Positions 1 to 64,000 of a stretch of DNA of 64,000 bases are shown here, piece after piece (position 1 is the first letter of the stretch; each line of letters opens with the position of its first letter). The notes beneath the pieces are model-generated. The model did no database searches. It was not told the origin of the DNA and saw only the letters and a list, made by a program, of their open reading frames with translations. This DNA is from Alphaproteobacteria bacterium (GTDB lineage: Bacteria > Pseudomonadota > Alphaproteobacteria > Rhizobiales > CAJQND01): the NCBI GenBank assembly GCA_024227565.1, contig JAAEUE010000333.1, positions 10,893 through 74,892 on the forward strand, given 5' to 3'. Made by a program: the position numbers and the translations under genes.

Positions 1-345
1 GGCCGGTTGTTTGAAATAGCCCCCGAAGTGGAACCCCTGTTTGCTGGTTCGAACATGGCCGAACAGAAAAGCAAGTTACTGACGGCTCTCAATCTGGCGG
101 TTCAAAATGCTCACAATACGGGCGTGTTGGTTCCGCTGTTGGAAGATCTCGGGCGCCGGCATATGGAGTACGGCGTTAAGGACGAGCACTATGATGCCGT
201 TGGTGCTGCCCTAATCTGGACCTTGGAAAAGGGTTTGGGCGCAGAGTTCACCGAAGAAGCCTGCGCCTCTTGGACAGCCGTTTACGGTCTTGTTTCTGAG
301 ACCATGAAACGTGCCGCAAACGAGGCGGTGTCCAATGCCGCCTGA
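1..345 (+). CDS. Single-domain globin (flavohaemoglobin-type globin domain), 5'-truncated by the window edge
   Basis: Motifs LFEIAPEVEPLF, LGRRHMEYGV (proximal His), HYDAVGAALIWTL and WTAVYG. The frame is open to base 1, so the true start lies upstream. Confidence 0.85.
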   Translation, partial: GRLFEIAPEVEPLFAGSNMAEQKSKLLTALNLAVQNAHNTGVLVPLLEDLGRRHMEYGVKDEHYDAVGAALIWTLEKGLGAEFTEEACASWTAVYGLVSETMKRAANEAVSNAA

Positions 346-383
346 GCGCGTCCACATTGGACGCATCAATCCTGCAAGCCGAT

Positions 384-412
384 ATGCCGCAGGCATCAGC
401 CTGCGGCATTTG
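384..412 (+). terminator. Possible intrinsic terminator hairpin after the globin gene
   Basis: Perfect 10-bp stem ATGCCGCAGG/CCTGCGGCAT with a 6-nt loop and only a short T tail. A smaller hairpin GCGTCCA-CAT-TGGACGC lies at 348-364. Confidence 0.4.
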
Positions 413-538
413 CCGTAGAACAGGAGGTGAAGAGGGGCGCGCAACTTCCCGGGATCTGGGCAAGCCTTGAAATCCGGCCTGCATTGGCAGAGATTGGCCG
501 CCCATTGAGACAAGATAAAAAGAGCCAGCGGAGACCTT

Positions 539-1285
539 ATGCGAGCAGCGCTAATCACAGGAGCCGGCAAAAGAATCGGCGCCGAAATGGCCAAACACCT
601 CATCGGGGAAGGCTGGTCGGTTGGCATCCACTACAACACGTCAGAAGGCGAGGCCAAGCAGATCGCCGCGCTGGCGGCGGAAAAGGGCGTTGAAGCAAAA
701 ATCTATGGCTATGATCTGTCCGAGCCTGATGCACCTGAAGGCCTGATCGATGCATTTGTTGCCGATTTCCCGGGCGCCTATCTTCTGATCAACAGCGCTG
801 CGATCTTCGAGCGCGACAGCATCAAGAGCTTCTCCAAGGAGATGTTCTATGACCACATTCACATCAACACCCTGGTGCCGACGCTGTTGATCCAGAGGTT
901 TGCCGAAAAGCAGACCGACGATATCTGCGTCATCAACATGCTGGACCAGAAGGTGCAGAACGTGACGCCGGACTACTTCTCCTACACCGTGAGCAAGCTG
1001 GCCCTGCATAACATCACCCACATGACCGCCATGGCGCTCTGGCCTCATTGCCGGGTCAACGGCATCGCGCCCGGCCTGACCCTGCGCAGCGGCGATCAGA
1101 CCGAAGAGGAATTTGAACGGGCCCACCAACGCACGCCCTTAGGTGTGGGACCAACGGTTGAGGACATTTGCCAGACCGTGTCCCTGGTGGCGAATACCAC
1201 TTCCATGACCAACCAGATCATCGTTCTGGACGGCGGACGGCATATGCTGACCAAGTTCCCGTTCGAAGACCTGCCCGTCGAGTAG
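539..1285 (+). CDS. Short-chain dehydrogenase, pteridine reductase (FolM/PTR1)-like
   Basis: TGAGKRIG Rossmann motif with the PTR-type Arg, HYNTS, YTVSK (YxxxK) and VNGIAPG. Directly upstream of folB. Confidence 0.8.
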   Translation: MRAALITGAGKRIGAEMAKHLIGEGWSVGIHYNTSEGEAKQIAALAAEKGVEAKIYGYDLSEPDAPEGLIDAFVADFPGAYLLINSAAIFERDSIKSFSKEMFYDHIHINTLVPTLLIQRFAEKQTDDICVINMLDQKVQNVTPDYFSYTVSKLALHNITHMTAMALWPHCRVNGIAPGLTLRSGDQTEEEFERAHQRTPLGVGPTVEDICQTVSLVANTTSMTNQIIVLDGGRHMLTKFPFEDLPVE

Positions 1286-1289
1286 GCCC

Positions 1290-1670
1290 ATGCCGGCAAC
1301 ACCATCTCTAGGCGGCGACTATTGCGTGTTCGTGCGCAACCTGACGCTTCATCTGCCCATCGGCATTCTGGATCAGGAGCGCGGCCAAACCCAGCCGGTG
1401 ATCGTGAATGTCGAGATGTACGTGCAGGACCCCGGCACCTTCTCCAGCGAAAATATCGCTGACTATGTCTCGTATGCCGATGTGTACGACGCCCTCAAAA
1501 AGTTGGAGCGAGAGGAAAAGCACATTGAACTGGTGGAGAACCTGGCAGAAACCGTGGCGGCAATTGCCCTCAGCCAGAAGGGCGTTCGCCGGGCGGTTGT
1601 GACCATCGAAAAGCCCGAGATCATCGCCGCAGCCGAAAGCGTCGGCGTGACGATCGAGCGCTCCAACTAG
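1290..1670 (+). CDS. folB: Dihydroneopterin aldolase (FolB/FolX family)
   Basis: IGILDQER..QPVIVNV, SYADV, LVENLAE and VTIEKP match FolB conserved Glu/Tyr/Glu/Lys motifs. Confidence 0.8.
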   Translation: MPATPSLGGDYCVFVRNLTLHLPIGILDQERGQTQPVIVNVEMYVQDPGTFSSENIADYVSYADVYDALKKLEREEKHIELVENLAETVAAIALSQKGVRRAVVTIEKPEIIAAAESVGVTIERSN

Positions 1671-1685
1671 CGCGGCCGCAGCGTC

Positions 1686-2723
1686 ATGCGCATCCTCATA
1701 CTGGCCTCAGCCGTTGGCCGCTTTGGCGACGGTGCAACGGGCGGGGTGTCACGCTATGCAGAAGCGATGGTCGGGGCGCTAAGTGGGGCAGGGCACGCTT
1801 GCCAACTGCTTGTGCCTGAGGGGTCGGCCCTGCCGCCCGGGATCGAGGCCTGGCAGGTTCCGGGCACCTTTCAGGCCAGTGCCGCGATCGCAGAACGACA
1901 GGTCCAACCGGTTCCGGCAAACTCTGTCCTGGCGGCGATGCTCGACCGGGCCCACGCTGAGCGCGGCAGTTTCGATCGCATCATCAACCTGAACCACGAT
2001 TATCTGCCGGTGTTTGCCACTGGCCAATTTGACGGCAAACTCTGGCACATCCCCAATCTCACCAGCTCAGACGCCGCCACCGACCAGCTGATTGTGCAAC
2101 GTTTTTCCGAGTGCCCTGAGCGCTTCGCCGCCATCTCGAACTTTCAGGCTGCCAAACTGGGCCTTGCTGGCGCGCCGGTCTTGTGGTTTGGCATGACCGC
2201 GCAGCCAGCTGGCGCTTCGCCAACTGATGATGCACCCATATTCTGGTCGGGCCGGATCACACCGGAGAAAGGCCTGGAGGCCGCTGCCGCCGTCGCCAGC
2301 AAGGCTGGCCGCAAACTGGTCGTTGCCGGGCACATCGAGAACCAGGACTATTATGCCGAGGTCATGAAGGGGTATGGCGGCACCATCGATCATCGTGGGT
2401 TTCTGCGTATCGACGAGCTGCTGAAGCTGTGTTCAGAGGCCTGCGCCACCCTGCAAACCCAATCATGGGAGGAAGCTTTAGGGCTCACCACCATCGAAGC
2501 GCTGGCCGCCGGAACACCGGTCATCGCGTTTGACCGTGGCGCGAACTCGGAGATCATTCAGGACGGTGTGAATGGATTTCTCATCGCCCCTGGAGACATT
2601 GAGGAGGCTGCCAAGGCCATTGCCGCGCTGGATCAGGTGGATCGCCAGCGCATGGCCTCTGATTTTCAACAACGTTTTTCGCTTCAGGCCTTTCAATCCA
2701 GGTTACTTAAGTGGTTGAACTAG
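1686..2723 (+). CDS. GT4 glycosyltransferase, UDP-glucose:tetrahydrobiopterin glucosyltransferase-like
   Basis: GT-B motifs GRITPEKG and WEEALGLTTIEALAAGTPVIA. The N-terminus (VGRFGDGATGGV, VPGTFQASA, SVLAAMLDRAH, HDYLP) resembles, from recall, cyanobacterial pteridine glucosyltransferases. Confidence 0.75.
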   Translation: MRILILASAVGRFGDGATGGVSRYAEAMVGALSGAGHACQLLVPEGSALPPGIEAWQVPGTFQASAAIAERQVQPVPANSVLAAMLDRAHAERGSFDRIINLNHDYLPVFATGQFDGKLWHIPNLTSSDAATDQLIVQRFSECPERFAAISNFQAAKLGLAGAPVLWFGMTAQPAGASPTDDAPIFWSGRITPEKGLEAAAAVASKAGRKLVVAGHIENQDYYAEVMKGYGGTIDHRGFLRIDELLKLCSEACATLQTQSWEEALGLTTIEALAAGTPVIAFDRGANSEIIQDGVNGFLIAPGDIEEAAKAIAALDQVDRQRMASDFQQRFSLQAFQSRLLKWLN

Positions 2724-2763
2724 GCGCTCGCGCTGAACCCACAACACGTTAGGAACAAGCCAT

Positions 2764-3126
2764 ATGACCGCCAAGGCCCGCCGGGACCGTTCGATCAACT
2801 ATATCGAGTTCAACGTTGAAGACATTGCACGGTCAAAGCGCTTCTACGGGGAGGCGTTTGGCTGGACGTTCACTGACTTTGGGCCAGACTATTGCGAGTT
2901 CAACGATGGCGAGATGACAGGCGGTTTCGACCAGACCGAACCGGTGCGCAGCGGCGGTCCGCTTGTGGTGCTGTATGGTGATGATCTGGAAGAACTGCAG
3001 CGGGCCATTAAGGCCGCGGGCGGTGAGATTTTGAAGCCGATCTTTGACTTTCCAGGCGGCAAGCGCTTCCATTTTGCCGATCCGGACGGCTATGAGCTTG
3101 CGGTCTGGACAGCCGCCGAAGGCTGA
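2764..3126 (+). CDS. VOC/glyoxalase family protein
   Basis: INYIEF..DIARSKRFYGEAFGW and RFHFADPDGYELAVW. Confidence 0.85.
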   Translation: MTAKARRDRSINYIEFNVEDIARSKRFYGEAFGWTFTDFGPDYCEFNDGEMTGGFDQTEPVRSGGPLVVLYGDDLEELQRAIKAAGGEILKPIFDFPGGKRFHFADPDGYELAVWTAAEG

Positions 3127-3143
3127 GAGAGGAAACAGCCGAG

Positions 3144-3860
3144 ATGAACAACCGCAAGAAGACCTACCACGGCGTGACGCTGGGCATCTTGATGGTCGAC
3201 AGCACCTTCACCCGCTTTGTGGGCGACATCGGCAATGCGCAAACCTGGCCGTTCCCGGTGCAATACAAGATCGTGCGCGGCGCCTCGCCGGCTGAGATGA
3301 TCTCGCTGGAAGCCTCAGACGTGCTCCAGCCGTTCAAGGATGCGGCCGACGAGCTGATCGGCGACGGCGTTGATGGCATCACCACAACCTGCGGCTTTCT
3401 CGCGCTCTACCAGCAGGCGCTGGCAGAGCACTGCCCGGTTCCGGTGTGCACCAGTGCCTTGCTGCAGGTACCCCTGGTGGAACGGCTCATTCCGGGCAAC
3501 CAGCGGGTTGGGGTGTTGACCTATTCGGCCGAAGCCCTGAACGCCGTCCACCTGGAAGCTGCCGGCGTGGCGGCCGACACGCCGGTGGTTGGGATACCCC
3601 GGGACAGTGAGTTTTTCCGCTGGATCATCGAAGGCGACGACCAGGTTCCCATCGAGGCCATCCGCGATGACGCACTGGCCGCAGCACGGCGCCTGGTTGC
3701 CGAGAACCCCGAGGTGGGGGCCATCGTTTCAGAATGCACCAATCTCACGCCATTCGCCGCTGACATCCGCAAGGAAACCGGCTTGCCGGTGTTTGACATG
3801 GTGTCCATGGTGACCTGGTTCCAAATGGGCTTGAAACCAAGGACCTACGTCCAGGACTAG
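3144..3860 (+). CDS. Aspartate/glutamate/hydantoin racemase family protein
   Basis: GDIGNA.TWPFPV plus the two-cysteine motifs TTTCGF and SECTNL. Confidence 0.8.
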   Translation: MNNRKKTYHGVTLGILMVDSTFTRFVGDIGNAQTWPFPVQYKIVRGASPAEMISLEASDVLQPFKDAADELIGDGVDGITTTCGFLALYQQALAEHCPVPVCTSALLQVPLVERLIPGNQRVGVLTYSAEALNAVHLEAAGVAADTPVVGIPRDSEFFRWIIEGDDQVPIEAIRDDALAAARRLVAENPEVGAIVSECTNLTPFAADIRKETGLPVFDMVSMVTWFQMGLKPRTYVQD

Positions 3861-3976
3861 GCGCCGGGACTTCTGTAATGGTGCTGATCAACAATTCACT
3901 GATTGTGACAAATACCACAATGCAGATTGGTTGACTTGTGCTCCTATGATCCCCAGGGCATCGGGTGATCGGGAGG

Positions 3977-4393
3977 ATGGAAACGTTGATCACCTTTGCG
4001 TGCAAAGTTCGAGATCTGCCGGGTTGGCGCAATGTGACCGGTGCGGTCCCAGTTTGGGGAACTTTGCTTCACCATGAAGATGTACAGAACTTCTGCCAGG
4101 GGGTCGCGCGCGCCCTGGAACATGAGCTCGCCTACGGCATGAATGTGGAAATTAGCCCGGCTGACAAAGCGGGCAAGGCGGCGATGACCGTCACCGGCTG
4201 GTGGACCGAAAGCGACGCCCATCTTGGCATCAGCAGCATCGAAACGGTCAAGCTGGGATTTGTTCCTGCACCAGAAGCAGAACGTCTCCGCGCGTCCGGC
4301 GAAACCCAGTTGAAGGCTCAATTGCTGTCTGTGTGCTGCCCGTTTGGCGAAGATGAGGTTGATATCGTTTTTCAGATTTTCGTACCGATCTAA
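3977..4393 (+). CDS. Hypothetical protein
   Basis: GGAGG RBS before ATG 3977. The ORF fills the gap between the racemase and the convergent kinase. No motif recognised. Confidence 0.55.
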   Translation: METLITFACKVRDLPGWRNVTGAVPVWGTLLHHEDVQNFCQGVARALEHELAYGMNVEISPADKAGKAAMTVTGWWTESDAHLGISSIETVKLGFVPAPEAERLRASGETQLKAQLLSVCCPFGEDEVDIVFQIFVPI

Positions 4394-4414
4394 CAACGGC
4401 CGGGAGGCGCACTC

Positions 4415-7114
4415 CTACGTTCTCAGCACCCGCTTCACCAAATTCTGCAGATCAGTGCGCGTGAACGGCTTGTCGATCGTCGCCGCGCCGCTTTCCTGGA
4501 GAAACCTGCTCGCGGCCGGGCTCAGGGTGTCACCGGTGATGAAGCCAAACTTATTCTCAATGCCCGGCCAACGCCGGGACGCTTCGGCAAATAGGCCCGG
4601 ACCGTCCAGGACCGGCATCCTGATGTCACTCAAGATGAAGTCAAACGGCTCGGTCTCTATCGCATCCAGCGCGCTGGCCCCATTTTCAGCTACCTCGCAG
4701 GAATATCCCAACGCGGTGAGATGGTCAGCCACCGTCTCGCCAACATCAACCTCGTCGTCCACCACAAGCACGCGCATGCGCCCGTTACCCTCGCCGTTGC
4801 CGGCGGCCGCAGCTTTCGGTTTCGGCGGTTCGGATGCCGGTACCTCGCCCTCGTAGGCCGGCAGACGAAGTTCGAACGTTGCGCCTTGTCCCTTCGTGGC
4901 GGGGCCCAGGGTCAGGCTGCCGCCGTGGGCCGTTACGATGTTGTGGGCGATGGGAAGCCCGATGCCGGTGCCTGAGCCTTCAGATTTTGTGGTGAAGAAG
5001 GGCTCGAATATTCGGGTGCGAATGGCATCGGGAATGCCAGGCCCGTTGTCCGACACCACATAAACGGCTTCCTGCCCGCCCGGCGCGGGCCGCAGGGTCA
5101 GATGCATCTTTCGGGGTTGGGGCCGCTCCAGCAACGCTTGCTGGGCGTTGATCATCAGGTTGGCAAGCACCTGGCCGATCTGTCCTGGGTCTCCGTAGAG
5201 CGCGGGCAGACCATCGGCAAAATCCTGCGTCACCTCAATGCCGCTGGTTTTCAGGCCATACTCTGTGGTCTTCAGCGCTTCAAAGGCCGGCTCGGTGGCG
5301 TCAAACGGGCTGCGTTCAGGCGGCTGTTGGCGCACAGTCGCAAGGAAGGTGCGCACAATGCCGGCGCTTCTGTCGGCAGCCGATTTGATGCGGCCCACCC
5401 GTTTGAGGATAGCCTCATCGGACACCAGTTCTGCCAGAATATCGGCCTGGCCAATCACCACCGATAGAGGGTTGTTGAGTTCATGGGACACGTTGGCCAA
5501 CAGCGAGCCCAGCGCGCTCATCTTTTCAGCCTGGGCCATGGCTTCACGCTGGCGGTCCACTTCTGCCTCGGCAACTTCCTTGGCCGCCACCAGGGCAACT
5601 TCCTCATCCTTGCGCTGGGTAATGTCGTGCGAGATCGTCAGAATGCCCCTAACCGTGCCGCCCACATCCAAAAGAGGCACCTTGGTGGTGTACCAGGTGG
5701 ACGGATTGCCGTGCTGGTCAAGGCTGGTATCTTCGAAGTTCAGCATGGAGGCCCCGGTGTCCAGCACCTGGCGGTCGCGCTCCATGGTGAGCTCTGCATA
5801 GTCTTCCTCGGCCACGTCCGACACCAGCTTGCCTCTAAGCTCGCCGGCAGAGAGGCCGTAAAACGCCGCCTGGGCCGGGTTGCACAACAAGAACCGGCCC
5901 TTGGCATCCTTCACGTTGATGATGGCGGGCGTGGAATCGATCACCGTCTGCAAAGTCGCTTCACTCTCGCGCAACGCCAACTCGGCTGCCTTGCGTTTGG
6001 TGATGTCTGTTTGAATGGACACGGTTCCGCCGTTTGACGTCCGGCGATCTCGGATCTGCAGCCAACGACCCTCTCCCAGCTGGATCTGCAGCGAGCCGCC
6101 GTCAGCATCGCGCTGCTCCACCCGGCGCGCAATGTGGCTGTCTCCGGTGGCATCGGCGATGATGCCCTTTTCCAGATCGAACCCGATGAGATCCTCAAAC
6201 AGGGTGCCCGGCGCCGCCTCTTCCTCGCTGTAGCGGTAGAACTCCCGGAACCGCCGGTTGCAGAGCACGAGGCGGTTGTTTTTATCGTAAATCACGATGC
6301 CTTCCGACATGTTGTCGAGAGCGTCCATGAGCAGGGCATCTGCGGTATCCGCAGCGTCCTTGGCCCGCTGCAGCTCATCGCCGGCGCGCTTGCGGTCTGT
6401 GATGTCGGTGCCGATCAAGCCAATGGCCACAGATCCATCGGGCGGCAGGTGAATGGGAAACTTGATCTCCATGAAGATGCGGTTGCCGTCAACCGTGGAG
6501 ACAACCTGTTCGCGCTCCACCACTGCGCCGGCTTCCACAACCCGTTGGTCGTGCACATGCAAGGGGTCGGCAATCTCCTGGTCGAACAGGTCATACACCG
6601 TCCGGCCGATAATCTGGTCCGGCGTCAAGCCGTGCAGTTCCTGGAACATGCGGTTGGCGAAGATGTAGCGCCCGTCCAGATCTTTCAGGCAGATGAGGGC
6701 TGGTGAGTTTTGGGCCATTCCCTCAAAGCGTGCCCTGTTCTCCCGCAGGGATTTTTCGGTGGCCACCCGCTCGGAAATGTCTCGCCCGTAAATGTTGATC
6801 TGCTCACCGCCGCCAGCCAGATGCATCTCAAAATGATAGATCCGCTCGCCCACGGTCATGTTGGCTTCTGGCGGTCCATCGCCATCGGCAAAGGTCTTCA
6901 CTGCAACTTGCAAGGCCGCGCTCTTGATCTTTTTTCGATTTTTTGTGAGCAGGCCGCTCACCGCGCCGGCAGCCGGATTTGCATAGATCAGCTTGGCTGA
7001 CGGTTCTGCAATCATCACCGGATTTGGGTTTTCTTCAGGCAGCAGGGCAAGGCGCGCAAGGTGGGCTGCTTTCGCGCCGGCCTCTTCCCCGTCAATGTTG
7101 TTGTCCTCGCTCAT
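4415..7114 (-). CDS. Cytoplasmic hybrid sensor histidine kinase (multi-PAS-HisKA-HATPase-REC)
   Basis: Several PAS/PAC repeats (DITDRK, DITKRK, DITQRK), H-box SHELNNPL, DNGPGI, FFTTK, GTGIGL and a C-terminal receiver (VVDDE, DIRMP, KP). No transmembrane segment seen. Confidence 0.92.
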   Translation of the reverse strand: MSEDNNIDGEEAGAKAAHLARLALLPEENPNPVMIAEPSAKLIYANPAAGAVSGLLTKNRKKIKSAALQVAVKTFADGDGPPEANMTVGERIYHFEMHLAGGGEQINIYGRDISERVATEKSLRENRARFEGMAQNSPALICLKDLDGRYIFANRMFQELHGLTPDQIIGRTVYDLFDQEIADPLHVHDQRVVEAGAVVEREQVVSTVDGNRIFMEIKFPIHLPPDGSVAIGLIGTDITDRKRAGDELQRAKDAADTADALLMDALDNMSEGIVIYDKNNRLVLCNRRFREFYRYSEEEAAPGTLFEDLIGFDLEKGIIADATGDSHIARRVEQRDADGGSLQIQLGEGRWLQIRDRRTSNGGTVSIQTDITKRKAAELALRESEATLQTVIDSTPAIINVKDAKGRFLLCNPAQAAFYGLSAGELRGKLVSDVAEEDYAELTMERDRQVLDTGASMLNFEDTSLDQHGNPSTWYTTKVPLLDVGGTVRGILTISHDITQRKDEEVALVAAKEVAEAEVDRQREAMAQAEKMSALGSLLANVSHELNNPLSVVIGQADILAELVSDEAILKRVGRIKSAADRSAGIVRTFLATVRQQPPERSPFDATEPAFEALKTTEYGLKTSGIEVTQDFADGLPALYGDPGQIGQVLANLMINAQQALLERPQPRKMHLTLRPAPGGQEAVYVVSDNGPGIPDAIRTRIFEPFFTTKSEGSGTGIGLPIAHNIVTAHGGSLTLGPATKGQGATFELRLPAYEGEVPASEPPKPKAAAAGNGEGNGRMRVLVVDDEVDVGETVADHLTALGYSCEVAENGASALDAIETEPFDFILSDIRMPVLDGPGLFAEASRRWPGIENKFGFITGDTLSPAASRFLQESGAATIDKPFTRTDLQNLVKRVLRT

Positions 7115-7321
7115 GGGGCCATTTTAGCCCATGTGGTGGCATGTGCCAGCGTGGAATCGCGCGTCGCCGGAAGGCAATCGAAGCGGGAAAGTTTGGCACA
7201 AACCGGATGAATGGCCGATGAATTCGGGTCTCAGGGCGGGTTCAGGCCAATCTGCCTATACCGTATGCTCGTATGAAATTACGGGCCACCGGAGCTCTGG
7301 AAAATTCGAAGGAGAGATCGA

Positions 7322-7564
7322 ATGTTCAAGAATGCCGCCCTTGGAACTGCTGTTGCCGGTATCGTCGCGGCGTCTGCGCTGGCGGCAACTGCAACGGGCG
7401 CTCAGGCGGGGAAGAAATTCTATTTTTCTGTGCAGCCGCCTGGCCTTGAGCTTGGTAAGGGCGGAGGCGCCGACCACTGCCGCCACTGGAGGCGCAAATG
7501 GCGCCGCACTGGCCGCCAGTATTTCCTCCTCAAATATCGTAGCTGCTTGATGCACGATTCATAG
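7322..7564 (+). CDS. Small secreted cationic hypothetical protein
   Basis: AGGAGA RBS, Sec signal peptide ending AQA, and an Arg/Trp-rich C-terminus with two Cys. Followed by a terminator-like hairpin. Confidence 0.7.
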   Translation: MFKNAALGTAVAGIVAASALAATATGAQAGKKFYFSVQPPGLELGKGGGADHCRHWRRKWRRTGRQYFLLKYRSCLMHDS

Positions 7565-7565
7565 C

Positions 7566-7590
7566 ACCCGGCTCAGCCGGGTTTCTTGTT
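7566..7590 (+). terminator. Intrinsic terminator hairpin between convergent genes
   Basis: ACCCGGC-TCA-GCCGGGT followed by TTCTTGTT. Confidence 0.55.
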
Positions 7591-8043
7591 TCCCACCGAA
7601 CCATGGCAGCAGGGTTCTTCGCCATCCGCACCTACGCCAAGGTAACGTGGCAGGTTGTCGGCCACATCGAACCAGGCAATCCGTTCTCCATACCGGGTGT
7701 GGTCTTCGGGAACAAAACGATCCGGATTGTCGATCGTGCTGATGTGGAACTCAATAATCTTGCCTCCCGATACACGCGTTATCCCCTCCCAGGTTAAAGA
7801 GGTTCCGCAACTGTTGCAGAATGCGCGCGCTACGCCCGGCGAGGACGTGTAGATGCTGCGTTCCTGGCCGCTGAACACCACCTGATCTGCCGTGAAGCCC
7901 ACGTAGGTGACCACCGGTGCTCCCGTGTGATGCCGGCAACTTTCACAGTGGCAGTGTCCGACGCCCAAGGGCGTGCCGGTTGCTTCAAAGCGCACTGCGC
8001 CACACATGCAGCCGCCGGTCAAAGTGACGAGTTCTTCGCCCAC
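7573..8043 (-). CDS. GFA/CENP-V family Zn-binding protein
   Basis: GGCMCGAVRF, CHCESCR and FCNSCGT. Start is probably GTG 8043 after an AGGGAG RBS. Confidence 0.85.
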   Translation of the reverse strand: MGEELVTLTGGCMCGAVRFEATGTPLGVGHCHCESCRHHTGAPVVTYVGFTADQVVFSGQERSIYTSSPGVARAFCNSCGTSLTWEGITRVSGGKIIEFHISTIDNPDRFVPEDHTRYGERIAWFDVADNLPRYLGVGADGEEPCCHGSVGNKKPG

Positions 8044-8250
8044 GAACGATCTCCCTTGGTGTACTGAATTGGCCCATAATGTTCCGCTGATGTTGGCATG
8101 TACCGTGTCATTCTCCAACCTGTTGGCTGGCACGCGTTTTCTGCTCATCAATAACGACCGCTTTCCCGCCAGTTTGCGCCCGCGCCATAAGGTGCTATCA
8201 GTGCGCCTTGCACCCTAAGAACAGACACGAACAGACAGGATCAGGTGACA

Positions 8251-9207
8251 ATGAAACTCTTGAAATCATTTGTGTTTTTGGCCGCAGCCGCCGTCGCTGC
8301 CACGGCCCAGGCCAACGCGGAAACGCGGGTGACCTACAAGTCGGCAAAAACCACATCATCCTACTACCAAATGGCGGTTCAAATTGCTGAAGCTGTGAAG
8401 AAGGGCTCCAACGGCGACATCATCGTCACTGTGGAAGAGAGCCAGGGTTCGGTTCAGAACGTCAAGGAAGCCGCCCTGCGCACCGGCAATTACGTGTTCA
8501 CCACACCGCCCGTGCTGGTGAAGCTGGCACAAAAAGAAAAGGCCATGTTCAAAGGCAAGGGCAACCCGAAGTTCGGAGAGATCCGTGCGCTTTTCCCCAT
8601 CCCTTCGCTCACCATGCATTTCGTCATGCGGGCCGACAGTGGCGTGAAGTCGTTCGGTGACCTTGACGGCAAGAAACTGCTGATCGGCAAGGGCTCGTTC
8701 GGCGCCCGCGAAGGTGCCAAATACATCAAATTGTTCGGCCTGGAAGGCAAGGTGACCCTTGCTGACGTTGAGCTGAACGCGGCTGTGAGCGCGCTGAAGA
8801 ACAAGCAGATCGACGGTTTCGTCACTGCCGGGTCCTGGCCCGCACCGAACGTCATCGAGGCAGCCGCCAGCACCGGCGTCAACGTGCTCTCGCTGAACGA
8901 TGAGCAAGTGGCCAAGACCAAGCGCACCAAGTTGGTGATCCCAGGCGGCACCTATGCTGGTGTGGCCTCCGACACTGTGACCACGTCCCTGCCGGTGGTG
9001 GCCCACACCACAACCGCGATGGATGACGACACAGCCTACAACCTCACCAAGACCTATTGGGCTCAGAAGAAGGAAATGGGCTCCTCGAACGCTTGGTGGA
9101 ATGGCGTGTCAGGCGATCTGCTGGTCAACGTCTATGGTAAGATCCATCCCGGTGCGTTGAAGTATTACGATGAGGCAGGCATCAAGGTGCCAGACAGCGC
9201 CCGCTAG
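8251..9207 (+). CDS. TAXI-family TRAP transporter solute-binding subunit
   Basis: Signal peptide, SSYY, ESQGSVQNV and C-terminal IHPGALKYYDE. Confidence 0.9.
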   Translation: MKLLKSFVFLAAAAVAATAQANAETRVTYKSAKTTSSYYQMAVQIAEAVKKGSNGDIIVTVEESQGSVQNVKEAALRTGNYVFTTPPVLVKLAQKEKAMFKGKGNPKFGEIRALFPIPSLTMHFVMRADSGVKSFGDLDGKKLLIGKGSFGAREGAKYIKLFGLEGKVTLADVELNAAVSALKNKQIDGFVTAGSWPAPNVIEAAASTGVNVLSLNDEQVAKTKRTKLVIPGGTYAGVASDTVTTSLPVVAHTTTAMDDDTAYNLTKTYWAQKKEMGSSNAWWNGVSGDLLVNVYGKIHPGALKYYDEAGIKVPDSAR

Positions 9208-9219
9208 CGCTCACACCTC

Positions 9220-10998
9220 ATGAGCGAAAATCAGGCGGCGCCCAGCACGCGCGCAATCTTTGCCGCATTGGGCGCCGCCTCGATCATCTTTCATCTCGGC
9301 CTGATCTTCTATGGCCTGGTGCCCAACCTGATTGCGCGGCCGGTCCACATGATGCTGGCCTTGCCGTGGATCTTCATCTTCGCGGCCAAAACCAAGGCCG
9401 AGCGTTATTCCGGATGGGCGCTCGCCGCCGCCGGGATGGCGTGTTGCCTCTACATCGTTTTCAACGAAGCTGAACTGAGCGACCAATACGGCGCGCTCTA
9501 TGGCCAGCATCAAATGGTGATGGCCGTGGTCCTGCTGCTGGTGGTGCTGGAAATGGCGCGCCGGGCCATCGGCTGGCCGTTGCCGCTGGTTGCCACTCTT
9601 GCCCTGGCCTACGGCCTGTGGGGCCAATATCTGCCGGGCGAATTTGGCCACCCGGGGCTTCCTGCGGTGAGTTTCCTGGGCACTTTGACCGTGGCAGAGG
9701 GCGGTGTTTGGGGAAGTCTCACCGGCATTTCGGTGGGCGTGGTGGCGATCTTCGTCATCTTTGGCGCGGTTTTGAATGCTGGCGAGGCCGGCCAAGGGTT
9801 CATGAACCTGGCAGCTGCCGCCGCTGGCCGGCTCAAAGGCGGTGCTGCCAAAGTGTCGGTTCTCTCATCGGCCTTGTTCGGCTCCATCTCGGGGTCGGCC
9901 TCCGCGAACGTAGCCTCCACCGGCGCGGTCACCCTTCCAGCCATGCGCAAGCTTGGCTACCCGCGTGCGCTTGCCGGTGCAGTTGAGGCGGTGGCCTCAT
10001 CGGGCGGGCAAATCATGCCGCCCTTGATGGGGGCAGGGGCCTTCGTGATGGTGGAGCTTACAGGTGTGCCCTACACCTCCATCGTGCTGGCCGCCCTGTT
10101 GCCGGCCATCCTCTATTTTGCCGCGGTGTGGGTGGGGATCGACGCCTTTGCCCAGCGCCACGATCTGCCGGCGCTCAAAATCGAGGATCGCCCGGCCAAG
10201 CCCGACGTGCTTATCACTTCCGCATTCTTCGCTGTCCCCTTCGCCATTCTTCTGGAGCGCATGTTCGTCGGGGGTTTCACCCCGCAATATGCGGCTTGTG
10301 TGGCCATTCTGGCCGGCGGCGCCATGTTGCTGCTGGATGGCAAGCTCACCCTGTCTTGGCCCCGCACCCTGCAGCGTTTTGAGGCCGCGGCGCTTGGGGC
10401 AGGGCGCCAGATTGCCACCATCGCCTCCATCATCCTGTGTGCCAGCATTGTGATCGGCGTGCTCGGGCAAACCGGGCTTGGCGTCAAAATAACCTCTCTC
10501 ATCCTGTCGGCATCAGGCGGCACCTTGTGGCCGGCTCTGCTGCTCACGGCGTTGGCCTGCCTGGTGCTTGGCATGGAAGTGCCTACCACGGCGGCCTATG
10601 TCATCTGTATATCGGTGGCTGGGCCCGCCTTGCAGAAGCTGGGGCTGGAGCCCCTGCAGGCGCATCTCTTCGTGTTCTGGTTTGCCTTGCTGTCCACAAT
10701 CACGCCGCCGGTCTGCGGCGCCGTGTTCATCGCCGCGGGCATGGTGGAGGAAAACTGGTTGAAGGTGGCCGGCCGCGCCATGGTTCTGGGGATTGGTCTC
10801 TACCTCATTCCCCTCGGCATGATTGCCAACCCTGATCTGATCAGGCTGGAGACAAGCACGGACTTTGCTGTGCTCGCAGCTCTCAAGATCGGCATTGGCC
10901 TCGCGGCAATCTCCTTTGGCATCATCGCGCCCAAACCAATCTGGCTGCGATCCACCCTGGTTGTTGCGGGCTTTGCTGCCTTGTTTTTCGCATACTGA
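9220..10998 (+). CDS. TRAP transporter fused permease (4TM/12TM)
   Basis: GSISGSASANVASTG, ASSGGQIMPPLMGAGAF, GMEVPTTAAY and ITPPVC. Highly hydrophobic. Confidence 0.92.
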   Translation: MSENQAAPSTRAIFAALGAASIIFHLGLIFYGLVPNLIARPVHMMLALPWIFIFAAKTKAERYSGWALAAAGMACCLYIVFNEAELSDQYGALYGQHQMVMAVVLLLVVLEMARRAIGWPLPLVATLALAYGLWGQYLPGEFGHPGLPAVSFLGTLTVAEGGVWGSLTGISVGVVAIFVIFGAVLNAGEAGQGFMNLAAAAAGRLKGGAAKVSVLSSALFGSISGSASANVASTGAVTLPAMRKLGYPRALAGAVEAVASSGGQIMPPLMGAGAFVMVELTGVPYTSIVLAALLPAILYFAAVWVGIDAFAQRHDLPALKIEDRPAKPDVLITSAFFAVPFAILLERMFVGGFTPQYAACVAILAGGAMLLLDGKLTLSWPRTLQRFEAAALGAGRQIATIASIILCASIVIGVLGQTGLGVKITSLILSASGGTLWPALLLTALACLVLGMEVPTTAAYVICISVAGPALQKLGLEPLQAHLFVFWFALLSTITPPVCGAVFIAAGMVEENWLKVAGRAMVLGIGLYLIPLGMIANPDLIRLETSTDFAVLAALKIGIGLAAISFGIIAPKPIWLRSTLVVAGFAALFFAY

Positions 10999-11081
10999 AA
11001 GCCCGAGCCCTTTCGCACCTCTCATGGCTTGGTGTATTTCTCGTCTTCGCGTTCGTCTCCCATCCTCAAAGGATCTCCTCC

Positions 11082-12071
11082 ATGCCTACAGCACTTATCC
11101 AGGGCCGCGTTGCCACAGAACACACCGACAGGCTGCGCAGCCTGCTGGACGACGATTGGCAGGTGCTCGAGTGGGATCCGCGCAAGCACGCGGTTGAAGA
11201 GTTCGCGCCCATGGTGGTGCAGGCGGACGTGGTGATCGGCGGCAAGATCCCGCTGGAAACCTGGCCCGAAACCCCCAACCTCAAACTCTTCCAGATCCCC
11301 TGGACCGGCTATGACTTCTTCAAGACAGACGACATCCCGGCCGGCATCCAGGTGTGCAACTGCTTCGAGCATGAAACCGCCATTGCCGAATATGTGCTGC
11401 TGGCCATGCTGGAATGGCAAATCGGCCTGCGCAAAATGGATAAGGGCTTCCGGGACAATGGCTGGGGCGGGCGCGGTCCGGGCGAGAGCCTGGTGCATGG
11501 CGAGGTTCTGAACCGCACTGTGGGCATTGTGGGCTATGGCCACATCGGCGCCGAGGTGGCCAAGCGTGCCAAGGGCTTCGACATGCGCATCATCGGCGTG
11601 CGCCGCAGCCAGCAGCCAACACCGGAAAACCTCGATTGGCTGGGCGGACCCGGCCGGCTTGATGAACTGATGGCGGAAAGTGATTTCGTGGTCATCGCCT
11701 GTGATCTCAACGACGAGACCCGCAGCATGATCAATGCCGAACGCCTCGCGAAGATGAAGCCTGACGGTGTCATCATCAACGTCTCGCGCGGCGCGGTTAT
11801 CGAAGAGCAGGCGCTCTACGAGGCCTTGGAGCAAAAGACCATCGGCGGGGCCGTGATCGACGTCTGGTACAACTACATGAAGCCCGATCAACCCGAGCCC
11901 TGGCCCACGAACTATCCGTTTGAGAAGCTCGACAACATCATCACCTCTGCGCACGAATGCGGCTGGACCCTGGAACAGGTGGCCCGCCGTTGGGACTTCG
12001 TGGTGTCCAACATAGAGCATGCCATGCGCGGCGATCCGGTCAACAACGTGGTCTTCACCGGCACCCAGTAA
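11082..12071 (+). CDS. D-isomer-specific 2-hydroxyacid dehydrogenase family protein
   Basis: GIVGYGHIG, INVSRG, DVW and SAH (catalytic His). Confidence 0.88.
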   Translation: MPTALIQGRVATEHTDRLRSLLDDDWQVLEWDPRKHAVEEFAPMVVQADVVIGGKIPLETWPETPNLKLFQIPWTGYDFFKTDDIPAGIQVCNCFEHETAIAEYVLLAMLEWQIGLRKMDKGFRDNGWGGRGPGESLVHGEVLNRTVGIVGYGHIGAEVAKRAKGFDMRIIGVRRSQQPTPENLDWLGGPGRLDELMAESDFVVIACDLNDETRSMINAERLAKMKPDGVIINVSRGAVIEEQALYEALEQKTIGGAVIDVWYNYMKPDQPEPWPTNYPFEKLDNIITSAHECGWTLEQVARRWDFVVSNIEHAMRGDPVNNVVFTGTQ

Positions 12072-12107
12072 GGCGCCGAACAAGAACAGCTACAGGAAGG
12101 AAAGCCG

Positions 12108-12431
12108 ATGCCCTTATACGAACTGCGCACCTACACGCTTTATGTGGGAAAGCTCGCCGAGGCGGTGAAACTCTACCAGGAGATCGCCTGGCCCGCGCTT
12201 CAAGCGGGCGGCTTCGACTCCAAGCTGATCGGCTATTTCACCTCAGATGTGGGAACCCTCAACAGCCTGGTGCACCTGTGGAAGTTCGACGACGACGCCG
12301 ACCGCCGGGCCCATTGGGGCAAGCTGTTTCAGGATGATGACTTCATGAGTTTCGCAGGTCAGTTCCGTCCGCTGGTGATCGAACAGAAAAACCAGCTCCT
12401 GCTGCAGGCGCCCTGGGGCCCTCATCCTTGA
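12108..12431 (+). CDS. NIPSNAP family protein
   Basis: YELRTY, LIGYF.SDVG.LN.LVHLW and DRRA. Confidence 0.88.
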   Translation: MPLYELRTYTLYVGKLAEAVKLYQEIAWPALQAGGFDSKLIGYFTSDVGTLNSLVHLWKFDDDADRRAHWGKLFQDDDFMSFAGQFRPLVIEQKNQLLLQAPWGPHP

Positions 12432-12439
12432 AGTGAGTT

Positions 12440-13360
12440 CTAGGCCGCGCCATTCCGGTAAGGGCTGAGCAATGCGTACACGGTCCTGTTCACCGGCGCG
12501 TCCAGACCGGCGGCTTGCGACAGCCGGTCAACGGCGCCGGATATCCAGTCGATCTCAAGCGGGCGGCCATTTTCCAGGTCAATCGCTGTGGAGGCCCGCA
12601 TCTTGGGTGGCAGGTTTTGCGTGGCCGCCCAGATATCGGCTTCGATGGTGTCGGGCAACGCCACGCCGCGGGCTCTGCCAAGGGCGGCCGTCTCCGCCAG
12701 GATGGCCTGGAAGAGGGCGCCCAGATCATCGTTCCCCACGATATCGCTGATGGTGCAGCGCGCCGCCGCCGTGACGCCGGATACGGCGGAAAACAAGACA
12801 AATTTCGACCAGAGATCCCGCACGATATCGTCCGTGGCGGGCGAAGAGGAGCCCGCCTCGTTGATCGCATCCCTCAGTACATCCACCCGCGCCGATGCAC
12901 GGCTGTCGCGTTCAGCCACGATGAAACGGTTGAACTCGCCGGTCTGTTTGATGACGCCGGGCGCAGCGATGGTGGTCGACACTTGCGCAACCCCATTGCC
13001 CACATTCGCCTCCGGAAGGATGTCGGCCAGCATGTCGGAGGCCTCAACACCGTTGAGAAACGGCACCACAATGGTGTCCCGCCCTACCATAGGCCTGCAG
13101 GCTTCGGCAGCAGCCTTTAGGGCATCGCCTTTGACCCCGAAGATGATCACATCGACCTCGCCGACGTCAGCAGGGTCATCTGTGGCGATCCAGGGTTTGA
13201 TTGTGTGTTGGCCGTCAAACCCGTCGAGCGCAAGACCGTTCGCCCTGATCGCATCAAGATGTGCACGGCGGGCAATGGTGGCAACCTCATGGCCGGTGTT
13301 TGCCAGGCGCACCGCCAAATAGCCCCCGATGCCGCCTGTTGCCATTGTTGCAATTTTCAT
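12440..13360 (-). CDS. panE: 2-dehydropantoate 2-reductase (PanE/ApbA family)
   Basis: GGIGGY, LNGVE, WSKF and STAIDLENGRPLEIDWISG. Confidence 0.8.
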   Translation of the reverse strand: MKIATMATGGIGGYLAVRLANTGHEVATIARRAHLDAIRANGLALDGFDGQHTIKPWIATDDPADVGEVDVIIFGVKGDALKAAAEACRPMVGRDTIVVPFLNGVEASDMLADILPEANVGNGVAQVSTTIAAPGVIKQTGEFNRFIVAERDSRASARVDVLRDAINEAGSSSPATDDIVRDLWSKFVLFSAVSGVTAAARCTISDIVGNDDLGALFQAILAETAALGRARGVALPDTIEADIWAATQNLPPKMRASTAIDLENGRPLEIDWISGAVDRLSQAAGLDAPVNRTVYALLSPYRNGAA

Positions 13361-13386
13361 TGTGTTCTTCCTTGTGCCTGCTCACG

Positions 13387-14229
13387 CTAAAGCGTGACAG
13401 TGCCTTCTATAAGCAGATTGGTCCGCCCGCCTATCAGGATAGTGCCCGCTCCGGGGCGGATATGCACCCGCCCCACGCGGCCGATCTGTGTGCCTTGGGC
13501 AATGGTCAGGCTGTGCTCAAGCCGGCCTTGCCCAGCCATCCACTGGGCCAGCGCAGCATTCAGGGACCCGGTGATCGGGTCTTCCTTCATGCCGCTGGAG
13601 GGGGCCAGCATGCGCACTTCATAGTCGCAACCAGACCCTGCCGGGTGCGGGCCGATGAGCCCGATGGACTTGAACTCCGGCCACCGGACCTTGCCAGCGT
13701 CCACGCCGAGCACTGCATCGGCGCTTTCAAGCTCCAGCACCTGCCAGACCGGTCCGTTGTTCAGCTTTGCGGTTTTCACAACGCTGGCCTCGGGCAGGTC
13801 AAGCGCTGCGCAGATCGCCTGGAAGTCGGCCTTCGGCAGCGGCTCAACAGATGTGGGCGGTGCCTCGAAGGCCGGGATGTCGCCATCGGTGTGGATCGGC
13901 ACAAGGCCAACCCCGCACTCCTGCATCACGACGCCTTCTTGCTTGGGCGTGCCGCCGGCATGGAGCCAGGAGAAGCAGCTTCCCAATGTGGGGTGGCCGG
14001 CAAACAGCATCTCGCGCACGGTGGTGAAGATCCGCACCTTGTAGTCGGCGCCAGGATCGGTTGGCGGCAGCAGGAAGGTTGTTTCCGCCAGGTTTGTCCA
14101 CGCGGCGAACTCCTGCATCTGCGCATAAGACAGGCCCTCGCCGTCCAGCACCACCGCAAGCCCGTTGCCCTTGGTCGGCTCTGCGCTGAACACATCGCAT
14201 TGAATGAAGCGCCGCTGGCGGCCCGTCAT
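13387..14229 (-). CDS. PhzF family isomerase/epimerase
   Basis: DVF..GNGLAVV, NLAETTF, FAGHPTLG and EDPITGS. Confidence 0.9.
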   Translation of the reverse strand: MTGRQRRFIQCDVFSAEPTKGNGLAVVLDGEGLSYAQMQEFAAWTNLAETTFLLPPTDPGADYKVRIFTTVREMLFAGHPTLGSCFSWLHAGGTPKQEGVVMQECGVGLVPIHTDGDIPAFEAPPTSVEPLPKADFQAICAALDLPEASVVKTAKLNNGPVWQVLELESADAVLGVDAGKVRWPEFKSIGLIGPHPAGSGCDYEVRMLAPSSGMKEDPITGSLNAALAQWMAGQGRLEHSLTIAQGTQIGRVGRVHIRPGAGTILIGGRTNLLIEGTVTL

Positions 14230-15737
14230 TTGGTCACGTTGAACTTGCGCACCGGGGATTCAGAGCCGTTGTGATAGACAAGCTGCACGTTCATCGCCGC
14301 CGTGGACGAGGGGATCTTCATGTGGATCTTGGCATTTTGCGGCACCGCGTGCGGGTTGCCCGGATCACATGCCGGCAACTTCCAAACCTTGTCTGGGGCC
14401 GTATCCCCCACACTGTAGCGCACCTGTTTGATGCCGCAGCGATAGCTGATCAGGTGGGTGAAATAGACCTGCAGGCCGTTGTATTCGCGAAACGCGATCC
14501 ATGCGGTCCAGAGCTGCTCCAGGATCTTGCGCTGGCCTTCCGCCAGGGCCGCATTGGGATTGAACGCAATCGGGAAGACGTCCGCCTGTTCGCCCCTTTT
14601 GTCGCGCCAGGTTACATAGATCGTGGCCGGCGGATGATCGCCGGGCAGCACGAAATTGGTCTTGGGCATGCGCTTGCCGGTGCGCTGGTCCAGATGGTCG
14701 TGAAACCCGGGGTCCACGAAGGATCCATTTTCCCCAACCCTGTAACCAAACTGCGTGGCCGCTTCGGGCAGAGACACGTTGACCATCCAGCCCGCGTTGG
14801 AACGCATGAAGTTGACCAGCGGTTCAGGGGTGGACGGGGGCAGGGCGGCCAGCTTTTGCTCCTGCTTGGGCAACACGCTCTTGGCGCCGCCTTCCACCAG
14901 CGAGGTCACGGCGCCTGCCGCGGTTCCGCCTTTGGGGGCAAGATAAAGATCACCGATAATCTGGTCGTAGTAGGCCGGCGTCTGCTCGTGGCCCACTTTG
15001 CGGGCAAGCTTGCGCACATGAACCTGGGTGCGTTTGGCAACCTGCACCATGGAGAGGTCCGGCTTGTTCAGTTCAGCCAACAATGTGCGGGTGAAAACCG
15101 AATTCTGGTGCGCGTCGTTTTCCCCCAAACGGTCCAGCGCAGCCTGGCCCGAACCGGCCGAATAGAGCACGAACATGCCTTCCGCCGGCGACATGCGCGC
15201 CAGGCCGCGGGTGCCGGCAAGAGAACGCTTGCCTTTGACGGCAAATGGATTGTCCCGGCAGGCATCAAGGATCATCACCGCCGTGGCAGCCCCCTTGTTC
15301 CGCAACCGGTCGGCAAGGCCGTTTGCCGCAAATGAAGCGTCGGCCACGATGCCCTCTTCACCAGGACCGGCTTTTGGAACGTCTACGGGCAGCAGGTAGT
15401 TGGTGCCGTTGATGGCAAAGCCGTGGCCGGCAAAAAACAGCAAGGCAACGTCGCCTGGCTCGATCTTGCGCTCAAACTCCACCAGCGCACGGCTCATCGC
15501 GCGGCGCCCCACATCCTGGGCTGACAACACGTCAAACCCAAGCTGCGTCAGGGCCTCGCCCATGGATGTCGCATCATTGCGCGCCTTCTGAAGCACCGGC
15601 ACGCTTTCATAGGTGTCATTGCCGATCACCAACGCCACCCGTTTGGCCCAGGCCTGGGGTGCGGCTGCACCAGCCCAAACCGCAACAGCCAGACAAAACG
15701 CAGCCAGATATCGTGTAACACTCGAAGAGAAAGCCAT
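14226..15737 (-). CDS. Exported caspase-family (peptidase C14) protein with an unassigned C-terminal region
   Basis: RVALVIGN, FAGHG and DACR (His/Cys dyad). Signal peptide from ATG 15737 after a GGAG RBS. Confidence 0.85.
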   Translation of the reverse strand: MAFSSSVTRYLAAFCLAVAVWAGAAAPQAWAKRVALVIGNDTYESVPVLQKARNDATSMGEALTQLGFDVLSAQDVGRRAMSRALVEFERKIEPGDVALLFFAGHGFAINGTNYLLPVDVPKAGPGEEGIVADASFAANGLADRLRNKGAATAVMILDACRDNPFAVKGKRSLAGTRGLARMSPAEGMFVLYSAGSGQAALDRLGENDAHQNSVFTRTLLAELNKPDLSMVQVAKRTQVHVRKLARKVGHEQTPAYYDQIIGDLYLAPKGGTAAGAVTSLVEGGAKSVLPKQEQKLAALPPSTPEPLVNFMRSNAGWMVNVSLPEAATQFGYRVGENGSFVDPGFHDHLDQRTGKRMPKTNFVLPGDHPPATIYVTWRDKRGEQADVFPIAFNPNAALAEGQRKILEQLWTAWIAFREYNGLQVYFTHLISYRCGIKQVRYSVGDTAPDKVWKLPACDPGNPHAVPQNAKIHMKIPSSTAAMNVQLVYHNGSESPVRKFNVTK

Positions 15738-15922
15738 GTGGGTCGATGCTCCTGCAGTCTGGCAGCGCGGCCAGGGTGTTTGCCTCCTTGCTAAATACTG
15801 GCGGCGGGAGAGTCCGTCAATGTGGCCCGCAAGGTAGGCCAATGGAAAGATACGTTTCGAGGCTTGCGCGAATGGCCTAGAGTGTAATGACAGCAACCAC
15901 ATTCCTAGAGGGTTTTGAACAC

Positions 15923-16333
15923 ATGAAGATCGATGGACAATGCCATTGTGGTGAAATCGCCTATGAGGCCGAACTTGATTTGGAGAAGGTCGCGATTTGC
16001 CACTGCACAGATTGCCAGGCCCTGTCGGCCTCAGCATTCAGAACGGTCGCGGTCGTGTCAGGAGACACCTTCCAGATCACGAAAGGCGCGCCTAAGAAAT
16101 ATGTGAAGCTTGGAGACAGCGGAAACCCGCGCATCCAGGCGTTCTGCCCCAATTGCGGGTCTGCCTTGTATGCATCTGATGTGAGCGACACTCCAGCAGC
16201 CTACAATCTGCGCGCCGGGACCATACGTCAGCGCGCAGACCTTGTTCCCAAGGTTGAGTATTGGCGTCAATCAGCGCTGCCCTGGCTGCCGGAGAACAAG
16301 GGCACGCGTAAGTTTGACCAAAACCCGAAATAG
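15923..16333 (+). CDS. GFA/CENP-V family Zn-binding protein
   Basis: GQCHCG, CHCTDCQ and FCPNCGS. Confidence 0.88.
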   Translation: MKIDGQCHCGEIAYEAELDLEKVAICHCTDCQALSASAFRTVAVVSGDTFQITKGAPKKYVKLGDSGNPRIQAFCPNCGSALYASDVSDTPAAYNLRAGTIRQRADLVPKVEYWRQSALPWLPENKGTRKFDQNPK

Positions 16334-16468
16334 CAACAAAACGAACCCGAGAAAGGAATGCGCGCAACCGGTCACGGCACCAAACTGATTGTGATAAAGC
16401 TTGCCTTGACTTCGAAGCCGAAGCGCCACCCTCTCTGCCCAAATGCGATCATCATGCGAGAGCCCCAA

Positions 16469-18751
16469 ATGCCCCTCTTGAAGCTTCTGACCTCCACTTT
16501 CGTTGTCCTTGCTCTGACACTCACGGGCGCCGCTGCGGAAGGCGCCAAGCGTCTCCTCAAAGAGGCATCCCCCTACTTGCGCCAGCATGCGGACAACCCG
16601 GTCAACTGGTATCCCTGGGGGCCTGAAGCGCTGGCCAAGGCGAAAACGGAAAACAAGCCGATCTATCTGTCGGTTGGCTATTCCACCTGCCACTGGTGCC
16701 ATGTGATGGAACGCGAAAGCTTCATGGACAAAAAGATCGCGGCGTATCTCAACGAGCACTTCATCGCGATCAAGGTGGACCGCGAGCGCCGGCCGGATAT
16801 TGATGAGACGTTTATGCTGGTGACCGAGCTGATGGCACAGCGCGGCGGTTGGCCCAACAATGTGTTCCTGACCCCTGAGCTCACGCCATTTATGGGCGAA
16901 ACCTATCTGCCGCCGGAAGTGTTCACCCAGCTCATCACCAACATAGCCAATCGCTGGAAGACCAACGGCAAAGACATGCTGGCAGAAGCAGCCCAGATCC
17001 AAGAGATCGTCAACACGGTGATGCAGGCCAGGCTTGAGAGCGCGAAGATCACTCCGGAAATCCGCAGCCAGATCTCCGCCCAGCTGGCGTCAACCATCGA
17101 TCCCAAGGCTGGCGGCACGAAGGGCACGCCGAAATTTCCCAATGAGTCGCTGGTGCTCTATCTCCAGCATCAAAGCGCCCGCCACGGCGACGCAACGGCA
17201 ACTCAAGCGGTATCGGCAACCCTGGACGCAATCGTGCGCGGCGGCATCCATGATCACCTGGGCGGCGGCTTTCACCGTTACGCTCTGGATGAAAACTGGC
17301 GCGTGCCGCATTTTGAAAAGATGCTCTACAACCAGGCGCTCATCACCCGCGCCCTGGTCCACTCCTTCGCTTCAACCGGCAATCTGGCGCATGGCGAGGC
17401 GGCGCGTTCGGCTCTGGAGTTTGTGCTGCGCGAGATGACCACCAAGGACGGTGCCTTCATGTCAGCCTTCGATGCGGACAGCGTCAACGCCTCGGGCAAG
17501 AAGAAGGAGGGCGCATTCTACACCTGGCCCCACGGCGAGTTGCAGGAACACTTGAACGCCGGCGAGCTGCGCCTGCTTGAGATCGCATTCGGGGTCCGGT
17601 TTGAAGGCAACTTCGAGGCAGAAAACGTGCTCTACCTGAGCGGCGACAGGCAAGCCCAGCTGAAGGCCTTGGGAGTTACGGAAGCAGAATTTGAAACCAC
17701 CTTGAAATCGATCCGCCACAAGTTGATGGCGCTTCGGGTCAAGCGCAAGGCGCCCTACCGCGACGAAAAGGTGCTCACGGGTTGGAACGCGCTGATGATG
17801 CGCACCATGGCTGAAGCCGGCCGCATCTTCAACGATCCACGCTACGTGGAGGCCGCCGCCGCAAATGCTGAGTTCCTCTGGAAAAACATGCGCGGCGAAG
17901 GCGGAGAGCTCCTGCGTTACCGGTTTGAAGGAAAGTCAGAGCTGAGCGCCACCCAACAGGATTACGCCTTCCTCGGCAATGCCTTTGTCTCGCTCTATGA
18001 CGCCGGTGCCGGCGATCATTGGTTGACCGCGGCCGAAGAGATTTCCAAAGGTATGGACACCCTGTTCTTCGACGAGCAGGCCGGCGACTATTATTTTACA
18101 ACCGACGAGGTTGAATTCACCCGGCCCAAGGTCAAAACCGATGTCACGTTGCCCTCGGGCAATGCGGCGGCCCTGGAGCTGTTTGCCAGATTGGCCCGGC
18201 GTTCCCTGAAGCCTGAATATGGACAGCGGGCGGACTTGCTCTCTGCCAATATCTCGGGCCTCACCGTGCGGATGCCGGCCTCCACGCCTTATTCCCTCTA
18301 TGCCGCCGACGTCATGCGAAACGGTGAGGGTGGGCCCCTGCAATATCTCGGCAAAGGCAGGGTGAAGGCGGCAGTGGTGCGCCAAGCCGAAGGCAAACTA
18401 AGCGTACGCCTGGACATCGCAAAGGGTTGGCACGTGAATGCGCACGAAGTGAAGAACGATGCCTTCATACCCACTTCGCTCAGTGTGGGCACACGCAACA
18501 GTTCCTTGCCGGCGAAAATCAGTTACCCGGACTACAAGATGGTCAAGCTGGGCATCGCCCAGGAAGAACTGGCCCTCTATGAAGGCCAGGTCCAAATTGA
18601 CATCGGCCTGAAGGCCGACGGGAAGCTGCCGCAGGTTGTTACCTTGGAGGCCCAAGCCTGCAATGACGAAATCTGCCTTCTGCCGGAAACGGTCACGCTC
18701 AACATTCCACCGGCTAAGGCAAGTGCATTAAAGCCGGCCAAGTGTATGTAG
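16469..18751 (+). CDS. YyaL/SSP411 (DUF255) thioredoxin-domain protein with signal peptide and C-terminal DsbD-N-like domain
   Basis: [29 protein letters not shown] and PHFEKMLY. C-terminal GWHVNA...QACNDEICL. Confidence 0.85.
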
Positions 18752-18761
18752 GCAAATCGGG

Positions 18762-19649
18762 TCAACCGTCCTGCAGGAACGGCAAGAGTTGTCTCAAAAC
18801 CGCGTCAGGGTCTTCCTCGGCGAGATAATGGCCGGTCGGAACGGCATTTCCGGTTGGAGGTGAGGTGCAATACGGCGCCCACACATCCAGCGGGTCATAC
18901 CATTGCTCGATCTTGCCCTTGGCGCCCCATAGAACCAGCACAGGGCAGGCGATCTTCTCCCCGTCCGCACGGCTCAGCCGGTCATGCTCCAGATCGATGG
19001 TGGCCGCGGCGCGGTAGTCTTCGCACATCCCGGTGATCATCTCTGGCGTGCGCACGGCTGCCAGGTAGTCATCAAGGGCGTCCGGGTGGAAAAAGTCATC
19101 GCCTTTGGGCTCGCGTGACGTGTGCGCTCGAAACCAAGCGTCCGGCGCAGCGCTGATCACATTCTCTGGGAACGGATGTGGCTGGGCCAACCAGAACCAA
19201 TGATAATAGCCCATGGCGAAGGCCATATCCGCCCGCTCAAAATGTTCCAGCGTGGGGATGATGTCCAACAATGCCGCCTTGCGCACCTGTGCGGCAAAAT
19301 CCAGCGCCAAGCGGTGTGCAACCCGCGCGCCGCGGTCGTGCCCGGCAACCGCGAAGCGGTTATGACCAAGCTGGGCCATGAGCGCGGCCATATCGCCGGC
19401 CATCGCACGTTTCGAATAGGCCGCATGGCCAGGTGATGCAGGCGCTTTGAAGGAACCGCCATAGCCAGGCAGATCAGGGCACACCACGGAGAACGACTGC
19501 GCCAGGGCTGGGGCCACCCGGTGCCACATGGCATGGGTTTGCGGGTTCCCGTGCAGCAACAAAAGCGCGGGTCCCCGGCCACCAAGGCGAACCCGCAAGC
19601 GCCCATGCGGGACGTCAATATGACAAAGCTCAAAACCCTCAAAGATCAT
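18762..19649 (-). CDS. Haloacetate/fluoroacetate dehalogenase-like alpha/beta hydrolase
   Basis: LHGNPQT, GHDRGAR nucleophile motif, YYHWF, CEDYRA and GHYLAEE. Confidence 0.85.
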   Translation of the reverse strand: MIFEGFELCHIDVPHGRLRVRLGGRGPALLLLHGNPQTHAMWHRVAPALAQSFSVVCPDLPGYGGSFKAPASPGHAAYSKRAMAGDMAALMAQLGHNRFAVAGHDRGARVAHRLALDFAAQVRKAALLDIIPTLEHFERADMAFAMGYYHWFWLAQPHPFPENVISAAPDAWFRAHTSREPKGDDFFHPDALDDYLAAVRTPEMITGMCEDYRAAATIDLEHDRLSRADGEKIACPVLVLWGAKGKIEQWYDPLDVWAPYCTSPPTGNAVPTGHYLAEEDPDAVLRQLLPFLQDG

Positions 19650-19753
19650 GCGGTCGTTATAACAGTTTAGGGGTTATTTGCATTTGACACGTCGCGATTT
19701 GGCGGTAGTTTTCGTCTACCGGGGCAGATGGGGACAGCGTTTGGGAGGCTGGA

Positions 19754-20299
19754 GTGGGCGTAATTTCTGAAGTCGAAGAGATGATCGACAAAAAAGGATC
19801 GGATCTCTATGGCAGCGAAGCGGTTACACAGCGCGAACATGCGCTGCAATGTGCGGCTCTGGCCGAGGTGGAAAATGCACCGGCATCGCTGATCGCGGCG
19901 GCGTTGCTGCACGACATCGGGCATTTGTTGGAGAAAGATTTTGAGGCCGGGATGCGCAACGGCGAGGACCGGTTCCACGAAAACTTGGGTGAGATCTATC
20001 TGAAGTCACATTTTGGGCCCGAGGTCACCGAGCCGGTGCGCATGCATGTGGATGCAAAGCGGTATCTGTGTGCCACGGATCCCGAGTATTTTTCCAAACT
20101 CTCGCCCGCATCAGTCCACACCTTGCGCCTGCAGGGCGGTCCGATGAACGAGGAAGAAGCCGAAGCGTTTATCGCCCAGCCTTATGCCAAGGATGCGGTG
20201 CGGCTGCGGATTTGGGATGATTGCGGCAAGGATCCGCAGATGAAGACCGAACCGGTTGACTACTATCTCTCCTACGTCAACCAGTGTGTCCAGTCTTGA
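19754..20299 (+). CDS. HD-domain di-iron oxygenase, PhnZ/TmpB-like
   Basis: YG.EAVTQ.EHALQ, LLHDIGH, HE.LG, HV.AKRY, LQGGPM and LR.WDD.GK. Confidence 0.8.
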   Translation: MGVISEVEEMIDKKGSDLYGSEAVTQREHALQCAALAEVENAPASLIAAALLHDIGHLLEKDFEAGMRNGEDRFHENLGEIYLKSHFGPEVTEPVRMHVDAKRYLCATDPEYFSKLSPASVHTLRLQGGPMNEEEAEAFIAQPYAKDAVRLRIWDDCGKDPQMKTEPVDYYLSYVNQCVQS

Positions 20300-21178
20300 T
20301 CAGCTCTTGAGCAGGGCGTTCAAAGCCTCGCGAAACTCCGGTTCGATGTCGGGACGGTCCAGGCCATAGGCCACATTGGCCATGAGGAAGCCGACCTTGT
20401 TTCCGCAATCAAATGTGGTGCCGTCAAATTTGACCCCGTAGAACGACTGGTGCGCCATCAGGCGGATCATGGCATCGGTAATTTGGATCTCGCCGCCGGC
20501 GCCGGGCTTTTGAGCTTCGATTTCAGCGAACACCTCGGGCTGCAGAATATAGCGCCCGGAAATGATGTAGTTTGAAGGCGCCTCGTTCTGGGCGGGTTTT
20601 TCAACCATCTCATTTATCGAGAACGCGGTGTCCGACAAGGTTTCGCCCACTCCCACAATGCCATAGTTGGAAACCTGGTCATGCGGCACTTCTTCAACCG
20701 CAATGATGTTGCCGCCGCGCTCTTCATATGTGGCGGTCATTTGAGAGAGACAGCCGGGTGCTCCCTTCATCAGCATGTCCGGAAGCACCAGGGCGAACGG
20801 TTCATCACCCACCAGCTTGCGGGCACACCAGACCGCATGGCCAAGCCCAAGAGGCTCCTGCTGGCGCGTGAAGCTGGCCTGGCCGGCTTGCGGAAGGTCG
20901 CTGGCGAGGATCTCCAATTGTTCGTTCTTGCCGCGGGCAGCCAACGTTTCCTCAAGCTCAAACTGCTTGTCGAAATGATCCTCGATCACGCCCTTGTTGC
21001 GGCCGGTCACGAAGACGAAATGTTCAACTCCGGCCTCGCGGGCCTCATCGACGGCAACCTGGATCACCGGTCGGTCGACAATGGTCAGCATCTCTTTGGG
21101 CATGGCTTTGGTGGCCGGCAGAAACCTGGTTCCCAGGCCTGCAACGGGAAACACAGCGGTCTTAATCGGTCGGGGCAT
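20300..21178 (-). CDS. galU: UTP-glucose-1-phosphate uridylyltransferase
   Basis: [25 protein letters not shown] and GGEIQITDA. Confidence 0.95.
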
Positions 21179-21343
21179 GGGCTAATCCTCGGCGGCGGGT
21201 CAATGTTTGGTCATGCTGATCTGAGACACTCGGTTAACCAAATGTAAACAGACCGCTCCTAAGACAAATTGATCGGAAATGTTTTTACGCGCGAGGGGGT
21301 TAAGGGCACGTAATCTCTCGCCAAAAAAGGACGATTTAGAGAC

Positions 21344-22339
21344 ATGAGCGTATTGGTAACTGGGGGCGCTGGATACATAGGCAGCCACATGGTGCTCGCG
21401 CTCATGGACGCCGGCCAGGATGTCTGTGTGATCGATAACCTGACCACCGGCTACCGCTGGGCCATCCCTCAGGAGGTCACGTTCATCGAGGCAGATGTAG
21501 GCGATGAGGCCGCGGTTTCTGCCGCTATCGAGCAGCATGGCGTGGATGCGGTTGTGCACTTTGCCGGCTCAATTGTGGTGCCGGAATCAGTGTCCGATCC
21601 ATTGGGCTACTATCACAACAACACGGTGAACTCGCGCAGCCTGATCGAAACCTGCGTGAAGACCGGTGTGAAGAACATGATCTTTTCCTCCACCGCCGCC
21701 GTCTATGGCACGCCGGAAGTCAGCCCGGTGACTGAAGCCACGCCGACAGAGCCAATCTCACCTTATGGTGCCTCCAAGTTGATGACGGAATGGATGTTGC
21801 GGGACACCGCTTTTGCCCATGATTTCAACTATGTAGCCTTACGCTACTTCAACGTTGCCGGCGCCGATCCAAAAGGCCGCTCGGGCCAGTCAAACCCCGC
21901 CGCCACTCATTTGCTGAAGGCCCTGATGCGCACAGCTCTGGGCATCAGTGACCATATGAAGATTTTCGGCCGCGATTACGACACGCGCGACGGCACCTGC
22001 ATCCGCGACTATATCCATGTGTCCGATCTCATCGGCGCCCATCTGGCGGCTTTGAAATACCTTCGCGGCGGCGGCGAAAGCGGCATCTTCAACTGCGGCT
22101 ATGGCCATGGCTGCACGGTGCTTGAAGCCATCGATGCGGTTGAGCGGGTGCTGCAGCAGAAAATCAATGTGGTGGATGCCGATCGCCGGGCCGGAGATCC
22201 GCCCGAGCTGGTGTCTGTGGCCGACAAGGCAAGAAAAGTTCTCGGCTGGACGCCGCAATACGACAATTTGGATGTGATCGTTCAGACCGCCTATGCTTGG
22301 GAGCAAGCTTTGACCGCCCGCATTGATGCGGCGGAGTAA
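21344..22339 (+). CDS. galE: UDP-glucose 4-epimerase
   Basis: GGAGYIGSH, FSSTAAVYG, YGASK, LRYFNVAGA and RDYIHV. Confidence 0.95.
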   Translation: MSVLVTGGAGYIGSHMVLALMDAGQDVCVIDNLTTGYRWAIPQEVTFIEADVGDEAAVSAAIEQHGVDAVVHFAGSIVVPESVSDPLGYYHNNTVNSRSLIETCVKTGVKNMIFSSTAAVYGTPEVSPVTEATPTEPISPYGASKLMTEWMLRDTAFAHDFNYVALRYFNVAGADPKGRSGQSNPAATHLLKALMRTALGISDHMKIFGRDYDTRDGTCIRDYIHVSDLIGAHLAALKYLRGGGESGIFNCGYGHGCTVLEAIDAVERVLQQKINVVDADRRAGDPPELVSVADKARKVLGWTPQYDNLDVIVQTAYAWEQALTARIDAAE

Positions 22340-22425
22340 GATTTTCTCATTTTTCTTGGGACTGAATCGGCATAGTTCTGGTACATGCCCAAAAATCTTC
22401 TCATTATCACTCTAGCGAGACGTTC

Positions 22426-23673
22426 ATGCTGAAGATACGCAGCGAAATTCTGTCAGTTTTGGCGTTGGCTCTGATATGGGCCGGGCTGATGGGCGGCCTC
22501 GCGCCGGCGCCCGCTCAGGCCGAAGGTTGGACCTACAACAAAGCGGCCTTTGCACGCTTCCTCAAATCCATGCGGAACAGGGCGATCCGGCGCGGCGTAT
22601 CGCGCGGGGTGGTTGATGCTGCCTTCAGGAACCTGCGCCCAGACCCAGAAGTACTCAACCTGGCCAATTTCCAGCCGGAATTTAAGCTGACCGCCTGGGC
22701 GTATCTGGACAAAACCGTTTCAGATGTGCGCATCGCCAACGGCAAGAAGAATTACGCCGCGCAGCGCAAGCTGCTCGATGCCCTGGAGGCCCGATACGGG
22801 GTGCCCAAGCGTTACATCGTGGCCATTTGGGGCCTGGAAAGCCGCTATGGCCAGCGCAAGGGCGACATTCCCGTCATCCAGGCGCTCGCGACCCTCGGCT
22901 TCACCGGCAAGCGCAAGCGCTTTGGGCGCTCACAACTGATCGCCGCGCTTAAGATATTGCAGCGTAGGGATATTTCTCTTTCCAAGTTCACCGGCTCCTG
23001 GGCCGGCGCGATGGGCCACACCCAGTTCATTCCCACCACCTACAATGCCTATGCGGTGGACTGGACCGGCGACGGCACCCGCGATATCTGGAATTCGGTT
23101 CCGGACGCCCTGGCCTCGACCGCCCGTTACCTGAAGGTCTCCGGCTGGCGCAAGGGTGCGCCATGGGGCGAAGAGGTGAAGATACCGCGCAACTTCAACA
23201 CCCGCCGCGCAGGCATCAAGAAACGAAAACCCCGCCGGGTGTCGGAATGGATCAGGCTCGGTGTTAGACCCTTTGGTGGCGGTTCGTTCAGGGCCAAAAA
23301 GCGCGGTGCTTGGCTTATTTTACCTTCCGGCCGGCGCGGTCCGGCGTTTTTGGTGTATCGCAACTTCAGGGCCATCATGCGCTACAACAACTCGGTCAAA
23401 TATGCCTTGGCCGTCTCGCATTTGGGCGATCGCATCATCGGCCGCCCCGATTTTCGCGGCAAATGGCCCAGAACCGGCACGCCGCTCATGCTGGCCGGCC
23501 GCAAGGAGTTGCAGATCTATCTCACCAAGCTCGGACTCTATTCCGGTGAGATCGACGGCGCTGTCGGGCGCGAAACCGAAAAGGCCATCCGCAAATTTCA
23601 GCGGGCTAAGGGGTTGAAACCAGACGCTTATCCCTCTGTGGAGCTGTTGAACCGGTTAAAGTCTGGCGCCTGA
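22426..23673 (+). CDS. Lytic murein transglycosylase (MltB/SLT_2) with peptidoglycan-binding domain
   Basis: [31 protein letters not shown] and C-terminal DG..G..T..AIRKFQ. Confidence 0.92.
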
Positions 23674-23713
23674 CGTCTTGAGATCGGCACGATCATGTGA
23701 GAAGACCTTCCCT

Positions 23714-24856
23714 ATGATCGTCAGGCACATACGGACCCTTGTGATGGTGGCGCTGTTTTCAGCGCTGTATCCGGCTGCATCTTCAGCGCAGAAGGCCGAC
23801 AATTTGGAGCCGAAAGCCCCCTACAGTTACATCAAGGCTGAAAAGCCGAAATACGAAGTGTTTGTATTGGGCGATTCAATTGCTGCTGGTATGTGGGCCG
23901 GACTGCGCAGAATTACCAAAGGCGATCGGCGCCTGAACTTCAAAGGCCGCTACAAGGAGGAATCCGGTTTTGCCCGTCCTGACCGGTACGATTGGAACAG
24001 CGCGATCGAAAAACTGGCGACATCGCAGAACATCGACATTGCCATCATTATGCTGGGCGCCAATGACCGGCAAAATTTTAGGGATGCAAACGGAACCTTT
24101 CAATTTGGCTCCGACGAATGGCTGACATCCTACAAACAAGCACTCGACAAGTTCTTTGCTCAACTGAAACGGATTGGCGCTGCGGTTTACGTCGCCGGCC
24201 TGCCGCCAATGGCGCAGCCGGCCTATGACCGGGCTGCAAAGTTCATCAGCAATATTCAGCGTGAGCAGGCTGAAAAGCAGGGGATCAAATACATTCCCGT
24301 GCGCCGTGCCTTCACCAACAAGAAGGATCAGTTCGTTTGGGAAGGGCCCGACATCACGGGAGCTGTGCGCAGGTTGCGCGCCAAGGATGGCATCCATTTT
24401 TACAAGCGCGGAAACAACAAGCTTGCGGCCATCATTCTTGAGGTCATGAAAAAGGATCTGGAAGAAGCAGGCAAGAACATCGCTCCGGAGACGGCGCCAG
24501 AGACCGTTGTAGCCGTTACTGTTGAAGATGCCCAAGCCCAGGAAGGCGAGCCCAAGGCAGGAGAAGACGCTGCAACCGCCAGAGACTACCCGGTCTTTGG
24601 CCAGGAGGCCGAGCTGCAGCCGCTGCCGATCTCACCACCAGAACAAAAACGAACAGCACAGCGGACAGTGGGCAGCAGCCCCGGCTTGTCGAGCCGGACA
24701 TCTTATCAACCGGTGCTCGAGGACGTTGGGCAAGCTTTTGAATCGATCCGCCAAAGCACCAAGCCGGGCAGTCCCGCAGGGGATGCTTTCCGGCAAGGCA
24801 TTCTGCCCCTCCCGGTCAAGAACCGGGCCGACGATCATTCCTGGCCCAGAGGCTAA
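23714..24856 (+). CDS. SGNH/GDSL hydrolase family protein (DUF459-like)
   Basis: GDS, GAND and DGIH motifs plus a signal peptide. Start position approximate. Confidence 0.8.
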
Positions 24857-24934
24857 GAGGCCCCACATTATTGTTATGGGCGAGCAACTTATCCTCGATC
24901 AGACATAATTGTCTGATCGGGGGTTGCTCTACAG

Positions 24935-26353
24935 CTATCTTGGTAATTCTGTGGATCCCATGAGATAGGCATCGATCGCATGCGCAGCCTGGCGGCCTTC
25001 GCGAATGGCCCAAACAACAAGTGACTGGCCCCGGCGCATATCGCCGGCAGAGAATATTTTTTCCCGCGACGACATGTAGGCCAGCTGGTCGGCCAGCACG
25101 TTGCCGCGCCCATCAAGCTCAAGGCCCAACTCTTCAATCATGCCGCCGTGAACCGGATGCACAAAACCCATGGCCAGCAGAACCAGATCGGCGCGAAGCT
25201 CAAACTCGCTGCCTTTCATCGGTTTCATGTTCCCGTCAACCTTGATGCAGTTGATGGCAGTGACGCGGCCGTCTTCGCCTTCAATCGATTCAGTCATAAC
25301 GGAAAAGTCTCGATCCGCGCCCTCGTCCTGGCTGGATGAGGTGCGAAATTTCAACGGCCAGTGAGGCCAGGTGAGGTCTTTGTCTTCTTTCTCCGGCGGC
25401 ACGGGCATGATCTCAAGCTGTGTGACCGACAGGGCGCCTTGGCGGAACGAGGTGCCGATGCAGTCAGAGCCCGTATCGCCACCACCAATTACGATAACGT
25501 GCTTTCCAGCCGCGCTGATGGACCCGCTCTCATCGAAGGGTTCGCCTGAAACACGGCGGTTTTGTTGCGGCAGGAAGTTCATGGCGAAATGGACACCATT
25601 CAATTCGCGCCCCGGCACCGGCAGATCCCGCGGTGCTTCAGACCCGCCGGTCAGCAACACGGCGTCGTGGTTTTCGTCGAGTTGCGCCGCCGTCACATCC
25701 TTGCCCACGTGCACCCCGCAGTGAAAGTTCACACCTTCAGCTTCCATCTGAAGCACGCGCCGGTCGATCAGATGCTTTTCCATTTTGAAATCGGGAATGC
25801 CATAGCGCAGAAGACCGCCTGCCTTGGCGTGCTTCTCGTAAAGGTGAACGTCGTGTCCGGCGCGGGCCAGTTGCTGTGCTGCGGCCATTCCGGCCGGGCC
25901 GGAGCCGACGACCGCCACCTTCTTACCTGTCTTGTTTTCAGGTGGCTTGGGCGTGATCCAGCCATTTGCCCAGGCTTTGTCGACAATTGCACATTCGATG
26001 GTTTTGATGGTCACCGGGTTGTCTTCAATGTTCAGCGTGCAAGAGGCCTCGCAAGGCGCCGGGCATATGCGTCCGGTGAATTCCGGGAAGTTGTTCGTGG
26101 ATTGCAGGTTCCTGGACGCCTCTTCCCAGTTTTTGTGGAACACCAGATCGTTCCAGTCGGGGATCTGGTTGTTCACCGGGCAACCATTGTGACAGTAGGG
26201 AATGCCGCAATCCATGCAGCGTGCCGCCTGGCGTTCCACATCGCGGTCTTCCAGCGGGATCATGAACTCGCGGTAGTTGCGCACCCGGTCAGCCGCCGGC
26301 TTGTAGGTGCGTTCTTGGCGCTCAATCTCAATAAAGCCTGTAACCTTACCCAT
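24935..26353 (-). CDS. gltD: Glutamate synthase small subunit
   Basis: [34 protein letters not shown] and [10 protein letters not shown]. Confidence 0.97.
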
Positions 26354-26358
26354 GACGC

Positions 26359-29300
26359 TTATTGCCCCCGCCTTAGACCAATGTTCATTTCACCCGTTTG
26401 GGCCTGCTGCACTTCCTGCAGGGCGCGGCGGAATTCCACCGGCATCACCTTCACAAACTTCGGCAGATACGTATCCCAGTCATCCAGGATCATCTGGGCG
26501 CGGGTAGAGCCGGTGTAACGGGTCTGGTTCTCTATGAGCTGATGCAATCGCTCAGCATCATACCGCGTCATGTCTGTCTGCACATCCACAAGGCCGTGAC
26601 GCTCAAGATCCGCGCCGCTCTGGTGCAGATTTTCAGAATGATCGGCTTCTTCGGCCACAGGCTCAAGGTCCACCATGGCCAGGTTGCAGCGCTGTTCAAA
26701 GTCGCCTTGTTCGTCCAGCACATAGGCAATCCCGCCTGACATGCCGGCAGCAAAGTTGCGACCGGTCTCGCCGAGCACAACAACGATACCGCCGGTCATG
26801 TATTCGCAGCCATGGTCACCGGTGCCTTCCACCACGGCAATCGCGCCGGAGTTGCGTACCGCAAAGCGTTCGCCGCCAATGCCTCGGAAATAACATTCAC
26901 CAGAAATCGCACCATAGAGCACTGTGTTGCCAACGATCATGCTCTCGTCCGGGTTAATCCCGCTGTCATCGGTTGGGCGGACGATCAGCTTGCCGCCGGA
27001 GAGGCCCTTGCCCACATAGTCATTGGCTTCGCCGATCAGGTCCAGGGTCACCCCATGGGCCACCCAGGCACCGAAGCTCTGGCCAGCCACGCCGGTGAGC
27101 GTGAACCAAATCGTATCTTCCGGTAATCCCTTATGGCCGTAACGTTTGGCCACTTCGCCCGACAGCATGGCGCCGGAGGTACGGTCTGTATTGCCGATCT
27201 TGAAACTCTTCTTAACAGCTTTGCGCTCTTCAAGCGCCGGCGCGGCGGCCGTGATGAACTTGCGATCCAAGATGTCGTGGATCGGGTGGTCCTGGCGATC
27301 CGAATTGTAGGTCGCGATGTCCTTGCCCACGTCCGGCTTGTAGAACAGGTTGGTGAAGTCCAATCCCTTGGACTTCCAATGCTCGGTCGCCGCTTTTGTG
27401 TCGAGCACATCAGATTGGCCGATCATTTCTGAGAACGTGCTGAAGCCCATTTCGGCCATCAACGAGCGCACCTCTTCGGCCACATAGAAGAAATAGTTCA
27501 CCACATGCTCAGGCTTGCCCCTGAAGCGCTTGCGCAGTTGAGGGTCTTGTGTGGCAACGCCTACGGGGCAAGTGTTGAGGTGGCATTTGCGCATCATAAT
27601 GCAGCCCGTGGCAATGAGCGGCGCGGTCGCGAAACCAAATTCGTCAGCCCCCAAGAGAGCGCCGATGACCACATCGCGCCCCGTTCGCAGGCCGCCATCC
27701 ACTTGAACTGCAATGCGGCCGCGCAGGTTGTTGAGCACCAGGGTCTGGTGGGTTTCGGCAAGGCCGATCTCCCAGGGAGAGCCTGCATGTTTGATGGAGG
27801 TGAGCGGGGAGGCGCCCGTGCCGCCTTCAAAACCTGAGATCGTCACATGATCTGCCCGCGCCTTGGAGACCCCAGCAGCAACTGTGCCAACCCCCATTTC
27901 GGAGACCAGCTTCACACTCACATCGCCAGCAGGATTGACGTTTTTCAAATCGTAGATCAGCTGAGCCAGATCCTCGATGGAATAGATGTCGTGATGCGGG
28001 GGCGGGGAGATCAGTCCCACGCCCGGGGTTGAATGGCGCACCTTGGCGATGGTGGCATCCACCTTGTGGCCCGGCAACTGGCCCCCTTCGCCAGGCTTTG
28101 CCCCTTGCGCCATTTTAATCTGCATCATGTCGGAGTTGACCAGATATTCCGTCGTCACCCCAAAACGGCCAGATGCCACCTGTTTGATGGCAGAACGCAA
28201 GCTGTCGCCGTTTTTCTTGGGCTTGAAGCGATCAACCTCCTCGCCGCCTTCACCGGTGTTCGATTTACCGCCGATCCGGTTCATGGCAATAGCCAAGGTG
28301 GTGTGGGCCTCACGCGAGATGGAGCCAAACGACATGGCTCCTGTCGCAAAGCGCTTAACGATCTCTGCGGCAGGCTCAACCTTGTCCAGGGGAATGGGCT
28401 TGCGGCCGATTTCCTTGGCATCGCGGATGCGAAACAAACCGCGCATGGTCATCAGCTGCGCGCTTTGTTCGTTAATGGTCTTGGCGAAGTTCCAATACTT
28501 CTCCGGCAGTTCGCCGCGCACTGCATGCTGCAGATCGGCCACCGCATCGGGCGTCCAGCTGTGGCTCTCGCCGCGAAGACGGAAGGCATATTCACCGCCC
28601 ACATCAAGCGCGGTTTCCAATACCGGGTTATGGCCGAACGCATCGGCATGCCGGCGGGCGGTCTCTTCGGCAATGCCATCGAGGCCAACCCCTTCAATGG
28701 CCGTATTGGTGCCGGTGAAATATTGCGCCACGAAGTCTGAAGACAATCCAACAGCGTCAAAGATCTGCGCGCCGCAATAGGATTGATAGGTGGAGATGCC
28801 CATCTTGGACATGACCTTCAAGATCCCCTTGTTCAGGGCCTTGATATAGCGCTTGGCCGCCTCTTCGGCGGTTAGATTAGTGTCTTCAATTTGCGGCAGC
28901 ATGCCTTCAAGGGTTTCGAATGCCAGCCAGGGGTTGATGGCTTCGGCGCCGTAGCCGGCGAGGGTGCAAAAATGGTGCACCTCGCGCGCTTCGCCGGTTT
29001 CAACCACCAGGCCAACCGAGGTCCTAAGGCCGCGCCGGATGAGGTGGTGGTGCACGGCAGAGGTCGCCAGCAGCGACGGGATCGCCACCCGGTCCGGGCC
29101 CATCAGGCGGTCGGACAGAATGATGATGTTGTAACCGTGAGCAACTGACGTCTCTGCGCGGTCGCATAAATTGTCCAGAGCCGTTTTCATGTAACTCGCG
29201 CCCCGGTCCACCGAGTAGGTGATGTCCAGAGTGGTGGTGAGGAACTGGTTGTCGGCAATGTCGCCAATGGCCCTCAATTTCTCCAGGCCCTCATTGTTGA

Positions 29301-31071
29301 TGATCGGTTGGCGCACTTCCAGGCGCTTGAGGGTCGATGTGCCTTCAAGGTCCAAAAGGTTGGGCCGCGGGCCGATGAAAGAGACCAGCGACATCACCAG
29401 TTCTTCGCGGATTGGATCAATCGGCGGGTTGGTGACCTGGGCAAACAACTGCTTGAAGTAAGTCGCCAGGTTCTTGGACTTTGAGGAGAGGGCTGACAAC
29501 GGCGTGTCTGTGCCCATGGAGCCGATCGCCTCCTGGCCCGTGTGGGCCATGGGGGTCAGCAGAAATTTTAGATCTTCCTGGGTGTAGCCGAATGCTTGCT
29601 GACGCTTCAGGAGAGAAACGTTGGAGCGCGGCGCAGAGCGACCCACCGGCGGCAGATCGCGCAGATGGATCTGGCTGCGCGCCAGCCACTCGGAGTAAGG
29701 GAAGCGTGTGGCGAGATCGGATTTCAGCTCCTCGTCAGAGATAATCCGGCCCTGCTCCAAATCGATCAGCAACATCTTGCCGGGCTGCAGGCGCCATTTG
29801 CGCACGATGTCTTTTTCAGGAATGTCGAGCACGCCCATTTCGGAGGCCAGCAACACCCGGTCGTCGGAGGTTTCAAGGAAGCGGCAGGGACGAAGACCGT
29901 TACGGTCCAGCGTGGCGCCAATCGCCCGGCCATCGGTGAAGGCAATGGCCGCAGGTCCATCCCAGGGTTCCATCAGCGAGGCGTGGTATTCGTAGAATGA
30001 ACGGCGGTTCTCATCCATCAACGGGTTGCCGGCCCAGGCTTCCGGGATCATCACCATCATGGCATGGGCCAGAGAGTATCCGCCTTGGGTTAGAAGCTCT
30101 AAGGCATTGTCAAAGCAAGCAGAATCCGATTGGCCTTCATACGAGATTGGCCAAAGCTTCTGCATGTCCTCGCCATAGATCGGCGAGGCCATGGTCGCCT
30201 GACGGGCGGCCATCCAGTTGAAGTTGCCGCGCAGGGTGTTGATCTCGCCATTGTGGCAGATCATCCGGTAGGGGTGGGCCAGGGGCCAGGACGGGAAGGT
30301 GTTGGTTGAAAAGCGCTGGTGCACCAGGGCAAGGGCCGACTCGACGCGCTCATCCTGCAGGTCCAGATAATAGCCCTTCAGGCCGGGGCCCAGAACCAGG
30401 CCCTTGTAAACAATGGTGCGGGCAGAGCAGCTCACGGGGAAGTAGTCAGGAACAGCGTCCGGGGTCGTCTTACGAAGACGGTTCGAGACCACCTTGCGCA
30501 TCACAAACAGCTTACGCTCGAAGGTGGTTTCGTCCGCGATGTCGGGCCCACGCCCAATGAACACCTGACGCTGGACCGGTTCGGCGGGTTTGACGGTTTC
30601 ACCAAGCACTGAATTGTCTACGGGCACATCCCGCCAGAACAAAACCTCCAGGCTTTCCTCCTTGGCCACCTCGGCGTAGGTGGCTTCGATGGCGGTGCAG
30701 TGATCCTCGTTGCGCGGCATGAACATGTGCCCAACGCCATAATGTCCCGGCTCTGGCAGGGCAAATCCAAGACGTTCTGCCTCGGCGGTAAAAAACTTGT
30801 GCGGCAGCTGGATCAAGATGCCAGCGCCATCGCCAGCTTTGGGGTCGGCGCCCACCGCGCCGCGATGCTCCAGATTGCACAGGATCGAGAAGCCATCTTC
30901 GACAATCGCACGGCTTTTGACGCCTTTGATGTTGCAGATCATGCCGACGCCGCAGGCATCGTGCTCGTTATGAGGGTGATAGAGCCCTTGTGGGTCTGGC
31001 AGGCCGGCGGGTTTGGGCGTTATTGCTTTGCCTGATCCAACTTGCTGATCTGGTTGATAACGCTCCGCCAT
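26359..31071 (-). CDS. gltB: Glutamate synthase large subunit
   Basis: HDACGVG (Ntn Cys), [19 protein letters not shown] and CHLNTCPVG. 1570 aa. Confidence 0.98.
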
Positions 31072-31332
31072 GTTCCGCCTCCACTTAACCCATCCAATAA
31101 ATCAGCCAAAAAGGTCCCTTTCGGGGCCTTCGTGCCCGGCTGGTATCCTCTGCCTTCGGGGAGGGTGAGGGGTTCATACAGCCGGCTTAAGGTGCGGCTG
31201 TCAGGCGTCCGTTTTATCGGCGCGCGCAGCCGCTGGGAACCGTTTGGACCGGTTGCATTTAACGCTATATGGCGCACAATACATCACAGCTTCATGACCA
31301 ATCTGGTGCCAGGTGGTTCTCATTTTTGGCTG

Positions 31333-31355
31333 ATAGGACAGCACTGCTGTCCTAT
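31333..31355. promoter_or_regulatory. Perfect 11-1-11 palindrome upstream of gltB, candidate regulator site
   Basis: ATAGGACAGCA-C-TGCTGTCCTAT, about 260 bp upstream of the gltB ATG. Confidence 0.55.
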
Positions 31356-31425
31356 TCGACGCGCAAACTGCCAGAAAACGCATCTGGGTGCAAGTCGTCC
31401 TAAAGGGGGAGCGGCAATATGCGTT

Positions 31426-32511
31426 TTAGGTTCGTGCTGGTGCCTGATTCAGCGCTTCAGCAACCGCAAAGAACGCAGGCTTGGGCCGGTAGCGATCATC
31501 GAAAAGAGCTGGCCGAGGTGTGCCGCGTTTGCGCTTGAACGGTGCATAGCCGTGCACGATCCAATGTTCTGCGTCGCTGAGCCCCCAGAACCCAAGGCGC
31601 TTGACATTGTCATGCTCCAGAACAGCGCCCAGATAGTCCTTGTAGATCGCGGCAATTAGCTTGTCTCGCTTGGCGATGTTTTCGGGCAGCTCAATGTCGT
31701 TCACATCAAGCTCCGTGATGAAAACCTCAAGTCCCAAATCATTCAGGCCGCAGATGAAGCTTGAAAGTGGGGTCTTGTGCACCGGTTGGGTTGGCGCCAA
31801 GTGCGCTTGCAGGCCGACACCGTCGATGGACATGCCTGCCTTCAAGAGCCGTTCAACGGTTGCCAGTGCGGTGTCGCGCTTGCGCTGGCAGTAGGCTGCA
31901 CCACAGCTCAGACTGTAGTCATTGATCAACAGCTTGGCCTTTGGTGCCGCACGCCGCGCGGTGCGGAACAGGAAGCGGACAAATTCATCGCCATGAACAT
32001 CCAGAACCGGGTTCTTCCGATATCCGGCTTTGCGATCTGAAAAGGGTTCGTTGATCACATCCCAACTGTCGATCAGATCTCCATAGCGCGGCATCACTTG
32101 GCCGGCATAAGACATGTAATCTCGCACGAACGAGCTGTTGCCGGCATCGTTGAGCCAGGCCGGTTGGGTTTGGTGCCAATAGAGTGTGTGGCCGTGGAGA
32201 CGCAGTCCGTTCGCACGGCAGAACGACGCCGTGCCGTCCATACGTTCGAAGGCAAAGTTTATTGTTCGTTTAGGCGCAAGAAAGCCCGGTTTGAGCGCGT
32301 TCTCCGGCGTAACAATATCGCAATGGTGAAGGATCAGCGCTTCAAGGTCGAAATGACCGCCGCCATTATAGGCCGTTGAGACTTTCAACGACTTCTCCGC
32401 CGCCAGTTTTTTCAAGCTGACTTCGGTGCGAAACGGAAGGGGGCGTGCCGGCGGCGCGGCCAAGGCTGCAACCGTCGCCACTGTTCCGGTCAGGAAGTTT
32501 CGGCGGTTCAT
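31426..32511 (-). CDS. GH10 endo-1,4-beta-xylanase-like protein, Tat-exported
   Basis: MNRRNFL Tat signal at ATG 32511, TPENALK, GHTL.WH, WDVINEP (acid/base) and ITELDV (nucleophile). Confidence 0.88.
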   Translation of the reverse strand: MNRRNFLTGTVATVAALAAPPARPLPFRTEVSLKKLAAEKSLKVSTAYNGGGHFDLEALILHHCDIVTPENALKPGFLAPKRTINFAFERMDGTASFCRANGLRLHGHTLYWHQTQPAWLNDAGNSSFVRDYMSYAGQVMPRYGDLIDSWDVINEPFSDRKAGYRKNPVLDVHGDEFVRFLFRTARRAAPKAKLLINDYSLSCGAAYCQRKRDTALATVERLLKAGMSIDGVGLQAHLAPTQPVHKTPLSSFICGLNDLGLEVFITELDVNDIELPENIAKRDKLIAAIYKDYLGAVLEHDNVKRLGFWGLSDAEHWIVHGYAPFKRKRGTPRPALFDDRYRPKPAFFAVAEALNQAPART

Positions 32512-32533
32512 ATCCTTGGCTGGATGTGTTGGA

Positions 32534-33547
32534 TCAGCCTGCCAGGCTGATTTGGGCGCTCGCGGCCACTTTTGTAACGCGCGCTGGTTTCGCAACGGTC
32601 CCGCCCACACTGAGGGCGTGTTCGAAATAGTCGATGGTCTTTTCAAGTCCAGCTTTAAGAGAAACCTTCGGTTCCCATCCCAGATTAACCGTCGCGCGTC
32701 GAATGTCGGGTTTGCGCTGTTTCGGATCGTCTGCCGGCAGCGGGAGGAACACAAGTTTGGAGGAGCTCCCGGTCATCTTGATCACCTGTTCGGCAAGTTC
32801 CAGGATTGTGAATTCACCTGGGTTGCCCAGGTTGATCGGCTCGCAGCCTTGTTCGGGGCCAGAGCGCATCAACCGCATCAGGCCTTCAACCAAATCGTCC
32901 ACATAACAGAACGACCGGGTTTGGTTGCCCTCGCCGTAGATCGTGATGTCTTCACCGTTAAGCGCCTGGACGATGAAGTTGGAGACAACTCTGCCATCGT
33001 TGATCTGCATGCGCGGACCGTAGGTGTTGAAGATCCGAGCGATCTTGGTTTCAAGCGGCCGCTCCTGGCGGAACGAATAGAACAGAGCCTCTGCCGAACG
33101 CTTGCCTTCATCATAGCAGGCGCGTTCGCCATAAGGGTTGACATTGCCCCAATAGTCTTCCGGTTGGGGATGCACGCTTGGATCGCCATAGACTTCACTG
33201 GTGGAGGCCTGGAGAACCTTCGCGTTGCAGGCTGAGGCAACTTCCAACGCATGCAGAGCGCCAAGAAACGAAGTGCGCATCGTGTCAACAGGAGACGCCT
33301 GATAGTGAGCCGGGGAGGCGGGGCAGGCAAGATTATAGATCTCGTCAGCCTGTTCCCAATAGGGTTTGGCAACGTCGTGCCGGCGCATCTGGAAGGAGCC
33401 GCTGTCCAGCAGATGGCTGACGTTGGCCTTGGCGCCCGTGTAATAGTTGTCGAGCCCTTTGACGTTGTGGCCTTCGTTGATAAGCCGTTCGCATAGGTGG
33501 CTTCCAACGAAGCCGGCAGCTCCGGTAACCAGAATTGTTTTAGACAT
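32534..33547 (-). CDS. uxs: UDP-glucuronate decarboxylase (UDP-xylose synthase)
   Basis: [34 protein letters not shown] and [10 protein letters not shown]. Confidence 0.9.
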
Positions 33548-35087
33548 TGCGATACCCATTTCCATCATAGACATGTGGCATGTAGGCAATCTGCCGCGAA
33601 ACCGGCATGGGCCTAGTGTAAGTTGCTTGAACTGGCGCTGGGCTAAACAAATGCATGAGCCAGGCAGTTAAGAGTCCGATCAGCAAACCCACGACCACGG
33701 CTGCGGGCAGCAACACGCGCGGATTTGGATTGGAGGGTTTCGACGACGCATAAGCGACCGAGATAATACGGGTGTTCCCGGTCGGAAGGTCGATCTGTTC
33801 TTTCACCTGTTTGGCGCGGGTGAGGAACGTCTCGTAAACTTGGCGGCTTGAAGACGCTTCTTGCTCCAGCTGCCGTAGCTTGACGCCGTCGGAATTAGAT
33901 TGTGCGGCAGTTTCCTGCAGCTTGGCCAGTTGGCGTTCCATTGCTTTTTGGTTCTGCACTGCAACGTTATAGGCGACCTGGTAACGTTCGGTGACCCGGG
34001 CCAAGTCGCGCTTCAATGCACCCTCCAGGCTGCGCCGCAATTGCACGGCTGCCTGCATCTGCGGGTGTTGAGGTAAATAGCTCACACCCAGATTGGCTTC
34101 GCGCGCCCGTGCATCGGCCAAGCGCACCAACAGTCCGTTTGAGACGCTGGATTCCAGGATCTCTGATTGTACGGCGCCGTTAAGAGGGCGGCTGGCGAGC
34201 CGGCGGGCCTCGTCCAAGTTGGACTTGGCGGTTTCGGTTGCGGCCTGGGCAAGCCCAAGCTGGTTGTTGGTGTCGCGCAACTGTTGCTCAACCACCAAAA
34301 GATTTTGCGCACCAATCAGGCCATTCTTCCGGCGATACTCTTCCACCGCTTCAGAAGCGGCCTGAGAGGTCTCGCGCAGATCGCTCAACCGGCTGTCCAG
34401 CTCGGTCGAAGCTTCACGCGTTGTATTGGCGGAATGGCGGCGGCTCTCTGAAACGTAGATCTGAGCGATGCCGTTGCTGATCCGCGCGGCTTTTTCAGAA
34501 TCGTTGGACCGCATGGCAATCTGCACCACATAGGTGTTGCCCTTGCGTTTCACCTTAAGCCGCTTCAACAGTTTGCGTTTGGCCTTGTCGTAGGGGCTCA
34601 TGGGGCTGCCCGACAAATTGCCAATGAGGATCGATTTGGTCGTGTCCACCACCGCCTTTAGGAAGGCTGATTTGATGCCGCCGATGAATTCGGGATCCTG
34701 GTCCAGGTTTTCCCGGCTGATGATGCGCGCCAAAACCGACTCAGAATGAATGATGGCAACCTGGCTTTCCACCAGGGCGGTGTCGGCGCCGAGGGCAGAA
34801 GACCCCAGGCCGGAAGGGACAACTTCACCCTTGGTGAGTTCCTTCTTCCTTGGGTCGATTAAGATCTCGGCGACGGATGTATAGAGAGGCGTGGCACTGC
34901 GCACATAAAGCACGGACAGAAACAGAGCCAGTACCGTGATGCCGATCACCAGCCAGCGTTGGTTCCACATTGCCTTTGCACAGTCGCGCAGCTCTGAGGT
35001 GAAACTCGGCTGCTGCTGCATCTCCAGGCGCGCAAAGTGCAGGCGCTCAATGGCTTCAAAAAACTGGTTGTCGTTTCGTTGCATCAC
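33540..35087 (-). CDS. Polysaccharide co-polymerase (GumC/Wzz/ExoP-N type) without kinase domain
   Basis: N-terminal TM followed by P.Y.S.A.ILIDPR, coiled-coil core, and PS.P plus C-terminal TM. No Walker A kinase domain. Confidence 0.85.
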
Positions 35088-35193
35088 GCTCTCCTGGCGA
35101 AGCGTCCCATTTCAAGACAATCTTGAACCGTGTTTCGGGGGTCGGATCGGCCTTCAGGTGAACATCAGCACAAAGCGTGCCGAACACAGCCCT

Positions 35194-36366
35194 TCAGTGG
35201 CGGGGAACTGCCAGGCCGCGAATCCGCTTTAACGCGTTGAACAGCCTGGGATATGATTTCAGCTTGTTCTTGCTGTGCCAAAGCGCCCACAACACCGTGC
35301 CTTTGAAACTGCCAGGCACCATCATCTCGAAGAGGGGGCGCGGTGTGCAGCCCAGCTGGCGCTTGTAGGGCTGGTCACCGCCCGACAAATCAAACCGCCG
35401 CGCTCCGGACTGCGCGAGCCGCCTTACGTTTTCGAAGACGACTTGCATGCCCGGTGAATAGCGCTCGTAGGGGCCCATCTTGAAACTCAAAAGAGTGCCA
35501 ACGAAGTGGCCCTTGTGCTGAATGCCAAGCTGCGCGCCAACTGGTTGGTTGTCGCAGAGCAACAGCGTTGAGGAGGGTTTCAGATCGGCGTGCTGGCCTG
35601 TGCAGATCTCTTCATACAATTGCCGCCATGCAGCAAGCTTCAACCCGTCTGGCCGATTGATGGCGCTGAGGCGCTCTGCGCGCATGCTGAAAATGGTATC
35701 GAGGGTGTCGGCACCAATCTGTTCGTCGTGAACTTCAATTTCGCGGGTGGCGGCCCTCTGCATCTGGTTGATTTTTTGGCGAACAGAACGGCGTGTTTTG
35801 GATTTTACGAGCTTGTCAGGGTCTTCCCCGTCGCAAAGATCCAAACTCCAGGCAAAGTATGGCAACTGTGCAAGGAAGCGCGGGGGCGCAAGCGATGGTG
35901 CCGTGCCGTCGGCAGTCGCTTCCAACTTGCTGATGAAGATCATATCGTGGGGCGGCAGCTTTTGGCGGGCCTGCTTGAAGAAGGTCTCAAGGGCGCTGCC
36001 ATCCCCTGGCAACGCCTTGTTCAAGACGGGTTCATAAAGATCGCTCACACCAAGATCCGGTGAGGAGATGATCGTGCAGCCATACGCTTTGTACCGGCAC
36101 AGCGGCAGGATGATGTCCGGGCGCCCATCGGCGCGGCGCGATCCGGTGAGGATCAGTGGTTCTGCAAGATCGTAACGGGTTGCAGCCTTATACCAGGCAG
36201 AGAGCCAGCCGAACGTTTGAAACGGGCCGGCGTGGCCTTCCAGCGTCAGGCGCAGCCAGCTCTCTTCAAGGGCTGCGGGGTCGGTGAAAATCTCAACCTG
36301 CCAAGCGTTCGCTGTGCCGGCCTGGCTAGTTGCATAGGGCCAATCAACAGAACTGCTCACGCTCAT
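35194..36366 (-). CDS. GNAT acyltransferase, CelD/BcsL-like
   Basis: PFQTFGWL.AW, SD.., YSPG and FDLSGGDQPYK. Confidence 0.8.
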   Translation of the reverse strand: MSVSSSVDWPYATSQAGTANAWQVEIFTDPAALEESWLRLTLEGHAGPFQTFGWLSAWYKAATRYDLAEPLILTGSRRADGRPDIILPLCRYKAYGCTIISSPDLGVSDLYEPVLNKALPGDGSALETFFKQARQKLPPHDMIFISKLEATADGTAPSLAPPRFLAQLPYFAWSLDLCDGEDPDKLVKSKTRRSVRQKINQMQRAATREIEVHDEQIGADTLDTIFSMRAERLSAINRPDGLKLAAWRQLYEEICTGQHADLKPSSTLLLCDNQPVGAQLGIQHKGHFVGTLLSFKMGPYERYSPGMQVVFENVRRLAQSGARRFDLSGGDQPYKRQLGCTPRPLFEMMVPGSFKGTVLWALWHSKNKLKSYPRLFNALKRIRGLAVPRH

Positions 36367-36531
36367 CTTTTACCGCTTCCATCATTTGCTCAAATTATCT
36401 GCGCGTTGCAGCAAGTTCCGGACCAGGTTTTCAAGGGGGCCTCGGCGATCCGGGGAGCGGCATGTTTCTTGCTCATATCTTGGCACAAACAGCCAATGGG
36501 CAGGCCAGGGCAGAATCTAAGGCGAATTTTT

Positions 36532-37773
36532 GTGAAACGGATTATCTCAGCTTCAATCCTCGATCAGATGCTGATCAGTGCGTTGATGTTTACCATCAAT
36601 CTCTTGTTGATTGGTCAGGCCGGCGCTGAGAGTTTTGGCCGGTTTATCGTCGTTTTAGCGGCCTTTTTGCTCAGTTTCGGCGCACAGAATGCGCTCATTC
36701 TTCTTCCCCTCAATGTGCTCATTCCCGGCAAGCCCGAACACATGAAAAGCCGGAATCTGAGGATGCTGGCTACCGTGGACATCGCTGTAATCGGGGTCGC
36801 CACTCTTGTCGTGGCGGCCATCGTTGGCCTGTTGGGATTTGGGATCGGATTGGTCTGTGCCTCGGCCGCTTTGGTGGTTTTTGGGTCAAATCGGGAACTG
36901 ATGCGCACGGTGTTCCTGACGCAAAACCGGGCCAGCCGCTATCTGGCGATGGACGCAACAGTTATAGCGGCAACCCTTTGCGCGCTTCCGGTAACCTGGA
37001 TGCTGATGGCACCAGAGACTGCGTGCATTGTCTCGCTGGCCTTCGGCAATTTGGTCGGCGCGGCAGCCTTCGGCACCAACATTCAGCGCACTCCTGGACG
37101 CCTCAAGGAAATGGTCCGGCGTTATGGGGACTATTGGACCAAATCGCGCTGGGCATTGGCCGGTGCGGCGGTGACGGATGCGCAGATGCGCTTTTACATT
37201 TTTGCAGTCGAAATCCTGCGCGGCAGCGCAACGCTTGGTCTGTTGCAAGCCGGGCGTGTTCTGGTCAATCCAATTGCGATGCTCGCGTTTGCCTGGGCCA
37301 GGGCCATCCGGCCAAACATGGCAGAGCGGCTGAACCGCGGAGACCGCGAGAGCGCCCTGTCCATGATGAAGAGCGGCATGCTGCTCATCATGGGGATTGG
37401 GGTTGTCTATTTGACAGCTCTGAATTTGGCCTGGCCACTGCTGGACGGCTATTTCTTGAAGGGCCGCTACCCAGGGCTCTACAACACCCTTTTGTTGTGG
37501 AGCGTTTTTGCCATTCTCAACGTGCCGGCGATTTGCGTCAGCATCTATCTTCAGGCCGGGCACAAGTATCGGCAACTCACAATTTGCGGCGCATTGTCTG
37601 CAACCGGATCATGTTTGCTTCTTGGTCTTCTTGCCTTCGACGTTCCCAGCCTATGGGCAATTTGCGCGCTTCTGGTCGGCGAACTGATCATGCTCGCAGG
37701 CCTCTTCAAAGTAATGCGGACGGAATTTATCGGAGCCACAGAGCATGACACTCTCCCTCGCCCCGCATTATAG
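36532..37773 (+). CDS. Wzx-like polysaccharide flippase
   Basis: About 12 hydrophobic segments, DQ...S..F start and FG.F motif, in EPS context. Start is GTG 36532 or ATG 36496. Confidence 0.65.
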   Translation: MKRIISASILDQMLISALMFTINLLLIGQAGAESFGRFIVVLAAFLLSFGAQNALILLPLNVLIPGKPEHMKSRNLRMLATVDIAVIGVATLVVAAIVGLLGFGIGLVCASAALVVFGSNRELMRTVFLTQNRASRYLAMDATVIAATLCALPVTWMLMAPETACIVSLAFGNLVGAAAFGTNIQRTPGRLKEMVRRYGDYWTKSRWALAGAAVTDAQMRFYIFAVEILRGSATLGLLQAGRVLVNPIAMLAFAWARAIRPNMAERLNRGDRESALSMMKSGMLLIMGIGVVYLTALNLAWPLLDGYFLKGRYPGLYNTLLLWSVFAILNVPAICVSIYLQAGHKYRQLTICGALSATGSCLLLGLLAFDVPSLWAICALLVGELIMLAGLFKVMRTEFIGATEHDTLPRPAL

Positions 37774-39088
37774 CGGCACAGCCCAAGTGGTGGTTGCGCC
37801 AAGCGGCCCGAGCTATGTTGAACGCATAGCGGCATGGCTGCCGGCCCTGGTGCTGCTCAATCCAATTTTGATGTGGCCCCTGTTCTTTGCGGTGCCATTC
37901 AACAGCGTCTTAGAGATTGGCGTGGCTGATGGAGCAGCTCGCAGCTACCTCATCCACAAGCTTTGGATGCCGCCGTTGTTTTGTGTTGCAGCGTTCCTGG
38001 CTCTGGGCGCGCGCGGCAGAGATCTAAAACTCAATTCACTGCCTGTGGCGAGTTTTATCCTTCTGTTTGCATGGAGCGCCCTTAGCGTGCTGTGGGCTCT
38101 GGTGCCTGTGGTTTCAGCCTCTCGTCTGGCCCTGCAAACGATAATTGCCGCATGCATCTATCTGTCGTTTGCGATTGTGAAGGATCCCAGAAAGATTCTC
38201 GAACCTGTTTTTTGGCTTGTTGTCGTGGCGGTGCTCGCCAATGTGGGCTCGGTTGCTCTGCGGCCCCCGGGGCCCATAGGGCATGAGGGCATCTTTGAGC
38301 ACAAAAACAGCCTTGGCGGGTTTTGCGTGGCGGCCATCTTGTTCGCCATCTACCGGTTGAGCTGGGGCAACACGGTGGGCAAGCTAACGGCCCTGATGAT
38401 CATACCCATCTGCCTGGCTCTCCTGGTGATGAGCCTTTCAAAGACTTCGGCCGGGCTTCTGCCGCTTAGCCTTGTTATCGGTGTGGCCGGGTGTGCCGTG
38501 GCGCGCTGGCTGCGAATTTCTGCAGCAGTGCAATTCGTCGGGGCTCTGGCACTGATGACGGCCGGGCTATATCTTTCTGAAGAATTGCTGCAACTGAATT
38601 TTTGGGATCTGGCTGGCCTAGTGACGGGCGACCCGACCTTTACCGGCCGAACAGACATTTGGGCGTTTACGCTCGACCAGGCCATGCAACGCCCCTTCGG
38701 CGGTTTTGGGTTCAGGTCGTTTTGGCGGATTGGCGCCGACAGTCCAGCGCTTGAGGTCGCCGGCACCTTCACCTCCCGCACAGCGCACGCTCACAATGGC
38801 TACATTGACGTTTTGCTCAATGGTGGGGTGGTTGCAATTGCGCTCTTCCTTCCGGTGTTGATCGGCGGGCTTCACGTTGCGGGAAAAATTGCTGACCGAA
38901 GCTTTCTTGCGGGCACCGCTTGCCTTGGCTTCATGGTGTTTTCCATTCTCTACAATCTTCTGGAAACAACCTGGTTCCTGGGCACCAACGTCGTCTTCAT
39001 ATTCTTCCAGGTCGTCTGGGTGGCGATTATGTACGACCCGGTGAACAGCCCGAGCCGCGAACACGGAGACCTGTCATGGCGCACGTAA
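37745..39088 (+). CDS. Wzy/O-antigen ligase family polymerase (ExoQ-like)
   Basis: GIFEHKNSLG, SKTS, TFTGRT.IW, RPFGG.G and HAHNGY. Confidence 0.85.
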   Translation: MTLSLAPHYSGTAQVVVAPSGPSYVERIAAWLPALVLLNPILMWPLFFAVPFNSVLEIGVADGAARSYLIHKLWMPPLFCVAAFLALGARGRDLKLNSLPVASFILLFAWSALSVLWALVPVVSASRLALQTIIAACIYLSFAIVKDPRKILEPVFWLVVVAVLANVGSVALRPPGPIGHEGIFEHKNSLGGFCVAAILFAIYRLSWGNTVGKLTALMIIPICLALLVMSLSKTSAGLLPLSLVIGVAGCAVARWLRISAAVQFVGALALMTAGLYLSEELLQLNFWDLAGLVTGDPTFTGRTDIWAFTLDQAMQRPFGGFGFRSFWRIGADSPALEVAGTFTSRTAHAHNGYIDVLLNGGVVAIALFLPVLIGGLHVAGKIADRSFLAGTACLGFMVFSILYNLLETTWFLGTNVVFIFFQVVWVAIMYDPVNSPSREHGDLSWRT

Positions 39089-39978
39089 CAGTCGCTATCG
39101 CCAGCTGCGGGCGGAAAAGCCTTGCGGACACCCTGGCTTCGCTCGACAGCCAGATTACGCCGGATGGCTGGCAGATCGATCTGGTGGTGGCTGATGACAG
39201 CTTCGACGGGTCGGCAGCACAGCTCGTTTCCTGTTCAAACCTGAGTTGGCCGGTTCAGGTTATCAACGTTGCAAGCCGTAACGTGGCTGTTGCCCGCAAC
39301 GCCTGTTTGGAAGTTGCCGAGGGCGAGTTCATAGCGTTCATCGATGATGATGAGATTGCTGGCCCGCACTGGATTTCCACGTTTGTGCAAGAGGCAATCA
39401 AGACCAATGCAGACTGCTTGTTTGCCCCGGTTGAACCCCGCTACGCCCCGGGCACACCAGCCTGGATTGTTCATCTGAACCCTCTTTTTCCAGAAGAGGT
39501 TCGAACGGCAACACAAGGAAATGTCATTATTGGCCGCACGGGCAACAGCTTGCTGCGGCGGTCGTTCCTTAAGCGCAACAAATTGCGTTTCGATTCCTCC
39601 TTTGGCGGTGGCGGCGAGGACCTGCATTTCTTCGCCCTGTGCCGCAAATACAATGCCGTAATGGTCACCACCGACGTGGCGGCCGTGCGCGAAACCGTGG
39701 CGCCCCATCGCACGGGTCTGTGCTATGTGCTGCGCGCATGTTTTTCGCGTGGAAAGGGCTATGCCCGGGTCATGGCAATGACCGGACAAGAGGGTTTTGC
39801 CAGCGGAGCTGGAATGGCACTCGCCAGCTTCCTGAAGATGCTGGTTTGCAGCGTCCTGGCCTGTGTGGCGCTGCCTTTGGGGCAGTTCCGCTGGGTGCGG
39901 TTCGCCGGCTCTGCGGCCAGCAATCTTGGAAAGGTTGCGTATCTGGTGCGGGGCGGCGAGGCCGGCGAAGCGCAGTGA
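39076..39978 (+). CDS. GT2 glycosyltransferase (ExoM-like)
   Basis: N...ARN, FIDDDE, TGN.L and GGED. Confidence 0.85.
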   Translation: MAHVTVAIASCGRKSLADTLASLDSQITPDGWQIDLVVADDSFDGSAAQLVSCSNLSWPVQVINVASRNVAVARNACLEVAEGEFIAFIDDDEIAGPHWISTFVQEAIKTNADCLFAPVEPRYAPGTPAWIVHLNPLFPEEVRTATQGNVIIGRTGNSLLRRSFLKRNKLRFDSSFGGGGEDLHFFALCRKYNAVMVTTDVAAVRETVAPHRTGLCYVLRACFSRGKGYARVMAMTGQEGFASGAGMALASFLKMLVCSVLACVALPLGQFRWVRFAGSAASNLGKVAYLVRGGEAGEAQ

Positions 39979-39997
39979 CCGCTCAAGCCGGAGCTTA

Positions 39998-40801
39998 TCA
40001 GCCGTAGTGCATTTTGGCCGGGCGCCGCAAGCTGGTGCCTTTGAATTTCTTCAAGCCCAGCAGCTGCTTTGAGATCTCCCAGCAGAACAACGGGTTGAGC
40101 ACCAGGTAGCGGTGCCAAAGGCGGCTGGGTTCCATGATCAGCCGGTAGAACCATTCAAGGCCCCGGCGCTGCATCCAAGCCGGTGCCTGGCTTAAAAGGC
40201 CCGCATGGAAATCGAAGGCGGCGCCAACGGCCAGAACCGGCAAAGACAGATCCCCGGCGTTTTCATAAGCCCAGACCTCTTGGCGCGGGCAGCCAAGACC
40301 GACAAACACAATGCGTGCGCCTGACTGTTTGATCCGGTCCACAGTTTGCGCGTTCTCATCCACGCTCAACTGGCGGAACTTTGACGCTTCCATGCCGACG
40401 ATCTTCAACTTGGGGAACTGTTCGTTCAACTGCTCGCGCAGTTTGTCCAGAACGGCGGTTTTGCTCCCGTAGAAATAGACCGGAAGACCGCTGGTCTCCG
40501 CATACGAGCAAACGCGCAAGGTCAACTCTGGGCCATAGACCCGGTCCGGCAAGGACACGCCATGGATCAAGCGCAGTGCCCAGCGCACGGGTTGCCCGTC
40601 CGGCACCACCAGGTCCAATGCGTTGAGCCGCTGTGCGTGCTCCTTGTCCAAAACACCGGTCATGACGCCGTGTACCGCCAGCGCGGAAACCGAAAGCGCA
40701 GTCTGCCTGTCCGCCGCTTCAAGGATACGTGCCGATGCAGCATCATAATCCACGGCCGATATTTCAATGTCGGCGACCTTGTGCTTGCCGAGGTCTAACA
40801 T
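39998..40801 (-). CDS. WecB/TagA/CpsF (GT26) glycosyltransferase
   Basis: [27 protein letters not shown] and GLEW.YRL..EP.RLW.RY. Confidence 0.9.
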
Positions 40802-41874
40802 CAGCCTGCGTCCTTCCAACGGCTGATGCCGTTTTCATAGAGGTCGGCGATGATGTCCTCAATGCCGTATTTCAGCTCATAGCCGGGATAGGCTTCCTGA
40901 AAGCGCGAAATGTCGCTGATCCACCAGATGTGATCGCCTGAGCGATTATCGTCTGAATATGTCCAGTCGAGCTGGCGCCCGGCCTGGTTCTCGCACAGTG
41001 TAATTGCCTCAATCATCGAGCAGGACGAATGACGGCTGCCTCCAATGTTGAATACGGCACCTGATTTTGGCGCCTGGCAAAAGCGCCACAGTGCTTCGAC
41101 CAGATCGCTGGAATGAATGTTGTCGCGCACCTGCTTGGCCTTGTAACCGAACACGGTGTAGGGTTGGCCGGTTGCCGTGCACTGCATGAGGTAGGCCAGG
41201 AAGCCGTGCAACTCTGCTCCAGAGTGGCCGGCCCCGGTCAGGCAGCCGCCGCGAAAGCAGCCGGTCTTCATGCCGAAGTAGCGCCCATACTCCTGCACCA
41301 TGAGGTCTGCGGCAGCCTTTGAGGCGCCAAAGATGCTGTGTTTACTGGCATCGATGCTCATGTCCTCATCGATCCCGCGTGCGTGGTAGGCATGACTGTG
41401 GTCGATCTCCCAGCGTGTATCTATCTCAACCAGGGGAAGCGAATTTGGCCGGTCACCATAGACCTTGTTGGTGGACATGAAGGCAAATGCGGCATCGGGC
41501 GCAAACTTGCGCGTTGCTTCCAGCATGTTGAGGGTGCCGGTGGCGTTCACCGAAAAATCGGTAAAGGGCTCCCGCGCGGCCCAGTCATGGCTGGGCTGGG
41601 CGGCGGCGTGAACCACGCTGTGGATTTCACCGCTCAACTCTTCAAACAAGCGCATGATCGCATCTGCGTCCCGAATGTCGATTGAGTGGTGGTGATAGCG
41701 CTTGCAGCATTGTTTAAGGTCTGCGATCCGCCAGCTGGTTGAGGCATTCGCGCCGAAGAAGTATTTGCGCATGTCATTGTCGATGCCATGCACCTCAAGG
41801 CCTTGCGCCGCAAAGTGCAATACGGCCTCGGCGCCGATCAGTCCGCCGGACCCTGTTACGATTACGCAACCCAT
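40801..41874 (-). CDS. NAD-dependent epimerase/dehydratase, CDP-paratose 2-epimerase-like subfamily
   Basis: [33 protein letters not shown] and KQVRDNIH. Confidence 0.8.
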
Positions 41875-42920
41875 GCTTCGTCTCCCCGTTCAGTGCTGGT
41901 GTTTTGTCCAAGAAGGCGTCCCGCAAGGCCCGGCATCAGGCACATCAGTGCCGCTGCACAGAGCGTGGTGAGGGACTTCAGTGGCTCGCGCCAGAAGGGC
42001 TCGAGCGAATAGTTGATAGACCTGCGCACGTAAGCCAAGGCCATGGGGCCGTTCTTCATCGCAACCGAACGGCGCGCGTAGTAGCGCATCTGGTAGGCAT
42101 TGGCGCGGGCGTGGTGTGTGTTGTAAATCGCCGGTGCGGTTTCCTGCACGTAGGCGTTTATCGCATCCCAGCCTTTATGCATGGCCGGGATGTTGGCGGA
42201 CAGGCCTTCGTCATGAATCCTGTAGCAGGTCAAAAACCGGTCGATGCCTTCAAACTTTAGATCAGAATGGATCGCCATTCTGAGCCAGCATTGATGGTCC
42301 TCGGCAAAGCTCAATCCAGGCGCGGACGCGGTCGTGTCGAAATATTCCCTGAGCCCGTCGCCTGATGCCGGCTCCACAATGTCCTGAAAGATAGACCGTC
42401 TGAAAAACGCAGAAGATCCGCCCGATATGGGGTTTCGGCAGTATACGTCAGCCGCTGTGATGCTGCGCATCTTCGGCCGGAAACTGGTGTTAAGCAGGGC
42501 GCCGGTTTTGTCGATGAATTGGCAACTGCTGTAACTGACGCCCACCTGTGGTTTGGCTTCGAAATGGGCCACGTGAGCGGCAATCTTTTCGCGGTGCCAG
42601 AGGTCGTCAGAATCCAAAAATCCGACGAACTGCCCGCGTGCCAGCGCCATCCCTGCATTGCGGGCATTCGAGACCCCGGCATTCTCCTGCCAGAAATAGC
42701 GGATCCTGGGATCATTGAATGATTTGCAGACGGATGCTGAATGATCGGTCGATCCGTCGTCCACTAAGATCAACTCAAAATCGTCATAGGCTTGCTCGAG
42801 AACCGAATTAATCGTCTCCGCAAGCACATCACCGGCATTATGAACCGGCACAATCACGCTGACTGCGGGCCCATTGGTATGGCGGCCGTTTGGTCGGCCT
42901 GTATCGTTCTGAAACTTCAT
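41862..42920 (-). CDS. GT2 glycosyltransferase
   Basis: VSVIVP..N, VDDGSTD, N.G.S.ARN.G and FLDSDD.W. Start probably ATG 42920. Confidence 0.88.
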
Positions 42921-43087
42921 AACTTGTTCCCGTCTCCTAGCCCCGGACAAAGCAAGGCTCATGCCACCGTGGGTGTTTGAAACTGGCCCCCAATTTGAGA
43001 GATAGGCACGGCATTTGCTCTGTACGGTGCAGGCTGGACGGAGTGTTCTCGTTTGGCGCTGCAGAAACAAACAAGCAAGAACCGCAA

Positions 43088-43801
43088 ATGACGGCATCAA
43101 GGCCAGAAACTCCGCACCCGCGGCGCCTTCGTTTAACACTGTGTTTTCACGGTGTTGGGGAGATGCCGCACGGCCGTCCCGAGGCTGAAAGGGTTTACTG
43201 GCTGTCAGCAGCAGAGCTGGAGGCGCTGTTCGCTTCACTCGCAGAGTTGGAGGCGCGCCATGATATCGATATCCAACCCGACTTCGACGATGCCAACGAA
43301 AGCGACTATCTTGTCGCTTTGCCATTGCTTAAACGGTTTTCCAAACGTGGTGCCTTCTTTGTGCCCACCGACCGGATAGATCAACCAGGTTTCCTCACTT
43401 CCCGGCAGATCAGGCATCTGGCTCAGGAGGGCATGATACTTGGTTCTCACGGCACCGATCACGTGCCCTGGACCGAGCTTTCAAACAACGAGCTCTCACG
43501 ACAGCTCAGACACTCCAAACGGGTGCTGGAAAATCTGACAGGAAACCAGGTGAAGGGCGCTGCGGCCCCTCATGGGCTCTGGTCGCCGCGCGTTGTCGGC
43601 CAAGTGCTTGCTGCAGGCTATGAGAGGCTCCACACCTGCGGGGAGAGGCCTTGCGAGCAGTATGGCATGCTGAACCATCGCCTCGTCGTGCGCCGCGGTG
43701 ATGATGTGGGCGCGGTGATCTCAAAGAAGCTGCAGATCTTGCGCCGGGTGGCACACAAGGCGAAAGATCTGCATGACAGGCTCTTCGTGACCGCGGCTTA
43801 A
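43088..43801 (+). CDS. Polysaccharide deacetylase (NodB/CE4)
   Basis: FHGV, FDD and GSHGTDH metal-binding motifs. Confidence 0.8.
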   Translation: MTASRPETPHPRRLRLTLCFHGVGEMPHGRPEAERVYWLSAAELEALFASLAELEARHDIDIQPDFDDANESDYLVALPLLKRFSKRGAFFVPTDRIDQPGFLTSRQIRHLAQEGMILGSHGTDHVPWTELSNNELSRQLRHSKRVLENLTGNQVKGAAAPHGLWSPRVVGQVLAAGYERLHTCGERPCEQYGMLNHRLVVRRGDDVGAVISKKLQILRRVAHKAKDLHDRLFVTAA

Positions 43802-44000
43802 ACGGGGCTGGCAGTGTCAGGCAGCGGCTTCAATCAGCGTTGAAAGATGGGCTTGCCACCTCTGTCTTGTTATGACGTGTTGATTGAACTTTGGCGTGCA
43901 GGTGACGAAGGGTTGAGGCCCTTCGAGCTGGAGCGCGTGATTTTGTTGCCTCATACAACAAGCGTAGCGGTTGGCGTGGCCTTTCTGCTATCCATCGGGC

Positions 44001-45287
44001 ATGACCACGCTTGATCTCAGCGACACAGACCGCGCCGCATATTCTGGCGAACGCGGCCCTGTGCTCCAGTTTGCCGCCCAAATGGTTGTGCGGGCTGGCG
44101 AGCTGATGGGCGCGCGTGATCTGATCGATGTGTCCTTCGTTCATGTGGACGCCTGTCATTACTATGGCCAGGCCCATGTGGATTTTGCCCGCTTTGTGGT
44201 TGAGGGCGGCGGCAAGATGATGGTTCCATCATGGACCAACACAGTGCCGGTGAGCGTCGAGGTGCCCGACATGCGGCCGCCAGAAAAGACGCCTGAGTTT
44301 ATCGCCGGTGCCCGTGAACTGATGGGGCTGTACGAGCAGATGGGATGCCGGCCGGTGTGGACATGCGCGCCATATCAGCTGCCCGGTGGGCCAGGTTTGG
44401 GCGAGCACATCGTTGGCTCTGAGTCCAATGCAGTCACCTACTACAACTCAGCCGTCGGTGCCCGCACGAACAAGTACGGCGATTTCCTGGATGTTTGCTG
44501 CGCTTTGTTGGGGCGTGTGCCAAATGCTGGGCTGCACCTGGACGATAACCGCCGGGGACAAATTCTCTTTCGCCTTGCCGATGACGTGCCCGAAGCCTTG
44601 CGGGCCCAGGAGATGCTCGCCCATGTGCTCGGCCACCATGTGGGCAAAACCGCAAGATCGGCAATCCCGGTGATCGACGGCCTGCCGGCAAGCACGACCC
44701 TCGACAGCCAGAAGGCCATAAGTGCGGCCACTGCCGCATCGGGCGGTGTGGCGCTGTTTCACGCAGTGGGCGTAACCCCCGAGGCCCCCGATCTAGAGAC
44801 GGCCCTAGGCAGCCAGGACCCCGCGCGCGTGGAAACCGTCGATATGGACACCTTGCGAACAGCACGCGATGACTTGTCCACCGCAAGCCCAGGACCGCTC
44901 GACATGGTGGCGCTTGGCACACCGCATTTCTCGTTCACCGAATTCGCCCGGCTTGTAGACTTGATGAAAGGTCAAAACGTGGCCAGCGGCCTCATCGTGT
45001 ATGTGTCCACCAGCCGCCATGTGCGCGAACTGGCCGCACAAAAAGGTTGGGTTGAGGAACTGGAGCGCGCCGGCGTTCAGATCATCGTGGACACGTGCAC
45101 CTATTTCACTCCCGCCGTGCGTGGCGCAACGGGGCGGGTGATGACGAATTCTGCCAAGTGGGCCTACTACGCTCCGGGCATGTTGCCGGTGGAGGTTTGC
45201 TTCGGCAGCCTGGAAGATTGCGTGCGCTCGGCGGTGGCAAGTGAAGTGAAACGTGATGAAAGCCTGTGGCAGGGGAGGCCCACATGA
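44001..45287 (+). CDS. Aconitase X catalytic (large) subunit
   Basis: HVD.C.Y, TCAPY, ESNAV..NS..GART, LFHAVG.TPEA, GTPH, DTC and TNSAK.A.Y.PG. Confidence 0.88.
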   Translation: MTTLDLSDTDRAAYSGERGPVLQFAAQMVVRAGELMGARDLIDVSFVHVDACHYYGQAHVDFARFVVEGGGKMMVPSWTNTVPVSVEVPDMRPPEKTPEFIAGARELMGLYEQMGCRPVWTCAPYQLPGGPGLGEHIVGSESNAVTYYNSAVGARTNKYGDFLDVCCALLGRVPNAGLHLDDNRRGQILFRLADDVPEALRAQEMLAHVLGHHVGKTARSAIPVIDGLPASTTLDSQKAISAATAASGGVALFHAVGVTPEAPDLETALGSQDPARVETVDMDTLRTARDDLSTASPGPLDMVALGTPHFSFTEFARLVDLMKGQNVASGLIVYVSTSRHVRELAAQKGWVEELERAGVQIIVDTCTYFTPAVRGATGRVMTNSAKWAYYAPGMLPVEVCFGSLEDCVRSAVASEVKRDESLWQGRPT

Positions 45288-45691
45288 TTGCCGTGACGGT
45301 GCTCCATGAAGGCGATGCGGAAGGCCCTTTGCTCGTGTTGGATGAACCCTTGAGCTTCTGGGGCGGGTTTGATCCGCAAACCGGACGGGTGGTCGATCAG
45401 CATCATCCGCAAGCCGGTGCGCTGGCCGGTGGAACCGTTTTGGCCCTGCCGGAAACACGTGGCTCTGCGGGCACTCCGGCCGGTGTCGCAGAAGCCATTC
45501 GCAAAGGCTGCGGCCCAGTGGCCATCATCACGGCGAAAAAAGACGTCAATCTTGTGGCTGGTGTCATGACGGCCCGTCAGCTTTATGATATCTGCGTGCC
45601 CGTGGTTGAGGTTGCACAAGATGAGTTGAGCAAGCTCACAACCGGGCAGACGGCGCGCCTCAGCGGCGGAAACTTGACCATCCTTCCTTAG
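45284..45691 (+). CDS. Aconitase X swivel (small) subunit, DUF126
   Basis: PLSFWGGFDP.TG.V.D.HHP and RGS. ATGA overlap with the large subunit. Confidence 0.88.
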   Translation: MIAVTVLHEGDAEGPLLVLDEPLSFWGGFDPQTGRVVDQHHPQAGALAGGTVLALPETRGSAGTPAGVAEAIRKGCGPVAIITAKKDVNLVAGVMTARQLYDICVPVVEVAQDELSKLTTGQTARLSGGNLTILP

Positions 45692-45704
45692 TGGGGACAC
45701 CAAC

Positions 45705-47651
45705 TTGGACAAACGCATCAAGCCCTACGGCACCTGGGCCTCACCCATCAGCGCTGATCTTGTGGCGGGGAAATCCCTGCGGCTCGGTCAGGTGCAAGGG
45801 GTCGGAGACGATCTTTACTGGACCGAGGGGCGGCCCGCTGATAGCGGCCGCATCACCATCGTGCACCGGGACGCAGAAGGCGGCATGGTCGATCTGTTGC
45901 CGCCGCCCTATTCGGCGCGGTCCAGCGTGCATGAATACGGCGGAGGAGAGCTCCTGGCGACCACGTCGGGGATCTATTTCGTGAACGCGGATGATCAGGA
46001 GGTTTACACAGTTGAGACTGACGGAACCATCACGCGCCTCACCGAGACCAAGGGATGGCGTTTTTCCGATCTGTGCTTGGACCAGGCCCATAACCGGCTG
46101 ATCGCCGTTGCGGAGATCCACAAGGAAGATCACGATCCGGAACCGGCCAATGCATTGGCCGCCATTTCCCTGCAGCAAGACCAGCTTGGAAGCGTTCGGC
46201 TTCTGGCTCAGGGACAGGATTTTTATGCCAGCCCCAGGTTGTCACCAGATGGCCAAACATTGGCGTGGCTGGAATGGTCGCTGCCCCACATGCCGTGGGA
46301 GGATGCAACTCTGAAGACCGCCGCGCCGGATGCCGATGGGCTCAGTGACGTTCGCACCATTGCAGGCGGCGATGGCACGGCTGCATTCCAACCTGCCTGG
46401 AGCGCAGACGGCGCGCTGTTCTTCGTTTGGGACCAATCAGGCTGGGGTAACCTGCATCGGCTCGGCGAGGATGGCCCGGAATGCATCTGTCAGCATCCGG
46501 CTGAGTTCGGTTTGCCCTTATGGGCGCTGGGGGCCAAGTCGTACGCAATTTTGCCCGATGGCCGTCTGTTCGTGACGTACTTCGAAGAAGGCCGGTCAAA
46601 CGCCGCGCTGCTAACGCCGGAAACCGGTGCTCTCGCACCGTTGAAGACCGGCCTGAGCAATGTTTTTGGCCCAACCTTGCTGGGCGGCAAGGTTGCAGCC
46701 CAAATCACTTCCCACACCGAAGCGCCGGCCATCGGCCTAATTGATCTGGACGGGAGTGTCAGCATCGTTCGCAGATCCGCTGAGTTTGATCTTGCGCCCG
46801 AGGCCTTTTCTGCGGGCCAAGTTTTGAAGCTTCAGGGCAAGGAGGGGCGCACCACCTGGGCGCTCTATTACCCGCCTGCTAGCGTAGATCACGCCGGCCC
46901 TGAGGGCGACGCGCCGCCGATGCTGGTGTCAGCCCATGGCGGCCCGACCGGCATGGCCGACCGGGGCCTGAAGCTGAAGGTGCAATATTGGACCAGCCGC
47001 GGCTTTGCCTATCTGGATGTGGACTATGCCGGCAGCTGGGGCTATGGCCGCGCCTATCGCGAAGCGCTTAATGGTCAGTGGGGCGTTGCCGATGTGGAGG
47101 ACGTTATCGCCGCCAGCGAAGCAGTGGTGGCCAAAGGGCTCGCCGACCCCGGAAAACTCATGATCTCTGGCGGCAGCGCGGGCGGCTACACCGTGCTGAG
47201 TGCTCTGGCGTTCCACGATCTTTATGCGGCGGGCGCCTCCTATTATGGCGTTGCTGACTTGGAGAAGCTTCTGGCACTCACCCATAAGTTTGAGTCTGGT
47301 TATCTCTACGCATTGACCGGCACGCAATCTGGCAACACGGAGGCGGTCTTCAGGGAACGCTCACCCCTGGAGCATGCCGACCAGATCTCGTCCCCGGTGA
47401 TCTTCTTTCAGGGAGACAAGGATTTTGTGGTGCCGCCGGGTCAAAGCCGGGACATGGCCGCTTCGCTTGAGAGCCGGGGCGTGCCGGTTGCCTATTTTGA
47501 GTTCGCCGGCGAAGGGCACGGCTTTAGGGCTGCTGCAACAATTGCTCAAAGTTTGCAGGCAGAATATGCCTTTTATGCCAGGGTGCTGAATCTCGCCGTG
47601 GAAGAGAATTTGGCTGAAATCAATATCAAAAATGAAGGTGCGCTCACGTGA
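45705..47651 (+). CDS. S9 family peptidase (dipeptidyl aminopeptidase/acylaminoacyl peptidase)
   Basis: PYGTW.SPI, HGGP, GGSAGG (Ser), D.VVP (Asp) and EGHGF (His). Confidence 0.92.
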   Translation: MDKRIKPYGTWASPISADLVAGKSLRLGQVQGVGDDLYWTEGRPADSGRITIVHRDAEGGMVDLLPPPYSARSSVHEYGGGELLATTSGIYFVNADDQEVYTVETDGTITRLTETKGWRFSDLCLDQAHNRLIAVAEIHKEDHDPEPANALAAISLQQDQLGSVRLLAQGQDFYASPRLSPDGQTLAWLEWSLPHMPWEDATLKTAAPDADGLSDVRTIAGGDGTAAFQPAWSADGALFFVWDQSGWGNLHRLGEDGPECICQHPAEFGLPLWALGAKSYAILPDGRLFVTYFEEGRSNAALLTPETGALAPLKTGLSNVFGPTLLGGKVAAQITSHTEAPAIGLIDLDGSVSIVRRSAEFDLAPEAFSAGQVLKLQGKEGRTTWALYYPPASVDHAGPEGDAPPMLVSAHGGPTGMADRGLKLKVQYWTSRGFAYLDVDYAGSWGYGRAYREALNGQWGVADVEDVIAASEAVVAKGLADPGKLMISGGSAGGYTVLSALAFHDLYAAGASYYGVADLEKLLALTHKFESGYLYALTGTQSGNTEAVFRERSPLEHADQISSPVIFFQGDKDFVVPPGQSRDMAASLESRGVPVAYFEFAGEGHGFRAAATIAQSLQAEYAFYARVLNLAVEENLAEINIKNEGALT

Positions 47652-48706
47652 ACTTTGCCTCTGACAATGCTTATGGCGTCTCGCCGGAAATCATCGAAGC
47701 GCTTGCGGCCGTGAATGCAGGTGCCGTTGGATCGTATGGGGGAGATGAGACAACTGCTCGCCTGGGCGAGAAGATGTCGGAAGTGTTTGAGAAAGATGTC
47801 GCGGTGTTCCCCGTGCCCTCAGGCACCGGCTCCAATGCCCTGTCGCTTTCCACCATGGTGCCATCATTTGGCGCCGTCCTATGTCACGAAGAAGCGCATA
47901 TCAATGTGGACGAATGCGGTGCGGTTGAGCTTTATTGCGGCGGATGTAAACTGATCGGGCTTGCCGGCACCGGCGCAAAACTAACCGCCGAAGGGCTTAC
48001 GGAGCGGCTGGCGGGATTTGTGCGCGGCGATCACGACCCGCGCCGGTCTGCGGTGAGCATTACCCAGGCAACGGAGCTTGGCACAGTCTATTCCGTGGAG
48101 GAAATTACGGCCATTGGAGATCTGTGCAAAGAAAACGGTATGCGATTGCACATGGATGGCGCCCGGTTTGCCAACGCGCTGGTGTCGCTTGGCTGCACGC
48201 CGGCAGAGATGACCTGGAAGGCAGGCGTCGATGCGCTGTCTTTCGGCGTTACGAAGAATGGCGGCATGATCACCGATGCGGTGGTGTTCTTCGATAGCGC
48301 CCTGGCAGAAGACTTCGATCGCCGGCGATTGCAGGGTGGTCACCTTATCGCCAAGGGGCGCTATGCGTCGGCGCAGGTTTTGGCGTATCTGGAAGATGAT
48401 CTGTGGCTGGACAATGCCCGGCACGCCAACAGCTTGGCGGCAAAACTGAGCGCCAGGTTGGCTGCGGTCGAAGGAGTTCGATTGCACACTAAAACACAGG
48501 CCAATGAGGTCTTCGCGGTGCTCCCGCCCCATGTCCACCAGGCGTTGCAGGACGCGGGGGCCATCTATCATTGCTGGCCGCCAAACCAGAACAGCGGGCC
48601 TGTGCCTGCGGTGCCCGGCGAAGTTCTTGCGCGCTTGGTGTTGTCCTTCGGCACAGCTGAAGCTGACGCGGATCAGTTCATAGAAGCTGCGATTGGCGCT
48701 TCTTAA
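47648..48706 (+). CDS. ltaE: Low-specificity L-threonine aldolase
   Basis: FASDN, GTGSNAL, DECGA, HMDGARFANA and SFG.TKNG (PLP Lys). Confidence 0.9.
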   Translation: MNFASDNAYGVSPEIIEALAAVNAGAVGSYGGDETTARLGEKMSEVFEKDVAVFPVPSGTGSNALSLSTMVPSFGAVLCHEEAHINVDECGAVELYCGGCKLIGLAGTGAKLTAEGLTERLAGFVRGDHDPRRSAVSITQATELGTVYSVEEITAIGDLCKENGMRLHMDGARFANALVSLGCTPAEMTWKAGVDALSFGVTKNGGMITDAVVFFDSALAEDFDRRRLQGGHLIAKGRYASAQVLAYLEDDLWLDNARHANSLAAKLSARLAAVEGVRLHTKTQANEVFAVLPPHVHQALQDAGAIYHCWPPNQNSGPVPAVPGEVLARLVLSFGTAEADADQFIEAAIGAS

Positions 48707-48713
48707 GCTGTGC

Positions 48714-49019
48714 TTACTGTTCTTTGCGGAACAGGACTTCGCCGCGCCGCGCAACCAGCATCAACTCCAGTGTGACTGGATGGAAGTAGGCTTCCACCCG
48801 CTTACCCTCCGGTGACGTGCCGTAGGCTTCGTAGCAGCCGCCATCTTCCTTCACGTGCCGCACCGTCCAGCCGTCCGCCTTCATCTTGTCTTCAAGCTGT
48901 GTGGTCGTCTTCCAGGCGGCGCGGTCTGTGGTGCTGCACTCATAAAGTCCTGTTGCCCCAGACGGCCAGGCCAGGAAGATTACAGGCAAAAGCCCAAGCG
49001 CAAATCCGAGCTGTTTCAT
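48714..49019 (-). CDS. PepSY_2 domain protein
   Basis: Signal peptide, then GW.VR..K..GGCYE.Y and RVEAYFHPVTLE. Start ATG 49019 after AAGGA. Confidence 0.8.
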   Translation of the reverse strand: MKQLGFALGLLPVIFLAWPSGATGLYECSTTDRAAWKTTTQLEDKMKADGWTVRHVKEDGGCYEAYGTSPEGKRVEAYFHPVTLELMLVARRGEVLFRKEQ

Positions 49020-49032
49020 CTTGTCGTGTCCT

Positions 49033-49665
49033 TTAAGATGTTGGGGAAGCGGGATCCAAAGCGCTGCCGCGCTGTTTGCCGCTGATGAGTTTCCAAATCC
49101 GGTAGGCTTGCAACAGCGCCAATGGAACGAAATGCACCAGCGCCGGTCCGAAATTGTTATGCACGAACATCCAGTGCACAAGCGTGAGCAGGGCAGCGCC
49201 ATAGACCCAGCGCTGCAACGGCTGCCACGCCGATAAGAGCAAACGTTGCGAAGCGTTGTTACTGGTAAAACCAAGCGGCAGAAATATGGCGAAGGCCGCC
49301 CAGCCGGTCCAGATGCCAAGCGCGAAGAATTCATCCAGCATCGCCTTCAGCGTCTGCATATCGACGATGTAGAGCACCGTGTGCAGAACGGCGTAGAGGA
49401 ATGCCGCAACACCGAAATAGCGCCGGCGGCGCATCAGCCATACCGGCCAGCGTGCCTTGGGAAAGAGCATTCTGAGCGGCGTGATGGCCATGGCGATGAT
49501 CATGAAACGGGCCGCGAACTCCCCTGTGGGGTGCAGAAGTCCTTCTGCATTCGCGTTGCCCGAGGCCAATCCAGCAACCATCGGAATTGACGGAATGGCT
49601 AGGAGAGCCCAGAGAAAGTACCGGGAATTCAATATGTTAGAAACGTTAGCCAAGACTGTTCTCAA
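49033..49665 (-). CDS. Ferric reductase-like transmembrane haem protein (MsrQ-like)
   Basis: TG..A, ITPL, RRR.FGV.AF.YA.LH and TS. Start position approximate. Confidence 0.8.
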   Translation of the reverse strand: MRTVLANVSNILNSRYFLWALLAIPSIPMVAGLASGNANAEGLLHPTGEFAARFMIIAMAITPLRMLFPKARWPVWLMRRRRYFGVAAFLYAVLHTVLYIVDMQTLKAMLDEFFALGIWTGWAAFAIFLPLGFTSNNASQRLLLSAWQPLQRWVYGAALLTLVHWMFVHNNFGPALVHFVPLALLQAYRIWKLISGKQRGSALDPASPTS

Positions 49666-49752
49666 TGCTGCTTTAGGCGCCGACACCTGTGTGACGTGCA
49701 GACGGGTGGATGTCCGTCGCCGCAAGTTCGAATATTTCTCTGGCCGGCGCGA

Positions 49753-50673
49753 TCAGTCCGGCTCACGTCGCAGCTCGTGGCATGAGCAATGCACCCCGCC
49801 ACCGCCGAGAGCGAACATGTCATAGTCAATTGCGGTGACGGCAAACCCGGCCTCTTCAAGCTGCCGGTTCACATTGATGTTGTGGCTCATGGACAACACC
49901 CGCCTGTTGCCCAAGGAGACAACATTGCCTCCTAATTTCACACAATCGGCGTAGGAAACCTTGATCACGTCAATGCCATGGGTTTGTTTGATGTAGTCCA
50001 GGGCGTAAGATTGCAGCGCATCTTCGCACACCAGGGCAAGCCCTTTTTCCAGCATCACAACCACAGCATCCATGTGCACAAACTGCGGCGGAATCGGTGA
50101 AACCAGAACCTCCCAACCTTCGGCCCGCAGCCAACCGGCCACCTAGTCTGCGCCCTCGCGCGTCGAACGGTCGCCGGACCAGCCGAGAAGGGCAACGCCG
50201 GGCTTGAGGATGACAAAGTCGCCACCTTCAAAGTGGCCAGCCGTCACCCAGTTCCAGATCGCGATGCCAGCGCTGCTGTAGAACTTGGCAGCAACCGAAT
50301 AGTCACGCCGGCGCGGCGGCGTCTGGATCGATGTTATCACCGCACCCCACGGGGTCATGAAGCTTGAGTCTCTGGTGAACACCGAAGAGGGGAGCCCTTC
50401 GTCCGCATCGACAAAGTGCACCCGAACGCCATTGCTCTCGTAAATGTCCACCATCTCCCGGTGCTGGCGCACGGCGGCCTGTTGATCGAAGCGATGTCCC
50501 ATCTTGTCCATATTGGCGAAGGTGACGGCGGATATCGAATTGAGCGGGACCCAACGGAAATGATCGGGCTTACCCAATAGCACATCGGTCAGAACACCCG
50601 TTTGAGCCTGAATGCCCCACGGCACCAAGGGTGCTTCGGCGGCACCCTCCAGGTTCTTTGTATGAAGCGTCAT
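49753..50673 (-). pseudogene. Amidinotransferase/DDAH (pentein) superfamily gene interrupted by an in-frame TAG at 50143-50145
   Basis: Two ORFs in the same frame are separated only by TAG (..GCA GAC TAG GTG GCC..). The 5' half has FTRD and FEGGD; the 3' half has HMD and GGGGVHC. Confidence 0.85.
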
Positions 50674-50686
50674 GTAATGCTGTCCC

Positions 50687-51073
50687 CTAGTCTAGCAAGG
50701 CGTAGCCGCCATCTTCATTATGGATTTCCTGGCCGGTCAGCGCTGGTGTAAAAACACAAACCAGACACAGCTGACCTTCGGTGGCGCGCAAAATGTGGGC
50801 GTCGTGCTTGTCAAGCACGTAGATCGTGCCTGGGCGCACTTGGTGAGTTTCGCCTGTGGCCACGTTCACCACTTCGCCCTTTCCCGCCGAGCAATAGTTG
50901 GTCTCAATATGGTTCTTGAACTCGAGGTGAAGCTCGCAACCCTCGTCCAACATCGTGTCGTGAAACGAATAGCTCAGGCCGTCTTCCTTCAGAAGGATGC
51001 GTCGGCTCTCCCAACCATCTCCGACGATATGCCGTTCTCCACCAAGCAGATCCTCTAGTTTTTTCACGATCAT
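50687..51073 (-). CDS. ectC: Ectoine synthase (solitary, no ectAB in window)
   Basis: WES.R.LLK.DG..SFH.T, NH.E..YC, G..Y.LDKHD.H and CVF.P.LTG.E.H..G.Y. Confidence 0.88.
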   Translation of the reverse strand: MIVKKLEDLLGGERHIVGDGWESRRILLKEDGLSYSFHDTMLDEGCELHLEFKNHIETNYCSAGKGEVVNVATGETHQVRPGTIYVLDKHDAHILRATEGQLCLVCVFTPALTGQEIHNEDGGYALLD

Positions 51074-51685
51074 CTAGTTTGCCTTGTTCGCCCGGTAGTC
51101 GCGCGGGCTCATCTGAAAATGGTCACGGAAGGATTTTGAGAAATGCTGCATGTTCTCAAAGCCGCGCGCCATGGCGAGTTCGGTGATTGTCCGGTCTGCC
51201 AGTTGGGCCGCCTCCGACCCGCCAACCTGACTTGCGCAGTCGATCCGCATGCCCGTAAGTTGGCCAGCTTCAGGCAAGCGGCCCAGCAGGTCGGCTTTCC
51301 GCACCTGCAACACCAGCTGCTGGAAACCGCCCGTCAGTGACAAGTGATAAGGATCGGTGCTGCAGTAGAGCGCGCAATCTCCTCTTTTCAGTTCGGCACG
51401 CCGGTCATGCTGCGTGATATCGGCTGCGTTGGAAGTTTGAAGGCTCAGGAGGAAATACTCCTCATCGGCCTGGGCGATATCTTGGGGGCGGCGGTAAACA
51501 TCGTGAGCGTTGCCCGACACCAGTGAGACAGCGATATTGGGATAGCGCCGCAGCTTGATTTCACCTTGAAAGCCGGAAGGTTGTTCAATCTCGCAGCCCA
51601 AATGCACGTAGGCATCACACACCGCCTCACGCCAATAGGAAAAGCGTTCACGCTCCGCTACGGTTTCTGTACTGAAGTGCTCCAT
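51074..51685 (-). pseudogene. AraC-family regulator (FeaR/NitR type) with apparent internal in-frame deletion
   Basis: The ligand-binding domain (RF.YW.EAVC, Q..R.A.L..GD) is joined directly to the second HTH (TITELA...GF....HFS..FR..F..SPRDYR). The first HTH is missing and the protein is only 203 aa. Confidence 0.7.
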
Positions 51686-51872
51686 CGGTCACAAAGCCTC
51701 CTGTATTGCCGGCAACTCCTGCAGAGCCAAACGGGCAGAGGTCGCTGCATCGTTTCTCAAAAACGCAAACGATTGCGCCCAAACAGCAAAGCGTATGGTG
51801 GCAGTGTTTGGCAGACTAACGCGTTAGGAGGGCGGCCACAACTCGCCGCCGCGCAAGCAAAAGGTGCTCCAA

Positions 51873-52124
51873 ATGACACAGCAAGCATTCAAAGTGGCCG
51901 CCGTGCAGGCGGCGCCGGCCTTTCTCGATCTGGAGGGATCGGTTGAGAAAGCGGTCTCATTGATTGATGACGCAGGCGCGCAAGGGGTCAAGCTCATCGC
52001 GTTGCCGGAAACCTGGATTCCCGGGTATCCTTGGTGGATATGGCTGGGCGCGCCGGCCTGGGGCATGCAGAATGTGGCCGAGGAAGACGCGGCCGGTGAT
52101 GGCGCGGAGGCTGCATTCGTGTAG
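51873..52124 (+). pseudogene. Nitrilase remnant (N-terminal ~66 aa plus a short acidic tail)
   Basis: [28 protein letters not shown] match the nitrilase N-terminus. The catalytic Lys and Cys regions are absent. Confidence 0.85.
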
Positions 52125-52155
52125 GTCGCTTGAAAAAATCGAAACCTTGGCGTGT

Positions 52156-52740
52156 TTATTTGGTGAAGAGCTGGCGTGCGGTTGTCTTGAGGGAACCTAC
52201 ATACTCTTCCTGAGACCAGCCGCACTCCTGGGTCAGTTGTTCCCAGTTGCGCACCGATAACAAGGTCCAAAGCAGGTCGCTGGCCTGCTTGGGCGTGTGG
52301 CGAGCCGAAAGCTCACCGTCCGTTTGCAAGGCATCTATGGCTGCTTCGCAGCCCTCGCGCATGTCCTGCATGCGCTGTGCCCAGGCTTCGGCCGCCGCTT
52401 CGTCTGTATCGCTCATCGCCAGTATGGCCTTGGCCATGCCGTAGATTTCCGGAATGTAGGAGCCCCAGGCTTCGATATAGGCATCCAGGCGGTCCAGGCC
52501 GCTGGTTGCATTGCGGCTGGCGGCCAGCCGGGCGTCGCTGCCTTTTATCTCATCAAGATAGAACGTGGTGGCAATCAGCAGGTCCGCTCTGGTGGCGAAG
52601 TGCAGATAGAGCGCCTGGCGGCTGATGCCGGCCTGCTTGGCAATATCGGCCATGCGCACCTTTTCACCCTGGCCGTTTTCCAGAAGGTTCAAGGTTGTTT
52701 GAAGAATGCGGGTTCGGGTATCTGGGTTTTCACTTGACAT
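52156..52740 (-). CDS. TetR/AcrR family transcriptional regulator
   Basis: TRTRIL...RMADIAKQAGISRQALYLHF HTH. Confidence 0.92.
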   Translation of the reverse strand: MSSENPDTRTRILQTTLNLLENGQGEKVRMADIAKQAGISRQALYLHFATRADLLIATTFYLDEIKGSDARLAASRNATSGLDRLDAYIEAWGSYIPEIYGMAKAILAMSDTDEAAAEAWAQRMQDMREGCEAAIDALQTDGELSARHTPKQASDLLWTLLSVRNWEQLTQECGWSQEEYVGSLKTTARQLFTK

Positions 52741-52789
52741 GGTGTCAATTACCAACTACTTGACATCATGTCAATTGACACGGTGTCAA
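52734..52789. promoter_or_regulatory. Three TTGACA-N3-TGTCAA palindromic operators in the TetR divergon
   Basis: Copies at 52734-52748, 52760-52774 and 52775-52789. Confidence 0.85.
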
Positions 52790-52806
52790 GTGAATTGGAG
52801 AAAACT

Positions 52807-53436
52807 ATGAAACTGATTATCTTTGGAGCGACCGGAACCGTGGGACGTCAGCTTGCTGAACAGGCCTTGTCTGAGAACCACCAAGTCACAGTCTTTGTGC
52901 GCAATCCTGCCAAGTTCGGAGCGCCGCACCCTAATCTGCGCGTGATGAAAGGGGATGTGCTGGATCCTGCTGCTGTTCGCCAAGCGGTTGTGGGGCATGA
53001 TGTCGTGCTGTGTGCGTTGGGCAGGCCGCTGATGAACAAGGAACAACTGCGCACAAAGGGCACACAAAACATCGTTCAAGCCATGCAGCAAACCGGCGTA
53101 CAGCGACTGATTTGTCTTTCAGCACTGGGCGCAGCAGAGAGCAGGGCGCTATTGCCGATGCGCTACACGCATCTGCTGATCCCTCTGTTCATGCGCCGGC
53201 TCTATGCCGATCATGAGCAGCAGGAAGCTTGCATCCGGGGGAGCGGGTTGGACTGGGTGATCGTGCGCCCCAGCAACTTTTTGGAGGGTCCAAGAACCGG
53301 TGCATACCGGCATGGCTTCAACCGGTTGGACAAATCCTGGAAGCTCAAGATTCCAACAGGCGACGTGGCGGACTTCATGCTGAAGCAGCTGACCGACAAC
53401 ACATATCTGCGCAGCGCCCCAGCTCTGTCCTGTTGA
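52807..53436 (+). CDS. NAD(P)H-binding atypical SDR (flavin/biliverdin reductase B-like)
   Basis: GATGTVG, VRNP.K, GDV.D, DW..VRP and DVA.FML. Confidence 0.88.
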   Translation: MKLIIFGATGTVGRQLAEQALSENHQVTVFVRNPAKFGAPHPNLRVMKGDVLDPAAVRQAVVGHDVVLCALGRPLMNKEQLRTKGTQNIVQAMQQTGVQRLICLSALGAAESRALLPMRYTHLLIPLFMRRLYADHEQQEACIRGSGLDWVIVRPSNFLEGPRTGAYRHGFNRLDKSWKLKIPTGDVADFMLKQLTDNTYLRSAPALSC

Positions 53437-53462
53437 TCCGAGCACAACCCTAGGAGAGTGAA

Positions 53463-53960
53463 ATGACCATATTCTGGCTTCTGATCGTTCTGCATGTGGC
53501 CATCGTGGCCTGCGGACTTGTGGCGGGTGTCTTTCTGACCTTTTCCGATTTCGTGATGAAGTCGCTCGTGGCCACCCAAGGGCCGGGTGGCATCGAGGCC
53601 ATGCAGATCATCAACCGCAAGGTGATGCCCACTGTATTTATGGTTCTGCTTCTAGGCATGTCGGCGTTGGCGCCTGTGCTTGGCCTCTATGCCTATATGG
53701 CGGTGCCGGCATCTGCATCCGGATGGATCATTGCCGGCTGTTTTGCCTACATAATTGGCGTCTTCATGGTAACCGCGGTGTTCAATGTGCCCATGAACCA
53801 ACAGCTTGAAGGATTGGACAACACCACAGCTGCAGCGGCTGAATATTGGCAGCACTACGTGCCTAGGTGGAGCATGTGGAACCCCGTCCGTACGGCTGCC
53901 GCGGCCGCTGCGGCAGTTTGCCTTCTGGTTGGGTCAAGCCGTTTGGCTGGTGCCATATAG
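53463..53960 (+). CDS. DUF1772 / anthrone oxygenase-like membrane protein
   Basis: AGVF..FS.FVM, AMQ.IN, NVP.N..L and W..Y...W..WN.VR. Confidence 0.85.
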   Translation: MTIFWLLIVLHVAIVACGLVAGVFLTFSDFVMKSLVATQGPGGIEAMQIINRKVMPTVFMVLLLGMSALAPVLGLYAYMAVPASASGWIIAGCFAYIIGVFMVTAVFNVPMNQQLEGLDNTTAAAAEYWQHYVPRWSMWNPVRTAAAAAAAVCLLVGSSRLAGAI

Positions 53961-54695
53961 TTGGATGGCTGAACTCACCTTGCCGGCCAGCGCCCTTAGA
54001 TCGGCCCCCATCTTGGCACGGTAGTCTGGCGTAAAGCGCCGGATGGGACCGATGGCGCCGACGCTGAAGGTGGCGCCAACATTTCCGATCACCACCGGGG
54101 CGGCAACACTGGAGACGCCGATCTCAATCTCCTCCACACATTCCGCATAGCCCTGGGCCTGGATGGCGCAGAACTCTTTGCGCAAGGCCACCTCGTCCGT
54201 GTGGGTGTGGTCCGTGTAGGTCTTCATTGGACCTTTCAGAATGTCTTCGCGAAAGTCCTCTTCGGCAAACGCGGCAATGGCCTTTGAGCACGAGCAGGCA
54301 TGCATGGGGCGAAAGCCTAAGCCGGGATGAATGAAGGACCGCGTCTTGTCCGCCGGGGTTTCCACATGGATGATCTCCACTCCCTTGTTACGGAAGCGCG
54401 AGAGGAATACCGCCTCGCCGCAGACAACCGCTGCCTCAGCCAACGATGGGGCAGCGGCCTGGCACACATCCACATCGGTCTTGCCCAAAAGCGCAATGCG
54501 GATCAGGCGTTCCCCCACCAGATAGCGGGAGTTTCCGTTTGGGTCATCCAGCAGGCGATGCTCGGCCAAAGTTTGCAAAAGACGGTAGCAGGTGGGCCGC
54601 GGCAAGCTCGTGGCCTGCTGCAATTCAGAGGCTGAAACAGGGCGCCCCGCCACAGCCACTGTCTCAAGTACCGATATTAATCTGCCCAAATGCAT
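53934..54695 (-). CDS. IclR family transcriptional regulator
   Basis: N-terminal HTH LPRPTCYRLLQTL, P.HA...KA and GYA...EE...GV.SVAAP. Confidence 0.9.
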   Translation of the reverse strand: MHLGRLISVLETVAVAGRPVSASELQQATSLPRPTCYRLLQTLAEHRLLDDPNGNSRYLVGERLIRIALLGKTDVDVCQAAAPSLAEAAVVCGEAVFLSRFRNKGVEIIHVETPADKTRSFIHPGLGFRPMHACSCSKAIAAFAEEDFREDILKGPMKTYTDHTHTDEVALRKEFCAIQAQGYAECVEEIEIGVSSVAAPVVIGNVGATFSVGAIGPIRRFTPDYRAKMGADLRALAGKVSSAIQLYGTSQTA

Positions 54696-54791
54696 AATTT
54701 CTCACTTTACAGACATTTGTCTCACCGTTTAAGAAGTTCTGGACGATTAATCAAGGGCCACGGTTAGAGTGGCACCCTGAGGGAACACGCT

Positions 54792-55103
54792 GTGACGAGC
54801 CACAAGGTCAATTTTGATGCCCTTGCATGGGAAAGCCCTATGCCTGGCGTGCGCCATAAGGTGCAAACCGTTGGAAGCCAGAAGTTGCGGCTGGTGGAAT
54901 ACTCAGCCGACATGGAGCCTCACTGGTGCTCGGTTGGTCATTTCGGACACATCATTTCGGGACGTTTTGAGATCACATTTGATAACGGCACGGAGGTTTT
55001 TGAGCCTGGCGATGGCGTTGTGATCCCTGACGGGGAGGCTCACCGCCATGTGGCCAAGGCCCTGACCGACACGGTTCAGGCGTTGTTCGTGGAACAGGCT
55101 TAG
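54792..55103 (+). CDS. Cupin domain protein
   Basis: HWC..GH.G, G.F and PGD...IP.G..HRH. Confidence 0.75.
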   Translation: MTSHKVNFDALAWESPMPGVRHKVQTVGSQKLRLVEYSADMEPHWCSVGHFGHIISGRFEITFDNGTEVFEPGDGVVIPDGEAHRHVAKALTDTVQALFVEQA

Positions 55104-55137
55104 GCGCCGCTGATTCAAGCAAGGACGGAACCATTTC

Positions 55138-56499
55138 ATGAGCATGAACGGTAACGAATGCTGCGGCCCTGGATATGCCTCGCCGGCGGAAGCTATGAAG
55201 GCACCCCGCGAGAAGATCTTGTACACCGTCGCGCTCTACATCGGCACCGGCATCCAAAAGCCGGACTATCTGGCCACCATCGATGCAGATCCCGACAGCC
55301 CAACCTACTCGCAAGTGATCAGCCGGCTGGAGATGCCGGGCATTGGTGATGAGCTGCACCATATGGGCTGGAACGCCTGCTCTTCGTGCCATGACGATGC
55401 CAGCAAGGAACGGCGCTACCTCATTGTTCCAGGCGTGCGCAGCTCCAATCTGCATATTGTAGACTGTGTCACCGACCCCAAGGCGCCGCGGTTGCACAGG
55501 GTGATCGACGGCGACGAGATCAAAGCCAAGACAGATCTATCGGCGCCCCACACCGTGCACTGCCTTGGGTCAGACATCATCATCTCCATGCTGGGCAACG
55601 CCAAGGGAGAGGCACCGGGCGGTTTTCTGCATCTCAATGAGGATTTTGAGATTGTGGGCCGCTGGGAGAACGATCTGGGCGGCATGAAGTTCAACTATGA
55701 CTTCTGGTATCAGCCGCGCCACAACGTGATGGTCTCCTCAGAATGGGCCGCGCCGAACACCTTCATGCCAGGCTTCGATCTGGAAGAGGTGGGGCTGCTG
55801 AAATATGGCCGCGAGCTTCATTTCTGGAACTTTGAGGAAAAGCGCGTCGACCAGACCTTCTATCTCGGCGAAGATGGCCTAGGGCCGTTGGAAGTGCGCT
55901 TCCATCACGACCCTGATTCAAGCCACGGCTTTGTAGGTGCGGCGCTCTCATCCAACATCATCCACTGGCATAAGGAAAACGGCGATTGGATCTGGGAGAA
56001 GATCATTGACGTGGAAAATGAGCCCCACCCGGAGTGGCCCATTCCTGTGCCGGGCCTGATCAGCGTGATCTTGCTCTCCATGGATGACCGTTTCTTGTAT
56101 TTTTGCAATTGGCTCCACGGAGACATTCGCCAGTATGACATCACCGATCCGCGTAAGCCGAAGTTCACGGGCCAAGTCTGGATGGGCGGCTTGTTGGGCA
56201 AGGCGCCGGAGGTGAACGGACACAAGATCACCGGCGGCCCACAAATGATCCAGCTCTCGCTCGATGGCAAACGGCTCTATGTGACCACCTCATTGTTCTC
56301 CACCTGGGACAATCAGTTTTATCCGGAGATCCGCGAAAACGGCGGCTGCATGGTTATGGTGGATTGCGACACAGAGAAAGGCGGCATGTCGATCAATCCA
56401 GAGTTCTTCGTGAACTTCGGAAACGAGCCGCACGGCCCCGCCCGCTGCCACGAGACCCGTTATCCCGGAGGCGATTGCACCTCAGACATTTGGGTATGA
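55138..56499 (+). CDS. Selenium-binding protein SBP56 / SELENBP1 (methanethiol oxidase-like)
   Basis: CGPGYASP, DELHH.GWNACSSC, YDFWYQPRHNVM.SSEW, NWLHGDIRQYDI, GPQM.QLSLDGKRLY and GGDCTSDIW. Confidence 0.92.
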   Translation: MSMNGNECCGPGYASPAEAMKAPREKILYTVALYIGTGIQKPDYLATIDADPDSPTYSQVISRLEMPGIGDELHHMGWNACSSCHDDASKERRYLIVPGVRSSNLHIVDCVTDPKAPRLHRVIDGDEIKAKTDLSAPHTVHCLGSDIIISMLGNAKGEAPGGFLHLNEDFEIVGRWENDLGGMKFNYDFWYQPRHNVMVSSEWAAPNTFMPGFDLEEVGLLKYGRELHFWNFEEKRVDQTFYLGEDGLGPLEVRFHHDPDSSHGFVGAALSSNIIHWHKENGDWIWEKIIDVENEPHPEWPIPVPGLISVILLSMDDRFLYFCNWLHGDIRQYDITDPRKPKFTGQVWMGGLLGKAPEVNGHKITGGPQMIQLSLDGKRLYVTTSLFSTWDNQFYPEIRENGGCMVMVDCDTEKGGMSINPEFFVNFGNEPHGPARCHETRYPGGDCTSDIWV

Positions 56500-56505
56500 T
56501 CTGAT

Positions 56506-56889
56506 ATGGCCGAACCCTTCACCATCACCCTGGCAAACCGCGATGGCCAGTGCCTTGAAGCCCATGGCGATGAAGTGCTGCTGGATGCCCTGGAGGAACA
56601 GGGCGTCTCGTTGCCCTATGGCTGCCGTTATGGCGGCTGCATCTCGTGCGCGGCAAAGATGTTGAGCGGCGAGGTTGATCAGTCTGAAGGCGTTGCCTTG
56701 AACGGCCGCCAGTTGAACGATGGCTACGTGCTGTTGTGTGTGGCCAAACCTTTGAGCGATTGCACCTTTGAAATTGGTGTTGAAAGCCACGACAAGCTCT
56801 ACCGCAATCCTTTCCAAAATCCGCTTCGCCCAGATGAGCTGAAGCCCGACCTCCAACCTGCGCCAAAAACCCCGGAGCATGCGCCATGA
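56506..56889 (+). CDS. Plant-type [2Fe-2S] ferredoxin
   Basis: LPYGCRYGGCISC...LLCVA.P.SD. Confidence 0.9.
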   Translation: MAEPFTITLANRDGQCLEAHGDEVLLDALEEQGVSLPYGCRYGGCISCAAKMLSGEVDQSEGVALNGRQLNDGYVLLCVAKPLSDCTFEIGVESHDKLYRNPFQNPLRPDELKPDLQPAPKTPEHAP

Positions 56890-57344
56890 CCCAGGCTGTC
56901 ATCCACGATGATTATTCCCAGGACTATCTCGCCACCATCCTCAAAGAGGTGAAAACCATCGCCATGGTTGGCGCCAGTTCCGACCCCACCAAATTCAGCT
57001 ACGGTGTGCTGCGCGTGCTGCACGAAACCGGTTACAACATGATCCCTGTGAACCCTAGAGAGGCAGGTGGAGAAATCCGCGGCCTTCCCGTGGCGGGCAG
57101 CCTCAAGGAGATCGATCAACCGGTGGACATGGTCCAGGTGTTCCGCACCTCAGAAGCCGCCTATGGGGTGACCGAGGAGGCCATCGACATCGGCGCCAAG
57201 GTGGTGTGGATGCAAATTGGCGTGCGCAACGATGAGGCCGCAGCCCTTGCAGAAGCGGCCGGTCTCAAAGTGGTGATGAACCGCTGCCCGAAGATCGAGC
57301 TCTTCCGCCCCTTCTGGAAGCCCCGGCTTAACCAGGAAATCTAG
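56886..57344 (+). CDS. CoA-binding protein (YccU family)
   Basis: IAMVGAS, PVNP, VDMV.VFR, WMQ.G and VMNRCPKIE. Confidence 0.9.
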   Translation: MTQAVIHDDYSQDYLATILKEVKTIAMVGASSDPTKFSYGVLRVLHETGYNMIPVNPREAGGEIRGLPVAGSLKEIDQPVDMVQVFRTSEAAYGVTEEAIDIGAKVVWMQIGVRNDEAAALAEAAGLKVVMNRCPKIELFRPFWKPRLNQEI

Positions 57345-57382
57345 CCCAGCAGGCCCTCGCGCCAAGACCGTCCAACGAGCGG

Positions 57383-57408
57383 GCAATTCGCAAAGCGGAT
57401 TGCTTTGT
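57383..57408 (+). terminator. Probable intrinsic terminator of the SBP56 operon
   Basis: GCAATTCGC-AAA-GCGGATTGC followed by TTTGT. Confidence 0.5.
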
Positions 57409-57454
57409 GCTATTGTGTTTTTCGCACACGCAAGAGCCCGAAAGGGGCGAAGCG

Positions 57455-57622
57455 GTGAGTGAGAGACCTCAAACGCTGCCGTTTTGGATCGGCCGTCTTC
57501 TCTGCCGAATGGGTCTGCACGATTTTCATTTGATCGAAGTGGTGACGGGTTTCGGAGAGGGCGGCCAAGTAGAAAAGCACCAGTGCAGTCGCTGCGGGCG
57601 CATCGCCACTCGGCGTGGATGA
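57455..57622 (+). CDS. Small Cys/His zinc-ribbon-like hypothetical protein
   Basis: LLCRMGLHDF...CSRCG pattern. GTG start at 57455. Confidence 0.5.
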   Translation: MSERPQTLPFWIGRLLCRMGLHDFHLIEVVTGFGEGGQVEKHQCSRCGRIATRRG

Positions 57623-57683
57623 GGTGGTTTAAGCGGCCAGAGTTCAGCGCATGAGCTCCGGCCGCCTTGTTTTGTGCCCTGTG

Positions 57684-60600
57684 TCAGACGAAGTCGAAAA
57701 ATCCCGAGCTGAATTCGGTGTTGTCAATTCCTCTGATGAGAATGGTGAGGCCTCCAACAGTGACCTGACTATCTGCGCCGAGGTCCGTGTATCCGTTCAG
57801 AATTTGCGCCTCGGTGATGCCCCAGCCGGTCAGATCAATGTGGTCGCCCTCGGTGGGGTCCACATCGAACAGTTGGGCAAACTGCGAGGCCCCGCCGCCA
57901 TAGTCGATGAACTCAAATGAATCCAACCCAAGACCGCCAGTGGCCTGCACTGACGCTCCGTTGAAGATGAGAGTATCATCCCCATCGCCTCCAACAATGT
58001 TATCTGTGAGACCTGCGGTTACCAGTCCACTTGTGATGGTGTCATTGCCCGCTCCACCATTCAGGTTGTCGCGCGCGGCACTGCCGACAAGCGTGTCGTT
58101 CCCGCCAAATGCAATAACATTCTCAATGTTGGTTACAGTCGAAACCGCGTCAGTCCCCACCTGCAGGTTGTCGACCGCCAAGCTGAGATCAATCGTGATG
58201 TCTTCGGACGTCACGACAAAAAGGCCGTCATTGAGACCGCTTCCGCCGTCTATATTGTCCCCGCCACCATCGCCAATGAAGATGTTGTCGTCTCCAGCAC
58301 CGGTGTTGACGGTATCCATGCCGGTCGAAACCTCGAAGCGGTCGTTGGCCGCGGTGCCCGTCAGCGTGTCATCGCCGGAACCGGTGCGGATCACCTCAAA
58401 GCCCACAACATCGCCTGACAGGCCGTCAACTGTGGCGTGGTCCATCGCCAGGGTCAGGTCCACGGTTACGTCCGACGTGGTGTTGAACCGGACACTGTCG
58501 AAGGTGCCGGCACCACCGTTAACATCATTGCCACCTGCAAACAGATCCACATTGTCGTTGCCATCAAGCAACGTGACCATGTTACCCGTGCCGGCCACAG
58601 AAATGTTATTGGAGGTGTTTGTGCCACTAATAGTCGCACCTCCAGCGCCGAAGATTTGGGCCCCTTCGAAGTTCACAAATGTACCGCTACCAACACCAAC
58701 GACCAATGTTGCAAGTCCGGTTGCGAGATCCAGGTTGACGCTTACGCCGGTGTTGAACTGAATTGTATCAACGTCATCTCCTCCATCGGCAAAGTCGTTG
58801 TTCAAATCGCCCAGCGAAACAAAATCGCTACCGGCGCGTCCGAAGATCGTGTCGTCGCCAGTGCCCGAGGCGATGAAGTCGTTGCCCCCGCCGCCGTCGA
58901 TTACATTGTCACCGGCATCGCCAATAAGCGCGTCGTTTCCTGTGCCCCCGGTGATATTCTCGATATCCGAAAGCATTGTTCCAGCCACGCCATCAACATC
59001 GTAGCCTCCGGCGTTCAAATTCGCGAAGACATCTAGGCTTGTTGCAAATCTAAGTTCATCGGTTCCGTTGCCGCCATTGATGGAATCGAGGCTGTCATTG
59101 ATGATGATTATGTCATCACCGTCTCGCGCATCAATCGTGTCGGCTCCGCCGCGGGCGAGGATCAAGTTGTTTCCATCGCTGCCGGTGATGTTTGTGTCAC
59201 CAGATTGGTCGTCGATGTTCTCGATGCTGGTCAACGAAATGTTGTTGCTTCCAAGGGCGGTGGAGCTGGCCAGTCCCAGGTTCAAATTCACCGTGACGTC
59301 GCCGGGCGTGTTGCGGAACTGGACCGTGTCGTTCCCCGCTTCACCATCAATCGCATCACCGTCGATTTCGTCAACAATGATCAGGTCGTCATCGTCGCCG
59401 CCTTTGATATTGTCGATCCCGGCATCGCCGTTGAGCACATCGTTGCCAGCGCCTCCAAGCACGGTGTCGTTGCCATCGCCAGCTGCAATCGTGTCATTGC
59501 CCCCTTCGCCGGCAATATGATTGTTTGCTCCATCTCCGGCGATCTGGTCATTGCCGGCGCCGGTTATGAGCCCCTCAATTGAGCTCACTGTTCCCATGGT
59601 TCCGAGGATATCGGTTGTGCCGGCAACCAGATTCACCGTCACATCGTTGCTGGTGGCGAAGATGACGTCGTCGAACCCGGCCCCACCATCAATCATGTCG
59701 CCAACGCCGTTGACGCTGATGGTGTCGTCGCCATCAAGCCCGTTGATTGTGTTGGTGCCACCATTGCCGGTCAGGCCGTTGCGCACATTGGTGCCGATGA
59801 TCGTCGCGCCGCCACCCATGCTGGCAACCGCTTCGAAGTTGGTGTACGTGCCCGTGTCGCCGGGGTTGCCCACGACGCTTGCCGCGCCAGTTGTGAGGTT
59901 GATGTTGACGCCTGCTCCGAAGTTGAAGATCAGGGTGTCGAAATCGGCCCCGCCGTCAGCGTTGTCACCGTTCAGGTCTTCGACGAACACCTGGTCGCCG
60001 TCGTCACCGCCCTGAACAATATCCGTGCCGGTTTCCGCGAATAGGCGGTTAAAGCCGTTGCCGCCATCCAGATTGTCGTTGCCTTGGCCGCCAAACAGGT
60101 CGTCGTCACCGTCGCCCGCGCGCAGAACATCGTTGCCGAGTCCACCAATAATTATGTTGTTGCCGCTGCCGCCATTTAGGAAGTTGCTATTGGCATCACC
60201 GGTGATGGTGTCGTTGCCTTCGTTTGTGACAACATTTTCAACGGCAGCCACCGTGCCGACGCCGCCGGCAGAGGTGATTAAGGTGCCCGCGTCCAGGTTA
60301 ACCTCCAAGTCCACGAGCGGACCACTGCTGAACCGCAATATGTCGGTATCCGCGCCGCCATCAACCATGTTGCTGCCATCGCCGACGATGATGTCATCGC
60401 TGCCCGCCATGCCAAACACGATGTTGTCACCCGCGTGAACGTAGAGTCGGTTGCCTACGCCATTGCCTGTGACGTTGTCATTCCCATCGCCCGTGATGAC
60501 GCTGTTAAAATTGGAAATCGTGCTCGTGCCCAAGCCGGCAAGGCTGGCGTCACCTGTCGTCAAATTGACCGTAGCGACCGCCGCGCCGGCCCGCGCGACC

Positions 60601-61796
60601 AAGAAGTTGTCGCCGGTGCCTCCGTTTAGCGTGTCGGTTCCAGCGGAAACGTAGACCTGATCGTTGCCCGTGCCGGTGTTGATCACATTGTCCGCAGCAT
60701 CCCCGGTTATGACGTCGTTGCCGCCGCCCGTTGTTACGTTCTCAATGCCGGTGACCGTGCCCGAAGCGCCGCCGATAATGGTCTGGCCGTTATCCAGGTT
60801 GATATTGGCGTCGAGGTTGGATGAGACTTGGAGTTCGTCAATGCCTGCACCGCCATCGATGGCATCCCCGCCATCTGCGACGATGATCGTGTCATCGTCA
60901 TCACCCCCGTTTAAGGTGTCTGCCCCAGTCCCGCCGTTCAGAACGTCGTTGCCCGCATCCCCATTGATGATGTCATCGAGCGTGCCGCCGGTGACCGTAT
61001 CGTTGCCGGTGCCTGCGTTGAACGCGGTGCCCACCACATACCCGGCCGCAGCGGCCGCTGCCGCATCGTTGGCCAGTATCACCGTGTCATCGCCGCCAAG
61101 CCCGTCATACTGGGTTCCATCCTCATAGGTGCCGGCGATAACCGTGTTGAAGTCGAACGTGTCGTTGTTCTCCGTGAACAGGCCGGGCAATGAGGTGAGT
61201 TCCACCTCGATCTGCTCAAACCGCCAAACTTTCAGATTGATCGAAAAGCTCAAACCAAAGGTGGAAAAATCGAACCCGCCACTGCTGCCCACGTGGGCGT
61301 TGAATGCGGCAAACACGCCGGCTGTGGTCATCTCGTTGACTTGGGCTTGGGTCAGGCGCAGGCGCAGGGTGTCGTTGCCACTGCCGCCGGAGAAATAGTT
61401 CTGAGCGCCGGAGTTCTCATCCACGTCGAAGATGACGATGTCATTGCCGCTGCCCGCTGAGATGACATCGCAACCCTCGCCACCGTCGATGATGTCGTCG
61501 CCCTTGCCGCCGAAGATCAGATCGTTGCCCGCACCGCCGTTGATCGTGTCGTCACCCCGACCGCCGAATATCAGATCGTGGCCGTCCCCGCCATCTACGG
61601 TGTCGTCACCGTTCCCGGCAAACACCACATCATTGCCATCGCCCGCATCAATGGTGTCGTCCCCTCTGCCAGAGAAGATCAAGTCGTTGCCATCACCGGC
61701 ATTGATAGTGTCTGCGCCGTTGCCTGAAATGATCAGATCGTTGTTTGCTGTGCCGTCTAGATCGTCTGCCCCGTTGGTGCCGATAACAATTGCCAT
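57684..61796 (-). CDS. Large RTX (haemolysin-type Ca2+-binding repeat) protein, probable type I secretion substrate
   Basis: Dozens of GGxGxDxLx nonapeptides, Gly/Asp/Asn-rich, no Sec signal, aromatic C-terminus (FFDFV). GGGAG RBS. Confidence 0.9.
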   Translation of the reverse strand: MAIVIGTNGADDLDGTANNDLIISGNGADTINAGDGNDLIFSGRGDDTIDAGDGNDVVFAGNGDDTVDGGDGHDLIFGGRGDDTINGGAGNDLIFGGKGDDIIDGGEGCDVISAGSGNDIVIFDVDENSGAQNYFSGGSGNDTLRLRLTQAQVNEMTTAGVFAAFNAHVGSSGGFDFSTFGLSFSINLKVWRFEQIEVELTSLPGLFTENNDTFDFNTVIAGTYEDGTQYDGLGGDDTVILANDAAAAAAAGYVVGTAFNAGTGNDTVTGGTLDDIINGDAGNDVLNGGTGADTLNGGDDDDTIIVADGGDAIDGGAGIDELQVSSNLDANINLDNGQTIIGGASGTVTGIENVTTGGGNDVITGDAADNVINTGTGNDQVYVSAGTDTLNGGTGDNFLVARAGAAVATVNLTTGDASLAGLGTSTISNFNSVITGDGNDNVTGNGVGNRLYVHAGDNIVFGMAGSDDIIVGDGSNMVDGGADTDILRFSSGPLVDLEVNLDAGTLITSAGGVGTVAAVENVVTNEGNDTITGDANSNFLNGGSGNNIIIGGLGNDVLRAGDGDDDLFGGQGNDNLDGGNGFNRLFAETGTDIVQGGDDGDQVFVEDLNGDNADGGADFDTLIFNFGAGVNINLTTGAASVVGNPGDTGTYTNFEAVASMGGGATIIGTNVRNGLTGNGGTNTINGLDGDDTISVNGVGDMIDGGAGFDDVIFATSNDVTVNLVAGTTDILGTMGTVSSIEGLITGAGNDQIAGDGANNHIAGEGGNDTIAAGDGNDTVLGGAGNDVLNGDAGIDNIKGGDDDDLIIVDEIDGDAIDGEAGNDTVQFRNTPGDVTVNLNLGLASSTALGSNNISLTSIENIDDQSGDTNITGSDGNNLILARGGADTIDARDGDDIIIINDSLDSINGGNGTDELRFATSLDVFANLNAGGYDVDGVAGTMLSDIENITGGTGNDALIGDAGDNVIDGGGGNDFIASGTGDDTIFGRAGSDFVSLGDLNNDFADGGDDVDTIQFNTGVSVNLDLATGLATLVVGVGSGTFVNFEGAQIFGAGGATISGTNTSNNISVAGTGNMVTLLDGNDNVDLFAGGNDVNGGAGTFDSVRFNTTSDVTVDLTLAMDHATVDGLSGDVVGFEVIRTGSGDDTLTGTAANDRFEVSTGMDTVNTGAGDDNIFIGDGGGDNIDGGSGLNDGLFVVTSEDITIDLSLAVDNLQVGTDAVSTVTNIENVIAFGGNDTLVGSAARDNLNGGAGNDTITSGLVTAGLTDNIVGGDGDDTLIFNGASVQATGGLGLDSFEFIDYGGGASQFAQLFDVDPTEGDHIDLTGWGITEAQILNGYTDLGADSQVTVGGLTILIRGIDNTEFSSGFFDFV
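61385..61775 (-). repeat. Tandem 9/18-aa RTX repeats at the N-terminus of the RTX protein
   Basis: GNGADTINAGDGNDLIFS / GRGDDTIDAGDGNDVVFA / GNGDDTVDGGDGHDLIFG and further copies (54-bp period). Confidence 0.85.
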
Positions 61797-62143
61797 GATG
61801 TAACTCCCTGCTGCCCCGGTCTTTGAAAAATAAGATCCTCAAAACAGTCGGCTGCCACCTCACCACCTAGACTGCAGGTTTACGCTAAGTGAAAGTTTTG
61901 CCGGATCAACGGCTTCAAGTAGTACAAACGCACTATCGCGGATAATTGAGTTAAGGGGTCTTTTGGCACTGTCCAGAACAAGCAAGATCTTGGTCAAAAT
62001 TGTTACGCTAATTGCAATGATCGGTACTTGGCAGCGCCTATTGATACAGAGCACCTATTGGTATACTTTTTAATTTGCGTTGGGGGTTGTTGGCTGGGCA
62101 TTTGTGAAGACGCAAGTTTTTTCGAATTCAAGAGCAGCTGCTT

Positions 62144-63196
62144 TTGGCAGCAGGCGGTGAGTTGCCGTTTACACGGGTGCTGGACACCGTGATCTCCGCC
62201 TTCGATGGGGCTGGCGGCGTTGTCTTCGAGCTCAACCGGAAAAATGGCGCCATCTCGAACTGGTGCGGCAATGGCCTGGAAGCCGGTGAAGATGAGTACA
62301 TCGGACACATCAACGCGATCAATCCACGCATGCACTATTCAATGCGCCACGCGCCAGGTCACCTTTGCTACGAAGGCAAGTTCATTGATGACCGAAGCAT
62401 GGACCGTCATGAGTTTTACAGCTGGTTGTCGGACGTTGAACAGTTTCGCTACTTCATCGGCTCAAGGGTCTATGATGACGGTGACGTATCACTGTTCAGT
62501 TCCGTTGAGTTTGTGCAGAAGCAAGGGCATGCGGAGACGGAGAAAATTGAAGCGTTTCGCCGAATCGCGCCATCGATCGGAAATGCCTGGAGGATCGCCA
62601 AGCGGAGTGCAAACGGCAGTGATGGAACAGAACCATATTCCTGGACCCCGGACCATCTGCCTTGGTCGATATTTGCCGTAGATTTGAATACGAGCATCGT
62701 TCAGATGAACAACTCTGCTCGGCAACTGTTCGACGCGGGGAAAGTGCTGTGTGTAGAAGATGGCACGCTGCACCCCAAGGATCGCCAGGCACGCGTCAGG
62801 TTTGAACAGGCGATGATCCAGGCAATGAGGGGCGTAACGTCGGAGACATTGTTGTCATCGGGCAATGGGGCGCCTCCACTGGTTGCGCAATTCTTGCCGG
62901 TCAATCCGAGCCGTCTGGCCCATCCATCCCCCGTTTCGGTTTTAATGTATGTGTGGGACCCGCTGGAAAATGCAGGTGGGCTTGGCGGAGCGCTTGAGCG
63001 TTTGTATGGCTTGACGGCTGCGGAGGCTCAGCTCGCTGAACAGTTGGCGACAGGTGCTGAACTAAGCAGCGCGGCCGCATCCTTGGGAATATCGCGCAAC
63101 ACGGCACGCAACCATCTTCAACAGGTGTTTGCAAAGACCGGCACCCACCGACAGGGCGAGTTCCTCACCCGCATCATGGGCGTTCTACGGGACTGA
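62144..63196 (+). CDS. LuxR/CsgD-type HTH regulator with N-terminal sensory (GAF/PAS-like) region
   Basis: YGLT.AEA.LA..LA.G, AA..LGIS.NTARNHL..VF.KTG..RQ. The start is uncertain. Confidence 0.85.
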   Translation: MAAGGELPFTRVLDTVISAFDGAGGVVFELNRKNGAISNWCGNGLEAGEDEYIGHINAINPRMHYSMRHAPGHLCYEGKFIDDRSMDRHEFYSWLSDVEQFRYFIGSRVYDDGDVSLFSSVEFVQKQGHAETEKIEAFRRIAPSIGNAWRIAKRSANGSDGTEPYSWTPDHLPWSIFAVDLNTSIVQMNNSARQLFDAGKVLCVEDGTLHPKDRQARVRFEQAMIQAMRGVTSETLLSSGNGAPPLVAQFLPVNPSRLAHPSPVSVLMYVWDPLENAGGLGGALERLYGLTAAEAQLAEQLATGAELSSAAASLGISRNTARNHLQQVFAKTGTHRQGEFLTRIMGVLRD

Positions 63197-64000
63197 GACC
63201 CGCTCAGCGATTGCCACGATCCGGTGCATCTCGCGTAGCACTGGTTTTTCGATCAACTTTCCATCGATCACCACCAGGCCCGTATCGGCCTCCTCGAAGG
63301 TCTCAATGATGCGCCGCGCCCGGGCAATCGCCGCTTCGTCCGGAGTGAACACCGTGTTGAGCGCGCCAATCTGTTTGGGATGGACCGAACCCTTGCCACT
63401 GAACCCCAAATCCCGTGCGAGCGTGGCTTCGCGAACCATTCCATCCATATCGTCCAGATCCAGGAAGGGAACATCGATCACATCCAGCCTCGCGCCGGCG
63501 GCGGCATGCACCACTCTTGAACGCGCATAGAGCAGGGGCTCCCACGCGTTCTGGCAGCGCAGTTCGGCGGCCATGTCGACCCCGCCAAAGAACAACGCCT
63601 CGATCCGGCTGCTCGACCGGGCAATCTCGTGCACTGCCTCAAGCCCGGCATTGGTTTCGATGATGATGTGCAACCGTGTTGGGTGGCCGCGCTCGGTGAG
63701 CAGATCATCGAGCCAGACGATCTCATCGGGCGTGCGCACCTTAGGCAGCATCAGTGCCGGCGGCGGCGTGTCCGTTGTCAGGACCGCATCCACATCGGCC
63801 AGGCCAAACCGGTCACGCAAGCAGTTGATGCGCACGATGCGTTCAACCCCATCATCGGCTTGGGGCGTTTCGAACAACGCCAACGCCTTTTCGCGGGCCT
63901 CTTCTTTGTCCTTGGGGGCGATGCCGTCTTCCAGCTCAACGCAAACAATATCCGTGCCCGAAGCCAGCGCCTTGGGGAACATGTCTGGCCTGAGCCCGGG
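63185..64000 (-). CDS. HpcH/HpaI/CitE family CoA-ester lyase (citryl/citramalyl/malyl-CoA lyase-like), 5'-truncated
   Basis: ELEDGIAP..K, VRIN, LPKV, IET..G, D..AEL, GK..HP.QI and G.LIE.P. The frame runs off the window end. Confidence 0.88.
   Translation of the reverse strand, partial: PGLRPDMFPKALASGTDIVCVELEDGIAPKDKEEAREKALALFETPQADDGVERIVRINCLRDRFGLADVDAVLTTDTPPPALMLPKVRTPDEIVWLDDLLTERGHPTRLHIIIETNAGLEAVHEIARSSSRIEALFFGGVDMAAELRCQNAWEPLLYARSRVVHAAAGARLDVIDVPFLDLDDMDGMVREATLARDLGFSGKGSVHPKQIGALNTVFTPDEAAIARARRIIETFEEADTGLVVIDGKLIEKPVLREMHRIVAIAERVSVP

Follow-up and report, generated by a model that had tools for sequence, protein, structure and literature searches.

Pterin glycosides have been reported from cyanobacteria, Chlorobium and Sulfolobus, and their function is unsettled (excerpts of PMC5683033 and PMC3546692). 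The pteridine glycosyltransferases (PGTs) use reduced pteridines as substrates, and in the Arthrospira enzymes residues 218 and 258 have been linked to the donor sugar (PMC4133829). Structures are available for BGluT of Synechococcus sp. PCC 7942 (PDB 5ZE7, 5ZER with BH2 and 5ZES with UDP), a UDP-glucose:tetrahydrobiopterin alpha-glucosyltransferase, and for PsBGluT of Pseudanabaena (9V0L, with UDP). In Synechocystis sp. PCC 6803, the BGluT homologue PgtA (slr1166) adds sugar to 6-hydroxymethylpterin, an aglycone originating from the FolB product. The nearest solved relative outside the pterin enzymes is tll1591 (TeGSS, Thermosynechococcus; 7FG9, 7FGA and 8X3Q), described as a glucosylsucrose synthase with sucrose as acceptor (excerpt of PMC9909042).

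Reduced pterins are also handled by enzymes of the PruA/FolM branch. PruA acts on dihydroneopterin, dihydromonapterin and dihydrobiopterin and does not reduce dihydrofolate, modified monapterins are known in Agrobacterium, and a figure legend in the same review allows for an 'unknown sidechain' (excerpt of PMC13259868, 2026). In a literature search that leaves most subscription journals outside its reach, no pterin glycoside from Alphaproteobacteria was found among the matches listed, and the pteridine glycosyltransferase literature returned nothing on Proteobacteria.

Here, we describe a gene trio from an alphaproteobacterium, situated in a 64,000-nucleotide stretch of contig JAAEUE010000333.1 (the window), that probably constitutes a pterin-glycoside module placed on a housekeeping pterin branch point.

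Organization of the locus

According to the ORF list and a reading of the sequence, three ORFs follow each other on the + strand (Table 1), with spacers of 4 bp (1286-1289) and 15 bp (1671-1685). This is the co-oriented arrangement that the first-pass annotation had described, and co-transcription of the trio is predicted from the short gaps. GC content is steady at 0.56-0.62, with no compositional break over the region. The host is a non-photosynthetic, soil- or water-type bacterium.

Table 1. Features of the pterin locus and its flanks (window coordinates).
Feature	Position	Strand	Length	Basis
Intergenic spacer, globin gene to reductase; presumed promoter region	346..538	+		Inferred
PruA/FolM-type pteridine reductase (SDR)	539..1285	+	248 aa	Pfam, NCBIfam and PDB matches; motifs
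Dihydroneopterin aldolase FolB	1290..1670	+	126 aa	PF02152, TIGR00526, PDB alignment
Pteridine-glycosyltransferase-family GT-B enzyme, alphaproteobacterial subfamily	1686..2723	+	345 aa	PDB, fold, tree
VOC/glyoxalase-fold protein	2764..3126	+	120 aa	PF00903, 55.8 bits
Asp/Glu/hydantoin-racemase-like protein (PRK07475)	3144..3860	+	238 aa	NF005679, 306.8 bits (cut-off 231); PF01177, 43.4 bits

In the spacer ahead of the trio, a GGAG is positioned 8 nt before the reductase ATG, and a promoter scan of this spacer detected no sigma-70-like site. Neither promoter-like (3 versus 1.3 expected) nor terminator-like sites (3 versus 4.1 expected) exceeded shuffle expectation in a sequence scan. An Rfam scan of positions 1-4500 at E ≤ 1 gave zero matches, and hence no THF-type riboswitch. 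Downstream, the VOC gene begins 40 bp past the end of the glycosyltransferase gene and is followed after 17 bp by the racemase-like gene. Locus comparison found the VOC gene maintained in position in L002-L005 (73-87% identity), along with the racemase-like gene (81-90%), while no VOC gene is present in the G031, f47 and f216 clusters. The two genes are possibly a genus-specific extension of the operon.

Affiliation of the glycosyltransferase

Searched against the PDB, the glycosyltransferase matches BGluT (5ze7/5zer) over residues 2-344 with an E value of 1.4e-54, 188.7 bits and about 35% identity, and 9v0l with an E value of 1.5e-45. The first match that is not a BGluT is tll1591, at 72.8 bits and confined to the C-terminal part (residues 178-337). 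When the N-terminal 170 aa were used alone, 5ZE7 (E = 3e-21) and 9V0L (E = 6.5e-13) were recovered, the next best match had an E value of 0.76, and tll1591 was not matched. The first-pass annotation had likened this acceptor domain to the Synechococcus BH4 glucosyltransferase; the resemblance proved correct, only BGluTs being matched in the PDB. The Pfam domain Glycos_transf_1 (82.1 bits) is confined to residues 177-315, and the generic N-terminal GT4 domains PF13439 and PF13579 were not detected in the enzyme, although they are present in generic matches. Consistently, an AF2 model (pLDDT 92.8) submitted to Foldseek returned BGluTs as the top seven hits (TM 0.85-0.91), followed by tll1591 (0.77-0.79).

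In a quick tree search, whose rows did not include slr1166 (PgtA), the enzyme was placed in a PGT clade of 93 rows (SH-aLRT 100, stem length 1.37), apart from the 10 generic GT4 outgroups. Clustering with LPS or EPS GT4s, the contrary outcome envisaged in the first-pass annotation, was not seen. Within the clade, it belongs to an alphaproteobacterial subclade of 16 rows (97), sister to a subclade of 77 cyanobacterial, actinobacterial and acidobacterial rows (82). One cyanobacterial row of the clade (L032) reaches 502 bits against 5ZE7, which assigns the characterised BGluT to the sister subclade.

In the C-terminal domain, GRITPEKG (189-196) and EX7E (263-271), which we take to bind the nucleotide sugar and to serve catalysis, are intact. 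An alignment of 30 family members has R190, K195, E263 and E271 invariant, together with G14, G19, G20, G60, D105, L107 and H121 in the N-domain. Like BGluT and PsBGluT, then, the window enzyme combines a GT-B fold with the N-domain invariants, GRxxPEKG and EX7E. It differs from both in standing on the separate alphaproteobacterial branch and in being changed at positions 104, 124, 259, 286 and 287, where 13 alphaproteobacterial rows, compared with 17 rows of the other branch, uniformly carry H104, N124, Q259, A286 and N287 in place of Y, S/T, P, G and P, respectively; the first two positions lie in the N-domain. Identity to cyanobacterial members is 22-36% in the N-domain, not far from the 34-42% of the C-domain. 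Because every enzyme characterised so far comes from the sister branch and fixed changes occur in both domains, acceptor and donor may differ from anything known. Sequence and modelled fold support membership in the PGT family, and sugar transfer to a reduced pterin is predicted.

A second kind of cluster occurs in Ktedonobacter (L093 and L087), where a T-fold pterin enzyme, an SDR and a BGluT-like glycosyltransferase are likewise adjacent and co-oriented, tying the family to such a pair in a second phylum. In contrast to the window, PTPS (biopterin route) takes the place of FolB, and the glycosyltransferases fall outside the 93-row clade and retain a recognisable generic GT4 N-domain (PF13439). 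The Ktedonobacter enzyme aligns end to end with 5ZE7 (168 bits) and scores slightly higher against tll1591 (178 bits); tll1591 and a cyanobacterial PGT score 103 bits. The PGT system of Chlorobium tepidum, known here from a crystallisation paper (PMC5683033), is tentatively grouped with the Ktedonobacter type.

Pterin enzymes, linkage and distribution

The reductase matches adh_short_C2 at 98.6 bits in Pfam. Its top NCBIfam match is PRK09134 (250.8 bits, cut-off 281), and it likewise stays below the equivalog thresholds of the pteridine reductase PRK09135 (139.5, cut-off 288) and of FolM PRK06483 (96, cut-off 249). As all three cut-offs were missed, we class the protein as PruA/FolM-like, and as the equivalog of none of the three. 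The best PDB matches, 5bt9 and 5tgd ('FolM alternative dihydrofolate reductase'), reach 132-133 bits, and the trypanosomatid PTR1/PTR2 come next with 66-68 bits. Pteridine reductases are marked by an N-terminal TGX3RXG, whose Arg replaces a Gly of other SDRs, and a catalytic YX3K (excerpt of PMC13259868), and both are found in the reductase, as TGAGKRIG (residues 7-14) and YTVSK (149-153). In motifs and best structural matches it thus resembles the branch of A. tumefaciens PruA and E. coli FolX-FolM. FolA DHFR is encoded in all six genomes of the genus (6/6), which makes a DHFR role for the SDR unnecessary.

There are differences from this branch as well. The window genome lacks the FolX-type second FolB-domain gene of the E. 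coli pair. On the window side, a domain search detected the aromatic amino-acid hydroxylase PF00351 in 0/4 genomes and no PruR-DcpA pair was seen, the query for the latter being SUOX and not a PruR sequence; G000 has just one small protein with weak SUOX similarity (27 bits), encoded beside a PNP_UDP_1 phosphorylase and not beside a GGDEF-EAL gene. A. tumefaciens pruA was considered as part of a like operon and rejected, the gene lying beside uvrC and next to neither folB nor a glycosyltransferase gene (excerpt of PMC4488946).

FolB is recognised by PF02152 (85.4 bits, cut-off 31.8) and by the FolB domain model TIGR00526 (74.3, cut-off 45.05), falls narrowly short of TIGR00525 folB (68.4, cut-off 72.15) and is distant from the FolX model (53.2, cut-off 152). 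The E. coli-type DHNA 2o90 is its top PDB match (47.3 bits), with the epimerase 1b9l lower (33.9). Residues E30, Y62, E83 and K108 align with E. coli aldolase positions that we take to be catalytic. PF02152 has a single match in each of 10 genomes, G000 included, HPPK is found in 5/5 genomes and FolE is encoded elsewhere in the genome. FolB is thus the sole copy, and from this inventory, with FolA, it is predicted to be the housekeeping enzyme of the folate pathway.

A search for PTPS (PF01242) gave no match in G000 and G002-G005, of which G003 is 100% and G004 99% complete; overall, 9/10 GT-bearing genomes, one of them 100% complete, had none. Tetrahydrobiopterin is thereby excluded as acceptor in the genus. 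A BH4 glucosyltransferase in the strict sense presupposes a host making tetrahydrobiopterin with PTPS and sepiapterin reductase, which is not what this host encodes, and the enzyme is better filed, on its sequence, in the wider PGT family. Compared with BGluT and PsBGluT, it thus comes from a host that is no phototroph and has no biopterin, and its gene has those for FolB and a reductase as neighbours.

The linkage is conserved. In all 11 GT-bearing alphaproteobacterial genomes (G000-G005, G031, G053 (=L015), G236, G367 and G223), representing four families, the glycosyltransferase gene lies beside FolB, and in 10 of the 11 the SDR is present too; in the remaining one, G005, the contig starts within FolB. 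The genes are arranged in three ways: SDR-FolB-GT, GT-SDR-FolB, and GT-FolB accompanied by an SDR gene in convergent orientation. The synteny survey called for by the first-pass annotation therefore favours its proposed folB linkage, and its remark that the pair is common and the third gene unusual holds as well, SDR and FolB being adjacent in 85 of the 117 class genomes carrying both genes and the GT type occurring in 4 of 400 sampled class genomes. No full-length match of this type was found in 400 phylum genomes. The sole phylum match at E ≤ 1e-30, G610, was rejected as a member; it is partial (residues 82-339, 120 bits) and its 2.5 kb locus contains neither SDR nor FolB.

Elsewhere in the family, linkage is rare. 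Of 80 loci of PGT type in the named genome collection, one has an SDR or FolB neighbour, and that locus (L015) is alphaproteobacterial; the cyanobacterial, Ilumatobacter-type and Bryobacteraceae loci carry the PGT gene without FolB, PTPS or FolE within 4 kb. A metagenome scan with the alphaproteobacterial GT alignment, one of whose two patterns was generic, yielded zero family members among its best 80 loci. These were ordinary GT4s (top score 110 bits, 0/80 full-length above 150 bits) and served as a negative control, in which 0/80 had a FolB neighbour.

Since FolB is present as one housekeeping copy, and since SDR and FolB are commonly paired where the glycosyltransferase is missing, finding FolB here does not by itself argue for a dedicated pathway. 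The glycosyltransferase joined a resident SDR-FolB pair, and the trio is not a dedicated three-gene pathway. The pterin-glycoside operon originally proposed hence stands as regards the identities of the reductase, FolB and the PGT-type enzyme, and falls as regards dedication.

A light link was considered and found no support, as Photo_RC was detected in 0/5 GT-bearing genomes and photolyase/cryptochrome in 2/5, both of the window's genus. With the PruR-DcpA pair not found with the query used, the UV or signalling role suggested initially gained no support either.

Predicted route and alternative readings

We infer the following route, including its acceptor and its sugar. GTP cyclohydrolase I, encoded elsewhere, would supply dihydroneopterin triphosphate. 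After dephosphorylation, FolB would convert dihydroneopterin into 6-hydroxymethyl-7,8-dihydropterin and, as a side activity, could epimerise it to dihydromonapterin. The PruA/FolM-type reductase would then take an unconjugated 7,8-dihydropterin to its tetrahydro form, to whose side-chain hydroxyl the glycosyltransferase would move a sugar from a UDP-sugar. Among the pterin readings, we give roughly equal weight to reduced 6-hydroxymethylpterin, the cyanopterin aglycone, and to reduced neopterin or monapterin as acceptor. By analogy, PgtA and cyanopterin would offer the best chemical precedent for a module of FolB, reductase and PGT. Cyanopterin differs in being a disaccharide (4-O-methylglucuronyl-galactoside), and the window cluster contains no second glycosyltransferase or methyltransferase.

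Of the alternatives, the one that survives best, though unlikely, is that the enzyme glycosylates a small molecule other than a pterin, such as a sugar, a compatible solute (as does tll1591) or another metabolite, its adjacency to SDR and FolB reflecting shared regulation or history. The family's closest non-pterin solved relative is indeed a sucrose glucosyltransferase, substitutions relative to the BH4 enzymes are fixed in both domains, and the unlinked loci of the other groups make linkage no general trait of the family. However, the tll1591 match is C-terminal and weak, the N-domain matches neither that enzyme nor any other non-BGluT glycosyltransferase in the PDB, and adjacency to the pterin pair persists over three gene orders and four families while generic GT4 loci have no FolB neighbour at all.

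Somewhat less probable still is a pterin module in which the glycoside is not the end product, the sugar tagging excess reduced pterin that is to be exported or stored and so controlling how flux at the FolB branch point is divided between folate and unconjugated pterins. It fits with a single FolB that must also supply folate synthesis, with reports that bacteria excrete much pterin by unknown routes (excerpt of PMC13259868) and with the reduced pterin content of a Synechocystis pgtA mutant (excerpt of PMC3546692), but locus comparison found no transporter gene within the conserved core, and sequence data alone cannot separate such a tag from the pterin-glycoside module as we prefer to read it.

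That the enzyme is an ordinary LPS, EPS or capsule GT4 lying beside folB by chance is close to refuted: Pfam and NCBIfam do recognise nothing beyond a C-terminal domain of generic GT4 type, the highest-scoring NCBIfam models are named as EPS or adhesin glycosyltransferases but fall far short of their cut-offs (51.2 bits at best against 400) and the orthologues' public names are merely 'glycosyltransferase', but ORF and domain annotation revealed no polysaccharide genes nearby, the generic N-terminal domains are undetected, and tree and fold group the enzyme with the BGluTs.

Extended beyond the window, the pterin-glycoside reading would mean that non-phototrophic Alphaproteobacteria produce a glycosylated tetrahydropterin not described before, a monapterin/neopterin or 6-hydroxymethylpterin glycoside, by means of an old PGT subfamily of their own that has joined their resident PruA-FolB pair in three or more arrangements, with the sugar creating a distinct redox or signalling molecule, possibly an exported form. 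We consider the chances of this broader proposal to be about even. Pterin glycosides have so far been almost exclusively cyanobacterial or green sulfur bacterial. With a PGT branch in heterotrophic Alphaproteobacteria, this chemistry would reach a new group and, the branch being wired to FolB and a PruA-type reductase rather than to PTPS, a new aglycone route, and the pterin-signalling field would gain a concrete candidate.

Gene layout and the glycosyltransferase

The ORF listing and the sequence agree exactly with the three co-oriented genes of the first-pass annotation, encoding an SDR pteridine reductase, FolB and a glycosyltransferase (GT) with spacers of 4 bp (SDR/FolB) and 15 bp (FolB/GT). 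Upstream, 193 bp separate the end of the globin gene from the reductase gene, and a globin gene also lies upstream of the cluster in L002 and L003 (genus relatives) and L011. The VOC and racemase-like genes are kept genus-wide and are absent from the clusters of other families; an extended operon may include them, and they may modify its product. The 899-aa ORF sits just downstream of the cluster region.

Coordinates of the cluster, its neighbours and related loci (L103, the window's own region extended; other L-handles, fetched loci)
Feature	Coordinates	Strand or orientation	Evidence or remark
LysR regulator	L103:9774-10670	divergent	
Single-domain globin, 149 aa	window 1-345; full gene L103:10788-11237	same as reductase	PF00042
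SDR pteridine reductase, 248 aa	539-1285	+	ORF listing; Pfam adh_short_C2, 98.6 bits
FolB, 126 aa	1290-1670	+	ORF listing; Pfam FolB domain, 85.4 bits (cut-off 31.8)
GT, 345 aa	1686-2723	+	ORF listing; Pfam PF00534, residues 177-315
VOC/glyoxalase-fold protein	2764-3126	+	begins 40 bp past GT
Asp/Glu-racemase-like protein	3144-3860	+	PRK07475, 306.8 bits; 17 bp past VOC gene
Large ORF, 899 aa	4415-7114	-	translation resembles multi-PAS hybrid histidine kinase
Ktedonobacter-type SDR-PTPS-GT	L093:2856-5128	co-oriented	
Ktedonobacter-type SDR-PTPS-GT	L087:2824-5098	co-oriented	
Ilumatobacter-type PGT loci	L050:1729-5074; L076:1802-5047		
Small SUOX-like protein, 211 aa (G000:C128)	L109:1387-2022	-	PF00174, 27.7 bits

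Pfam detects only the C-terminal GT4 domain in the GT, with no recognisable generic N-terminal GT4 domain. Its best matches among all PDB sequences are UDP-glucose:tetrahydrobiopterin glucosyltransferases (BGluTs), 5ZE7/5ZER (E 1.4e-54, 188.7 bits, residues 2-344) and 9V0L (E 1.5e-45), while the first non-BGluT match reaches 72.8 bits and covers residues 178-337 only. When the N-terminal 170 residues are the only query, BGluTs are the sole matches (E 3e-21 and 6.5e-13; all other PDB chains E ≥ 0.76), which bears out the likeness of the acceptor domain to the BH4 glucosyltransferase that the first-pass annotation had proposed. With an AlphaFold model from a 30-row alignment (mean pLDDT 92.8), Foldseek placed seven BGluT chains on top (TM 0.85-0.91), followed by tll1591 (TM 0.77-0.79), a glucosylsucrose synthase according to PMC9909042, and then AviGT4 (0.71-0.75). 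Neither the GRITPEKG motif (residues 189-196) nor the EX7E pair (263-271) is disrupted, and both are invariant across the family alignment.

Phylogeny and linkage of the alphaproteobacterial enzymes

A protein search returned 16 close GT orthologues (56-91% identity), a next group at 28-38%, one member of which is labelled 'UDP-glucose:tetrahydrobiopterin glucosyltransferase' by JGI, and generic GT4s as the remainder. In a scan of named genomes, the best 80 of 544 relatives are 29-38% identical to the GT; 67 of these 80 are cyanobacterial by name, and the other 13 include one alphaproteobacterial MAG, five Ilumatobacter-type actinobacteria, two Bryobacteraceae and two Ktedonobacter-type sequences. 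The 106 rows of a quick IQ-TREE included 10 generic GT4 outgroups picked from 98 weaker matches. Omitted from it were the short rows L072 and L074, the 55-residue fragment L011, L007-L010 and L012 as weak GT4 matches in relatives, and L001, L013, L096 and L099-L102 as repeats of genomes already included.

This phylogeny, which the first-pass annotation had proposed as a check, places the GT inside a pteridine glycosyltransferase (PGT) clade of 93 rows (SH-aLRT 100), apart from the outgroups. The window's GT and all alphaproteobacterial sequences form a 16-row branch (SH-aLRT 97) whose sister (82) is a 77-row branch of Bryobacteraceae, Cyanobacteria and an Ilumatobacter group, the last nested among cyanobacteria in this quick tree. 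The characterised BGluT belongs in the sister branch, since L032, a cyanobacterial PGT in that branch, gives 502 bits to 5ZE7. Because they form their own branch, sister to the one holding the characterised enzyme, the alphaproteobacterial GTs are, judging from the tree, an old separate subfamily and no recent cyanobacterial import. Five positions fixed differently between the alphaproteobacterial and the other branch (H104/Y, N124/S, Q259/P, A286/G and N287/P; 13 versus 17 rows) hint at another acceptor or donor.

Among 40 relatives, each of the five remaining genomes of the window's genus gives a strong GT match, as does G031, of another family in the order, and the GT type was not found in three sister-genus genomes. 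It is present in 4 of 400 evenly sampled class genomes (3/3 of family f47, one in f216); 400 phylum genomes yielded no full-length match and one partial match without pterin neighbours. The GT adjoins FolB and SDR in every alphaproteobacterial carrier (the contig of the genus member G005 ends inside FolB), the linkage being kept in three gene orders. The window's genus shares SDR-FolB-GT with G031, family f47 has GT-SDR-FolB, and f216 combines GT-FolB with a convergent SDR. Only the alphaproteobacterial locus among the best 80 of 544 named-genome loci has SDR/FolB neighbours, and a set of 80 generic GT4 loci from metagenomes contains no FolB neighbour at all. Of 201 class genomes, 142 yielded FolB, 127 an SDR orthologue (E ≤ 1e-30) and 117 both, at least 85 of which carry the two within 2 kb and at least 82 within 300 bp; as anticipated, the pair is common and the GT is the unusual part. 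Identity to the window's SDR reaches 44% in GT-less genomes versus 38-39% for f47 cluster SDRs, which argues that the GT probably joined resident SDR-FolB pairs, or stayed through rearrangement, rather than that a three-gene block was transferred.

The Ktedonobacter-type clusters share the three-part design, with PTPS (PF01242, biopterin route) in place of FolB. Their GT aligns with BGluT from end to end (168 bits) and scores slightly higher against tll1591 (178 bits); the clusters are likely biopterin-glycoside clusters in Chloroflexota. The Ilumatobacter-type PGT gene is divergent from a PAS-GGDEF-EAL protein and adjoins rplM-rpsI; a pterin enzyme beside a c-di-GMP enzyme is reminiscent of the PruA-DcpA link in Agrobacterium.

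Reductase, FolB and the predicted acceptor

The top NCBIfam model for the SDR is PRK09134 (250.8 bits, below its cut-off of 281), with PRK09135 pteridine reductase at 139.5 and FolM at 96. Its nearest solved structures are 5bt9 and 5tgd (132-133 bits), the latter titled 'FolM alternative dihydrofolate reductase', followed by trypanosomatid PTR1/PTR2 (66-68 bits). TGAGKRIG (residues 7-14) and YTVSK (149-153) correspond to TGX3RXG and YX3K, the pteridine-reductase signature in a 2026 review, which lists dihydro-biopterin, -neopterin and -monapterin as PruA substrates and dihydrofolate as not reduced (PMC13259868). Since canonical FolA is present in 6/6 genomes of the genus, the SDR is not required as a dihydrofolate reductase.

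The solved structures nearest to FolB are aldolases (2o90, 47.3 bits), above the epimerase FolX (1b9l, 33.9 bits), and by the title of an NCBIfam model the E. coli enzyme is bifunctional, combining aldolase and epimerase activity. E30, Y62, E83 and K108 align with the aldolase catalytic residues of E. coli. As FolB is the only PF02152 copy, with GTP cyclohydrolase I and HPPK encoded elsewhere in the genome, it is on this inventory the housekeeping folate-synthesis enzyme and no dedicated paralogue. PF02152 has a sole match in each of G000 (the window's genome), G002-G005, G031, G053, G236, G367 and G223 (completeness 86.5% for G000, 100% for G003, 99% for G004). PTPS was not found in 9/10 GT-bearing genomes, and PF01242 (PTPS/QueD family) not in G000 and G002-G005, five of six sampled genus genomes, one closed. 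Biopterin is therefore excluded as an acceptor in the genus on gene content, and de novo queuosine synthesis may be missing as well.

FolB forms 6-hydroxymethyl-dihydropterin. In the proposed route, FolB would supply this compound, the PruA-type reductase would produce the tetrahydro form of a pterin and the GT would add a sugar to the reduced pterin. PGT substrates are reduced pteridines (PMC4133829), and PMC3546692 describes Synechocystis cyanopterin as a 6-hydroxymethylpterin glycoside, occurring in tetrahydro form, whose sugar is attached by the BGluT homologue PgtA. We consider a reduced pterin the probable acceptor, with 6-hydroxymethylpterin about as likely as neopterin or monapterin.

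Role and novelty

A role in UV/redox protection or pterin signalling, as first suggested, gained no support: a photosynthetic reaction centre was found in 0/5 GT-bearing genomes, a photolyase/cryptochrome domain in only 2/5, both of the window's genus, and a PruR-DcpA-like pair did not turn up. Four genomes yielded no pterin-dependent hydroxylase. The small SUOX-like protein of the window's genome does not belong to a PruR-DcpA-type pair; next to it are genes for a PNP_UDP_1 phosphorylase and for a binding protein of the Bmp type.

A literature search, with subscription journals largely outside its reach, found no report of an alphaproteobacterial PGT-FolB-reductase association. The PGT enzyme family and pterin glycosides are already known; new are the alphaproteobacterial PGT subfamily, the fixed tie that links it to FolB and to a PruA-type reductase, and its presence in non-phototrophs.
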